Source of the DNA: an uncultured Bacilli bacterium
GTDB taxonomy: Bacteria > Bacillota_I > Bacilli_A > RF39 > UBA660
Length of the DNA stretch: 54,041 nucleotides
Assembly: GCA_947601485.1 (NCBI GenBank)
Contig: CANQGF010000003.1
Coordinates: 1 to 54,041, forward strand
Direction: 5' to 3'
Numbering within the stretch: the first letter of the stretch is position 1; each line of letters starts with the position of its first letter. A program made the translations under genes and the position numbers. The notes under the pieces were generated by a model, which searched no databases, was not told the origin of the DNA, and was given only the letters and a program-made list of their open reading frames with translations. Positions 1-54,041 of the stretch are shown piece by piece.

Positions 1-21
1 TATTCATCGCAGAATATCATT

Positions 22-72
22 AAAAAAGACTAAATCAGCGAATATATGCGATTATATATTCAGATTTAGTCT
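22..72 (-). terminator. Intrinsic terminator downstream of ppdK
   Basis: Inverted repeat AGACTAAATC...GATTTAGTCT (27-72) with an inner GAATATAT/ATATATTC stem, followed on the minus strand by a T-tract. Confidence 0.75.
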
Positions 73-138
73 ATATTCTATTATTAAGCTCAACAAATAA
101 TTGGGTATTAACACAATAAACTTAAGTATTATCGGCTA

Positions 139-2781
139 TTATAAGTTCCTCCCATTTTTGATAGCGGCTTGTGCAGCAGCAAGTCTTGCAATAGGTACTC
201 TATATGGAGAACATGATACATAAGTAAGACCTATATTATGACAGAATTCAACACTTGAAGGTTCTCCACCATGTTCACCACAAATACCAAGTTTAATATC
301 AGGACGAACACTCTTACCTTTTTCAACAGCCATTTTAACTAATTCACCAACACCTGTTTGATCAAGTTTAGCAAATGGATCAATTTCATAAATTTTATTT
401 TGATAATAACTATCTAGGAATTTAGCAGCATCATCTCTAGAGAAGCCAAATGTCATTTGAGTTAAATCGTTAGTCCCAAATGAGAAGAATTCAGCTTCAG
501 TAGCAATTTTATCAGCTGTAATAGCTGCTCTTGGAATTTCAATCATTGTACCGATATGATATTTCATATCACTATTTTTCTCACGTTTTACTTGTTCTGC
601 TGTTTCAATAACGATATCTTTAACAAATTTTAATTCTTTAACTTCACCAACTAAAGGTATCATTATTTCTGGAACGATATCATAACCGTCTTCTTCTTTA
701 ACTTCAATAGCAGCTTCCATTAAAGCTCTTGTTTGCATTCTAGCTATTTCTGGATATGTAACAGCAAGTCTACAACCTCTATGTCCCATCATTGGGTTAA
801 ATTCATGTAATTCACTACATTTTTGCTTGATTTTTTCAGCAGATACACCCATATCTTTAGCTAATGCTTCAATTTCTTCATCCGTATTAGGTAAGAATTC
901 ATGAAGAGGTGGATCAAGATAACGAACAGTCATTGGAAGACCTTTAAGTTCTTTATACATTGCTTTAAAGTCACCTTTTTGGAATGGAATTAAAGCATCT
1001 AAAGCTTTTTCTCTCTCTTCAACTGTATCAGCTAAAATCATTTCTCTAATTTTAGGGATACGATCAGCTTCAAAGAACATATGCTCTGTTCTACATAAAC
1101 CAATTCCTTCAGCTCCAAGTTCTACAGCTTTTTTAGTATCTCTTGGATTATCAGCATTAGTTCTAACTTTTAATTTACGATATTTATCAGCCCAGGCCAT
1201 AATTCTACCAAAATTACCTGTAATTGTAGCTTCTTTAGTTTCGACATCACCTAAATATATTTTACCAGTATTACCATCAAGGCTAATATAATCTCCTTCT
1301 TTAAAGGTATGTCCACCAAGTTCAAAAGTTTTAGCTTCTTCATTAATCTTAATGGCACCACAACCTGCAACACAACAAGTACCCATACCACGAGCAACAA
1401 CAGCGGCATGGCTAGTTCTACCACCACGAACAGTTAGAATACCTTGACTTGCTACCATACCTTCAATATCTTCAGGTGTTGTTTCAAGTCTAACTAAAAC
1501 AACTCTTTCGCCTTTGCCACCTTTGCCTTCTCTTTTAGCATCTTCAGCTGTAAAGACAACTTTACCAGCAGCTGCTCCAGGAGATGCTGGAAGTCCTTCA
1601 CCAATAACTGTAGCATTTTTTATTGCATCAACATCAAATGTTGGATGTAATAATTGATCTAGACTTTTAGCTTCGATTCTTAAAACTGCTTCTTCTTCAC
1701 TAATCATTCCTTCATCAACTAAATCACAAGCAATCTTAATTGCGGCTTGAGCAGTTCTTTTACCATTTCTAGTTTGTAAGAAATATAATTTACCATTTTC
1801 AATAGTAAATTCCATATCTTGCATATCACGGTAATGATCTTCTAGTTTTTGAGCAAGAGACATAAATTCCGTATAGCATTCTGGTAAATCTTCTTGTAAT
1901 TTAGTAATTGGTTGAGGAGTTCTTACACCCGCAACTACATCTTCACCTTGGGCATTAATTAAGTATTCACCATATATACCTTTTTCTCCGGTTGCAGGAT
2001 TTCTTGTAAATGCTACTCCCGTTCCTGAAGTATCACCCATATTACCAAAGACCATTGATTGAACATTAACAGCAGTTCCCCAATCACCTGGAATATCATT
2101 CATTCTACGATAAACGATAGCTCTTGGATTATCCCATGAACGGAATACGGCTTTAACTGCTCCAAGTAATTGTTCATGAACATCTTGTGGGAATTCTTCC
2201 CCATTCATATTTTCTTTATAAACTTGTTTAAATCTTGTAACTAATTCTTTTAAATCATCAGTTGTAAGTTCATTATCATAAGTAATACCCTTTTCATGTT
2301 TTACTTCATCAATAATTTTTTCAAAATAGCTTTTTGGCACTTCCATTACAACATCTGAATACATTTGAATAAAACGTCTATAAGAGTCATATGCAAATCT
2401 TGGATTATTAGTCTTTTTAGCAAACCCTTCAACTGATTTATCATTTAAACCTAAATTTAAAATGGTATCCATCATTCCTGGCATACTAGCTCTTGCACCA
2501 CTTCTAACAGATACTAAAAGGGGCATTTCTTCATCGCCAAATTTTTTACCCACCATTTCTTCTAGTTTTTTTAATGCTTCTTGCATTTCTTGTAATATTT
2601 CATCACGTATTACTTTTCCATTATTATAGTAATCAGTACACGCTTCTGTCGTTATTGTAAATCCTTGAGGAATAGGTAACCCTAAATTAGTCATTTCCGC
2701 TAAATTAGCTCCCTTACCACCAAGTAATTCACGCATATCTTTGTTTCCTTCGGAAAACAAATAAACATATTTTTTTGCCAT
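139..2781 (-). CDS. ppdK: Pyruvate, phosphate dikinase
   Basis: 880 aa; LLGGKGANLAEM N-terminus, phospho-His motif GGRTSHAAVVAR, FSFGTNDLTQ and GICGEHGG; GGAGG RBS. Confidence 0.98.
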   Translation of the reverse strand: MAKKYVYLFSEGNKDMRELLGGKGANLAEMTNLGLPIPQGFTITTEACTDYYNNGKVIRDEILQEMQEALKKLEEMVGKKFGDEEMPLLVSVRSGARASMPGMMDTILNLGLNDKSVEGFAKKTNNPRFAYDSYRRFIQMYSDVVMEVPKSYFEKIIDEVKHEKGITYDNELTTDDLKELVTRFKQVYKENMNGEEFPQDVHEQLLGAVKAVFRSWDNPRAIVYRRMNDIPGDWGTAVNVQSMVFGNMGDTSGTGVAFTRNPATGEKGIYGEYLINAQGEDVVAGVRTPQPITKLQEDLPECYTEFMSLAQKLEDHYRDMQDMEFTIENGKLYFLQTRNGKRTAQAAIKIACDLVDEGMISEEEAVLRIEAKSLDQLLHPTFDVDAIKNATVIGEGLPASPGAAAGKVVFTAEDAKREGKGGKGERVVLVRLETTPEDIEGMVASQGILTVRGGRTSHAAVVARGMGTCCVAGCGAIKINEEAKTFELGGHTFKEGDYISLDGNTGKIYLGDVETKEATITGNFGRIMAWADKYRKLKVRTNADNPRDTKKAVELGAEGIGLCRTEHMFFEADRIPKIREMILADTVEEREKALDALIPFQKGDFKAMYKELKGLPMTVRYLDPPLHEFLPNTDEEIEALAKDMGVSAEKIKQKCSELHEFNPMMGHRGCRLAVTYPEIARMQTRALMEAAIEVKEEDGYDIVPEIMIPLVGEVKELKFVKDIVIETAEQVKREKNSDMKYHIGTMIEIPRAAITADKIATEAEFFSFGTNDLTQMTFGFSRDDAAKFLDSYYQNKIYEIDPFAKLDQTGVGELVKMAVEKGKSVRPDIKLGICGEHGGEPSSVEFCHNIGLTYVSCSPYRVPIARLAAAQAAIKNGRNL

Positions 2782-2854
2782 TTTATAAGCCTCCTAAACA
2801 ATATTTTAACACAGAGACTAAAATTCACCAAAGAATATGTTAAATTTTTGACAT

Positions 2855-3766
2855 TTATTGACGTTTTTTATTAGGATGAAATCTTAAATAAGCACTGCGA
2901 AGTCTTTCATTACTAACATGAGTATAAATTTCCGTAGTACTTAAGTTTTCATGGCCTAACATCTCTTGTACACTTTTTAAATCTGCTCCATTATCTAATA
3001 AATGAGTGGCAAAAGAATGTCTTAAAACATGGGGAGATATTTTATGCTTTACACTTGATTTACTAATTATTTTATCTATTATATATTCAATACTTTCTCG
3101 ACTTAACTTATTACCAAATTTATTTAAAAGCAAATAATCAGTAGGCTTTTTAATAAATTCATATCTTATTTTAAGATAATTATCTAATAAATTTTGGCAA
3201 GACTTACCATAATAAGCTATTCTTTCTTTACTGCCTTTCCCCATAACCTTAATAGTCATATCATTTGTATTAATATCATTAATCTTAATATTAGAGGCTT
3301 CACTAACTCTAATACCAGTTGAATATAAAAGTTCAAAAATAAATTTATCGCGAATATCTTCTTTAGCATCTTCCTTCATTTCCAATATTATTTCATCAAT
3401 TTCTACAATACTTAAATAATTTGGCAATTTTTTAGGAATTTTAGGATTTTTAACTCTTTTAAATACATTACTATCAATAACTTTAATTTCCACTAAATAA
3501 TTATAAAAACTTCGAAGAGCACTTAAATGTCTAGAAATTGTCTTATTAGTAAATTTTAAATTATCTAAATATTTTAAAAAAGACATAACATCATCTTTAG
3601 ATATTGTTAAATAATTTATATGTTTTAAACTTAAAAAGTCTTTATATAGTAAAAGATCTGTTCTATAAGAATCTCTTGTTAAAGAACTATAATTTAATTC
3701 ATATTCAATATATTCTAAATATTTATTTATCGCTTCATCTATTTTCATAATTTTATTATACATCAA
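2855..3766 (-). CDS. xerC: Chromosomal tyrosine recombinase of the XerC/XerD type (C vs D uncertain; start may be 3763 or 3745)
   Basis: YSTGIRVSE, GKGSKER, HVLRHSFATHLL, LGH and catalytic Tyr in TEIYTHV; 303 aa with an N-terminal SAM-like domain. Confidence 0.85.
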   Translation of the reverse strand: MMYNKIMKIDEAINKYLEYIEYELNYSSLTRDSYRTDLLLYKDFLSLKHINYLTISKDDVMSFLKYLDNLKFTNKTISRHLSALRSFYNYLVEIKVIDSNVFKRVKNPKIPKKLPNYLSIVEIDEIILEMKEDAKEDIRDKFIFELLYSTGIRVSEASNIKINDINTNDMTIKVMGKGSKERIAYYGKSCQNLLDNYLKIRYEFIKKPTDYLLLNKFGNKLSRESIEYIIDKIISKSSVKHKISPHVLRHSFATHLLDNGADLKSVQEMLGHENLSTTEIYTHVSNERLRSAYLRFHPNKKRQ

Positions 3767-3780
3767 AAAAAGTTAGATGA

Positions 3781-4347
3781 CTATGCAACTTCATCTAACT
3801 TTTCTAATTTTCTAATTTTTTCTTCTTCTTTTCTTCTTTTAATTTCATCACTTAACATAAGGTAAATAGCTCTACCATTAGAATATGGTATTTTATTTAT
3901 TGAATTAAATACTTCATGATAATTATTAGAATTTAATGCACTTTTAAAGTTTCTTAAAGAGTCATAAAAATAATCCCCATCAATATATTTTTCTAAAGTT
4001 TTTTTATAATAACCATACAATTTATCTTTTAAACTATTTTCAAATTCTAGATGACCACCACTAATTTCATTAATTATTTCATAATCTTCTTTTGAAAAAG
4101 CTGGTAGTTTATGTTTCATATTACTAATAATTTTAAAGGTCCCTTTTAAATACTCTGGAGCAACAAGATTATTTTTAGCAATTAAATCTTTTAATTCATC
4201 CACACTATATTGCATAGTAAAGGCATCAATTTCTCCAATCGAATTAGGACAATCTACATTTGCATTAGGAATTCTTTCTATTTCGACAACATTATAATCC
4301 CCATTACGTAACTCTAAAACTAAATTATAAATTATTATTCCATTCAT
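3781..4347 (-). CDS. Hypothetical protein, orphan family (paralog of 52450..53205)
   Basis: ORF with AAGGGG RBS before ATG at 4347 and its own promoter TTGACA-N18-TATAAT (4376-4405). Confidence 0.8.
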   Translation of the reverse strand: MNGIIIYNLVLELRNGDYNVVEIERIPNANVDCPNSIGEIDAFTMQYSVDELKDLIAKNNLVAPEYLKGTFKIISNMKHKLPAFSKEDYEIINEISGGHLEFENSLKDKLYGYYKKTLEKYIDGDYFYDSLRNFKSALNSNNYHEVFNSINKIPYSNGRAIYLMLSDEIKRRKEEEKIRKLEKLDEVA

Positions 4348-4408
4348 ATAATTCATCCCCTTACAAAGGAGAATTATTATACCATTTATAGGTGGATCTT
4401 GTCAATAG

Positions 4409-5350
4409 CTAGCCCCTATTTTTCTTATCTCTCTTATCTCTTACTAAAGATAAAGTTTGTACTAATTTTTGCTTTGTATTTACCTCTTCTTCTTTAAATT
4501 CTCTAACTAAAGCATTAATATCAGTATCAAGGAAACAATAATCATCTAAAGGAATATCATATTCACTCATAATGTCATTTAATGTAGTATTTTCATTTAT
4601 CTTAAAATTAAAACCATTGTAATTAAATCTTACTTCTCCTTTATTAATTCTAGCGATTAAAAAAGCATCCATTAATATTTTTAAAAAACTATAATATTGG
4701 CCAAATTTAAGAAAATGAATTTGATTTTTTAAATCATATTGATATTCAACAATAGATAACTGATAATTGCTCACTCTTCGGCTAAATTCTAAGCGTTTTT
4801 TATTAGAATAGGCCACTTTAAAATCATTTTGAGGATAACCATAATGCCTTCTTTTAAAAGAATCCATTGCTTTTAGTATTTTATCTTCATGTTTGAAGAA
4901 AATAAAATAGTCATTTTCAATATCCCACCAAAATTCATTATATTTAATAAATTTATTTGCTTTTCCTTTGCTACTATTTATAGATATATATTTAGATAAA
5001 TAACAAGATTCTTTTAAAGCAAAGCGATTATTGATAAGACCATCCACCATATCTTTTATACGTTCAGAATAAATAGATGGTGCATAAACTTTAAGGACAT
5101 TGCCATCCTTATCTTGATATTTGGGAATCGCAAAAATTTGATAGAAATCACCATTAATAGTCATTCTTCGAAGTGAACTAGGTAAAGCGCCAAATTGAAA
5201 TTCGGAAGATCCCATATAATTGAAATATAAAATATCATCTATACCATTTATGTCTTCTTCATTTATTAACGATACGTCTTCTTTAAAATATCCACTTTGA
5301 ATAAGCCAAGGATTTTTTAACGTTAAATAGTTTCTATCATTATCATTCAT
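4409..5350 (-). CDS. Hypothetical protein
   Basis: Long ORF; AAAGAGG RBS supports ATG at 5350 rather than 5377; promoter TTGATT-N17-TAGAAT (5378-5406). Confidence 0.8.
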   Translation of the reverse strand: MNDNDRNYLTLKNPWLIQSGYFKEDVSLINEEDINGIDDILYFNYMGSSEFQFGALPSSLRRMTINGDFYQIFAIPKYQDKDGNVLKVYAPSIYSERIKDMVDGLINNRFALKESCYLSKYISINSSKGKANKFIKYNEFWWDIENDYFIFFKHEDKILKAMDSFKRRHYGYPQNDFKVAYSNKKRLEFSRRVSNYQLSIVEYQYDLKNQIHFLKFGQYYSFLKILMDAFLIARINKGEVRFNYNGFNFKINENTTLNDIMSEYDIPLDDYCFLDTDINALVREFKEEEVNTKQKLVQTLSLVRDKRDKKNRG

Positions 5351-5438
5351 TATTAAAAACCTCTTTCTTTTTCTCATATTCTAACACCGGTAAATATGAA
5401 AATCAATTAAAGTATTTAAAAAAGTAAACCCTATAGGT

Positions 5439-6893
5439 TTACAAATTTCGCATTAATTTAGTTACTTTATCTTCTTGTGGATGAAGAGTATCTTGTAATT
5501 TATTCCATATTCCATCTCTTAAATCATCATTGTTATATTCTATATTATTAGTTAAATAAGTATTTAAATATTTTTGCATAAATTCTTTTATAGTATTAAT
5601 TACTTTGTCCATTTCTTTATTTGTATGTTCATTAGCTTTCATTTTGTTTGCTAAAATATAAAGCCTCATTGCAAGTAAACTATTTAAAATATTTTGGTAA
5701 TCTCCTCGATCAACTATTTTTTCATAAACATCTATTTGATTTAAGAAAAAATTTTCTAAAGAAGCAGCATAATAGAAATAACCATCATAAAATTGGCTTC
5801 TAAATCTCACTGCCATACTATCTAAATTACCACTATCAACAGCATAATCTTTACCAAATGATGTGTTACCATTGATAACATTATTAATATATTTAAAACG
5901 ATCTTCACGCCAATGATTATCTGGTTTAAGGCGACCTATTTTAGTATACATATCCCGATGGGTTTCAGCAGTTATATAAGGAAAATTATAATGCATTGGT
6001 TTTATTAACTCAAAAAGTTTTCCTTTATTTATTTCATCACTTTTATCTAATACTTCTAAATATCTTATAATTGAACTAGCATCTAATTTATACAAACATA
6101 AAGTTAATATTTCATCTCTTGTAACACTTGGGTATTTATCTATAAGTTCATCTACATTAATATTAAATAAACAATTTCCTTTAAAAAGATACAAAATTTC
6201 AAATGGATAATAAGTAGGTACATTAAATTTTTCAAAATTAGTATAATATAAATCATACATTCTATTTATATCTTCACTATATTTTTGCTTAAATTCTTTA
6301 CTTAAAACTCTTGTATAATACTTCTTTTTGCCATCTTCTTCAATCATTTTATATTCGATTTCTTGAAGCCTTGAATTATATAAATCTTCATTTGTTAATT
6401 TACTTCCATTTTTAAAATCCTTTTGCTCTAAATCTGGTGTTGGAACTAAAACATCGACTCCATAACTAGCTAAAACGTCATAAGCATTCGCTATTAAGTA
6501 AAGTAAAGTTAAAGGGTCCATATTATCTCTATTAAAAGCATCTCCATCACAAATCATTCTTATCATCCGATAGTAAGGAGATGAAAGATAAAAATCATAA
6601 ACACCTAAAGTATATTCATCAACACCCCAACTTTTTGGTGTTCTAAAAAGAATGTCTTTAATAAAGCCATTATATCTTTCTTTATTAAAATCCTTGGCTT
6701 CTTCATAAAACTCTCGCCCTTCACTTGTAATAGCTATATCATCTATCTTTGAATTTTCATCATATAAAGTACTAAATAAATTGGGAATTAAATAATTACG
6801 CATAAATTCCTTTATTTCATCGTCTTCTTTTTCTTCGACAAATACTCTAGGAAACAATTTTAATTTTTTATCAATTTCCTCTAAACTATGCAT
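5439..6893 (-). CDS. Hypothetical protein, tandem paralog A (484 aa)
   Basis: AAGGAG RBS; promoter TTGATT-N17-TAGAAT (6924-6952); highly similar to 6965..8476. Confidence 0.88.
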   Translation of the reverse strand: MHSLEEIDKKLKLFPRVFVEEKEDDEIKEFMRNYLIPNLFSTLYDENSKIDDIAITSEGREFYEEAKDFNKERYNGFIKDILFRTPKSWGVDEYTLGVYDFYLSSPYYRMIRMICDGDAFNRDNMDPLTLLYLIANAYDVLASYGVDVLVPTPDLEQKDFKNGSKLTNEDLYNSRLQEIEYKMIEEDGKKKYYTRVLSKEFKQKYSEDINRMYDLYYTNFEKFNVPTYYPFEILYLFKGNCLFNINVDELIDKYPSVTRDEILTLCLYKLDASSIIRYLEVLDKSDEINKGKLFELIKPMHYNFPYITAETHRDMYTKIGRLKPDNHWREDRFKYINNVINGNTSFGKDYAVDSGNLDSMAVRFRSQFYDGYFYYAASLENFFLNQIDVYEKIVDRGDYQNILNSLLAMRLYILANKMKANEHTNKEMDKVINTIKEFMQKYLNTYLTNNIEYNNDDLRDGIWNKLQDTLHPQEDKVTKLMRNL

Positions 6894-6964
6894 TAAGCAA
6901 ACACTCTCCTTTATTAATTATTTATTCTAACATTTAAGATTATTTTAATCAAGATTAAAATCTT

Positions 6965-8476
6965 TTACAAATTTCTCATTAATTTAGTTACTTTATCTTC
7001 TTGTAGATGAAGAGTATCATGTAACTTATTCCATATTCCATCTCTTAAATCATCATTGTTATACTCTATATTATCAGTTAAATAAGTATTTAAATATTTT
7101 TGCATAAAGTATTTTATAGTATTAATTACTTTGTCCATTTCTTTATTTGTATGTTCACTAGCTTTCATTTTGTTTGCTAAAATATAAAGTCGCATCGCAA
7201 GTAAACTATTTAAAATATTTTGGTAATCTCCTCGATCAACTATTTTTTCATAGACATCTATTTGCTTTAAGAAAAAATTTTCTAAAGATGTTATATAATA
7301 GAAATATCCATCATAAAATTGGCTTCTAAATCTCACTGCAAAGCCATAAGAATTATCACTATCAATAACATAATCTTTATCAAATAAAGTATTACCATTG
7401 ATAACATTATTAATATATTTAAAACCGTCTTCACGCCAATGATTATCTGGTTTAAGGCGACCTATTTCAGTATACATATCATGATAGGTTTCAGCAGTTA
7501 TATAAGGAAAATGATAATGCATTGGTTTTATTAATTCAAAAAGTTTTTCTTTATTAACTTTATCACTTTTATTTAATACTTCTAAATATCTTATAATTGA
7601 ACTAGCATCTAATTTATATAAACATAAAGTTAAAATTTCATCCCTAGTAACTCTAGGGTATTTATCTATAAGTTCATCTACATTAATATTAAATAAACTA
7701 TTTCCTTTGAAAAGATATAAAATTTCAAATGAATAATAAGTAGGTACATTAAATTTTTCAAAATTAGCATAATATAAATCATACATTCTATTTATATCTT
7801 CACTATATTTTTGCTTAAATTCTTCCTTTAAAACTCTTTTATAATACTTCTTTTCTCCATCTTCTTCAATCATTTTATATTCTATTTCCTGAAGCCTTGA
7901 ATTATCTAAATCATCCTTTGTTAAATTACTTCCATTTTTAAAATTCTTTTGCTCTAAATCTGGGGTGGGAACTAAAACATCAACTCCATAACTGGCTAAA
8001 ACGTCATAAGCATTTGCTATTAAATAAAGTAAAGTTAAAGGATCCATATTATCTCTATTAAAAGCATCTCCATTACAAATCATTCTTATCATCCGGTAGT
8101 AAGGAGATGAAAGATAAAAATTATAAATACCTAAATTATATATCTCATGAGTATGTTCTTTAACACGAGAACTTCTTGGTGGTTCTTTTGGTACTTCATC
8201 AATAATGTCTTTAATAACACTATGTCTTTCTTTATTAAAATTATTGACTTCTTCATAAAATTCTCGCCCTTTACTTGTAATAGCTATATCATCTATCTTT
8301 GAATTTTCATCATATAAAGTACTAAATAAATCTGGGAAAGAATTCCACATAAATTTCTTTATTTCATCATCTTTTTTTTCTTCGAGAAATACTCCAGGAA
8401 ACACTTTTACGTTTTCTTCGAGAAATACTCTAGGAAAAAATTTTAATTTTTTATCAACTTCAATCCAACTATGCAT
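6965..8476 (-). CDS. Hypothetical protein, tandem paralog B (503 aa)
   Basis: Same 5' UTR and RBS as paralog A; promoter TTGAAT-N17-TAGAAT (8507-8535). Confidence 0.88.
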   Translation of the reverse strand: MHSWIEVDKKLKFFPRVFLEENVKVFPGVFLEEKKDDEIKKFMWNSFPDLFSTLYDENSKIDDIAITSKGREFYEEVNNFNKERHSVIKDIIDEVPKEPPRSSRVKEHTHEIYNLGIYNFYLSSPYYRMIRMICNGDAFNRDNMDPLTLLYLIANAYDVLASYGVDVLVPTPDLEQKNFKNGSNLTKDDLDNSRLQEIEYKMIEEDGEKKYYKRVLKEEFKQKYSEDINRMYDLYYANFEKFNVPTYYSFEILYLFKGNSLFNINVDELIDKYPRVTRDEILTLCLYKLDASSIIRYLEVLNKSDKVNKEKLFELIKPMHYHFPYITAETYHDMYTEIGRLKPDNHWREDGFKYINNVINGNTLFDKDYVIDSDNSYGFAVRFRSQFYDGYFYYITSLENFFLKQIDVYEKIVDRGDYQNILNSLLAMRLYILANKMKASEHTNKEMDKVINTIKYFMQKYLNTYLTDNIEYNNDDLRDGIWNKLHDTLHLQEDKVTKLMRNL

Positions 8477-8542
8477 TAAGCAAACACTCTCCTTTATTAA
8501 TTGTTTATTCTAACATACAATCTTACTTGATTCAAGTAGAAA

Positions 8543-9556
8543 TCATTTTTGATAATTTTCTAAATAATTTATGGCTTCTTTTAAAGTACTAACCCCAACT
8601 ATTTTAATATCAAGATTTCTTTTTTCTTTAATGCTTTCTGCTTCCTCTAAATTTTCCATTGGGCAAAAGAAAATATCGGCACCCTTTTTACTAGCTCCTA
8701 AAACTTTATACTTAACTCCGCCAATTTCACCAACATTGCCATTTTCATCAATCGTTCCAGTTCCTACTATATTAAGTCCTTTAGTAATATCATCTTCTAC
8801 TAAGGCATTATAAATAGCAAGGCTCATCATTAGTCCTCCACTTGAACCAGATTCATTACTTTTCATTTTAATTTCTACTGGAATTTCTGTCTCATATTTA
8901 TATGTGGTAATAAAAGCAATCCCCATTTTTAAAGATCCATCATTATCTTCATATAATTTAGCTTTCCGAGTATATTCTTTATTATTATTTAATACTTTAA
9001 TCTTTACTTCATCATCTTTTTTAAAATCTTTTAATATTTCTTTAATATCTTCAAGACTAGTCACTTTAATATTATTAACTTCTATTATTTCATCACCAAT
9101 TTTAATATTAGTTTTAGCTTCTTCACTAATATAAGCTACGGTGTTAATAACCCCATTAATAGTAATATTTAAACCTGCTTCTCTAAAGGAAGCAATCTTG
9201 GCATTATCAATTCCTTCTTTTAAATAAACTTTACCTAAAGCAATGGTATCATCATAATCGCCTTCACTAGTAACTTCTTCAATCGGATATAAGTCCCAAT
9301 CAGGTAAGATATAAGAAAGCAAAATAAAAGCTGGAGCTCCCTTCATAGCATTAACATAGCTCATCGAAAAAGACCCTTCCTGTTTATAGTCAGTTTCAAT
9401 CGTAAGCCGATTTTTTAAATCAATGGTACCACCACTACGATAAATAATAAAAGGCAGTTCAACATAAAACATTAAAATAATAACAATAAGACAAATTAAA
9501 AATTTATAATAATTTTTTAAAAATTGCTTAATTTTTTCATATAATTTATTAATCAT
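8543..9556 (-). CDS. ylbL: YlbL/SepM-like membrane-anchored PDZ plus Lon-type (S16) serine protease
   Basis: N-terminal TM, PDZ-like region (IKIGDEIIEVN), GSSGGLMMSL, GTGTI and GEIGGVKYK motifs; divergent from ylbJ as in Bacillus. Confidence 0.88.
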   Translation of the reverse strand: MINKLYEKIKQFLKNYYKFLICLIVIILMFYVELPFIIYRSGGTIDLKNRLTIETDYKQEGSFSMSYVNAMKGAPAFILLSYILPDWDLYPIEEVTSEGDYDDTIALGKVYLKEGIDNAKIASFREAGLNITINGVINTVAYISEEAKTNIKIGDEIIEVNNIKVTSLEDIKEILKDFKKDDEVKIKVLNNNKEYTRKAKLYEDNDGSLKMGIAFITTYKYETEIPVEIKMKSNESGSSGGLMMSLAIYNALVEDDITKGLNIVGTGTIDENGNVGEIGGVKYKVLGASKKGADIFFCPMENLEEAESIKEKRNLDIKIVGVSTLKEAINYLENYQK

Positions 9557-9599
9557 ATTTTTACACCCTAGTCTATTATAGCATAAACCGAGGTATTTT

Positions 9600-10529
9600 A
9601 TGAACAAACTAAAAAAAATTTTGCAAATAGCTTTTTTATTTTTACTAATTTTTATTTTATTTAAATATAATTATGTTTTAAAACCATCCGTTCTTATCTC
9701 TATTAATCTCTGGATAACCAAAGTTTTTCCATCACTTTTTATTATGTTTATTTTAAATGATATTATTATTAGAACAAATATATTAAATGATTTAAATAAA
9801 ATAATTAATCCTTTTTTTAATAAAATATTTAAAACTAAAGGAAATGCCTTTGCTTGTTTTTTCTTATCCATTTTTAGTGGTAGCCCTACCAATGCTTATA
9901 TTATTAATGAAAATTTACAAAAGAAATTGATTAGTCAAAAAACAGCCAATAATCTAATGCGATATACTTATTTTTCTAATCCTTTATTTTTATATAATAT
10001 TTTATCAGGTATATTTAATAAATTTATAACTTTTAAAATTATTATTATTCATTATTTAGCAAATATTGTGATTGGTTTATTTTTTGTAATTAAAGATGAT
10101 GCAGATGATACCTATTATAATGATACTAATAATCATGAAAATATTCTTTATATCTTACCTCAAAGCATTAGTAAAAGTATTAATACACTTTTAATGATAT
10201 TAGGTTGTATTACTTTTTATATGATTATGACTAATATTTTTACTAGTCTTATTTCTTTAAATGATACTTTAACTACTATTTTAAAAGGATTATTAGAAAT
10301 TACTCAAGGATTAAATATACTTGCAAGTTTAAAACAAACAAGCATTATAAAAGAAATAATAGCAGTTGCCATTATTTCTTTTGGAGGTTTATCTATTCAT
10401 ACTCAAGTATTATCTTTAACAACAAACAATAAAGAATTATACCAAAATTATTTAATTGGGCGCATTTATCAAACATTAATTAGTACAGGTACCTATATCC
10501 TTATCTATCTTTTCATTGCCCATATTTAA
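9600..10529 (+). CDS. ylbJ: Sporulation integral membrane protein YlbJ-like
   Basis: Multi-TM; VFPSLF, SG-P, FSNPLF, GLLEITQG and SFGGLSIHTQV motifs; GAGG RBS. Confidence 0.85.
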   Translation: MNKLKKILQIAFLFLLIFILFKYNYVLKPSVLISINLWITKVFPSLFIMFILNDIIIRTNILNDLNKIINPFFNKIFKTKGNAFACFFLSIFSGSPTNAYIINENLQKKLISQKTANNLMRYTYFSNPLFLYNILSGIFNKFITFKIIIIHYLANIVIGLFFVIKDDADDTYYNDTNNHENILYILPQSISKSINTLLMILGCITFYMIMTNIFTSLISLNDTLTTILKGLLEITQGLNILASLKQTSIIKEIIAVAIISFGGLSIHTQVLSLTTNNKELYQNYLIGRIYQTLISTGTYILIYLFIAHI

Positions 10530-10985
10530 AGAGCTACCTATATATGAAATTTCTAAATTAGAATTTTTATTATTATTTAGATAAATATTGATTTTAAGAT
10601 AAGCGTTGTAATTATCTTTGTAATAAATTATATGTCCACATTTACTTATATTTTTAAATTGCCAGTTCATTTTGGTGCCACCAAACGTCACATATTCGAT
10701 TTTATCATCACTTACATTTACAAACGTTTCTCCTTCTTCAAAAGTGAATTTAAGTTCTAAACCATTGGAACTTTCATTATCCACTTTTAGAAGTTTACTA
10801 TTTTTTAAATCATTTTGGACTTCTCTTACAAATTTCAATTTATTTAAAGAAATATCAAAATCGTTATTAACATTGATCTCATCTCTTTTAATGTTATTTA
10901 TTACTGATAATAAAAGAGTTAATACCGTTCCAACCAACACAACCGCCACTAATAATTCGACTAAAGTCATTCCTCTACGATTCAT
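10476..10985 (-). CDS. Type IV pilin-like protein (class III signal peptide)
   Basis: MNRRG|MTLVELLVAVVLVG with Glu at +5 and a hydrophobic helix; GGTGA RBS before 10985. Confidence 0.85.
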   Translation of the reverse strand: MNRRGMTLVELLVAVVLVGTVLTLLLSVINNIKRDEINVNNDFDISLNKLKFVREVQNDLKNSKLLKVDNESSNGLELKFTFEEGETFVNVSDDKIEYVTFGGTKMNWQFKNISKCGHIIYYKDNYNAYLKINIYLNNNKNSNLEISYIGSSLNMGNEKIDKDIGTCTN

Positions 10986-11544
10986 AATTATCACCACTTT
11001 CAGGGATATTATTGTAAAATACATTGCATTCATTTGTACCATTTGACATTATTTCAAAATAGATACCATTGAAATTGACAACTGTATTTACATTATCATT
11101 CTGACAATCATAAGTAAAATCATTAACTAAAGAAGAATCAGGCACAAAAATGGTTTTTTCACCATTTATATATAAACTTAATACTACATCATTAAAAATT
11201 TGAAAATCCACTTCGCAAGTAGCATTATCACTCGCCTCTAGTTTAAAATTACCTGTTTTATCATTAAACTTAATTGTCCCATCATCACATATTTCATTTA
11301 AAACAACGTAATTTTTTAAAGGCACATACTCAATTAATTCTTTCCCATTATCATAAACTGAATATAAATTAATCCTACTATCGTTTAAACTAGTTTCTAA
11401 AAAACTCATTTTAATTCTTTTTTTATACTCATTAAGTAAATGTTTTTCATTAATTACACTTGTAATTAAAAATGTCATTAAAGTAAGAAAAACAAGGAAA
11501 AATGTATAAATTAAGGCCATTGAAATAAATCCATTCTTCTTCAT
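10975..11544 (-). CDS. Minor pilin-like protein lacking Glu+5 (PilX/GspK/ComGG-like)
   Basis: MKKNG|FISMALIYTFFLVFL; paired Cys residues in the C-terminal domain; overlaps the downstream pilin gene. Confidence 0.65.
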   Translation of the reverse strand: MKKNGFISMALIYTFFLVFLTLMTFLITSVINEKHLLNEYKKRIKMSFLETSLNDSRINLYSVYDNGKELIEYVPLKNYVVLNEICDDGTIKFNDKTGNFKLEASDNATCEVDFQIFNDVVLSLYINGEKTIFVPDSSLVNDFTYDCQNDNVNTVVNFNGIYFEIMSNGTNECNVFYNNIPESGDNYES

Positions 11545-11546
11545 CT

Positions 11547-12041
11547 TTACACACTTACCCAACTATAATAATTATGACAATTATTATTTACACATGTTTG
11601 ATAATTAAAAGCCATAACTATTTCACTATCAATATCGATATTAATTTTTTTTAAATAAGTAGCAAAATCTTTAGAAATAGTAAAATTACAACTGTTAGAA
11701 TACAGACAATTCTTCATTTCTTTTAATTTATCTTTCTTAAACAAAATAACAGACTCTATTTCAAAATCTTGCCATATTTGTTTTTCAAATGCACTATTAT
11801 ATTCTTCTTTATCTATCATCAAAAAACCTTGATTATTATTTAAAGTATCTTTATATTCATTTTTATATAATAAATCTTTTAAATACTCACTTCGATATAT
11901 AAAATTAACATCATCATAGTAAATATTATTATTAACTGTTTGTATAATTCTTTTAAAAGTTCCGTATAGTAAAAGTAAAGAAGATGTCAAAATAATTGTA
12001 GCCATTATAGTTTCCAAAAAAGCAAAGCCTTTTTTTTGCAT
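11547..12041 (-). CDS. Type IV pilin-like protein
   Basis: MQKKG|FAFLETIMATIIL with Glu+5; two Cys pairs; GAGGTG RBS. Confidence 0.8.
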   Translation of the reverse strand: MQKKGFAFLETIMATIILTSSLLLLYGTFKRIIQTVNNNIYYDDVNFIYRSEYLKDLLYKNEYKDTLNNNQGFLMIDKEEYNSAFEKQIWQDFEIESVILFKKDKLKEMKNCLYSNSCNFTISKDFATYLKKINIDIDSEIVMAFNYQTCVNNNCHNYYSWVSV

Positions 12042-12175
12042 ATCTAACACCTCTTTATCTTTAAACTACTATAATTATAACTTAAAGAATCTTATTAAGC
12101 AATTATATTTTAAAAAAGATATTGATATTTTAAGGTAGATATTGATATTATTAAAATGTAAGATTGGGTGAAAAC

Positions 12176-12724
12176 ATGAATATTAAATACGATATTAACA
12201 CTGGGAACATTTGGAATGAAAATAATCAAGTTAAAAATGTTAATGCCCATTATAATTACACAACTATTTTAAATATGGAAAATAAAATAGAAATGGCTCA
12301 AAAAATATTAAATGAATATCAAACGGACTTAAAAATTATTAAAGATAAAAATTTTATTAAAAAACTACTAGGTAGCTTACTTGGCATAACTAGTATAGTT
12401 ATCTTTGTAAAACTTATAAAATATTTTACTATTAGTAAATGTATTATTGGTTTTATTTTTGCAATCTTATCACCATTTATATATAAATCAAATGATAAAT
12501 ATAGCGAAGTTGTATTAAATGAAAAAATCCATATTATCAAGAATATCCTTAATGATATGGAAGTAAAACTTAATGATATAAGTTTAGAAAAAAACATAAC
12601 ACTCACTAATCAAAAAACAATTTTTTTAGTTTCAGGTAAAGCTTTAGAAGAAGAAATTAAAACTACCATTAATGAAACTTATAAAGAACAAAAAGTAAGT
12701 AAGACTTTAAAAAGAATTAAATGA
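12176..12724 (+). CDS. Hypothetical membrane protein (2 TM flanked by coiled-coil-like segments)
   Basis: GGGTGA RBS before ATG 12176; promoter TTGATA-N18-TATTAT upstream; two hydrophobic segments. Confidence 0.75.
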   Translation: MNIKYDINTGNIWNENNQVKNVNAHYNYTTILNMENKIEMAQKILNEYQTDLKIIKDKNFIKKLLGSLLGITSIVIFVKLIKYFTISKCIIGFIFAILSPFIYKSNDKYSEVVLNEKIHIIKNILNDMEVKLNDISLEKNITLTNQKTIFLVSGKALEEEIKTTINETYKEQKVSKTLKRIK

Positions 12725-12725
12725 T

Positions 12726-14204
12726 TTATTTATAAGTTATATCTTTATTACTTGGGCCTTTTAAACAATGTCCATCTATTGTAAATCTAGAAGCATGGCA
12801 AGGACAATCCCATGTTTTATCAACTTCATTAAAAATTAAACTACAACCCATGTGGGGACATCTATTATAAACTTTATATTCAATATTGCCTTCTTTATAT
12901 ATAGCAATATTTTCCCCATTAATATTTTGAAAAGTTATATTATGATACCAATCTTTATCTTTATTAATTTTGCTTTTTAAATATCCTTTAGCACTATCAA
13001 ATAAATTAACAAATTTATTATCAATATTTTTAATATTACTAACTCTTAAAGGATCACATAAAGTTTGATATTTACTTTTTCCTTTAACAATTAAATCACT
13101 CAAAATAATTCCCGCTAAAGTCCCATTAGTCATACCCCATGTATTAAAACCGGTTCCAATTAAAATAGTATTATCACCATCTTTTATATATCCAATATAA
13201 GGTATTTTATCTAAAGTTATTAAATCATCATTCTTCCATGCATAATTTACTTTTAAACCATATTTTTTGATATCATCAATTACTTTTTCATAATTTTTTT
13301 GTTCATCTAAATTGTCACTAATATTGGTAGAGTTACTTAAGTAAATTAAATAATTTTGAAAATATCTAACTGATTGACAAGGATTTTTACTAGTTATATA
13401 TGTTAATGCGTTCCATTTATCTTTGGCAGCAATGATATAAGATTTTTCAATATTGGTTTTAATCGGTAAAAAATAAGGAAACAAAAAGTATGGATAATGA
13501 TTTGCTAAAACTATTTTTTTAGCTTTAATTATATGTTTATCTGTATAACAATTATAATATTCGCCACTTTTTTTGATATCGAATATTTTAGTATTTTCAT
13601 ATATTTTTCTTTTAAACTTAAGACATATTTTCTTTAAATTTAATAAATATTTAACAGGATGAAATACATAAGTATCTAAAGCTCTTATGGCATATAAATT
13701 ATTGGCATAAAGAATTTTGCCATGATATTCTTTAATATTAGCTCCAAAAGATGTTAATAAATCTTTTTCATTGACAATATCTTTTATATCATCTTCTTTA
13801 TCAGTATAAACAAAAGATTCTACCTTTTTAAAATCACAAGCTATTTTTTCTTTTTTAATGGTATTTTTTAAATACTTTATTGCATCAATTTGACTTTCAT
13901 AATACATTTTAGCTGTATCATAATTTTTTTCTTTTAAGATATCACTATAAATTAATTCTTGTAAATAATTTATTTTTCCTGTTGTGTGTCCACTTAATCC
14001 ATGAGCAATTAAGGAAGCATCAACTAAAATGACATTTAAATTACTATCTTTTAAGTTATATAAAGTAGTAAGTCCCGTTATACCTCCCCCAATAATTAAA
14101 ACATCACAAGTAATATCTTCATTTAATGTTTCATAAGAATCATTATAATTAGAAAGCCATATACTTTCTAATTTAATATTATCAAAAATTGATTTATTAC
14201 TCAT
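12726..14204 (-). CDS. yhfW: FAD-dependent oxidoreductase with C-terminal Rieske domain (YhfW-like)
   Basis: GGGITG Rossmann motif, TGFNTWGMT, Rieske motifs CPHMGC and CPCHASRF. Confidence 0.9.
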   Translation of the reverse strand: MSNKSIFDNIKLESIWLSNYNDSYETLNEDITCDVLIIGGGITGLTTLYNLKDSNLNVILVDASLIAHGLSGHTTGKINYLQELIYSDILKEKNYDTAKMYYESQIDAIKYLKNTIKKEKIACDFKKVESFVYTDKEDDIKDIVNEKDLLTSFGANIKEYHGKILYANNLYAIRALDTYVFHPVKYLLNLKKICLKFKRKIYENTKIFDIKKSGEYYNCYTDKHIIKAKKIVLANHYPYFLFPYFLPIKTNIEKSYIIAAKDKWNALTYITSKNPCQSVRYFQNYLIYLSNSTNISDNLDEQKNYEKVIDDIKKYGLKVNYAWKNDDLITLDKIPYIGYIKDGDNTILIGTGFNTWGMTNGTLAGIILSDLIVKGKSKYQTLCDPLRVSNIKNIDNKFVNLFDSAKGYLKSKINKDKDWYHNITFQNINGENIAIYKEGNIEYKVYNRCPHMGCSLIFNEVDKTWDCPCHASRFTIDGHCLKGPSNKDITYK

Positions 14205-14218
14205 CTTATCACCATTAA

Positions 14219-14228
14219 TAGTATGGCC
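14219..14228 (-). promoter_or_regulatory. Possible forespore (sigma-F/G-type) -10 element for yhfW
   Basis: GGCCATACTA on the minus strand just upstream of the RBS resembles the Bacillus sigma-F/G -10 consensus; -35 match is imperfect. Confidence 0.45.
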
Positions 14229-14266
14229 GGATAATTAAAAATTATCTTCTTCAAATAATTATCATA

Positions 14267-14295
14267 AAAAAATACTGAAGTAAATCTTCAGCATT
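14267..14295 (-). terminator. Intrinsic terminator after alaS
   Basis: Minus strand AATGCTGAAG-ATTTA-CTTCAGTATT followed by TTTT. Confidence 0.8.
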
Positions 14296-16063
14296 ATTCT
14301 AATACACCTTTAATTCTTCTTACCCCTGCACTAGATGATTCTTCTTTGGTAATTTTAAAATGACCTAAAACACCAGTATTTTTAACATGGGGTCCTCCGC
14401 AAATTTCTTTTGATAAAGAGCCAATCGTGTATACTTTAACTATTTCCCCATATTTATCTTGAAAAGTTCCATGAGCTCCTTCAGCTTTGGCTTGTTCATA
14501 AGGTATTTCTTCAAAAGTAACTGGGGTATTGGTTTTAATCATTTCATTTACCCGATCTTCAATTTTCTTCTTTTCTTCATCAGTTAATTTATGATCCAAA
14601 TTAAAGTCAAAACGAATACGCTCTGGTGTAATATTACATCCTTTTTGATATATATCTTTACCATATATTTCTTGTAAAGTAGCAAGAAGTAAATGCGCAA
14701 GTGTATGATATTTAATTGATTCTTCTGAAGTATCAGCAAGTCCTCCTTTAAAGGAACCAGCATCAATCGTTCTAGATTTTTCTTGATGCATCTTAAAGGC
14801 TTCTTCAAATCCTTTAATATCAACATTTAAATTATTTTCTTTAGCAAGTTCTTCCGTCATTTCAATCGGAAAACCAAAAGTATCAAATAATTTAAAAGCA
14901 TCATCACCACTTAAGGTATTACCATCTAAATTTTTAATAGTTTTATAAAATAATCTTTCGCCATCTTTTAAAGTCTTACTAAACTTATTATATTCTTTTT
15001 CAAGTTCAGCTAAAACTTTATCTTTATTTCTTTTTAATTCTTCATAAACATTACTATATTCATCAATATATATATTAGCTAAATCATTTAAAACATATTC
15101 TTCAATATTTAATTTCTTTAAGTGTCTTATAACTCTTCTTAATAATCTTCTTAAAACATAACCGGCACCTACATTAGATGGTGTAATACCATGATCATCA
15201 GCTAAAATAAAAGTACTTGTTCTTAAATGATCCATAATTATACGAAAAGAAATTTTATTATCTTCATATTTTAAATGCGATAATTCTTCTAATTTTTGTT
15301 TAATACCTGCAAAAATTTCAGAATCATAAACACTTTCATAACCATTTAAAACCGTTATTGTTCTTTCAAGTCCCATTCCTGTATCAACGTTTTGTTGCTT
15401 TAATTTAGAAAGATTTCCATTTTCATCTTTATAAAATTCCATAAAAACATCATTCCAAATTTCTAAATATTTACCACAAGAACAAGCAGGACTACAATCC
15501 TCTCCACATGCTGGTTTTCCTGTATCATAAAACATTTCTGTATCGGGTCCACATGGACCAATGCCACTTCCTAAAATCCAAAAATTATTTTCTTTTGGCA
15601 AATAAAATAAATGATCTTCACTAACACCTAAACTGCGCCAAATATTATAACTTTCTTCATCTTTAGGAGCAACTTCATCGCCAGCAAAAACTGTAAAATA
15701 TAATTTATCTTTAGGAATACCCAAATATTCTTTACTGGTTAAAAATTCATAACTATATTTGATAGCGTCTTCTTTAAAGTAAGCACCTAAACTCCAGTTA
15801 CCTAGCATTTCAAAAAATGTTAAATGTGAACTATCTCCTACTTCATCGATGTCACTTGTTCTAATACATTTTTGGACATCTGTTAATTTATTACCACTTG
15901 GATGATGTTCGCCAAGAAGATATGGTACAAGTGGATGCATACCAGCGGTTGTAAATAAAACAGTTGGATCATTTTCTGGCACAATAGAGGCTGAACTTAT
16001 AATCTTATGACCCTTACTTTCAAAAAATTTTAAATATTTGCTTCTTAATTCATTAGCTGTCAT
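14294..16063 (-). CDS. alaS: Alanine--tRNA ligase, short form (589 aa, no C-Ala domain)
   Basis: DPTVLFTTAGM, HLTFFEMLGNWS, DTGMGLER; editing motifs HTLAH and CGGPH; ends right after AGVRRI. Confidence 0.97.
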   Translation of the reverse strand: MTANELRSKYLKFFESKGHKIISSASIVPENDPTVLFTTAGMHPLVPYLLGEHHPSGNKLTDVQKCIRTSDIDEVGDSSHLTFFEMLGNWSLGAYFKEDAIKYSYEFLTSKEYLGIPKDKLYFTVFAGDEVAPKDEESYNIWRSLGVSEDHLFYLPKENNFWILGSGIGPCGPDTEMFYDTGKPACGEDCSPACSCGKYLEIWNDVFMEFYKDENGNLSKLKQQNVDTGMGLERTITVLNGYESVYDSEIFAGIKQKLEELSHLKYEDNKISFRIIMDHLRTSTFILADDHGITPSNVGAGYVLRRLLRRVIRHLKKLNIEEYVLNDLANIYIDEYSNVYEELKRNKDKVLAELEKEYNKFSKTLKDGERLFYKTIKNLDGNTLSGDDAFKLFDTFGFPIEMTEELAKENNLNVDIKGFEEAFKMHQEKSRTIDAGSFKGGLADTSEESIKYHTLAHLLLATLQEIYGKDIYQKGCNITPERIRFDFNLDHKLTDEEKKKIEDRVNEMIKTNTPVTFEEIPYEQAKAEGAHGTFQDKYGEIVKVYTIGSLSKEICGGPHVKNTGVLGHFKITKEESSSAGVRRIKGVLE

Positions 16064-16587
16064 TATTTAATACCCTCCAAAAATTTAAAAACTTTATCTC
16101 TTAATGAATCTTTTTCATCATTAGCAATGATATAATCAAATTCTTCATAATTATCTAATGCTGTTTCAGAAATATGTGCTTGTTGTTCTACAGAAAGGGG
16201 ACTTTTACCGAATTGATTTTCTACACAAATAGCATAAACATTATCATAATTTAGTTTAACTTCTTCAATTTCAACTGGATATCTCACATCCGCAACCACA
16301 ACATTTTCAACGTAATCTTGATAAACACTTAAATTATCAAGCATCTTTTTGACAAAGAATTTATCATCAATTCCTCTTATATGATCTCCAAGTTCTTGTA
16401 AAAAAGTTCTGGGTTTTGTATTAGGGTTACCATCCCAATCAGTAAGTTCCACAGCAATATCTTTAAGTGGTTTACTATATTCAGTAATAACACATTTTTG
16501 AAGTTTATAAACATAATATTCCTTAATTAATTTTGCCACTTCACCTTTTCCACTACCTGCTTTTCCTGCAATCAAAAATATTCTCAC
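16063..16587 (-). CDS. P-loop nucleoside monophosphate kinase-like protein (phage dNMP kinase / phosphomevalonate kinase-like)
   Basis: Walker A GKAGSGKG, PRTFLQELG, VADVRYPVE and HISE motifs; GTG start; TAATG overlap with alaS. Confidence 0.75.
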   Translation of the reverse strand: MRIFLIAGKAGSGKGEVAKLIKEYYVYKLQKCVITEYSKPLKDIAVELTDWDGNPNTKPRTFLQELGDHIRGIDDKFFVKKMLDNLSVYQDYVENVVVADVRYPVEIEEVKLNYDNVYAICVENQFGKSPLSVEQQAHISETALDNYEEFDYIIANDEKDSLRDKVFKFLEGIK

Positions 16588-16611
16588 AAAAATACCTTCT
16601 TTCTTTTTTTA

Positions 16612-16795
16612 AAAATAAAAAGGACGATGCCAAGGAGTCAAAATTGACGGTACCATCCTTTATTTAACTTTATTATTCTGATAACGTAGAATAGACGTTT
16701 AATCTCCCAAAGCAGCAATATTTATCTATATTTATTAGTTTCCACCATCCACTAATTCTCTATGAAACAAAGTTAAATACCTCTTTTTTCATCGA
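16612..16795 (-). promoter_or_regulatory. T-box riboswitch (Ala specifier)
   Basis: AGAGA bulge and GGTGGAA distal loop closed by ATTAGT/ACTAAT; GCT codons at 16711-16716; antiterminator AAGGA-TGGTACC-GTCAA-TT-TTGAC-TCCTT; U-tract; upstream of alaS. Confidence 0.92.
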
Positions 16796-16829
16796 TTACT
16801 TTCATAATATATCATATTTTTTTTATTTT

Positions 16830-17963
16830 TTAAATACTTTTTTTACTATTTAATTTCTCTTCTGTAAAATTTAGAATTACTCTTAAAAGAGTTAAAATAG
16901 GAGCTGCTAAAATCATACCAATTATTCCAAAGAAATGTCCAAAAACAAGTAAGGCAATAATAATTAAGACAGGATGAGTTTGACTAGCTTTACTCATTAC
17001 AATAGGTTGTAATATATAATTTTCAACAATTTGAACAATTACGCAAATAATAAGGGTTCCAATACCAATTAAAGGATCTTGAGTTAATCCGACAATAACG
17101 GCCGCTGCACCACCAATATATGGTCCAATAAAAGGAATTAAATCTGTAAGACCACATATAGCTCCGAATAAAAGAGGTGCTCTTAAACCAACTAAAGCAA
17201 AACCAATCGAATCACCAATTAAAACTAATAATGCAACTAAAAAGGTCCCATTAACACATTTTCTAACTTCGATTCCAATTCTACTCACCAAAACACTTAA
17301 ATCATCTTGGACTTTACTTGGGAACAATTTTTTAAAATGTTTACCAACATTATCATAATCAATTAGTAAATAAAGACCTATAATAAGACCCATCCCAAAG
17401 GTGCCAATACCATTAAATAATGCTATCACAAAACCTATAACATTATTAGGTAAATCACTAGCTATTTCAGTACTATAATTAGTTATAGTTAATAATAATT
17501 TATCCTTAAAGTCATTTAAATTTAAGCCACTTTCTTGAAAATTAGTAAATATTTCATTGATTTTAGAAGTAGCACTTTCAACAAAGCTTGGTAACATACC
17601 GACAAGTTCATTAACTTCATTATAAAATGTTGGAATAAATATATAAAGTAAAATACCTAAAACCAAAGCAAAAACTGCAAAAACAATTATGGAACTTATA
17701 GTATTGTTTTTTATCTTTTTGTCTAATTTTAGAACTAGTGGTCTAAATAACCAAGCAAAAGCAAAGCCAATAAAGAAAGGACTAATAACTTTCAATAAAG
17801 TCATAACAAAAGGTAAAACTAATAAAACTTTACAAGCTACAATACCAACTAATATTAATGTGGCAATAAAAACTATGTATAATAATTTTAAGATTTTTTT
17901 TGATAAACTAATAACTTCATTTAATTCTTGCTTATTTATCTCTTTATCATTAATTTTTTGCAT
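16830..17963 (-). CDS. AI-2E family transporter (YrrI-like)
   Basis: Multi-TM; LIPFIGPYIG, QIVENYILQP and HP...FGIIGMILAAP motifs; recD2-AI-2E-alaS order as in Bacillus. Confidence 0.92.
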   Translation of the reverse strand: MQKINDKEINKQELNEVISLSKKILKLLYIVFIATLILVGIVACKVLLVLPFVMTLLKVISPFFIGFAFAWLFRPLVLKLDKKIKNNTISSIIVFAVFALVLGILLYIFIPTFYNEVNELVGMLPSFVESATSKINEIFTNFQESGLNLNDFKDKLLLTITNYSTEIASDLPNNVIGFVIALFNGIGTFGMGLIIGLYLLIDYDNVGKHFKKLFPSKVQDDLSVLVSRIGIEVRKCVNGTFLVALLVLIGDSIGFALVGLRAPLLFGAICGLTDLIPFIGPYIGGAAAVIVGLTQDPLIGIGTLIICVIVQIVENYILQPIVMSKASQTHPVLIIIALLVFGHFFGIIGMILAAPILTLLRVILNFTEEKLNSKKSI

Positions 17964-18020
17964 TCTATCACTTCCTTACTTTAAGTATACTATAATTTTT
18001 TAAAAATACAATTATTTATT

Positions 18021-18050
18021 AAAAAAGCACACATTTGATTTTATGTGTAC
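18021..18050 (-). terminator. Intrinsic terminator after the small ORF
   Basis: Minus strand GTACACAT...ATGTGTGC followed by TTTTTT. Confidence 0.75.
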
Positions 18051-18208
18051 TAATTATTTTTACCAGTAGCTAGGTTATTGGCTTTGTCTAACATGTTATT
18101 TATTAGTTTGTCAGCTTTGTCTTTAGTATTTTTATTCATTAAAATATATGATCCTACTCCAATCATACTAGCCATCGCCATACAAGCTATCATTTCCATT
18201 TTTTTCAT
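18050..18208 (-). CDS. 52-aa small protein absent from the ORF track, YrzQ/DUF3918-like by position
   Basis: MKKMEMIACMAMASMIGVGSYILMNKNTKDKADKLINNMLDKANNLATGKNN; GAGGTG RBS; terminator directly downstream; same position as B. subtilis yrzQ between recD2 and yrrI. Confidence 0.75.
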   Translation of the reverse strand: MKKMEMIACMAMASMIGVGSYILMNKNTKDKADKLINNMLDKANNLATGKNN

Positions 18209-18237
18209 CAGTTCACCTCAATTTTATTATGAACTAA

Positions 18238-20445
18238 TTATTTATCTTTATGTATAAATTTTTCTTGTAAACGCATTTTCAATGTCGTTTTACGTACTTC
18301 TCCATAATCATTCATAACCCCTTTATAAAATACTTTAGCATCACCAATAATAATTAAGCTTTTTTTAGCACGACTTACTCCAGTATACAATATTTTATTA
18401 TAAAGCATTCCACCATATTGATAAGTAATCGGCATAATGACATGATCAAATTCACTACCCTGACTTTTATGAATTGTTATTGCATAAGCATGTCTAATAT
18501 TTTTTAAATCTTTTTTGGGAATATTTACAATATTACCATCAAAATCAATCGTTATCATTTCTTTTTTATAAGGAGAACCCATCATGTCAATTTTTGTAAT
18601 AAAACCAATATCACCATTAAAAACATTGTTATCAGCATCATTTACAAGTTGTAAAACTTTATCTCCTATTTTATAAGTAACATCCCCATAAGTAATTTCT
18701 TTAAGCCCTTTATGAGGATTAAAAATATTACACAACATTTTATTTAAATTATCTATACCATTTTCACCTTTGTACATAGGGGCTAAAACTTGTAAATTAT
18801 TTTCATCATAACCTTTACTAATACCAGCTTCAATTATTTTTTTGATAGTTTCTAAAATATTCTTACTATCGACAGCAATAAAATTATAATCATCTTTTTT
18901 ACTTAAAAACTCTTCTGTCAAATCTTTATTCTTAATTTCTCTAGCTAAATATGGAATATAAGAATTTTCACTTTGACGATAAATATAATTTAAAGATACA
19001 AAATTAAATAAATCACTATCTATCAAATCATTTAAAACAAGCCCAGGTCCAACCGATGGAAGCTGATTAAAATCCCCAACTAAAATTAATTTAACATAAC
19101 TATATACACCTTTTAAAAGAGATGCAAAAAGATTTGAGTCAATCATACTTACTTCATCAACTATAATAAGTTTTTGATAATTTTTATTATTTTCAGTAAC
19201 ACCAAAACTATTACTTTCTTTATTCCATTTTAAATATCTATGTATTGTTTGAGCAGGTAGTCCCGTAGCTAAACTCATTTTTTTGGCTGCTCTACCAGTC
19301 GGAGCTAACAAAGCAATATTTTCAATAATGTTGTAATTATTTAATTTATATTTATCAATATATAATTTGATAATAGCTTTAATAATTGTTGTTTTACCAG
19401 TTCCCGGTCCTCCTGATATAATGGAAACATTATTATTTAGGGAAGTAGCTATCGCTTTTATTTGATCGTCATTATAAGTAATGTGTAAAGTTTCTTCCAT
19501 TTGCTGAATTTTTTCTGTATAGTCATCTGGGTTAACCCTTTTTTCTTCGATTTTTTGCAAAGATTCAGCAATAACTATTTCTGACTCATAATATTCTTGC
19601 AAATAAATTCGTTCTTCATCTCTTACAATAAATAATTCAGTTTCTAATTCCTGTAAATATTCTTGAAATACTTCATAATCAATTTGAATTTTAAATAATT
19701 TATCTAAATAACTAAAAACATCTGAAGAATGATAATAAATATCACCTAAATTCATCGATATAGCTTTCATAACTTCGATAATGCAAGCTTTTACTCTTCT
19801 TTTATCATAAGCATCATGATAATTATTTAAAAATATACTATCTAATCTTTTAAATTCAATAACTTCATTCAATAAATATAAATTATTTTCTAATATATCT
19901 TCAATTCTATCTTTATATTTAATATAAATTTTACCAGCTTCTTCAATCGAAAAACCTAGATTTTTAATTTTTAAAATAACATCTGAACTTTTAGTATAAT
20001 TAATTAAAGAGTCATAAATTTTATCCCGTGTTTTCTCGGTAACACCCTCAACTTTATCTAAAGCAAATTTATTTTTTCTAATAACCTCTAATGTATTACT
20101 ACCAAAAACCGCAACAATTTTTTCTGCCGTTTTTTTGCCACAGCCTTTTACAAATGAACTACTTAAAAATTCAATAATATCATCATTTTCTTTTGGAGTT
20201 ATATATTCATAATTATTAAATTTAAATTGATTACCAAATTTTTCATGATAAATAAACTCCCCTTCAATCTGGATGGGAGTCTCTAATTTTAAATCCAAAA
20301 CATTACCAGTTATTGTTATCGTTTTCTTTAGATAATTGCTCTCTTCTTCATTACTAACTTTAGAAATTCGAAACAAAGCTACTAAATAACTATTAGTTTC
20401 ATTATAATAAATTGTACTTTTTATTTTTCCTTCTAAAATGCTCAT
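18238..20445 (-). CDS. recD2: ATP-dependent RecD-like DNA helicase RecD2
   Basis: GGPGTGKTT, APTGRAAK, VDEVSM, GDFNQLPSVGPG, AYAITIHKSQGSEF; N-terminal HhH region. Confidence 0.96.
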   Translation of the reverse strand: MSILEGKIKSTIYYNETNSYLVALFRISKVSNEEESNYLKKTITITGNVLDLKLETPIQIEGEFIYHEKFGNQFKFNNYEYITPKENDDIIEFLSSSFVKGCGKKTAEKIVAVFGSNTLEVIRKNKFALDKVEGVTEKTRDKIYDSLINYTKSSDVILKIKNLGFSIEEAGKIYIKYKDRIEDILENNLYLLNEVIEFKRLDSIFLNNYHDAYDKRRVKACIIEVMKAISMNLGDIYYHSSDVFSYLDKLFKIQIDYEVFQEYLQELETELFIVRDEERIYLQEYYESEIVIAESLQKIEEKRVNPDDYTEKIQQMEETLHITYNDDQIKAIATSLNNNVSIISGGPGTGKTTIIKAIIKLYIDKYKLNNYNIIENIALLAPTGRAAKKMSLATGLPAQTIHRYLKWNKESNSFGVTENNKNYQKLIIVDEVSMIDSNLFASLLKGVYSYVKLILVGDFNQLPSVGPGLVLNDLIDSDLFNFVSLNYIYRQSENSYIPYLAREIKNKDLTEEFLSKKDDYNFIAVDSKNILETIKKIIEAGISKGYDENNLQVLAPMYKGENGIDNLNKMLCNIFNPHKGLKEITYGDVTYKIGDKVLQLVNDADNNVFNGDIGFITKIDMMGSPYKKEMITIDFDGNIVNIPKKDLKNIRHAYAITIHKSQGSEFDHVIMPITYQYGGMLYNKILYTGVSRAKKSLIIIGDAKVFYKGVMNDYGEVRKTTLKMRLQEKFIHKDK

Positions 20446-20489
20446 AAACTAATTATACTCTAAAAATATTAGAACAACAATGATAATTT

Positions 20490-20753
20490 TTATCTTCCTA
20501 ATGAATAATCGTCTCCTAAAATTTCATCAACAAAATGATAATTTTCTTCATATACTTTAGTTTCATTAATTCTTTCCTCTTGATGCATTTCACCATCTAA
20601 ACCAATTATATTTAGAATTTCAGTTATAGGACAAACTGTCTCTTCATGATCTATTAATGCATCATTTATAACTAATCCACAAGCTGTAGTTGCACCTACT
20701 AAGATAGTAGCTACCCCTGCTTTAAAAACAATATTTTTAACATCAATTTTCAT
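20490..20753 (-). CDS. Small hypothetical protein with N-terminal signal/TM segment
   Basis: 87 aa; strong GGAGG/AAGGAG RBS; hydrophobic N-terminus; DH-x4-CP motif. Confidence 0.75.
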   Translation of the reverse strand: MKIDVKNIVFKAGVATILVGATTACGLVINDALIDHEETVCPITEILNIIGLDGEMHQEERINETKVYEENYHFVDEILGDDYSLGR

Positions 20754-20803
20754 TAAATCTCTCCTTCCTCCTTAATATTATTAAGTAACTAAAAAAATCA
20801 TTT

Positions 20804-20828
20804 AAAAAAGTTCGACTTTGCGAACTTA
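20804..20828 (-). terminator. Terminator after tRNA-Ser
   Basis: Minus strand AAGTTCG-CAAAGT-CGAACTT followed by TTTT. Confidence 0.75.
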
Positions 20829-20842
20829 AAAATCCTTAAATA

Positions 20843-20933
20843 TGGCGGAGCAGGAGAGATTTGAACTCTCGCGACAGTTACCCATCCTACACCCTTAGCA
20901 GGGGCGCCTCTTCAGCCTCTTGAGTACTACTCC
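20843..20933 (-). tRNA. tRNA-Ser (anticodon GCT)
   Basis: GGAGTAG/CTGCTCC acceptor stem, anticodon loop CT-GCT-AA, long variable arm, GTTCAAATC T-loop, encoded CCA; promoter TTGACT-N17-TAAACT upstream. Confidence 0.97.
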
Positions 20934-21019
20934 ATACCAAGAATACTTCTATAGTTTACCATATCTTCTATGGATAGTCAAGAATATAAATCGGCTTAAA
21001 AACGATACATATTCTATTA

Positions 21020-22585
21020 TTATAATTCATTAAAATCACTCATTTTATGCAAATTATTTTGATATTCATTAATAATTAAACTATTTGTAGTTAAAAGCAT
21101 ACCTGCAATGGATGTTGCATTACTAACTTCTTCTAATAAAACACTAGTAGGATCTAAAACCATGGTTGTACTTATTTCTTCAAACTTATCACTTTTAATA
21201 TTATATACTTTATTATAGTTTTCTTGTTCTATTTTTTCTAAAATTCCAGCATCATCTTTACCAGCATTATTCAAAATTGTTTTAACTGGTTCCATTAAAG
21301 CTTCTTTTATAAGTTCATCTCCTATAGTTAATGGCTTTAAATTAGCGCTAATTTTGCTTAAAGTTACTCCTGCCCCAACAGAAATTCCTTTGGAAGCTTC
21401 ACTAATTGCCCATAAGGCATCATCAAAACGCATCTTTTTTTCTCTTCGTTCTAGGTTTGTTAAGCCACCAACAAAAATATTGGCACTACCTTTTTCAAAC
21501 ATGGCAAGTCTTTTTGCTATAAATTCCGTATCTAAAGAATTAGAATCATTACTTTTTAATAAAGCATTATTTAATTCAATAACTCTATCTTTAATTTTAT
21601 TATTAAATTTAAAATTAAATAAAACTTGGTTTTCATTAATTAAAACATTATCTACTTTACCTAAAACATTTAAAGAAAACTTATTATTAGTAACAATCTC
21701 TGCATCACTTATAATTCTTAAATCTTCATATATGTCTAATTTTTTTAAGCCATACATAGGATTATTTAGTAAAATTATTTTTAAATCATTTTCCATATTT
21801 ATATTTAATATTTGTTCAGTTAAATAATCATTATAACTATTTGCCATTATAAGCAAATTTTCTTTAGTTAATAAAATATTATTTAATATTTCCGCAATAT
21901 CTTCTAAACTTTCTAAATGACCATTAATAAGAAGAATTAAACTATTATCCAAAATTATTTCTTTTTCATCTTTTAAAAAATAAGGTGAAGAAAAAATTGC
22001 ATCTACAACATACCCTTTTAAATAGGTAACGCTTGTTTCAGCACTTACCCCTTCTTTAATATTAATTGCACTCCTGTTTAATATTTTTAAATATACATCA
22101 CTTATAATATTACCTATTTCTTCCTCATTACTTGAAATAGTCGCAATATATTTTAATTCTTCTTTGGAAGGTATTTTGGAAAGTTTCAAAATTTCTTTTT
22201 TAACACCAACTAAACTTTTTAACAATTCTTCTTTAATGCTAATAGGACTAATACCTTCTTTTATTAATTTTTTACCATTATTAAAAAGACTTTGTAAAAG
22301 AACTAAAGTTGTTGTAGTTCCATCACCCACTGTTTCATTAGTTTTAATAGAAGCTTCTTTAGCAAGTGAAAGAATTGTATTAATACACTCATCATCACTT
22401 TCAATATTTTCCGCAATGGTAACGCCATCATTAGTTACAAATGGGCTAAAAGTTGAATGATCGATAATAGCGTTACTTCCTTTTGGACCTAACGTACTTT
22501 TAACTGTATCACAAAGAAGATTAACAGCTTCCTCCATTTTAATACTTAATTCATTACCTTTAACAACTTTTTTCAATTTCACCAC
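21020..22585 (-). CDS. groEL: Divergent group I chaperonin (GroEL/Cpn60-like)
   Basis: TLGPKG, TNDGVTIA, GDGTTT, EKKMRFDDAL and LDPT retained; apical motifs degenerate; no GGM tail; no adjacent groES; start codon uncertain. Confidence 0.88.
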   Translation of the reverse strand: MVKLKKVVKGNELSIKMEEAVNLLCDTVKSTLGPKGSNAIIDHSTFSPFVTNDGVTIAENIESDDECINTILSLAKEASIKTNETVGDGTTTTLVLLQSLFNNGKKLIKEGISPISIKEELLKSLVGVKKEILKLSKIPSKEELKYIATISSNEEEIGNIISDVYLKILNRSAINIKEGVSAETSVTYLKGYVVDAIFSSPYFLKDEKEIILDNSLILLINGHLESLEDIAEILNNILLTKENLLIMANSYNDYLTEQILNINMENDLKIILLNNPMYGLKKLDIYEDLRIISDAEIVTNNKFSLNVLGKVDNVLINENQVLFNFKFNNKIKDRVIELNNALLKSNDSNSLDTEFIAKRLAMFEKGSANIFVGGLTNLERREKKMRFDDALWAISEASKGISVGAGVTLSKISANLKPLTIGDELIKEALMEPVKTILNNAGKDDAGILEKIEQENYNKVYNIKSDKFEEISTTMVLDPTSVLLEEVSNATSIAGMLLTTNSLIINEYQNNLHKMSDFNEL

Positions 22586-23315
22586 TCACTTCCAAAATAT
22601 TATGCCAATATTTTTTAGGCATAAAGTTCATACGACAACGTTCATTAGTTCTTTCTTTAATTCCCACTGTGTCATAAAATGTTTTCCATAATCTTTCCAT
22701 ATCTTTTTCACTGTCACTTAATATTAAATCTTTAATATTAAGCTCATCTTCTTTTAAAATGTAAAAATCTTTTTTATCATATACACTTATTATTTTTCTT
22801 TTTTCATCTTTTATAAGCCAATATTCATTTTTTAATCTCTTCTTAAAATGAACACTAATAATTTCTAAAATATCATTATCAGGGCTAATTGTAGCATACA
22901 ATATTTTATTTTTAAGTTCTTTAAACCTAACAAAGCCCTTAAACCGATGGGCTTCATTACCGACTTTCTTACATATTCTCAAAGTTTCATTCACACATTT
23001 TAAATTGCGCATTTTAACTAAATTTTCCCGATATTTAAAAAAGTTTAAAAGATAATAATAAATTATTAATTCTTTATTATCTTCATTTGATAAAAACACA
23101 TAATAAATTTGATGCATATTATATTTACCAAAGTAATTTATAAATTGGGAAGTTAGATCTTTATTATCAAGATTTAAATTGATAACATAATCAAATAAAT
23201 TACCTAAATATCCTTCTTTTTTAATATTGCTTGGCTTAATTTTATTTTGAAAAAAATAAGCTAATAAATTTAGTAAAGCATTAAATTCACCATTATATAT
23301 ATAAATATTATTCAT
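22560..23315 (-). CDS. Putative DNA repair protein, TIGR03915 / DUF4130 family
   Basis: EAHRFKGFVRF, HFKKR, and LWKTFYDTV...ERTN...MPKKYW C-terminus; adjacent to the TIGR03916-type radical SAM gene. Confidence 0.92.
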   Translation of the reverse strand: MNNIYIYNGEFNALLNLLAYFFQNKIKPSNIKKEGYLGNLFDYVINLNLDNKDLTSQFINYFGKYNMHQIYYVFLSNEDNKELIIYYYLLNFFKYRENLVKMRNLKCVNETLRICKKVGNEAHRFKGFVRFKELKNKILYATISPDNDILEIISVHFKKRLKNEYWLIKDEKRKIISVYDKKDFYILKEDELNIKDLILSDSEKDMERLWKTFYDTVGIKERTNERCRMNFMPKKYWHNILEVSGEIEKSC

Positions 23316-24527
23316 TTAAAACAACCTCAACTGTTCTACATTACTTACTAATTTATTTGCTGAATCAAGAGAAACTAAATTAGCTTCAATAAAGTTTTTA
23401 CTAAATAATTCTTGATTAAGATTATATTTACCATTGCAAGTAATGAAATAATTTGCTCTTTTTAAAACAACTCCCATCTTTTTTAAATCATTAAAAGTGA
23501 GCTTAAAATATCTTCTTGATTTAATTATTCTTTTTGCTGATGTTACACCTATACCCGGAACTTTTAATAAATCATTATAACTACAAGTTGTAACTTCTTT
23601 GGGAAATTCATCTAAATGTCTTAAACTCCATGAAGCTTTAGGATCTACTAAAATATTAAAATTAGGGTTTTGTTTATCTAATAAATCATCAACTTTAAAT
23701 CCATAGTATCTTAAAAGCCAATCAGCTTGATAAAGACGATTTTCTCTTTTTAAAGGTGGCATTTTTAAAGTAGGTAAAAGATTATCCTTATTAACAGGAA
23801 TATAAGCGGAATAAAAAACTCTTTTTAATTTATAACTATTATACATTCCTTCACTTTTACTCATAATATCCAAATCGGTTTCATTAGTTGCCCCGATAAC
23901 CATTTGGGTACTTTGTCCAGCTGGAACATAACTCTTGCTTCGGTTGTCCCTAACAAACCCCATAATTTCACTTACTTTATTCATATTTTTATTAGGAGCC
24001 AAAAGTTTTAAACCATTTTCCGTAGGTAATTCAACATTTGCACTCAAGCGATCAACTAAACTGCCTAATTTTTTTAACAAAAATGTACTAGCGCCGGGAA
24101 TAGCTTTAGCATGAATATAACCTCCAAAATGATATTTATAACGTAAAAGACTAATAGTTTTAATTAAAAGTTCCATTGTATAATCAGGTGATTTTATAAT
24201 ACCAGAACTTAAAAATAAACCTTCAATATAATTACGACGATAAAAATTAATAGTTATTTCACATATTTCTTCCGGAGTAAAAATAGCTCTTTTAACATTA
24301 TTACTACGACGATTAAGGCAATATTTACAATCAAAAATACAAATATTGGTTAAAAGAATTTTTAAAAGAGAAATACATCTTCCATCTGATGCAAAAGAAT
24401 GGCAAATACCACTTAAATGGGCATTTCCTAAACCAGAGTTATTAATTCTAGTGCTACCACTTGAAGAACATGAAGCATCATATTTGGCACTATCAGCTAA
24501 AATTTGTAATTTCTCTTTTAATTCCAT
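23316..24527 (-). CDS. Putative DNA modification/repair radical SAM protein (TIGR03916 family)
   Basis: ILADSAKYDASCSSSG, GICHSF-DGRCISLLK, CxxxCxxC (CIFDCKYC), RENRLYQADWLLRYYGF, C-terminal HhH (KVPGIG); GGAG RBS before ATG 24527. Confidence 0.95.
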   Translation of the reverse strand: MELKEKLQILADSAKYDASCSSSGSTRINNSGLGNAHLSGICHSFASDGRCISLLKILLTNICIFDCKYCLNRRSNNVKRAIFTPEEICEITINFYRRNYIEGLFLSSGIIKSPDYTMELLIKTISLLRYKYHFGGYIHAKAIPGASTFLLKKLGSLVDRLSANVELPTENGLKLLAPNKNMNKVSEIMGFVRDNRSKSYVPAGQSTQMVIGATNETDLDIMSKSEGMYNSYKLKRVFYSAYIPVNKDNLLPTLKMPPLKRENRLYQADWLLRYYGFKVDDLLDKQNPNFNILVDPKASWSLRHLDEFPKEVTTCSYNDLLKVPGIGVTSAKRIIKSRRYFKLTFNDLKKMGVVLKRANYFITCNGKYNLNQELFSKNFIEANLVSLDSANKLVSNVEQLRLF

Positions 24528-24546
24528 TTTTAACATCTCCAGTTTT

Positions 24547-24586
24547 ATTATAGCAAACATTTTTACGCTTTGCAAACAAAAGTTCA
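24547..24586 (-). promoter_or_regulatory. Sigma-A promoter overlapped by LexA (SOS)-like boxes
   Basis: TTGCAA(24570-75)-N17-TATAAT(24547-52) with extended TG; GAAC-TTTT-GTTT over the -35 and degenerate CGTAAAAATGTTTG in the spacer (Firmicute consensus GAAC-N4-GTTY). Confidence 0.65.
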
Positions 24587-24653
24587 AAAAAACATTGCCA
24601 ATTTTTAGGCACAAAAAATATCACCCTTAAATATAATACTATAGGTGATATTT

Positions 24654-24833
24654 ATGCCCCAACGACCTAGACCTAATCCAACATTTTTTATCTTTTGTGC
24701 GATTGGTTTATGTATTTTAATCTTTTATCAATTAATTATTACTTTTATACTTCCTTTTAGATATAACATTTTTATTTTAACTATTGAAATTATTCTATTA
24801 TTTATTTGTATCAGCAGAATAATTTGGTATTAA
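24654..24833 (+). CDS. Small 2-TM membrane protein (~59 aa)
   Basis: AGGTGA RBS before ATG 24654; Pro/Arg-rich N-terminus then two hydrophobic helices. Confidence 0.6.
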   Translation: MPQRPRPNPTFFIFCAIGLCILIFYQLIITFILPFRYNIFILTIEIILLFICISRIIWY

Positions 24834-25732
24834 TTACTCTTATCTTCAAAAAAAGGCTTTAAAAATACTTCTGTTTTAAAAACATAATCAATCTTATTAC
24901 GCATTTCCTTACACTTCTCAAATTCACTACCTTCAAATTTAATTTCAGGTACTAAACTAATTAAAATAAAAAATAATTTTTCTTCTTCTTTAGTTAAAGG
25001 AGATATCATTGTATATTTTTGATATAAAGAAGAAAATTCTAAATCCCAATAGTTATTTTGATAGAGTTTAAATAAATCCAAAATAGGTGTATCAAAAGTG
25101 GCTTCATCCCAGCTAATTAAATATTCTCGATTATCATTTACTAAAAAATGATCTAAACTTAAATTATTATGAATAAGAGCTACTCTTTCACTATTACTAC
25201 TTTTAACTAAACTATACCAGTCATCTAGTTCTCTTTTAGAAAAATCTAAAGCAGCATTGATTTTAGAATAAACTCTTAAAAATTCATATTCAGATGGCGA
25301 AGGATAAATTTTTTTTAAAAACAAATCATAATATTTTAAATAATAATCTTTCAAATAAATAATATTATCATCAATTTTTTCATAAATTTCCCGATATGTT
25401 TCTTCTCTTGTTTCTTTATTATAAGAAGTTTTAGAATGCATTAAAGCAATCAAATTAATTAAATCTTCACTTTTATTAGGATTTATAACTTCATTATCTT
25501 CAATGTACTCATAAACCATACTATCATCATTTCGATTAAAATTGCCATAACATTCAGGAAAATTATTAAAGCCTCGACTTTTTAAATAACTAAAAATACT
25601 ATTTAAATCTTTATTTTTAGGTTTATTTTTGACCACGAAATTACCACTTGTGGTTTCTAAAATTGTACATTTTCCCTTAATTGTATAACGATAAGGTTTA
25701 TATAAAGATTTTAAACTTTCAAGTTTATTCAT
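24830..25732 (-). CDS. ysxE: Spore coat kinase-like protein YsxE
   Basis: CotS/YsxE kinase-like fold (ALIHNNLSLDHFL, ISWD, PILDL); directly downstream of spoVID as in Bacillus. Confidence 0.8.
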   Translation of the reverse strand: MNKLESLKSLYKPYRYTIKGKCTILETTSGNFVVKNKPKNKDLNSIFSYLKSRGFNNFPECYGNFNRNDDSMVYEYIEDNEVINPNKSEDLINLIALMHSKTSYNKETREETYREIYEKIDDNIIYLKDYYLKYYDLFLKKIYPSPSEYEFLRVYSKINAALDFSKRELDDWYSLVKSSNSERVALIHNNLSLDHFLVNDNREYLISWDEATFDTPILDLFKLYQNNYWDLEFSSLYQKYTMISPLTKEEEKLFFILISLVPEIKFEGSEFEKCKEMRNKIDYVFKTEVFLKPFFEDKSN

Positions 25733-26507
25733 CAGCTTTTGGAATTAAAATTTTGTCACCCATATTAACTGAATCAACATTATTATATTCCATTAAAAGA
25801 TTACTTGGAACATTATAATAATTAGCTATCGTTTCTAAAGATTCGCTTTCTTTTACAATATGAACATGATATGTTACAAAAGTATCATCACTATCTTTTA
25901 TAGTTTCCATAATAGTTTTTTCGCTTTCTTCATTTAATCTATCTTTATTTATTGCATCTTCCTTTATAACATTTTTGCTAGTTTCTTCTATAGTATCTTC
26001 CTCTATTCTTTCTTCTTTATCTTCTTTAACTTCCTTATCATCTTTTTTAGTTTCAATTTCTTTTTGATTTAAAAATTCATCAATAAATTCTAACTCACTA
26101 TTAAGTTCATCTTCATTAACTCTTTCAAAAGTCACTTCATCATCTTTTGTATCTTCAGTTCTTTCAGTTTCAACCTTTTCTTCCTCTCTAACTTCACCTT
26201 TAAGAGAATATTCAATATAAACTTTTAAACTATTTTTATCAAGAATATCATAGGAAAAATCTTCAATATTAAATTCAAGGGAATCTTCTCTAATATCACT
26301 ACTTAATTCCACAGTAAAAGGAAGTGTATATTTAAAAGGTTCAGTATTAACACTTACATCTAAACTTTTATATTCGCCACTTATATAAAAGTTACCTAAA
26401 ACTATTCCTTCACTTACATTAAAATCATGTTCTAAAGACATTTTAGTTATTTCAGCTATATTACTTTTAAAATCAATGGTGCTTTCAAAAGGTATTTTTA
26501 CATACAT
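25725..26507 (-). CDS. spoVID: Stage VI sporulation protein D-like (N-terminal SpoVID domain, acidic linker, C-terminal LysM)
   Basis: Acidic central region, LysM (HIVKESESLETIANYY...GDKILIP), spoVID-ysxE synteny, CATATTAT sigma-E-like -10 at 26526-26533. Confidence 0.8.
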   Translation of the reverse strand: MYVKIPFESTIDFKSNIAEITKMSLEHDFNVSEGIVLGNFYISGEYKSLDVSVNTEPFKYTLPFTVELSSDIREDSLEFNIEDFSYDILDKNSLKVYIEYSLKGEVREEEKVETERTEDTKDDEVTFERVNEDELNSELEFIDEFLNQKEIETKKDDKEVKEDKEERIEEDTIEETSKNVIKEDAINKDRLNEESEKTIMETIKDSDDTFVTYHVHIVKESESLETIANYYNVPSNLLMEYNNVDSVNMGDKILIPKADE

Positions 26508-26565
26508 ATTATCATCTCCTAAAAAATAATATGACGAAAAAAAAATAATATAACTTCGGATTATA

Positions 26566-28848
26566 TTATTTTTCCTTTAGAAATAAATCTTCATAAATTG
26601 TCTTATAATCACTAACCAATATAATTTCTAAACTTTCAATTATTTGTTTAGGAATATCTATTAAATCATTAGCGTTATCATTAGGAATATAAACTTTCTT
26701 AATACCATTATTATAGGCTGCGATTAATTTTTCTTTTAACCCTCCAATAGGTAAAATATGACCATTTAAAGTTATTTCTCCCGTAAAAGCAACTAATTCA
26801 CTAACTTTAATATTAAGTAATTGTGAAATTAAAGCAGTAGTAATTGCTACTCCACAAGATGGTCCTTCTTTAGAAGTTGCACCATCTAAAAGATGAATAT
26901 GAATTGTTCGGTTATAGAAAACTGTACTACTAACATAATCACTTGCTTTGATATATGATGTGGCAACCAAAACGCTCTCTTTTAAAACATCCCCCAAAGA
27001 GCCTGTCGAAATAATTTTCTCATCACCATTATAAATATTTGCTTCAACCCTGATGACTCCACCACCAAGTTTGCTATAAGCAAGACCATTAACCACTCCC
27101 GCTGTTTCAATTTTATCTAGTTTTATTTCATATAAAGGTTCTTTTAAATACTTTCTAACATCTTCATTAGTTATTGTATAACTATCTTTTTTACTAGCTA
27201 AAAATTTAGTCACTAATTTTTTTAAATATTTCGTTAAATTACGAACGCCAGCTTCTTTAGTATAATTATTAATAAGATAAATAAGGGTGTCATCTTTCAT
27301 AATTAATTTTTTAGCCATTTTAAATTCATCATATATTTTAGGTAAGATATATTTTTTAGCAATATCTACTTTTTCAAAAACTGTATAACTAGATAAATTA
27401 ATTATTTCTAATCGATCATACAAAGTATATGGAATAGTATCAACGGTATTAGCGGTCAAAATAAATAAAGTATGACTTAAATCAAAAGGCTCTTCAATAT
27501 AATTGTCAATAAAACTTTTATTTTGATTTTCATCTAAAACATCTAAAAGAACACTAGTAGGGTCACCTTTAAAATCTTTAACCATTTTATCTACTTCATC
27601 AATTAAAATAACTGGATTATTCACACCACATTTTTTATAAGCTTGCATAATTTTACCTGGTAAAGCCCCTAAATAAGTTCTTCTTGAGCCAATTAATTCC
27701 GTCGCATCATTTAATCCACCAACACTAATTTTGCAAAATTCACGATTTAAGGCTTCCGCAATGGATTTAGTAATGGTTGTTTTTCCTACTCCAGGAGGTC
27801 CAACTAAACAAATAACTGGATTAGTAATATCTGGATTAACATTCTTAAGAGTTAGATAATCTTCAATACGTTCTTTTACTTCATCTAATGCATAGTGACT
27901 TTTATTTAAATGAGCTAGAACACTCTTACTATTTAAATTTTCTTCACTACTTATATTCCATGGCAAATTTAAAACCACTTCTAAATAATTAATAATTACA
28001 GCATATTCAGGTGATGAAGATGGTAACCTTTTTAATTTTTCAATTTCATTTAATAATTTATCATAAGTTTTTTTAGCAATATCTAAATTATTTAAAAGAT
28101 TTAAATACTTTTCATAATCACTACTTCCATCACTAACATTTAAAGTTTCTTCAATTTCTTTTAATTTTTCTTTTAAATAATATTCTTCTTGCTCTTTCGT
28201 TAATTTAACTTCAACATTATTATCAATTTTTTCTTCTAATTTATTATATTGAATTTCTAATTTAATATCTCTAATTAAAGATAAGGCTCTTTTTTCACTA
28301 TTTAATTCAATCATATATTCATTTTTCTTAATTGAATCAAAGGGTAAAAAGGATGTAATGGCGTCGGTTAAGAAGTTCAAATCATCATTATCTTCAACAA
28401 TTTTAATAATACTATTAGAAATACTTTTGGAAGATGATATATAATCATATAAAATTTCTTTTAACTTTCTTCTGATAACTTCTTCGCCATTAGGCTCTAA
28501 TTTAGGTAAAATAATATCTGTTAAAACGGCCTCGATTACATCATCAGTAAATGCTTGATAATTTAAAACTTTAACCCTTTTTTCGCCTTTTAAAGTAAGT
28601 CTTAAATTGCCATTAGATAACTCTATCTTACTTTTAATATAAGCAACAACTCCTACTTTAGGTAAATCTTCTACTAAAGTTTCATTATCACTATTATTAG
28701 GACAAACAATTAAAACACGATCATTGTATTTCTTATTACTTAATTTAATTATCTTTTTACTTATTTCATCTTTTAATTCAAGTTTGATTTCTTGAAAGGG
28801 CAAAATCACTAAATCTTTTAAGAGCATAACTAATAATGTATAGTTCAT
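26566..28848 (-). CDS. lon: Lon protease
   Basis: GPPGVGKT, RRTYLGALPG, LIDEVDK, catalytic KEGPSCG and IGGLKEK; promoter TTTACA-N17-TATAAT (28873-28901). Confidence 0.96.
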   Translation of the reverse strand: MNYTLLVMLLKDLVILPFQEIKLELKDEISKKIIKLSNKKYNDRVLIVCPNNSDNETLVEDLPKVGVVAYIKSKIELSNGNLRLTLKGEKRVKVLNYQAFTDDVIEAVLTDIILPKLEPNGEEVIRRKLKEILYDYISSSKSISNSIIKIVEDNDDLNFLTDAITSFLPFDSIKKNEYMIELNSEKRALSLIRDIKLEIQYNKLEEKIDNNVEVKLTKEQEEYYLKEKLKEIEETLNVSDGSSDYEKYLNLLNNLDIAKKTYDKLLNEIEKLKRLPSSSPEYAVIINYLEVVLNLPWNISSEENLNSKSVLAHLNKSHYALDEVKERIEDYLTLKNVNPDITNPVICLVGPPGVGKTTITKSIAEALNREFCKISVGGLNDATELIGSRRTYLGALPGKIMQAYKKCGVNNPVILIDEVDKMVKDFKGDPTSVLLDVLDENQNKSFIDNYIEEPFDLSHTLFILTANTVDTIPYTLYDRLEIINLSSYTVFEKVDIAKKYILPKIYDEFKMAKKLIMKDDTLIYLINNYTKEAGVRNLTKYLKKLVTKFLASKKDSYTITNEDVRKYLKEPLYEIKLDKIETAGVVNGLAYSKLGGGVIRVEANIYNGDEKIISTGSLGDVLKESVLVATSYIKASDYVSSTVFYNRTIHIHLLDGATSKEGPSCGVAITTALISQLLNIKVSELVAFTGEITLNGHILPIGGLKEKLIAAYNNGIKKVYIPNDNANDLIDIPKQIIESLEIILVSDYKTIYEDLFLKEK

Positions 28849-28946
28849 TTGGCACCTCCAAAACTAAAATTTATTATAAAAAAATTTTTACTATTTGTAA
28901 ACAACAAATAATAAAAAATTAAACATTTTTAATTAAAATAAAATTT

Positions 28947-28977
28947 AAAAAAGACACCTTATTTTAAATAAAGTGTC
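28947..28977 (-). terminator. Intrinsic terminator of the dnaK/dnaJ operon
   Basis: Minus strand GACACTTTATTT-AAAATAAGGTGTC followed by TTTTTT. Confidence 0.8.
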
Positions 28978-29049
28978 CTGCAAAATGAAAACTACCAAGC
29001 ACTTTTTAGTGCTTGCCTTTTTATTATGAATTGAAATTATTAAAATATA

Positions 29050-30189
29050 CTATTTTAAAGCTCTTTCAAAATCTTTAAATTCTGGCTCATTAGCTAAATC
29101 AGTTGTACTTAACTCTTCTAATAAATCTTTTTGCTTTTTAGTAAGTTTCGTTGGCATAATGATATTTAAAACAACATACATATCACCAGTTATATTGCTA
29201 CTTGCATTTTTTACACCTTTACCTTTTAATTTTAATTTAGTGTAATTTTGAGTTCCTGGTTTAATTTCAATATAGCCATTACCAGTTAAAGTAGGAATTT
29301 CTTTTTTACATCCAAGAATGGCTTCTGTAATAGTTATTGGCACTTCTAAATAAATATCATTATCATGTCTTTCAAAATATTTGTGTTCTGCCACAACAAA
29401 TTCTAGATATAAATCCCCATTTTCGCCACCATTAACACCAGCACCGCCTTTGCCACTTAATCGAAGTTGACTATCATTAGAGACACCAGCAGGAATATTA
29501 ACCGTTAAAGTCTTATTTTTGGTTATTCGACCCTCACCATGACATTCATCACAAATTTCTCTGAATGTTCTACCTGTTCCTCGACAATTTGGACATGTTT
29601 TTTGAGTTTGGACAACTCCAAATAAACTTCTTTGTTCTTCTTTGATAACCCCAAGTCCATTACATGTACTACATTTTGCTTCGCCAAAACCACCAGCACC
29701 ATGGCACTTATCACAAACATCGGTCACATTAACGCGAATATCTTTTTTACAACCATTAATTGCTTCATCAAAAGTAAGTTTAATGCGCATTAATAAATCT
29801 TCGCCACGAGTAGCTCTTTTACGGCCACTTGAACGTCTACTACCAAAAACATCACCAAAGGCATCAGAAAAATCAAAACCTCGACTGTATCCACCACCAA
29901 AAATACTAGATAGGATATCATCAAGATCAATATCACCCATATTGAATCCTTGAGCACCACCACCATTTTCAAAAGCAGCATGCCCAAATTGATCGTATTG
30001 AGCTCTTTTATTTTTATCAGATAATACTTGGTAAGCTTCACCAATTTCCTTAAATTTTTCAGCTGCTCCTGGTTCTTTATTAACATCAGGATGATATTTT
30101 TTAGCAAGAACTCTAAATGCCTTTTTTATTTCATCATCTGTGGCATTTTTGGAAACACCTAAAATTTCATAATAATCTTTTTTATTCAT
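29050..30189 (-). CDS. dnaJ: Chaperone DnaJ
   Basis: J domain with HPD, G/F-rich region, four CxxCxGxG repeats. Confidence 0.98.
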
Positions 30190-31988
30190 TACTTAACACA
30201 TCCTTGTAATTTTTCATATTCCTCAATTAATTCATCCATGAATTTAATCGCTTTATTCATAACTTCTTCACTTTCAATATTTATGCCTGCTACTTTAAGA
30301 GAATTAATTGGATTTTTAGTACATCCTAATTTCAAAAATTTTAAATAATTATCTTGGGCTTCTTTATTACCATCATAAATTTGATTAGCAATATTAATTG
30401 CAGATGCAAATCCAGTAGCGTATTGATAAACATAATAATTCATATAAAAGTGAGGTATTCTTTCCCATTCATATTTTATTTCATCATCAATAAAAACATT
30501 ATTGCCAAAATATAATTTATTAAGTTCATAGTATTTTTGATTCATTACATCACTAGTAAGAATACCACCATTTTCTGTATATTCATGAATAAATAATTCA
30601 AATTCAGCAAACATTGTTTGTCTAAAAATACTAGCTTTATATTTTTGTAATAAATCATCAATTATTTGAATTTTTTCACTATTATCATTGCTGTGATCTA
30701 ATAAATATCGACTTAATAAAATTTCATTAACTTGACTAGCTACTTCAGCTACAAAAATACTATAACCATAATCTTCAAAGGTTTGATTTTGACAAGCATA
30801 GTAATAATGCATTGCATGTCCTAGTTCATGAGCTAAAGTTGAAACATCATTTAAATTACCTTCAAAACTCATAAGAACATAAGGGTGAACACTATAACAA
30901 GATGTACAATAAGCTCCCCCTCTTTTACCTATATTATTACATGAATCAACCCAATGTTCAGTAAAGGCTTTAGTAATATCTTGAACATAAGTATCACCCA
31001 AAGGACTAACAATTTTTAATACTAAATCTTTGGCTTCTTCAAAAGTATACTTCTTACTATTTCCTTTAATCTCTAAATCTGTATAAGTGTCATATAAATG
31101 CATTTCAGGAAGTTTAAGTAACTTTTTCTTTAAATCCCAATATTTATATATAGATGGTAAATTTTTATGTACAGCATCAATCAAATTATAATAAATACTT
31201 GGTTTTATTTCATCATGAAAAAGAGATGCTTCTAAACTATTTTTATAATGTCTTAATTTAGCATTAGCAACATTCTTTTCTACTTCATTACGTAAAACGG
31301 CCGCAATCGTGGTTTTATAATTAGCATAAGTTTTATATAATGATTGAAAGGCTTGTTTTCTTATTTTACGATCACTACTTCTAATATAAGTAGCATAATT
31401 ACTTTCAGTAAGTTCCACACTTTTACCTGAAACTTCTATATTATCAAATTTAAAATCACTATCAGAAAGAGACGACATAATTTCTTCAGGAGCATCCATA
31501 AGTTTGGCAAATGCTGATAAAGAAGCTTCAACTTCACTACTTAAAACATGTTTTTTATTGCGATAGATATTTTTTAACATTCTTTTGTAACGTTTTAATT
31601 CTGGATTATCATTTATATATTTTAAAACAACTTCTATATCTTGTTTTAAAAGCTCGGGAATAATATATGATGTTGTTTCTAAATACTTTGTATATAGATT
31701 TTTAGCTTTACCAAAAAGGACTTGGTAATTAGTATTTAGTGTATCAGCATCATTATTAATATGAGCATAAATAAAGACTTTTTCCATTTGTTCACCAATA
31801 CTACTATCTAATTTAAGTAAGTTTAATAAATTATCAGCACTATCTAAAATATGCCCTTCATATTGATGATATTCTTTTAACATATTAGTAATTGTTTTAA
31901 TTTCTTTTAAAGCATCTTTATCACTTTTATAAATATCTTTTACGTTCCATTTATATAAATCTTCAAATTCATCTCTTGTTTTTGCCAT
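30189..31988 (-). CDS. pepF: Oligoendopeptidase F (M3B)
   Basis: [15 protein letters not shown] zinc motif, [15 protein letters not shown]. Confidence 0.96.
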
Positions 31989-32007
31989 TATATCTCCTTA
32001 ATCAAGT

Positions 32008-32034
32008 AAAGGGGATGAGTTAGACTCTTCCCCA
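32008..32034 (-). terminator. Hairpin/attenuator between dnaK and pepF
   Basis: Minus strand GGGGAAGAGT-CTA-ACTCATCCCC followed by a short T run. Confidence 0.6.
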
Positions 32035-32051
32035 AAACCATTAATAATTTT

Positions 32052-33872
32052 TTATTTTTCTTCAAATGAAGCTTCTTCAACGCCATCATTGGCTTTAGTT
32101 TTTTCTTCAGTATTTTTTTCTTCATTAGCATGTTCAGGTTGAGCATTTTGATATACTTTAGCAGCTAAATCCATGGCAATTTTGGAAAGTTCTTCTGTTT
32201 TTTCTTTAATTTTATCAGTATCAGTTCCACTCATTGCATCTTTGACTTCTTTAATAGCAGCTTCAGCTTTTTCTTTATCAGAAGCTTGGACTTTATCACC
32301 TAAATCTTCTAATGCTTTTTCAGTTTGGAAAACCATAGAATCGGCATTATTTCTAACTTCGGCTTCACTCTTACGTTTTTCATCAGCTTCTTTATTAGCC
32401 TCGGCTTCTTTAACCATTTTATCAATTTCTTCATCAGTAAGATTTGTACTAGATGTAATAGTAATTGATTGTTCTTTACCTGTACCTAAATCTTTAGCTT
32501 TAACATTAACAATACCGTTTGCATCGATATCAAATGTAACTTCGATTTGTGGTACACCTCTTTTAGCAGGAGGTAAATTAGTAAGTTGGAAGTTTCCTAA
32601 AGTCTTATTATCAGAGGCCATAGGTCTTTCACCTTGTAAAACATGGATATCTACAGCGGGTTGATTATCAACGGCAGTACTAAATACTTGACTCTTGCTT
32701 GTTGGAATTGTAGTATTTCTTGGAATTAAAACAGTCATAACATTACCAAGGGTTTCAATACCAAGTGATAACGGTGTAACATCTAGTAAAACGATATCAT
32801 CAACTTCACCAGTTAAAACACCACCTTGAATAGCTGCACCCATGGCAACAACTTCATCAGGGTTAACACTCTTATTAGGCTCTTGACCTAATTCTTTTTT
32901 AACTAATTCTTGAATGTATGGAATACGAGTTGATCCACCAACTAAAATAACTTTATCGATATCACTATTTGTAAGTTTAGCATCTTTTAAAGCTTTTCTT
33001 ACTGGCTCAAGAGTTGAATCAAATAAGTCACGACATAAATCTTCAAATTTAGCTTTTGATAAACTCATTTCTAAATGAAGAGGTCCTTCATCACTTTGAG
33101 CAATGAATGGTAAACTAATTTGAGCATTAGTCATACCAGATAAATCTTTTTTGGCTTTTTCAGAAGCATCTTTAATTCTTTGCATAGCCATTTTATCATT
33201 GGATAAATCAACGCCATGTTCTTTTTTAAATTCTGATACAATATAATCGCTTACTCTTGCATCGAAGTCATCACCACCAAGACGGTTATTACCACTTGTA
33301 GCTTTAACTTCAAATACACCATCACCAAGTTCTAGAATGGATACATCAAATGTACCACCACCTAAATCATAAACTAATATAGTTTGTGATTTATCTTGTT
33401 TATCTAGTCCATAAGCTAAAGCTGCAGCGGTTGGTTCATTGATAATTCTTTCAACTTCTAACCCAGCAATTTTACCAGCATTTTTGGTTGCTTGTCTTTC
33501 AGCATCATTAAAATATGCTGGAACAGTAATAACAGCTTTAGTAACTTTTTCACCTAAGTAACTTTCAGCATCAGCTTTAAGTTTACTTAAAATTTTAGCA
33601 CTAATTTCTTCTGGTGTATATTTTTTACCATTAGCTTCTACTCTTTCACTAGTTCCCATTTTTCTTTTAATTGATGAAATAGTATTTTTAACATTGGTTA
33701 CAGCTTGTCTTTTAGCTGTTTCTCCAACTAATTCATCATCACCTTTAAATGCCACTACTGAAGGAGTAGTACGATTTCCTTCACTATTAGGAATAACCTT
33801 TGCTTCTCCACCTTCAAGTACAGCGACACAACTATTTGTAGTACCTAAATCGATACCAATAATTTTTGCCAT
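32052..33872 (-). CDS. dnaK: Chaperone DnaK
   Basis: [38 protein letters not shown]. Confidence 0.99.
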
Positions 33873-33873
33873 A

Positions 33874-34404
33874 TTATTCACTTTTCCTTTCATTAACTTT
33901 GACCATGGCTGGTCTTATAACTTTATCATTATAAATATAACCTTTTTGCATCACACAAGTGACAATCCCTGATTCTTTTGTCTCATCATTTTCAGTTAAG
34001 ACAGCTTCCATCATATTAGGATCAAAATTTTTATTTAAAGCATCAATTTCTTTAACACCTTTTGTATCTAAAATATTTTTAAAATCATTATAGATTAATT
34101 TAAAGCCATTTAAGAACTTTGATACTTCATCATTTAAATTTTGATTATCCATATTGATGGCTCTTTCAAAATTATCAAGAATAACTAAACTTTTTTTAAT
34201 AAAATCTTCGCCATCGTATTTATAAATACGCATGATTTCATCTTCATATCTTTTTTTGATATTTTGCATTTCAGCCATAACTCTTAATAATTTATCATTT
34301 AATGAAGCATTTTCATTTTTTAGTTTTTCCAGTTCTTCATTATGTTTTTTATTTTCCTTCTTTGGATGTTTTTCATCCTTTACTTCATTATTCTCTTCCA
34401 TCAT
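33874..34404 (-). CDS. grpE: Nucleotide exchange factor GrpE
   Basis: FDPN, QKGY and RPAMVKV motifs; located between hrcA and dnaK. Confidence 0.96.
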
Positions 34405-35401
34405 CTTTTCCCTCTATTTTATCTACCATATAGTTAAGAAGTGAAACAACTCTTTCATATTCCATTCTCTTTGGCCCAATAATAGCTATTGTTCCTTCTT
34501 CTCCCCCAGATTTATATTTTCTTTTTATAACGGTAACATTATCATCAAAGTTGCTTTCTTCACCAATATAAATTTTTAAATCTTCACTACCATCAATACT
34601 ATCAAGCATTTCTTTAAAAGAATTATCTTCTAATTTGGAAGCTATTCTTTTTATACTATCCGTATTATCATATTCTGGTTCTTTTAGTAGATTAACTCTT
34701 CCTGATACATGAATATTGGTATTATGATGTAAAAAATCATTAAAAGCATCATAGAAAATATTGTAAACTGTTTCATAATCTTTAACTTTTTTGGCAATAA
34801 TTGGCTTAATTTCAAATTCTAACTTTTCAGCCACATTATTGATTGGAGTTCCAACAAGCATTTTATTGATCATCTCTCCCGTTTTAACAACTTCTAAAAT
34901 ATCCGTATCAGTTGGTAAAATAAATTGCTTATTTTCTACTACGCCTTTATCCGTACAAACGATAGCAATAATTTTTTGTTCATCTAAAGCAATCAGATTA
35001 ATTTGCTTTAAATAATTATCACTACTATTTTTACCTAAAACAATCGAAGTATAATTAGTCATATCACTAATTATTTCCATGCATTTAGTTACTGCATCAT
35101 TAACTTCTAATTCATTATTAGCAAAAATCGTTTGTAGTTTTAGCATATCTTCCCCAGTTAAATCTTTAGGTTGCATTAAATGTTCAACATAATATCTATA
35201 GCCTTTTTCACTCGGAATCCGACCACTTGAAATATGATTTTTTTCAATATAGCCCATATTCTCTAATAAAGCCATTTCATTTCGAATCGTAGCGCTTGAA
35301 CATTTAAGCTTTTTACATAAAGAATTACTACCTACAGGTTTAACTGTTTTAACATAATTTTCAACAATTTCTTTTAATAATTCTTTTTTTCGATCATCCA
35401 T
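34388..35401 (-). CDS. hrcA: Heat-inducible transcription repressor HrcA
   Basis: PVGS, SSATIRNEM, HISSGRIPS-KGYRYYV, IIGPKRMEY. Confidence 0.97.
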   Translation of the reverse strand: MDDRKKELLKEIVENYVKTVKPVGSNSLCKKLKCSSATIRNEMALLENMGYIEKNHISSGRIPSEKGYRYYVEHLMQPKDLTGEDMLKLQTIFANNELEVNDAVTKCMEIISDMTNYTSIVLGKNSSDNYLKQINLIALDEQKIIAIVCTDKGVVENKQFILPTDTDILEVVKTGEMINKMLVGTPINNVAEKLEFEIKPIIAKKVKDYETVYNIFYDAFNDFLHHNTNIHVSGRVNLLKEPEYDNTDSIKRIASKLEDNSFKEMLDSIDGSEDLKIYIGEESNFDDNVTVIKRKYKSGGEEGTIAIIGPKRMEYERVVSLLNYMVDKIEGKDDGRE

Positions 35402-35424
35402 TATCAATGTATCACCACCTTTGA

Positions 35425-35498
35425 TTAGCACTCGTTCTTTTCAAATGCCAATCTCATTATAATATTATGTTTAGCACTTGTCAATATATGAGTGCTAA
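35425..35498 (-). promoter_or_regulatory. Two CIRCE operators and the sigma-A promoter of hrcA
   Basis: TTAGCACTC-N9-AAATGCCAA (35425-35451) and TTAGCACTT-N10-GAGTGCTAA (35471-35498); TTGACA(35479-84)-N17-TATAAT(35456-61) on the minus strand. Confidence 0.92.
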
Positions 35499-35535
35499 TT
35501 TTTTAAAAATTTTACTTTTTTGACTTTTTAATGAA

Positions 35536-36111
35536 TTAATTAAGTAAAAAACTAAATTTACTCATTAAAAAATAAGATAAGAAATATAAAATAATATTAA
35601 TAACAAAAAGAACAATAATATATTTTAAACTGGTCATAAAATTCAAAAATATTTTTTCTTTAATTAAACTATCTTTTTTATAAATAATTAAACCAATAAC
35701 ATATCTCCCAATATTAATTACATGTTTTAAAAAGAAAAACATTATAAATAAAGTAATAATTTTATTAAAAAGAAGATAAATAAGTATATAAATTAAACCT
35801 TTTATTTTGAAAGTCATCATAAATATACTTATTAAAAATCCTAAAGATATTCCTTCATAAAAAAGATAAAATAAACATAATGGTAAACCAATAATTAAGA
35901 AAGAAGATACTAATAATAAAGACATAATAATTAAATCTTTAAAAATGGCATTGTAACGAAAAGTACCAATGCCCTCTAAAGTATTAATGATATTTGCCTT
36001 TATATTACCACTTTGCAAATTAGCATAAATAAACCCTACTACAATCCCAACTAAAACAACAGTTAAAACAAAAATTAAATATTTTTTATGTTTTCTAATT
36101 AGCTTTGGCAT
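35536..36111 (-). CDS. spoIIM: Stage II sporulation protein M-like membrane protein
   Basis: ~190 aa multi-TM with IIGLP...GISLGF pattern; GGAGG RBS before ATG 36111; CATATTCT box upstream. Confidence 0.65.
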   Translation of the reverse strand: MPKLIRKHKKYLIFVLTVVLVGIVVGFIYANLQSGNIKANIINTLEGIGTFRYNAIFKDLIIMSLLLVSSFLIIGLPLCLFYLFYEGISLGFLISIFMMTFKIKGLIYILIYLLFNKIITLFIMFFFLKHVINIGRYVIGLIIYKKDSLIKEKIFLNFMTSLKYIIVLFVINIILYFLSYFLMSKFSFLLN

Positions 36112-36194
36112 ATTATCCTCCATCAAAGAATATGCAAAAACTCTTTTAAAAATGCATAAAGTATGATATATTTTTAATTGTTGAAGGGATGTAT

Positions 36195-36296
36195 ATGAAA
36201 AAGAAAACTAAAAAAATAGTTGTCTGGGCAATGTTAATTTTAATGCTACTTAGTGTAGCAGCAGCCATTATTGGTTATATTGTTACTGTTCTTTAA
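36195..36296 (+). CDS. 33-aa membrane peptide absent from the ORF track (DUF4044/Prli42-like)
   Basis: MKKKTKKIVVWAMLILMLLSVAAAIIGYIVTVL; GAAGGG RBS; TGATATATT extended -10 upstream. Confidence 0.75.
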   Translation: MKKKTKKIVVWAMLILMLLSVAAAIIGYIVTVL

Positions 36297-37054
36297 AAGA
36301 AAATTAATAAATTATAAAATTTCTCATAAAAAACAAAGACAATAACTAATGAAGCAATTAAAAATGGACCGAATGGAAGTTCATTTTTTTTAGTTAAATA
36401 AATTTGAGCTAGGGCGTAAGGTAAGGCTAAAAATGAAGCAAAAATCAAAGCAATCAACCCTATTTCATAACCAATATAAGGGTATCCTAAAGCAAGACCA
36501 ATAATAAAAGAAAGTTTAATATCTCCTCCCCCAAGTGATTCTTTTTTAAAAATAAAATCCCCAATTAACTTAATTAAATAAATTGTCAAAAATAAACATA
36601 CACCAAAAAAGATTGACCAAATAACATATTTAATGCCACCTTCAAAATATTTTAGTACTGTTATACTTATAGCACTAATTAATAAAGAAGAATCTAAAAT
36701 AATCATATATTTAAAATCAGTTATAAAAATAATAATACCTAAAGAAATTAAAACTAAATAGATAAAGTATTTAACTGTTAATCCTAAATATAAATAGCCT
36801 GCTAAAAATAAAAGAGCACAAGAAAATTCAATAATAAAATATTCAAAGCCAATCTTATGATGACAATGATGGCATTTACCATGAAATATTAAATAAGATA
36901 CAAGAGGTATTAATTCATACCACTTTAAAGATTGATGACAACTATCACATTCACTTCTTCCTAAAATGCTTTTATGAATTGGTAATCTAGATGCAAGGCA
37001 AAAGTAAAATGAGCCTAAAATAGCCCCGATAATAAATAAAAGTAATCCAATCAT
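36293..37054 (-). CDS. pilD: Prepilin peptidase (A24; PilD/ComC)
   Basis: GSF, RSECDSC, LIPLVSY, CHHC zinc motifs, catalytic Asp in ITDFK and GGGDIKL, LPFGPFL. Confidence 0.95.
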   Translation of the reverse strand: MIGLLLFIIGAILGSFYFCLASRLPIHKSILGRSECDSCHQSLKWYELIPLVSYLIFHGKCHHCHHKIGFEYFIIEFSCALLFLAGYLYLGLTVKYFIYLVLISLGIIIFITDFKYMIILDSSLLISAISITVLKYFEGGIKYVIWSIFFGVCLFLTIYLIKLIGDFIFKKESLGGGDIKLSFIIGLALGYPYIGYEIGLIALIFASFLALPYALAQIYLTKKNELPFGPFLIASLVIVFVFYEKFYNLLIFF

Positions 37055-38505
37055 TCCATCACTTCCCCATACATTTCAAACATTGGAACAATAACTGCTA
37101 TTAAAATACTACCAACTACTATAGCTAAAAAGACAATTAAAAATGGTTCAATTAAAGTCTTAATGTTTTTGACAATATTTCGATGTAAATCTTGATAATA
37201 ATGACTAATTTTATCCATCATTTCTGATAATTTACCCGTTTCTTCGCCAGTCGAAATCATATAATAACAAACTTCAGGAACTGCCCAATGATCTTTAAAA
37301 GATAAAGAAATTTTTTCGCCTTTAACTATATTATTTACCGTTTTTTCAATAATTTCCTTATATACTTCATTATTGGTAATCTTTTTTAAAATATCCATAC
37401 TTTCAGTAATAAAAACATTATTTTTTAAAAGAGAAGCAAAAGTTTTAGTTATAATAGCTAACTCATTATAAATGATAATATCTTTAATTAAAGGAATATG
37501 CATTAAAAAAGTTTGCACCATTTTCCGAAATTCACGAACATTTTTATATAGAATTATAAATAATATTATAATGGCTAATATGATTAAGAAGATATTTAAT
37601 ATATTAGCGGATAAATAATTACTAATATTTATAATAAATTGCGTAAAGCCATTTAATTCCATATTACTAGAACTATAAGTCTTAACAAATTCAGGAATTA
37701 TATAAGTCATAACAAATATAATAACCAAAATGGCAAAAACAAAGACAAAAGCGGGATATGTAAGAGCACTAACTGTTTCCCTGTGCGTATTATCTATTTC
37801 TTTATAATATGCCGCTAAATCTTCTAAAGTTTCATTTAAAGTTCCACTAACTTCACTAGCTTTAACCATATTAATTAAAAGGGGTGGAAACATACCATCT
37901 ACTTTTTCTAAAGCTTGTGAAAAAGAAGAACCAAGTGCTAGTTCAAAAGATATTGTTTCAAATGCCCTTTTTTTAGTGGCTCCTTTAATTTGGTGACCCA
38001 AAATTTTAATTGATTCATTAATGGGTAAACCTGATTTTAAATAAGTAGATAATTGGGTTAAAAAGAAAACTAAATCACTACTTTTTAATTTATTACCACC
38101 AATATCTTTATTAAGTAAATTAATTAATGGACTAGTTTTAATACTATATACTGTATAACCTTCATTAACCAAAAATGAATTAATATCTAATTTAGATGAG
38201 CCATTCATTTTACCTTTAATAATTTTACCATCTTTATATCTAACTTTATAATAATAAGTATTAATTGTTTTACTTCTAGTAGCTCCTTCTTTAGTTAAAT
38301 CTATTAATAATTCATCGGCTTCTCTTTCTAATTTTAATAATGTTTTAGGACTATAATGATATGTTTTCTTTTTATTAGAAGGGGTAAATATTTTTTTCCA
38401 TAAAATAATAGTACAGACTTTAAGACCTAATAAGGCATAGGAAATAATTGCTATAATTGTACTAAAAATATATTCTAAAAGATTTTTATTTTTAGATTCT
38501 TTCAT
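37051..38505 (-). CDS. pilC: Type IV pilus platform protein PilC (T2SS-F family) with an N-terminal extension
   Basis: Two T2SSF repeats (FLTQLSTYLKSGLP, SEVSGTL, ALTYP, GEETGKL, LIEP...VPMF). Confidence 0.92.
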   Translation of the reverse strand: MKESKNKNLLEYIFSTIIAIISYALLGLKVCTIILWKKIFTPSNKKKTYHYSPKTLLKLEREADELLIDLTKEGATRSKTINTYYYKVRYKDGKIIKGKMNGSSKLDINSFLVNEGYTVYSIKTSPLINLLNKDIGGNKLKSSDLVFFLTQLSTYLKSGLPINESIKILGHQIKGATKKRAFETISFELALGSSFSQALEKVDGMFPPLLINMVKASEVSGTLNETLEDLAAYYKEIDNTHRETVSALTYPAFVFVFAILVIIFVMTYIIPEFVKTYSSSNMELNGFTQFIINISNYLSANILNIFLIILAIIILFIILYKNVREFRKMVQTFLMHIPLIKDIIIYNELAIITKTFASLLKNNVFITESMDILKKITNNEVYKEIIEKTVNNIVKGEKISLSFKDHWAVPEVCYYMISTGEETGKLSEMMDKISHYYQDLHRNIVKNIKTLIEPFLIVFLAIVVGSILIAVIVPMFEMYGEVME

Positions 38506-38637
38506 CTTGTACCTCTTTATATTATTCTAAAAATTATTATAGCATAAATAAATAATTGTTACTAGTTATTTAAAAGGTATTTCTTCCATTAGACAAAAGA
38601 TTTTGCCATTTTGCATAAATTATATTAGGTGGTTTAT

Positions 38638-38916
38638 ATGTTTGGACCAAGAATTGGCACTGGATTATCATTTGGTAAAGTTTTGGGCGGAATATCTAAA
38701 ACTTTAGGAGTAGTAAACGAATTAATACCTCTTTATAAAGAAGCCAAACCTTTAATGAATAATGCAAGAAGTGCCATTAACTTAATTAAAGAACTAGGAA
38801 ATAACACCACTAACCGGATTATGACTAAAACTAGTGAAAATATTGCTCCGATCAAAGAAAAAATCAAAACAATAACTAATGCAACCAAAGAAAATGGCCC
38901 TACTTTCTTTCAATAA
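38638..38916 (+). CDS. YqfQ/VrrA-like sporulation-associated small protein
   Basis: Amphipathic LGGISKTLGVVNELIPLYKEAKPLMNN segment; near trmK as yqfQ is in Bacillus; CATAAATT box upstream. Confidence 0.6.
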   Translation: MFGPRIGTGLSFGKVLGGISKTLGVVNELIPLYKEAKPLMNNARSAINLIKELGNNTTNRIMTKTSENIAPIKEKIKTITNATKENGPTFFQ

Positions 38917-39526
38917 GGCCTTTTAATTCTAAACATTCTTTTTCTAATTGTTCTTTTTTTAACTTTGGTACTTTAGCCATAATTTTTTCTCTTTCAGCAA
39001 TTTGAAAACGATAGTAATCATCATTATTAGATATTCCATATAAAAGTTCTTGTTCACTTAAGGTTTGAGTGCCTTTAATACACAAAAGAATAACATAATA
39101 ATGCTCATGCTCCAAAATGACATCTTCACTAACTATTTTATATCCCATTTCATTTAATTTTTTTCTTAAAAGATAATAATCATTATTACTAGCAATTATT
39201 AATTTATTCGGACTTAAAGGATGATTTAAAATATTTAAAATAGTATGTGTTCCCATACCAGCAATTACCGCGGTATTAAATTTTACATTTTCTGGAATAT
39301 TATTAAATCCATCACTCACAAATGTTTCAATTTTAACATGATATTTTTTAAAATTTTCTTTAGCATAATTAAGAGCTGAAGAGCTAATATCACTTGCCCA
39401 TACCATTTTACACAATTTATTTTTTTTAAGAAAAATATCTAAATAACCATGATCGCATCCAACATCTAAAACCATATCATTTGGGCTAATTTTTTTAGCA
39501 ATAAGTTTTAATCTTTCACTATTCAT
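38900..39526 (-). CDS. trmK: tRNA (adenine22-N1)-methyltransferase
   Basis: DVGCDHGYL, SDGF, IAGMG motifs; downstream of sigA. Confidence 0.92.
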   Translation of the reverse strand: MNSERLKLIAKKISPNDMVLDVGCDHGYLDIFLKKNKLCKMVWASDISSSALNYAKENFKKYHVKIETFVSDGFNNIPENVKFNTAVIAGMGTHTILNILNHPLSPNKLIIASNNDYYLLRKKLNEMGYKIVSEDVILEHEHYYVILLCIKGTQTLSEQELLYGISNNDDYYRFQIAEREKIMAKVPKLKKEQLEKECLELKGLIERK

Positions 39527-39527
39527 A

Positions 39528-40637
39528 TTAATTATTTAAAAAATCTTTTAACTTTTTAGCTCTAGATGGATGTCTTAATTTTCTTAAAGCTTTAGCTTCA
39601 ATTTGTCTAATTCTTTCACGCGTAACATTAAATCTTCGACCAACATCTTCCAAAGTATGACATGTTCCATCAGTTAGACCAAAACGTAATTCCAAAACTT
39701 CTTGTTCTCTTGGTTGCAAAGTTTGTAAAACTTCTTTTATTTCTTCTTTTAAAATTTCATTTTCAGTATATTCTTCTGGAGAAAGACTACTCTCATCTTT
39801 AAGGAAATCGCCTAAATGAGAATCATCTTCTTCACCAATCGGAGTTTCAAGAGAAACTGGCTCTTGACTTATTTTAATAACTTCACGAACTTTATCGATA
39901 GAAATACCCATTTTTTTAGCAATTTCTTCATCTGATGGCTCTCTATTTAATTCAAGAGTTAATTGTCTTTGAACTCTAACCATTTTATTAATAGTTTCAA
40001 CCATGTGAACTGGTACTCTAATAGTTCTTGCTTGGTCCGCTAAAGCTCTTGTAATAGCTTGTCTTATCCACCAAGTGGCATAAGTTGAAAATTTATAGCC
40101 TTTATCATAATCAAATTTTTCAACAGCTTTCATTAAGCCAATATTACCTTCTTGAATCAAATCCAAGAATAAAAGACCGCGTCCAACATATCTTTTAGCA
40201 ATCGAAACAACCAAACGAAGATTACTTTCAGCAAGGATTCTTTTAGCGTCTTCATCACCATCAGCAATTCGCATAGAAATATTCATTTCTTCTTCACTAG
40301 ATAATAGACTAATTCTTCCTATTTCTTTTAAATACATTCTTACTGGATCATTAATATTAACATCTTTAGTAAGTTCGGCATCATCCAAAATAATTGGCTC
40401 TTCTTCTAAATTTAATAAGTCTGGACCTTCACCAGTTTCAGAAGAGTCAGCTTCTTCTTCCGTAATTACACTAATTCCAGCATCAACTAAAGAATTATAT
40501 AACTCATCTAGGGCATCACTGTCCATATCTAGACCTTTTAACTCATCAGCTAACTCTTCAAAAGTTATATAACCTTTTTCTTCACCTTTTTTAATTAATT
40601 CTTTTTTTCTTTCCTCAAACGTTTTAATTTCTAACAT
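39528..40637 (-). CDS. rpoD: RNA polymerase primary sigma factor
   Basis: [47 protein letters not shown]. Confidence 0.99.
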
Positions 40638-40640
40638 CTT

Positions 40641-54041: not shown

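Follow-up and report, generated by a model that had tools for sequence, protein, structure and literature searches.

Three genes on the minus strand of the window, by which we mean the whole 54,041-nucleotide stretch analysed here, abut or overlap one another as the initial annotation had described: a radical-SAM gene (24527-23316), a DUF4130 gene (23315-22560), and a gene for a chaperonin homologue, called Cpn60-like below (22585-21020). The sequencing runs listed for the stretch are all DNA runs from gut metagenomes, three of which may represent the sample of origin. The genes and the elements around them are:

20808..20827, minus strand: intrinsic-terminator-like hairpin, the first one downstream of the operon
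20843..20933, minus strand: tRNA-Ser(GCT), lying past the Cpn60-like stop and ahead of the first terminator
21020..22585, minus strand: Cpn60-like gene, a divergent group I chaperonin homologue of 521 aa
22560..23315, minus strand: DUF4130/TIGR03915 gene, 251 aa, predicted partner of the radical-SAM protein
23316..24527, minus strand: radical-SAM gene of the TIGR03916 family, 403 aa, with CxxxCxxC, an HhH region, and a C-terminal QLRLF
24547..24576, minus strand: promoter-like site, TTGCAA, 17-nt spacer, TG-extended TATAAT, 10/12 matches
24554-24567: second, weaker LexA-type site, PWM 10.5
24573..24586, no strand assigned: LexA (SOS) box, TGAAC-N4-GTTTG on the minus strand, overlapping the -35 hexamer, PWM 13.9
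34415-35398: hrcA, with a CIRCE-like site upstream at 35425-35451

In the NCBIfam profile search, the open reading frame 23316-24614(-) matched TIGR03916 with 614 bits against a cut-off of 343.5; its true start is ATG 24527, the position where relatives begin, and not the ORF edge at 24614. The gene at 22560-23315(-) scored 213.6 bits with TIGR03915 (cut-off 112.25) and 160.6 bits with PF13566, and the domain search found no extra domain on its 251-aa product. At the junction of these two genes, TAA is followed directly by ATG with a 0-nt gap, while the 3' end of the DUF4130 gene overlaps the Cpn60-like gene by 17-26 nt, the start of the latter being GTG 22585 or TTG 22576. The Cpn60-like product matches PF00118 (Cpn60_TCP1) over residues 26-505 with 148.9 bits, compared to a gathering score of 34.3. 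There were no terminator-like sites on the operon strand between 24527 and 20827. A small ORF at 20490-20753 is lipoprotein-like; considered as a hidden co-chaperonin, it was ruled out, as it recurs in 1 of 44 loci.

The promoter-like site at 24547-24576 is the sole such site directly upstream of the radical-SAM start, though promoter-like matches overall were in no excess (25 found vs 31.3 expected from shuffles). Of 31 related loci, 29 have the same LexA-type motif ahead of the radical-SAM gene, as do 58 of 66 metagenome loci; among 5000 random windows the motif turned up in 17. The LexA PWM, which was built on sites preceding the radical-SAM gene in the window and in related loci, picks out lexA (encoded at C22:5790-6401), recA, uvrA, ruvB, pcrA, xseA, dnaX, and two pol IV genes in the same genome. 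We predict from these sites that the three genes make up a single operon under LexA (SOS) repression; a separate internal promoter for the Cpn60-like gene may also be conceived in DNA of 26% GC. Between the two module types that the initial annotation had offered, DNA damage is directly supported by the LexA box at the promoter, and the anti-phage type gained no support, with no PADLOC match and phage relatives at ≤34% identity.

Against TIGR02348, the GroEL equivalog model, the Cpn60-like protein scored 310.1 bits and did not reach the cut-off of 582.1. Its best NCBIfam model was NF009487 (346.4 vs a cut-off of 352), which leaves the protein below all GroEL cut-offs. An AF2 model (pLDDT 90.5, pTM 0.81) is predicted to retain the equatorial-intermediate-apical fold, with Foldseek TM values of 0.84-0.89 to GroES-bound GroEL subunits (top 5opx_A, 0.89); identity to solved GroELs is 27-31%. 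We aligned 41 family members to E. coli GroEL, whose numbering is used here. Residues T30, G32, D52, D87, G88, T89, T90, D398, G414, G416, N479, and D495, which from work on E. coli GroEL we take to be the nucleotide-binding and hydrolysis positions, were invariant in all 41, in agreement with the ATP-site retention that the initial annotation had read from motifs. The absence of a GGM tail was also correctly noted there: the C-termini read ...LIINEY...[DE][YF]x[DE][LI], and residues 509-521 are predicted to be disordered in the AF2 model. Across the alignment, the R197-E386 salt bridge is lost and the ring-ring contact positions conserved in GroEL are variable or lost. Of nine positions in the apical groove, two (L234 and V264) carry polar residues in the majority of members, and Y203, F204, L237, L259, and V263 remain hydrophobic. 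The apical, client-binding domain is the least conserved region, with a mean majority-residue frequency of 0.50 vs 0.69 for the equatorial domain. Nine close pairs gave a dN/dS of 0.11-0.25 for the gene, which indicates purifying selection. Taken together, the invariant ATP site, the low dN/dS, and the confident GroEL-fold model indicate that the Cpn60-like gene is functional, as judged from sequence and predicted structure.

A search for a separate canonical groES-groEL, which the initial annotation had advised, disclosed none: the Cpn60-like gene is the sole GroEL homologue in this 94.7%-complete assembly. No GroES gene is adjacent to it, as had been claimed, and PF00166 (Cpn10) was not found anywhere in its own genome. 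Among relatives, none of the 42 genus genomes or 151 order genomes has a canonical GroEL above the cut-off, and Cpn10/GroES is missing from all of the former and present in just one of the latter, these absence calls resting on metagenome-assembled genomes; three further holders of the Cpn60-like gene (G576, G127, G136) also had no Cpn10. Nor does the gene behave as an ordinary housekeeping GroEL, a reading that the initial annotation had named as fatal to its proposal, since it is missing from 121 of the 151 order genomes and otherwise occurs beside DUF4130 only. There is no CIRCE at the operon either, as stated earlier: the sole CIRCE-like site in the window is the one upstream of hrcA, the remaining sites of the genome lie on contigs C4, C7, and C42, and the Cpn60-like gene showed no sign of heat-shock (HrcA/CIRCE) control.

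The order radical-SAM, DUF4130, Cpn60-like, whose conservation had been proposed as a check, was preserved wherever the Cpn60-like gene occurs, in genus, order, related, and metagenome loci as well as in G576. Within the genus, the Cpn60-like gene lies directly downstream in 27 of the 28 genomes with DUF4130 above the cut-off; in the exception (G045), the DUF4130 locus stops at a contig edge. The other 14 genus genomes, without DUF4130 over the cut-off, have no Cpn60-like gene. In the order sample of 151 genomes, the two genes share an identical set of 30 holders (17/86 genera), in which they are always adjacent, and adjacency was seen at 42/42 genome loci and 20/20 order loci among related loci. 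Metagenome DUF4130 loci carry a downstream Cpn60-like gene in 70 of 80 cases (70 of 74 evaluable); of the other ten, six are without room and four, more distant, have room but no Cpn60. Outside the family, DUF4130 was found in 0 of 265 genomes of the class sample. G576, which belongs to a different family, has the identical triad, and a metagenome scan with its Cpn60-like protein as query gave no matches. Gene overlaps at the operon junctions are maintained across related loci, and the flanks of the triad vary between genomes. Long matches considered as Rosetta-stone fusions (P0102, P0084, P0060, P0066) contain Cpn60 domains only and no DUF4130, and were rejected as such.

Several loci bear on how far the three genes depend on each other. 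In L063, all three have decayed together. Split or shortened Cpn60-like genes stand beside intact radical-SAM and DUF4130 genes in G100/L080, G149/L081/L061, and L151, and short forms of 488 aa are found next to intact pairs in G002, G007, and G018. These copies could mean that the dependence is not absolute, or they could be assembly errors. Relatives without the Cpn60-like gene retain 6-8 other radical-SAM matches, and Y-family polymerases are present in 4/4 of those checked.

The three proteins have correlated pairwise distance matrices (r = 0.81-0.86), with partial correlations of the Cpn60-like distances of 0.53 and 0.56 for DUF4130 and radical-SAM as partners, respectively, values that favor neither partner as the one more closely followed. 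The Cpn60-like protein evolves fast, at a mean Kimura distance of 0.99 vs 0.36 for the radical-SAM protein. In FastTree and quick IQ-TREE reconstructions, both subject to composition bias and long branches, the linked Cpn60s form a comb-like series beside Bacilli GroELs, those of G127 and G136 being the least divergent, and the G576/P0130-type Cpn60 forms a separate nearby clade. A phage origin was rejected: phage GroELs are 29-34% identical at best, no closer than bacterial ones, and viral contigs hold no relatives.

The cluster cysteines C63, C67, and C70 of the radical-SAM protein are invariant in 31 sequences, and an alignment of relatives revealed an invariant Q399 and L402 in its C-terminal motif, L400 and F403 being present in 90% or more. 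This QLxLF resembles a clamp-binding motif and probably recruits the protein to the replisome. A heterodimer of the radical-SAM and DUF4130 proteins has been predicted (bioRxiv 10.64898/2026.08.19.745780), and the pair is described in connection with the SOS response and SplB-like photolyases (PMC3765255) and listed among Acinetobacter DNA-damage-response genes (PMC12392091). A UDG-like domain is reported in association with it (PMC3765255; bioRxiv 10.64898/2026.08.19.745780). The first two genes here are clear members of this radical-SAM/DUF4130/UDG-like (TIGR03914) module, whereas the third position is taken by a chaperonin homologue instead of the UDG-like gene. The UDG-like partner that the initial annotation gave as usual did not materialize, as the genome has no TIGR03914 match. 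In control genomes, radical-SAM/DUF4130 pairs are widespread in bacteria with ordinary GroESL.

With canonical E. coli-type GroEL/GroES (TIGR02348 plus Cpn10) the Cpn60-like protein shares the three-domain fold, nucleotide-site residues, and acidity; it differs in scoring below the equivalog cut-off, in having no GroES in the genome, the genus, or 150/151 order genomes, in the loss of the GGM tail and R197-E386, in a mostly polar L234/V264, and in its place as last gene of a repair operon with a LexA box rather than CIRCE. The chlamydial GroEL2 and GroEL3 (NF038370, NF038369) are likewise divergent GroELs outside the groES operon, but scores of 50.3 and 47.0 bits against cut-offs of 600 show that the protein is not a member of either. 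Phage-encoded GroEL-like proteins, such as gp146 of phage EL and that of AR9, are reported to work without a co-chaperonin. Although these are also GroEL-like (bioRxiv 10.1101/2020.02.24.962803, PMC9598537), the Cpn60-like protein is ≤34% identical to them, absent from viral contigs, and encoded chromosomally in an SOS operon. Extra GroEL paralogues, for example in Myxococcus, also lack a neighbouring groES and are suspected of narrower clients (PMC5406781); such multi-groEL genomes are described as retaining a housekeeping GroEL and GroES, whereas here there is one copy, no GroES, and a single operon. In E. coli, GroE and the SOS polymerases are reported to be functionally linked, which likewise connects a chaperonin with proteins of the DNA-damage response (PMC6590174). 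There, a heat-shock GroE serves SOS proteins, while here the chaperonin gene itself lies behind an SOS operator.

In these gut bacteria with small genomes, from which the usual GroEL/GroES machine has been lost, a divergent GroEL-like ATPase is retained solely at the end of a repair operon, and this suggests that it works specifically for the repair enzyme. We propose, and give an even chance to, a chaperonin that is induced by the SOS response, needs no GroES, and is dedicated to the radical-SAM/DUF4130 enzyme. DNA damage would de-repress the promoter, as implied by the LexA box overlapping the -35 hexamer. The basic radical-SAM protein (pI 9.5) and DUF4130 (pI 9.1) would constitute a DNA-acting enzyme, probably delivered to the replisome by the QLxLF tail of the former. 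The Cpn60-like protein, presumably an ATP-hydrolysing descendant of group I chaperonins that operates without GroES, would then fold, assemble, or re-activate the pair in cells without a general chaperonin. Any chaperonin dependence would be specific to the TIGR03916 enzyme, since relatives without the chaperonin have other radical-SAM enzymes. The proposal draws on the strict linkage, the absent general chaperonin, the functional gene, this specificity, and SOS control, as well as on the correlated distances, the joint decay in L063, and the opposite charge of an acidic Cpn60-like protein (pI 4.9) and its basic partners. It also has a precedent in GroE, which in E. coli is reported to bind UmuC and shield it from degradation, and to be required for normal Pol IV levels (PMC6590174).

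Several observations count against a dedicated chaperonin: the apical domain is the least conserved and two of nine groove positions are mostly polar in the alignment; intact pairs occur beside split or shortened Cpn60-like genes, and four distant loci have no adjacent Cpn60; and radical-SAM/DUF4130 pairs are widespread alongside ordinary GroESL. Canonical folding of obligate clients requires the GroES lid. The absence of this lid also weighs against the proposal, and a non-homologous one may take its place.

The same overlapping genes, which point to tight translational coupling, could instead mean that the Cpn60-like protein belongs to the repair machine itself, as a remodeller or scaffold driven by ATP that acts alongside the native radical-SAM/DUF4130 proteins at damaged DNA; it would possibly clear or unfold proteins stuck to DNA, or reset the enzyme after turnover. 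SOS rather than heat-shock control fits such a role, as do the missing allosteric R197-E386 pair, the lost residues of conserved ring-ring contacts, and the position of the gene, which is that of the UDG-like domain in other lineages and is vacated here. A DNA-binding GroEL homologue is moreover described, GroEL1 of M. tuberculosis (PMC2731897). The Cpn60-like protein is, however, acidic like GroEL, which makes direct DNA binding unlikely; its poorly conserved apical surface is not what a fixed native interface would lead one to expect, and most radical-SAM/DUF4130 systems function without such a subunit. We regard this role as unlikely. Its fullest form is similarly doubtful: the ring would be an ATP motor built into a new repair machine and induced by damage, and together with a clamp-tethered radical-SAM/DUF4130 it would recycle the radical enzyme or act at stalled forks on proteins or protein-DNA adducts. 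A general SOS stress chaperonin, serving for example Y-family polymerases and only incidentally placed in the operon, would accord with the partly kept hydrophobic groove, the two pol IV genes with LexA boxes in this genome, and the reported stabilisation of UmuC and influence on Pol IV levels by E. coli GroE (PMC6590174). It seems improbable to us because the polymerases and the 6-8 radical-SAM matches persist in relatives without the Cpn60-like gene, and strict joint gain and loss with DUF4130 is not expected of a general helper.

The fast evolution, the split or shortened copies, the patchy spread over 17/86 genera, and the lack of DUF4130 in the class sample outside the family could all follow if GroEL was captured once beside the pair and the block then spread or persisted, with the chaperonin slowly decaying. 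Such a historical linkage is hard to reconcile with a dN/dS of 0.11-0.25, an ATP site invariant in members down to 43% identity, intact reading frames in several deep lineages, and maintained overlapping junctions, and we consider it quite improbable. Least credible, to the point of being highly improbable, is an anti-phage or other conflict module. One locus (G127/L069) does have a DUF2357 protein and a large ATPase-like ORF among its downstream neighbours, but PADLOC gave 0 matches for the three proteins, none were found in viral contigs, flanks differ among genomes, and the LexA box is held in common with core repair genes.

Chaperonins are usually regarded as general, essential, GroES-dependent folding machines, with mollicute-like bacteria as the rare exception. 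In a survey of 59 mollicutes, GroES was reported in all 13 with GroEL (PMC5810989). We found no published description of a radical-SAM/DUF4130-chaperonin combination in the full-text literature, which excludes subscription journals and bioRxiv supplements; the LexA box overlapping the -35 of this operon and the clamp-binding-like QLxLF end of the radical-SAM protein are new here. An order without the general system keeps one fast-evolving GroEL descendant under purifying selection, and only alongside one repair operon. As a natural chaperonin with one or few clients, it would offer a test of what determines an obligate client and of group I function without a lid, as well as an experimental handle on the widespread, uncharacterised radical-SAM/DUF4130 repair system and its probable clamp-binding tail. 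It would also represent heat-shock machinery rewired to the DNA-damage response. Should the repair-motor role be the true one, the chaperonin fold would have been taken up by DNA repair instead of serving general folding.

The radical-SAM, DUF4130 and Cpn60-like genes form a closely packed unit, whose features by window coordinates are as follows.

24573 to 24586: predicted LexA site of the operon, matrix score 13.9
24575 to 24547, minus strand: best promoter-like site (TTGCAA, 17 nt, TG-TATAAT)
24527 to 23316, minus strand: radical-SAM gene, assigned clearly to TIGR03916 (614 bits; cut-off 343.5)
23319 to 23333, minus strand: final five codons of the radical-SAM reading frame, encoding a QLRLF tail
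23315 to 22560, minus strand: DUF4130 gene, second in order (TIGR03915, 213.6 bits against a cut-off of 112.25)
22585 to 21020, minus strand: Cpn60-like gene, third in order (Pfam Cpn60_TCP1, 148.9 bits)
20827 to 20808, minus strand: first terminator-like hairpin, past a tRNA-Ser gene

The radical-SAM protein starts at the Met at 24527, as in relatives, and the DUF4130 ATG directly follows its stop codon; the Cpn60-like start shares 17–26 nt with the DUF4130 3' end, in agreement with the gene overlaps described in the initial annotation. The operon strand carries no terminator-like hairpin before 20827–20808. Because promoter-like matches in this 26%-GC DNA were no commoner than in shuffled sequence (25 vs. 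31.3), an internal promoter may lie inside the operon. The tRNA-Ser(GCT) gene (20843–20933, minus strand) separates the Cpn60-like stop from the first terminator; a promoter-like site of its own lies at 20981–20953, and read-through from the operon may also occur.

The Cpn60-like protein scored under all NCBIfam GroEL cut-offs (TIGR02348, 310.1 vs. 582.1), and none of the NCBIfam models captures its family. Comparison to solved structures identified it as GroEL (E about 1e-61 to 1e-69, 27–31% identity). An AlphaFold2 model built with 39 family sequences (pLDDT 90.5, pTM 0.81) was confident except for a disordered tail (509–521), and it superimposed on GroES-bound GroEL subunits with TM 0.84–0.89 and on apo subunits with about 0.62. 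An alignment of 41 family members to E. coli GroEL was surveyed at positions known from the GroEL literature. The nucleotide-site residues, whose retention had been noted at the outset, were invariant in 41/41, and no family member has the Gly-Gly-Met tail already reported missing here. In the apical groove, most members have S/A at L234 and S/N at V264; Y203, F204 and the positions of L237, L259 and V263 are still hydrophobic. Neither R197 nor E386 is retained, their usual substitutes being T/S and T/K, and the ring–ring contact positions are variable. Conservation is highest in the equatorial domain (0.69), lower in the intermediate (0.61) and lowest in the apical (0.50). Two proteins of the representative library, P0060 and P0066 (about 1080 aa, GC-rich sources), consist of two tandem Cpn60 units in which Pfam finds Cpn60_TCP1 only; they are unusual but unrelated to the triad.

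The check for a separate canonical groES–groEL pair, suggested in the initial annotation, found none. In the own assembly of 1.37 Mb (91 contigs, completeness 94.7%), the Cpn60-like gene of the triad is the one GroEL match, and there is no Cpn10. Neither a GroEL over cut-off nor a Cpn10 was found in the 42 genomes of the genus, and GroEL over cut-off was likewise absent from an order sample of 151 genomes (86 genera, all at least 90% complete). These absences apply to the metagenome-assembled genomes and samples searched; the controls gave both families as expected. One order genome, G086, itself without a GroEL-like gene, gave a Cpn10 match in a 124-aa frame (G086:C1:32930-33220) that may be phage-derived or contamination.

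Linkage of the three genes was conserved. Within the genus, DUF4130 scored over cut-off in 28/42 genomes and the Cpn60-like gene was present in 27, in every case next after DUF4130 and in the same orientation; the genome with DUF4130 and no Cpn60-like gene (G045) has a contig edge there, and the other 14 genomes had no Cpn60-like gene. In the order sample, the two genes occurred, adjacent, in the very same 30 genomes (17/86 genera). The full gene order, whose conservation had been proposed as a check, was kept in 42/42 close relatives of the Cpn60-like protein among species-representative genomes and in 20/20 further order loci. The flanks vary, with RecD2 next in only 4/42. Downstream of one triad (L069, G127:C6, 421–3989, minus strand), an apparent restriction or defence cluster comprises a 316-aa ORF, a 503-aa ORF that contains a P-loop-like GTGKT stretch but matches no Pfam family, and a gene for a DUF2357 protein.

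Outside the family, DUF4130 was found in 0/265 genomes of a class sample and in one genome of a phylum sample, G576 (2.1 Mb, 97% complete), which carries an overlapping triad and neither a second GroEL nor a Cpn10. Two Hsp20 genes lie just upstream of that triad on the same strand (L089, G576:C19, 4052–4456 and 4501–4872, minus strand). Among the best 80 of 393 metagenome loci found with a DUF4130 alignment, a Cpn60 gene lay immediately downstream in 70; six had less than 100 nt of room, and the four with room and no such gene carried the most distant DUF4130s (33–36% identity). The 70 include further deep lineages, among them one of the P0130 type (34–41% identical to E. coli GroEL) and one with a Cpn60 of 482–490 aa on 23%-GC contigs. 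Between-locus distances of the three proteins correlate (r = 0.81–0.86), and all three genes have decayed jointly in locus L063.

The LexA-type palindrome [CT][GA]AAC-N4-GTT[TC][GA], which resembles the Gram-positive LexA box, precedes the radical-SAM gene in 29/31 loci, mostly 55–59 nt before the start codon and over the -35 element. A weight matrix from these upstream sites gave 50 own-genome matches at a score of at least 10. The top matches, with gene identities checked by NCBIfam, precede two DNA polymerase IV genes, pcrA/uvrD, lexA, recA, uvrA, ruvB, xseA and dnaX (contig:position C43:8503, C4:189, C1:38433, C22:6453, C38:4427, C9:27730, C2:2944, C30:13107 and C10:9116), a predicted compact LexA regulon; the operon's own site is among the top matches, and LexA is encoded in the genome. 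This sharing of a box with lexA, recA and uvrA supports the earlier suggestion of a DNA-damage module. Four further high-scoring sites (C1:40836, C1:40470, C10:11012, C60:7425) had no downstream gene identified. In separately collected metagenome loci with a complete upstream region, a site lay within 130 nt in 58/66, compared with 17/5000 random windows of the genome; for the G576 triad, no match was found at 120 nt or less from the radical-SAM start. L172, one of several Cpn60-less loci, also has strong LexA-type sites, which suggests that SOS control belongs to the radical-SAM–DUF4130 pair, a set-up that the chaperonin gene seems to have joined. CIRCE-like sites were confined to the region upstream of hrcA in the window, leaving the chaperonin gene without one as first described, and to three other contigs (C4:29283, C7:4843, C42:127; inverted repeats with 2–4 mismatches).

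The radical-SAM protein ends in QLxLF. In 31 sequences Q399 and L402 never vary, and L400 and F403 are each kept in at least 90%; the motif is also present in distant lineages, with a short extension in some, and matches the bacterial beta-clamp-binding motif. A preprint of 2026 predicts that DUF4130 and the radical-SAM protein share a large interface and that their substrate is a nucleic acid (bioRxiv 10.64898/2026.08.19.745780). The SOS link agrees with passages associating DUF4130 with SOS and SplB-like proteins (PMC3765255) and listing a radical-SAM and a TIGR03915 gene among Acinetobacter DNA-damage-response genes (PMC12392091).

Every intact Cpn60-like gene found lay with the radical-SAM/DUF4130 pair, hence a strict one-way dependence. 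Across 39 loci with three full-length genes, nine close pairs gave dN/dS of 0.11–0.25 for the Cpn60-like gene, 0.11–0.20 for DUF4130 and 0.035–0.07 for radical-SAM; the Cpn60-like gene is therefore fast-evolving but selected. A historical hitch-hiker is less likely, even with split or shortened copies beside intact partners (G100/L080, G149/L081/L061, L151), namely one split copy that has lost most of its apical domain, another split by a frameshift and a third without the N-terminal part, and 488-aa forms missing about 25 apical residues (G002:C7, G007:C40, G018:C6). All of these could represent pseudogenes, apical-less forms or errors of assembly, and they count against absolute dependence on the Cpn60-like gene. 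A general SOS chaperonin is also less likely: four relatives without the gene keep 6–8 radical-SAM domain matches (own genome, 8) and one or two Y-family polymerase genes each, so a chaperonin is not needed for either group generally in this lineage. So is a defence module, given as an alternative to DNA damage in the initial annotation. The main rival, a stable subunit with a direct mechanistic role in repair, we regard as rather improbable. The radical-SAM and DUF4130 proteins are basic (pI 9.5 and 9.1), in contrast to the acidic Cpn60-like protein (pI 4.9, with a median of 5.08 over 55 family members).

Both stand-alone groEL genes and specialised paralogues have been described (PMC5406781), as have mollicutes without chaperonin (PMC5810989; PMC13245659); unlike the former, this is the sole GroEL homologue of a genome without GroES. 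We found no published description of such a sole homologue that is also fixed in third position of the pair's operon across several deep lineages and placed behind a LexA box. In E. coli, GroE is reported to stabilise UmuC, and normal Pol IV levels require it (PMC6590174), so SOS proteins can be chaperonin-dependent.

One-way dependence, selection on an intact predicted ATPase, the lack of a general chaperonin and the shared SOS operator together give an even chance, in our estimate, that the Cpn60-like protein is a dedicated, GroES-independent chaperonin for the radical-SAM/DUF4130 pair. DNA damage would then induce the chaperonin together with its enzyme pair through the shared operator, and the QLxLF tail, if clamp-binding, would tether the radical-SAM enzyme to the replisome.
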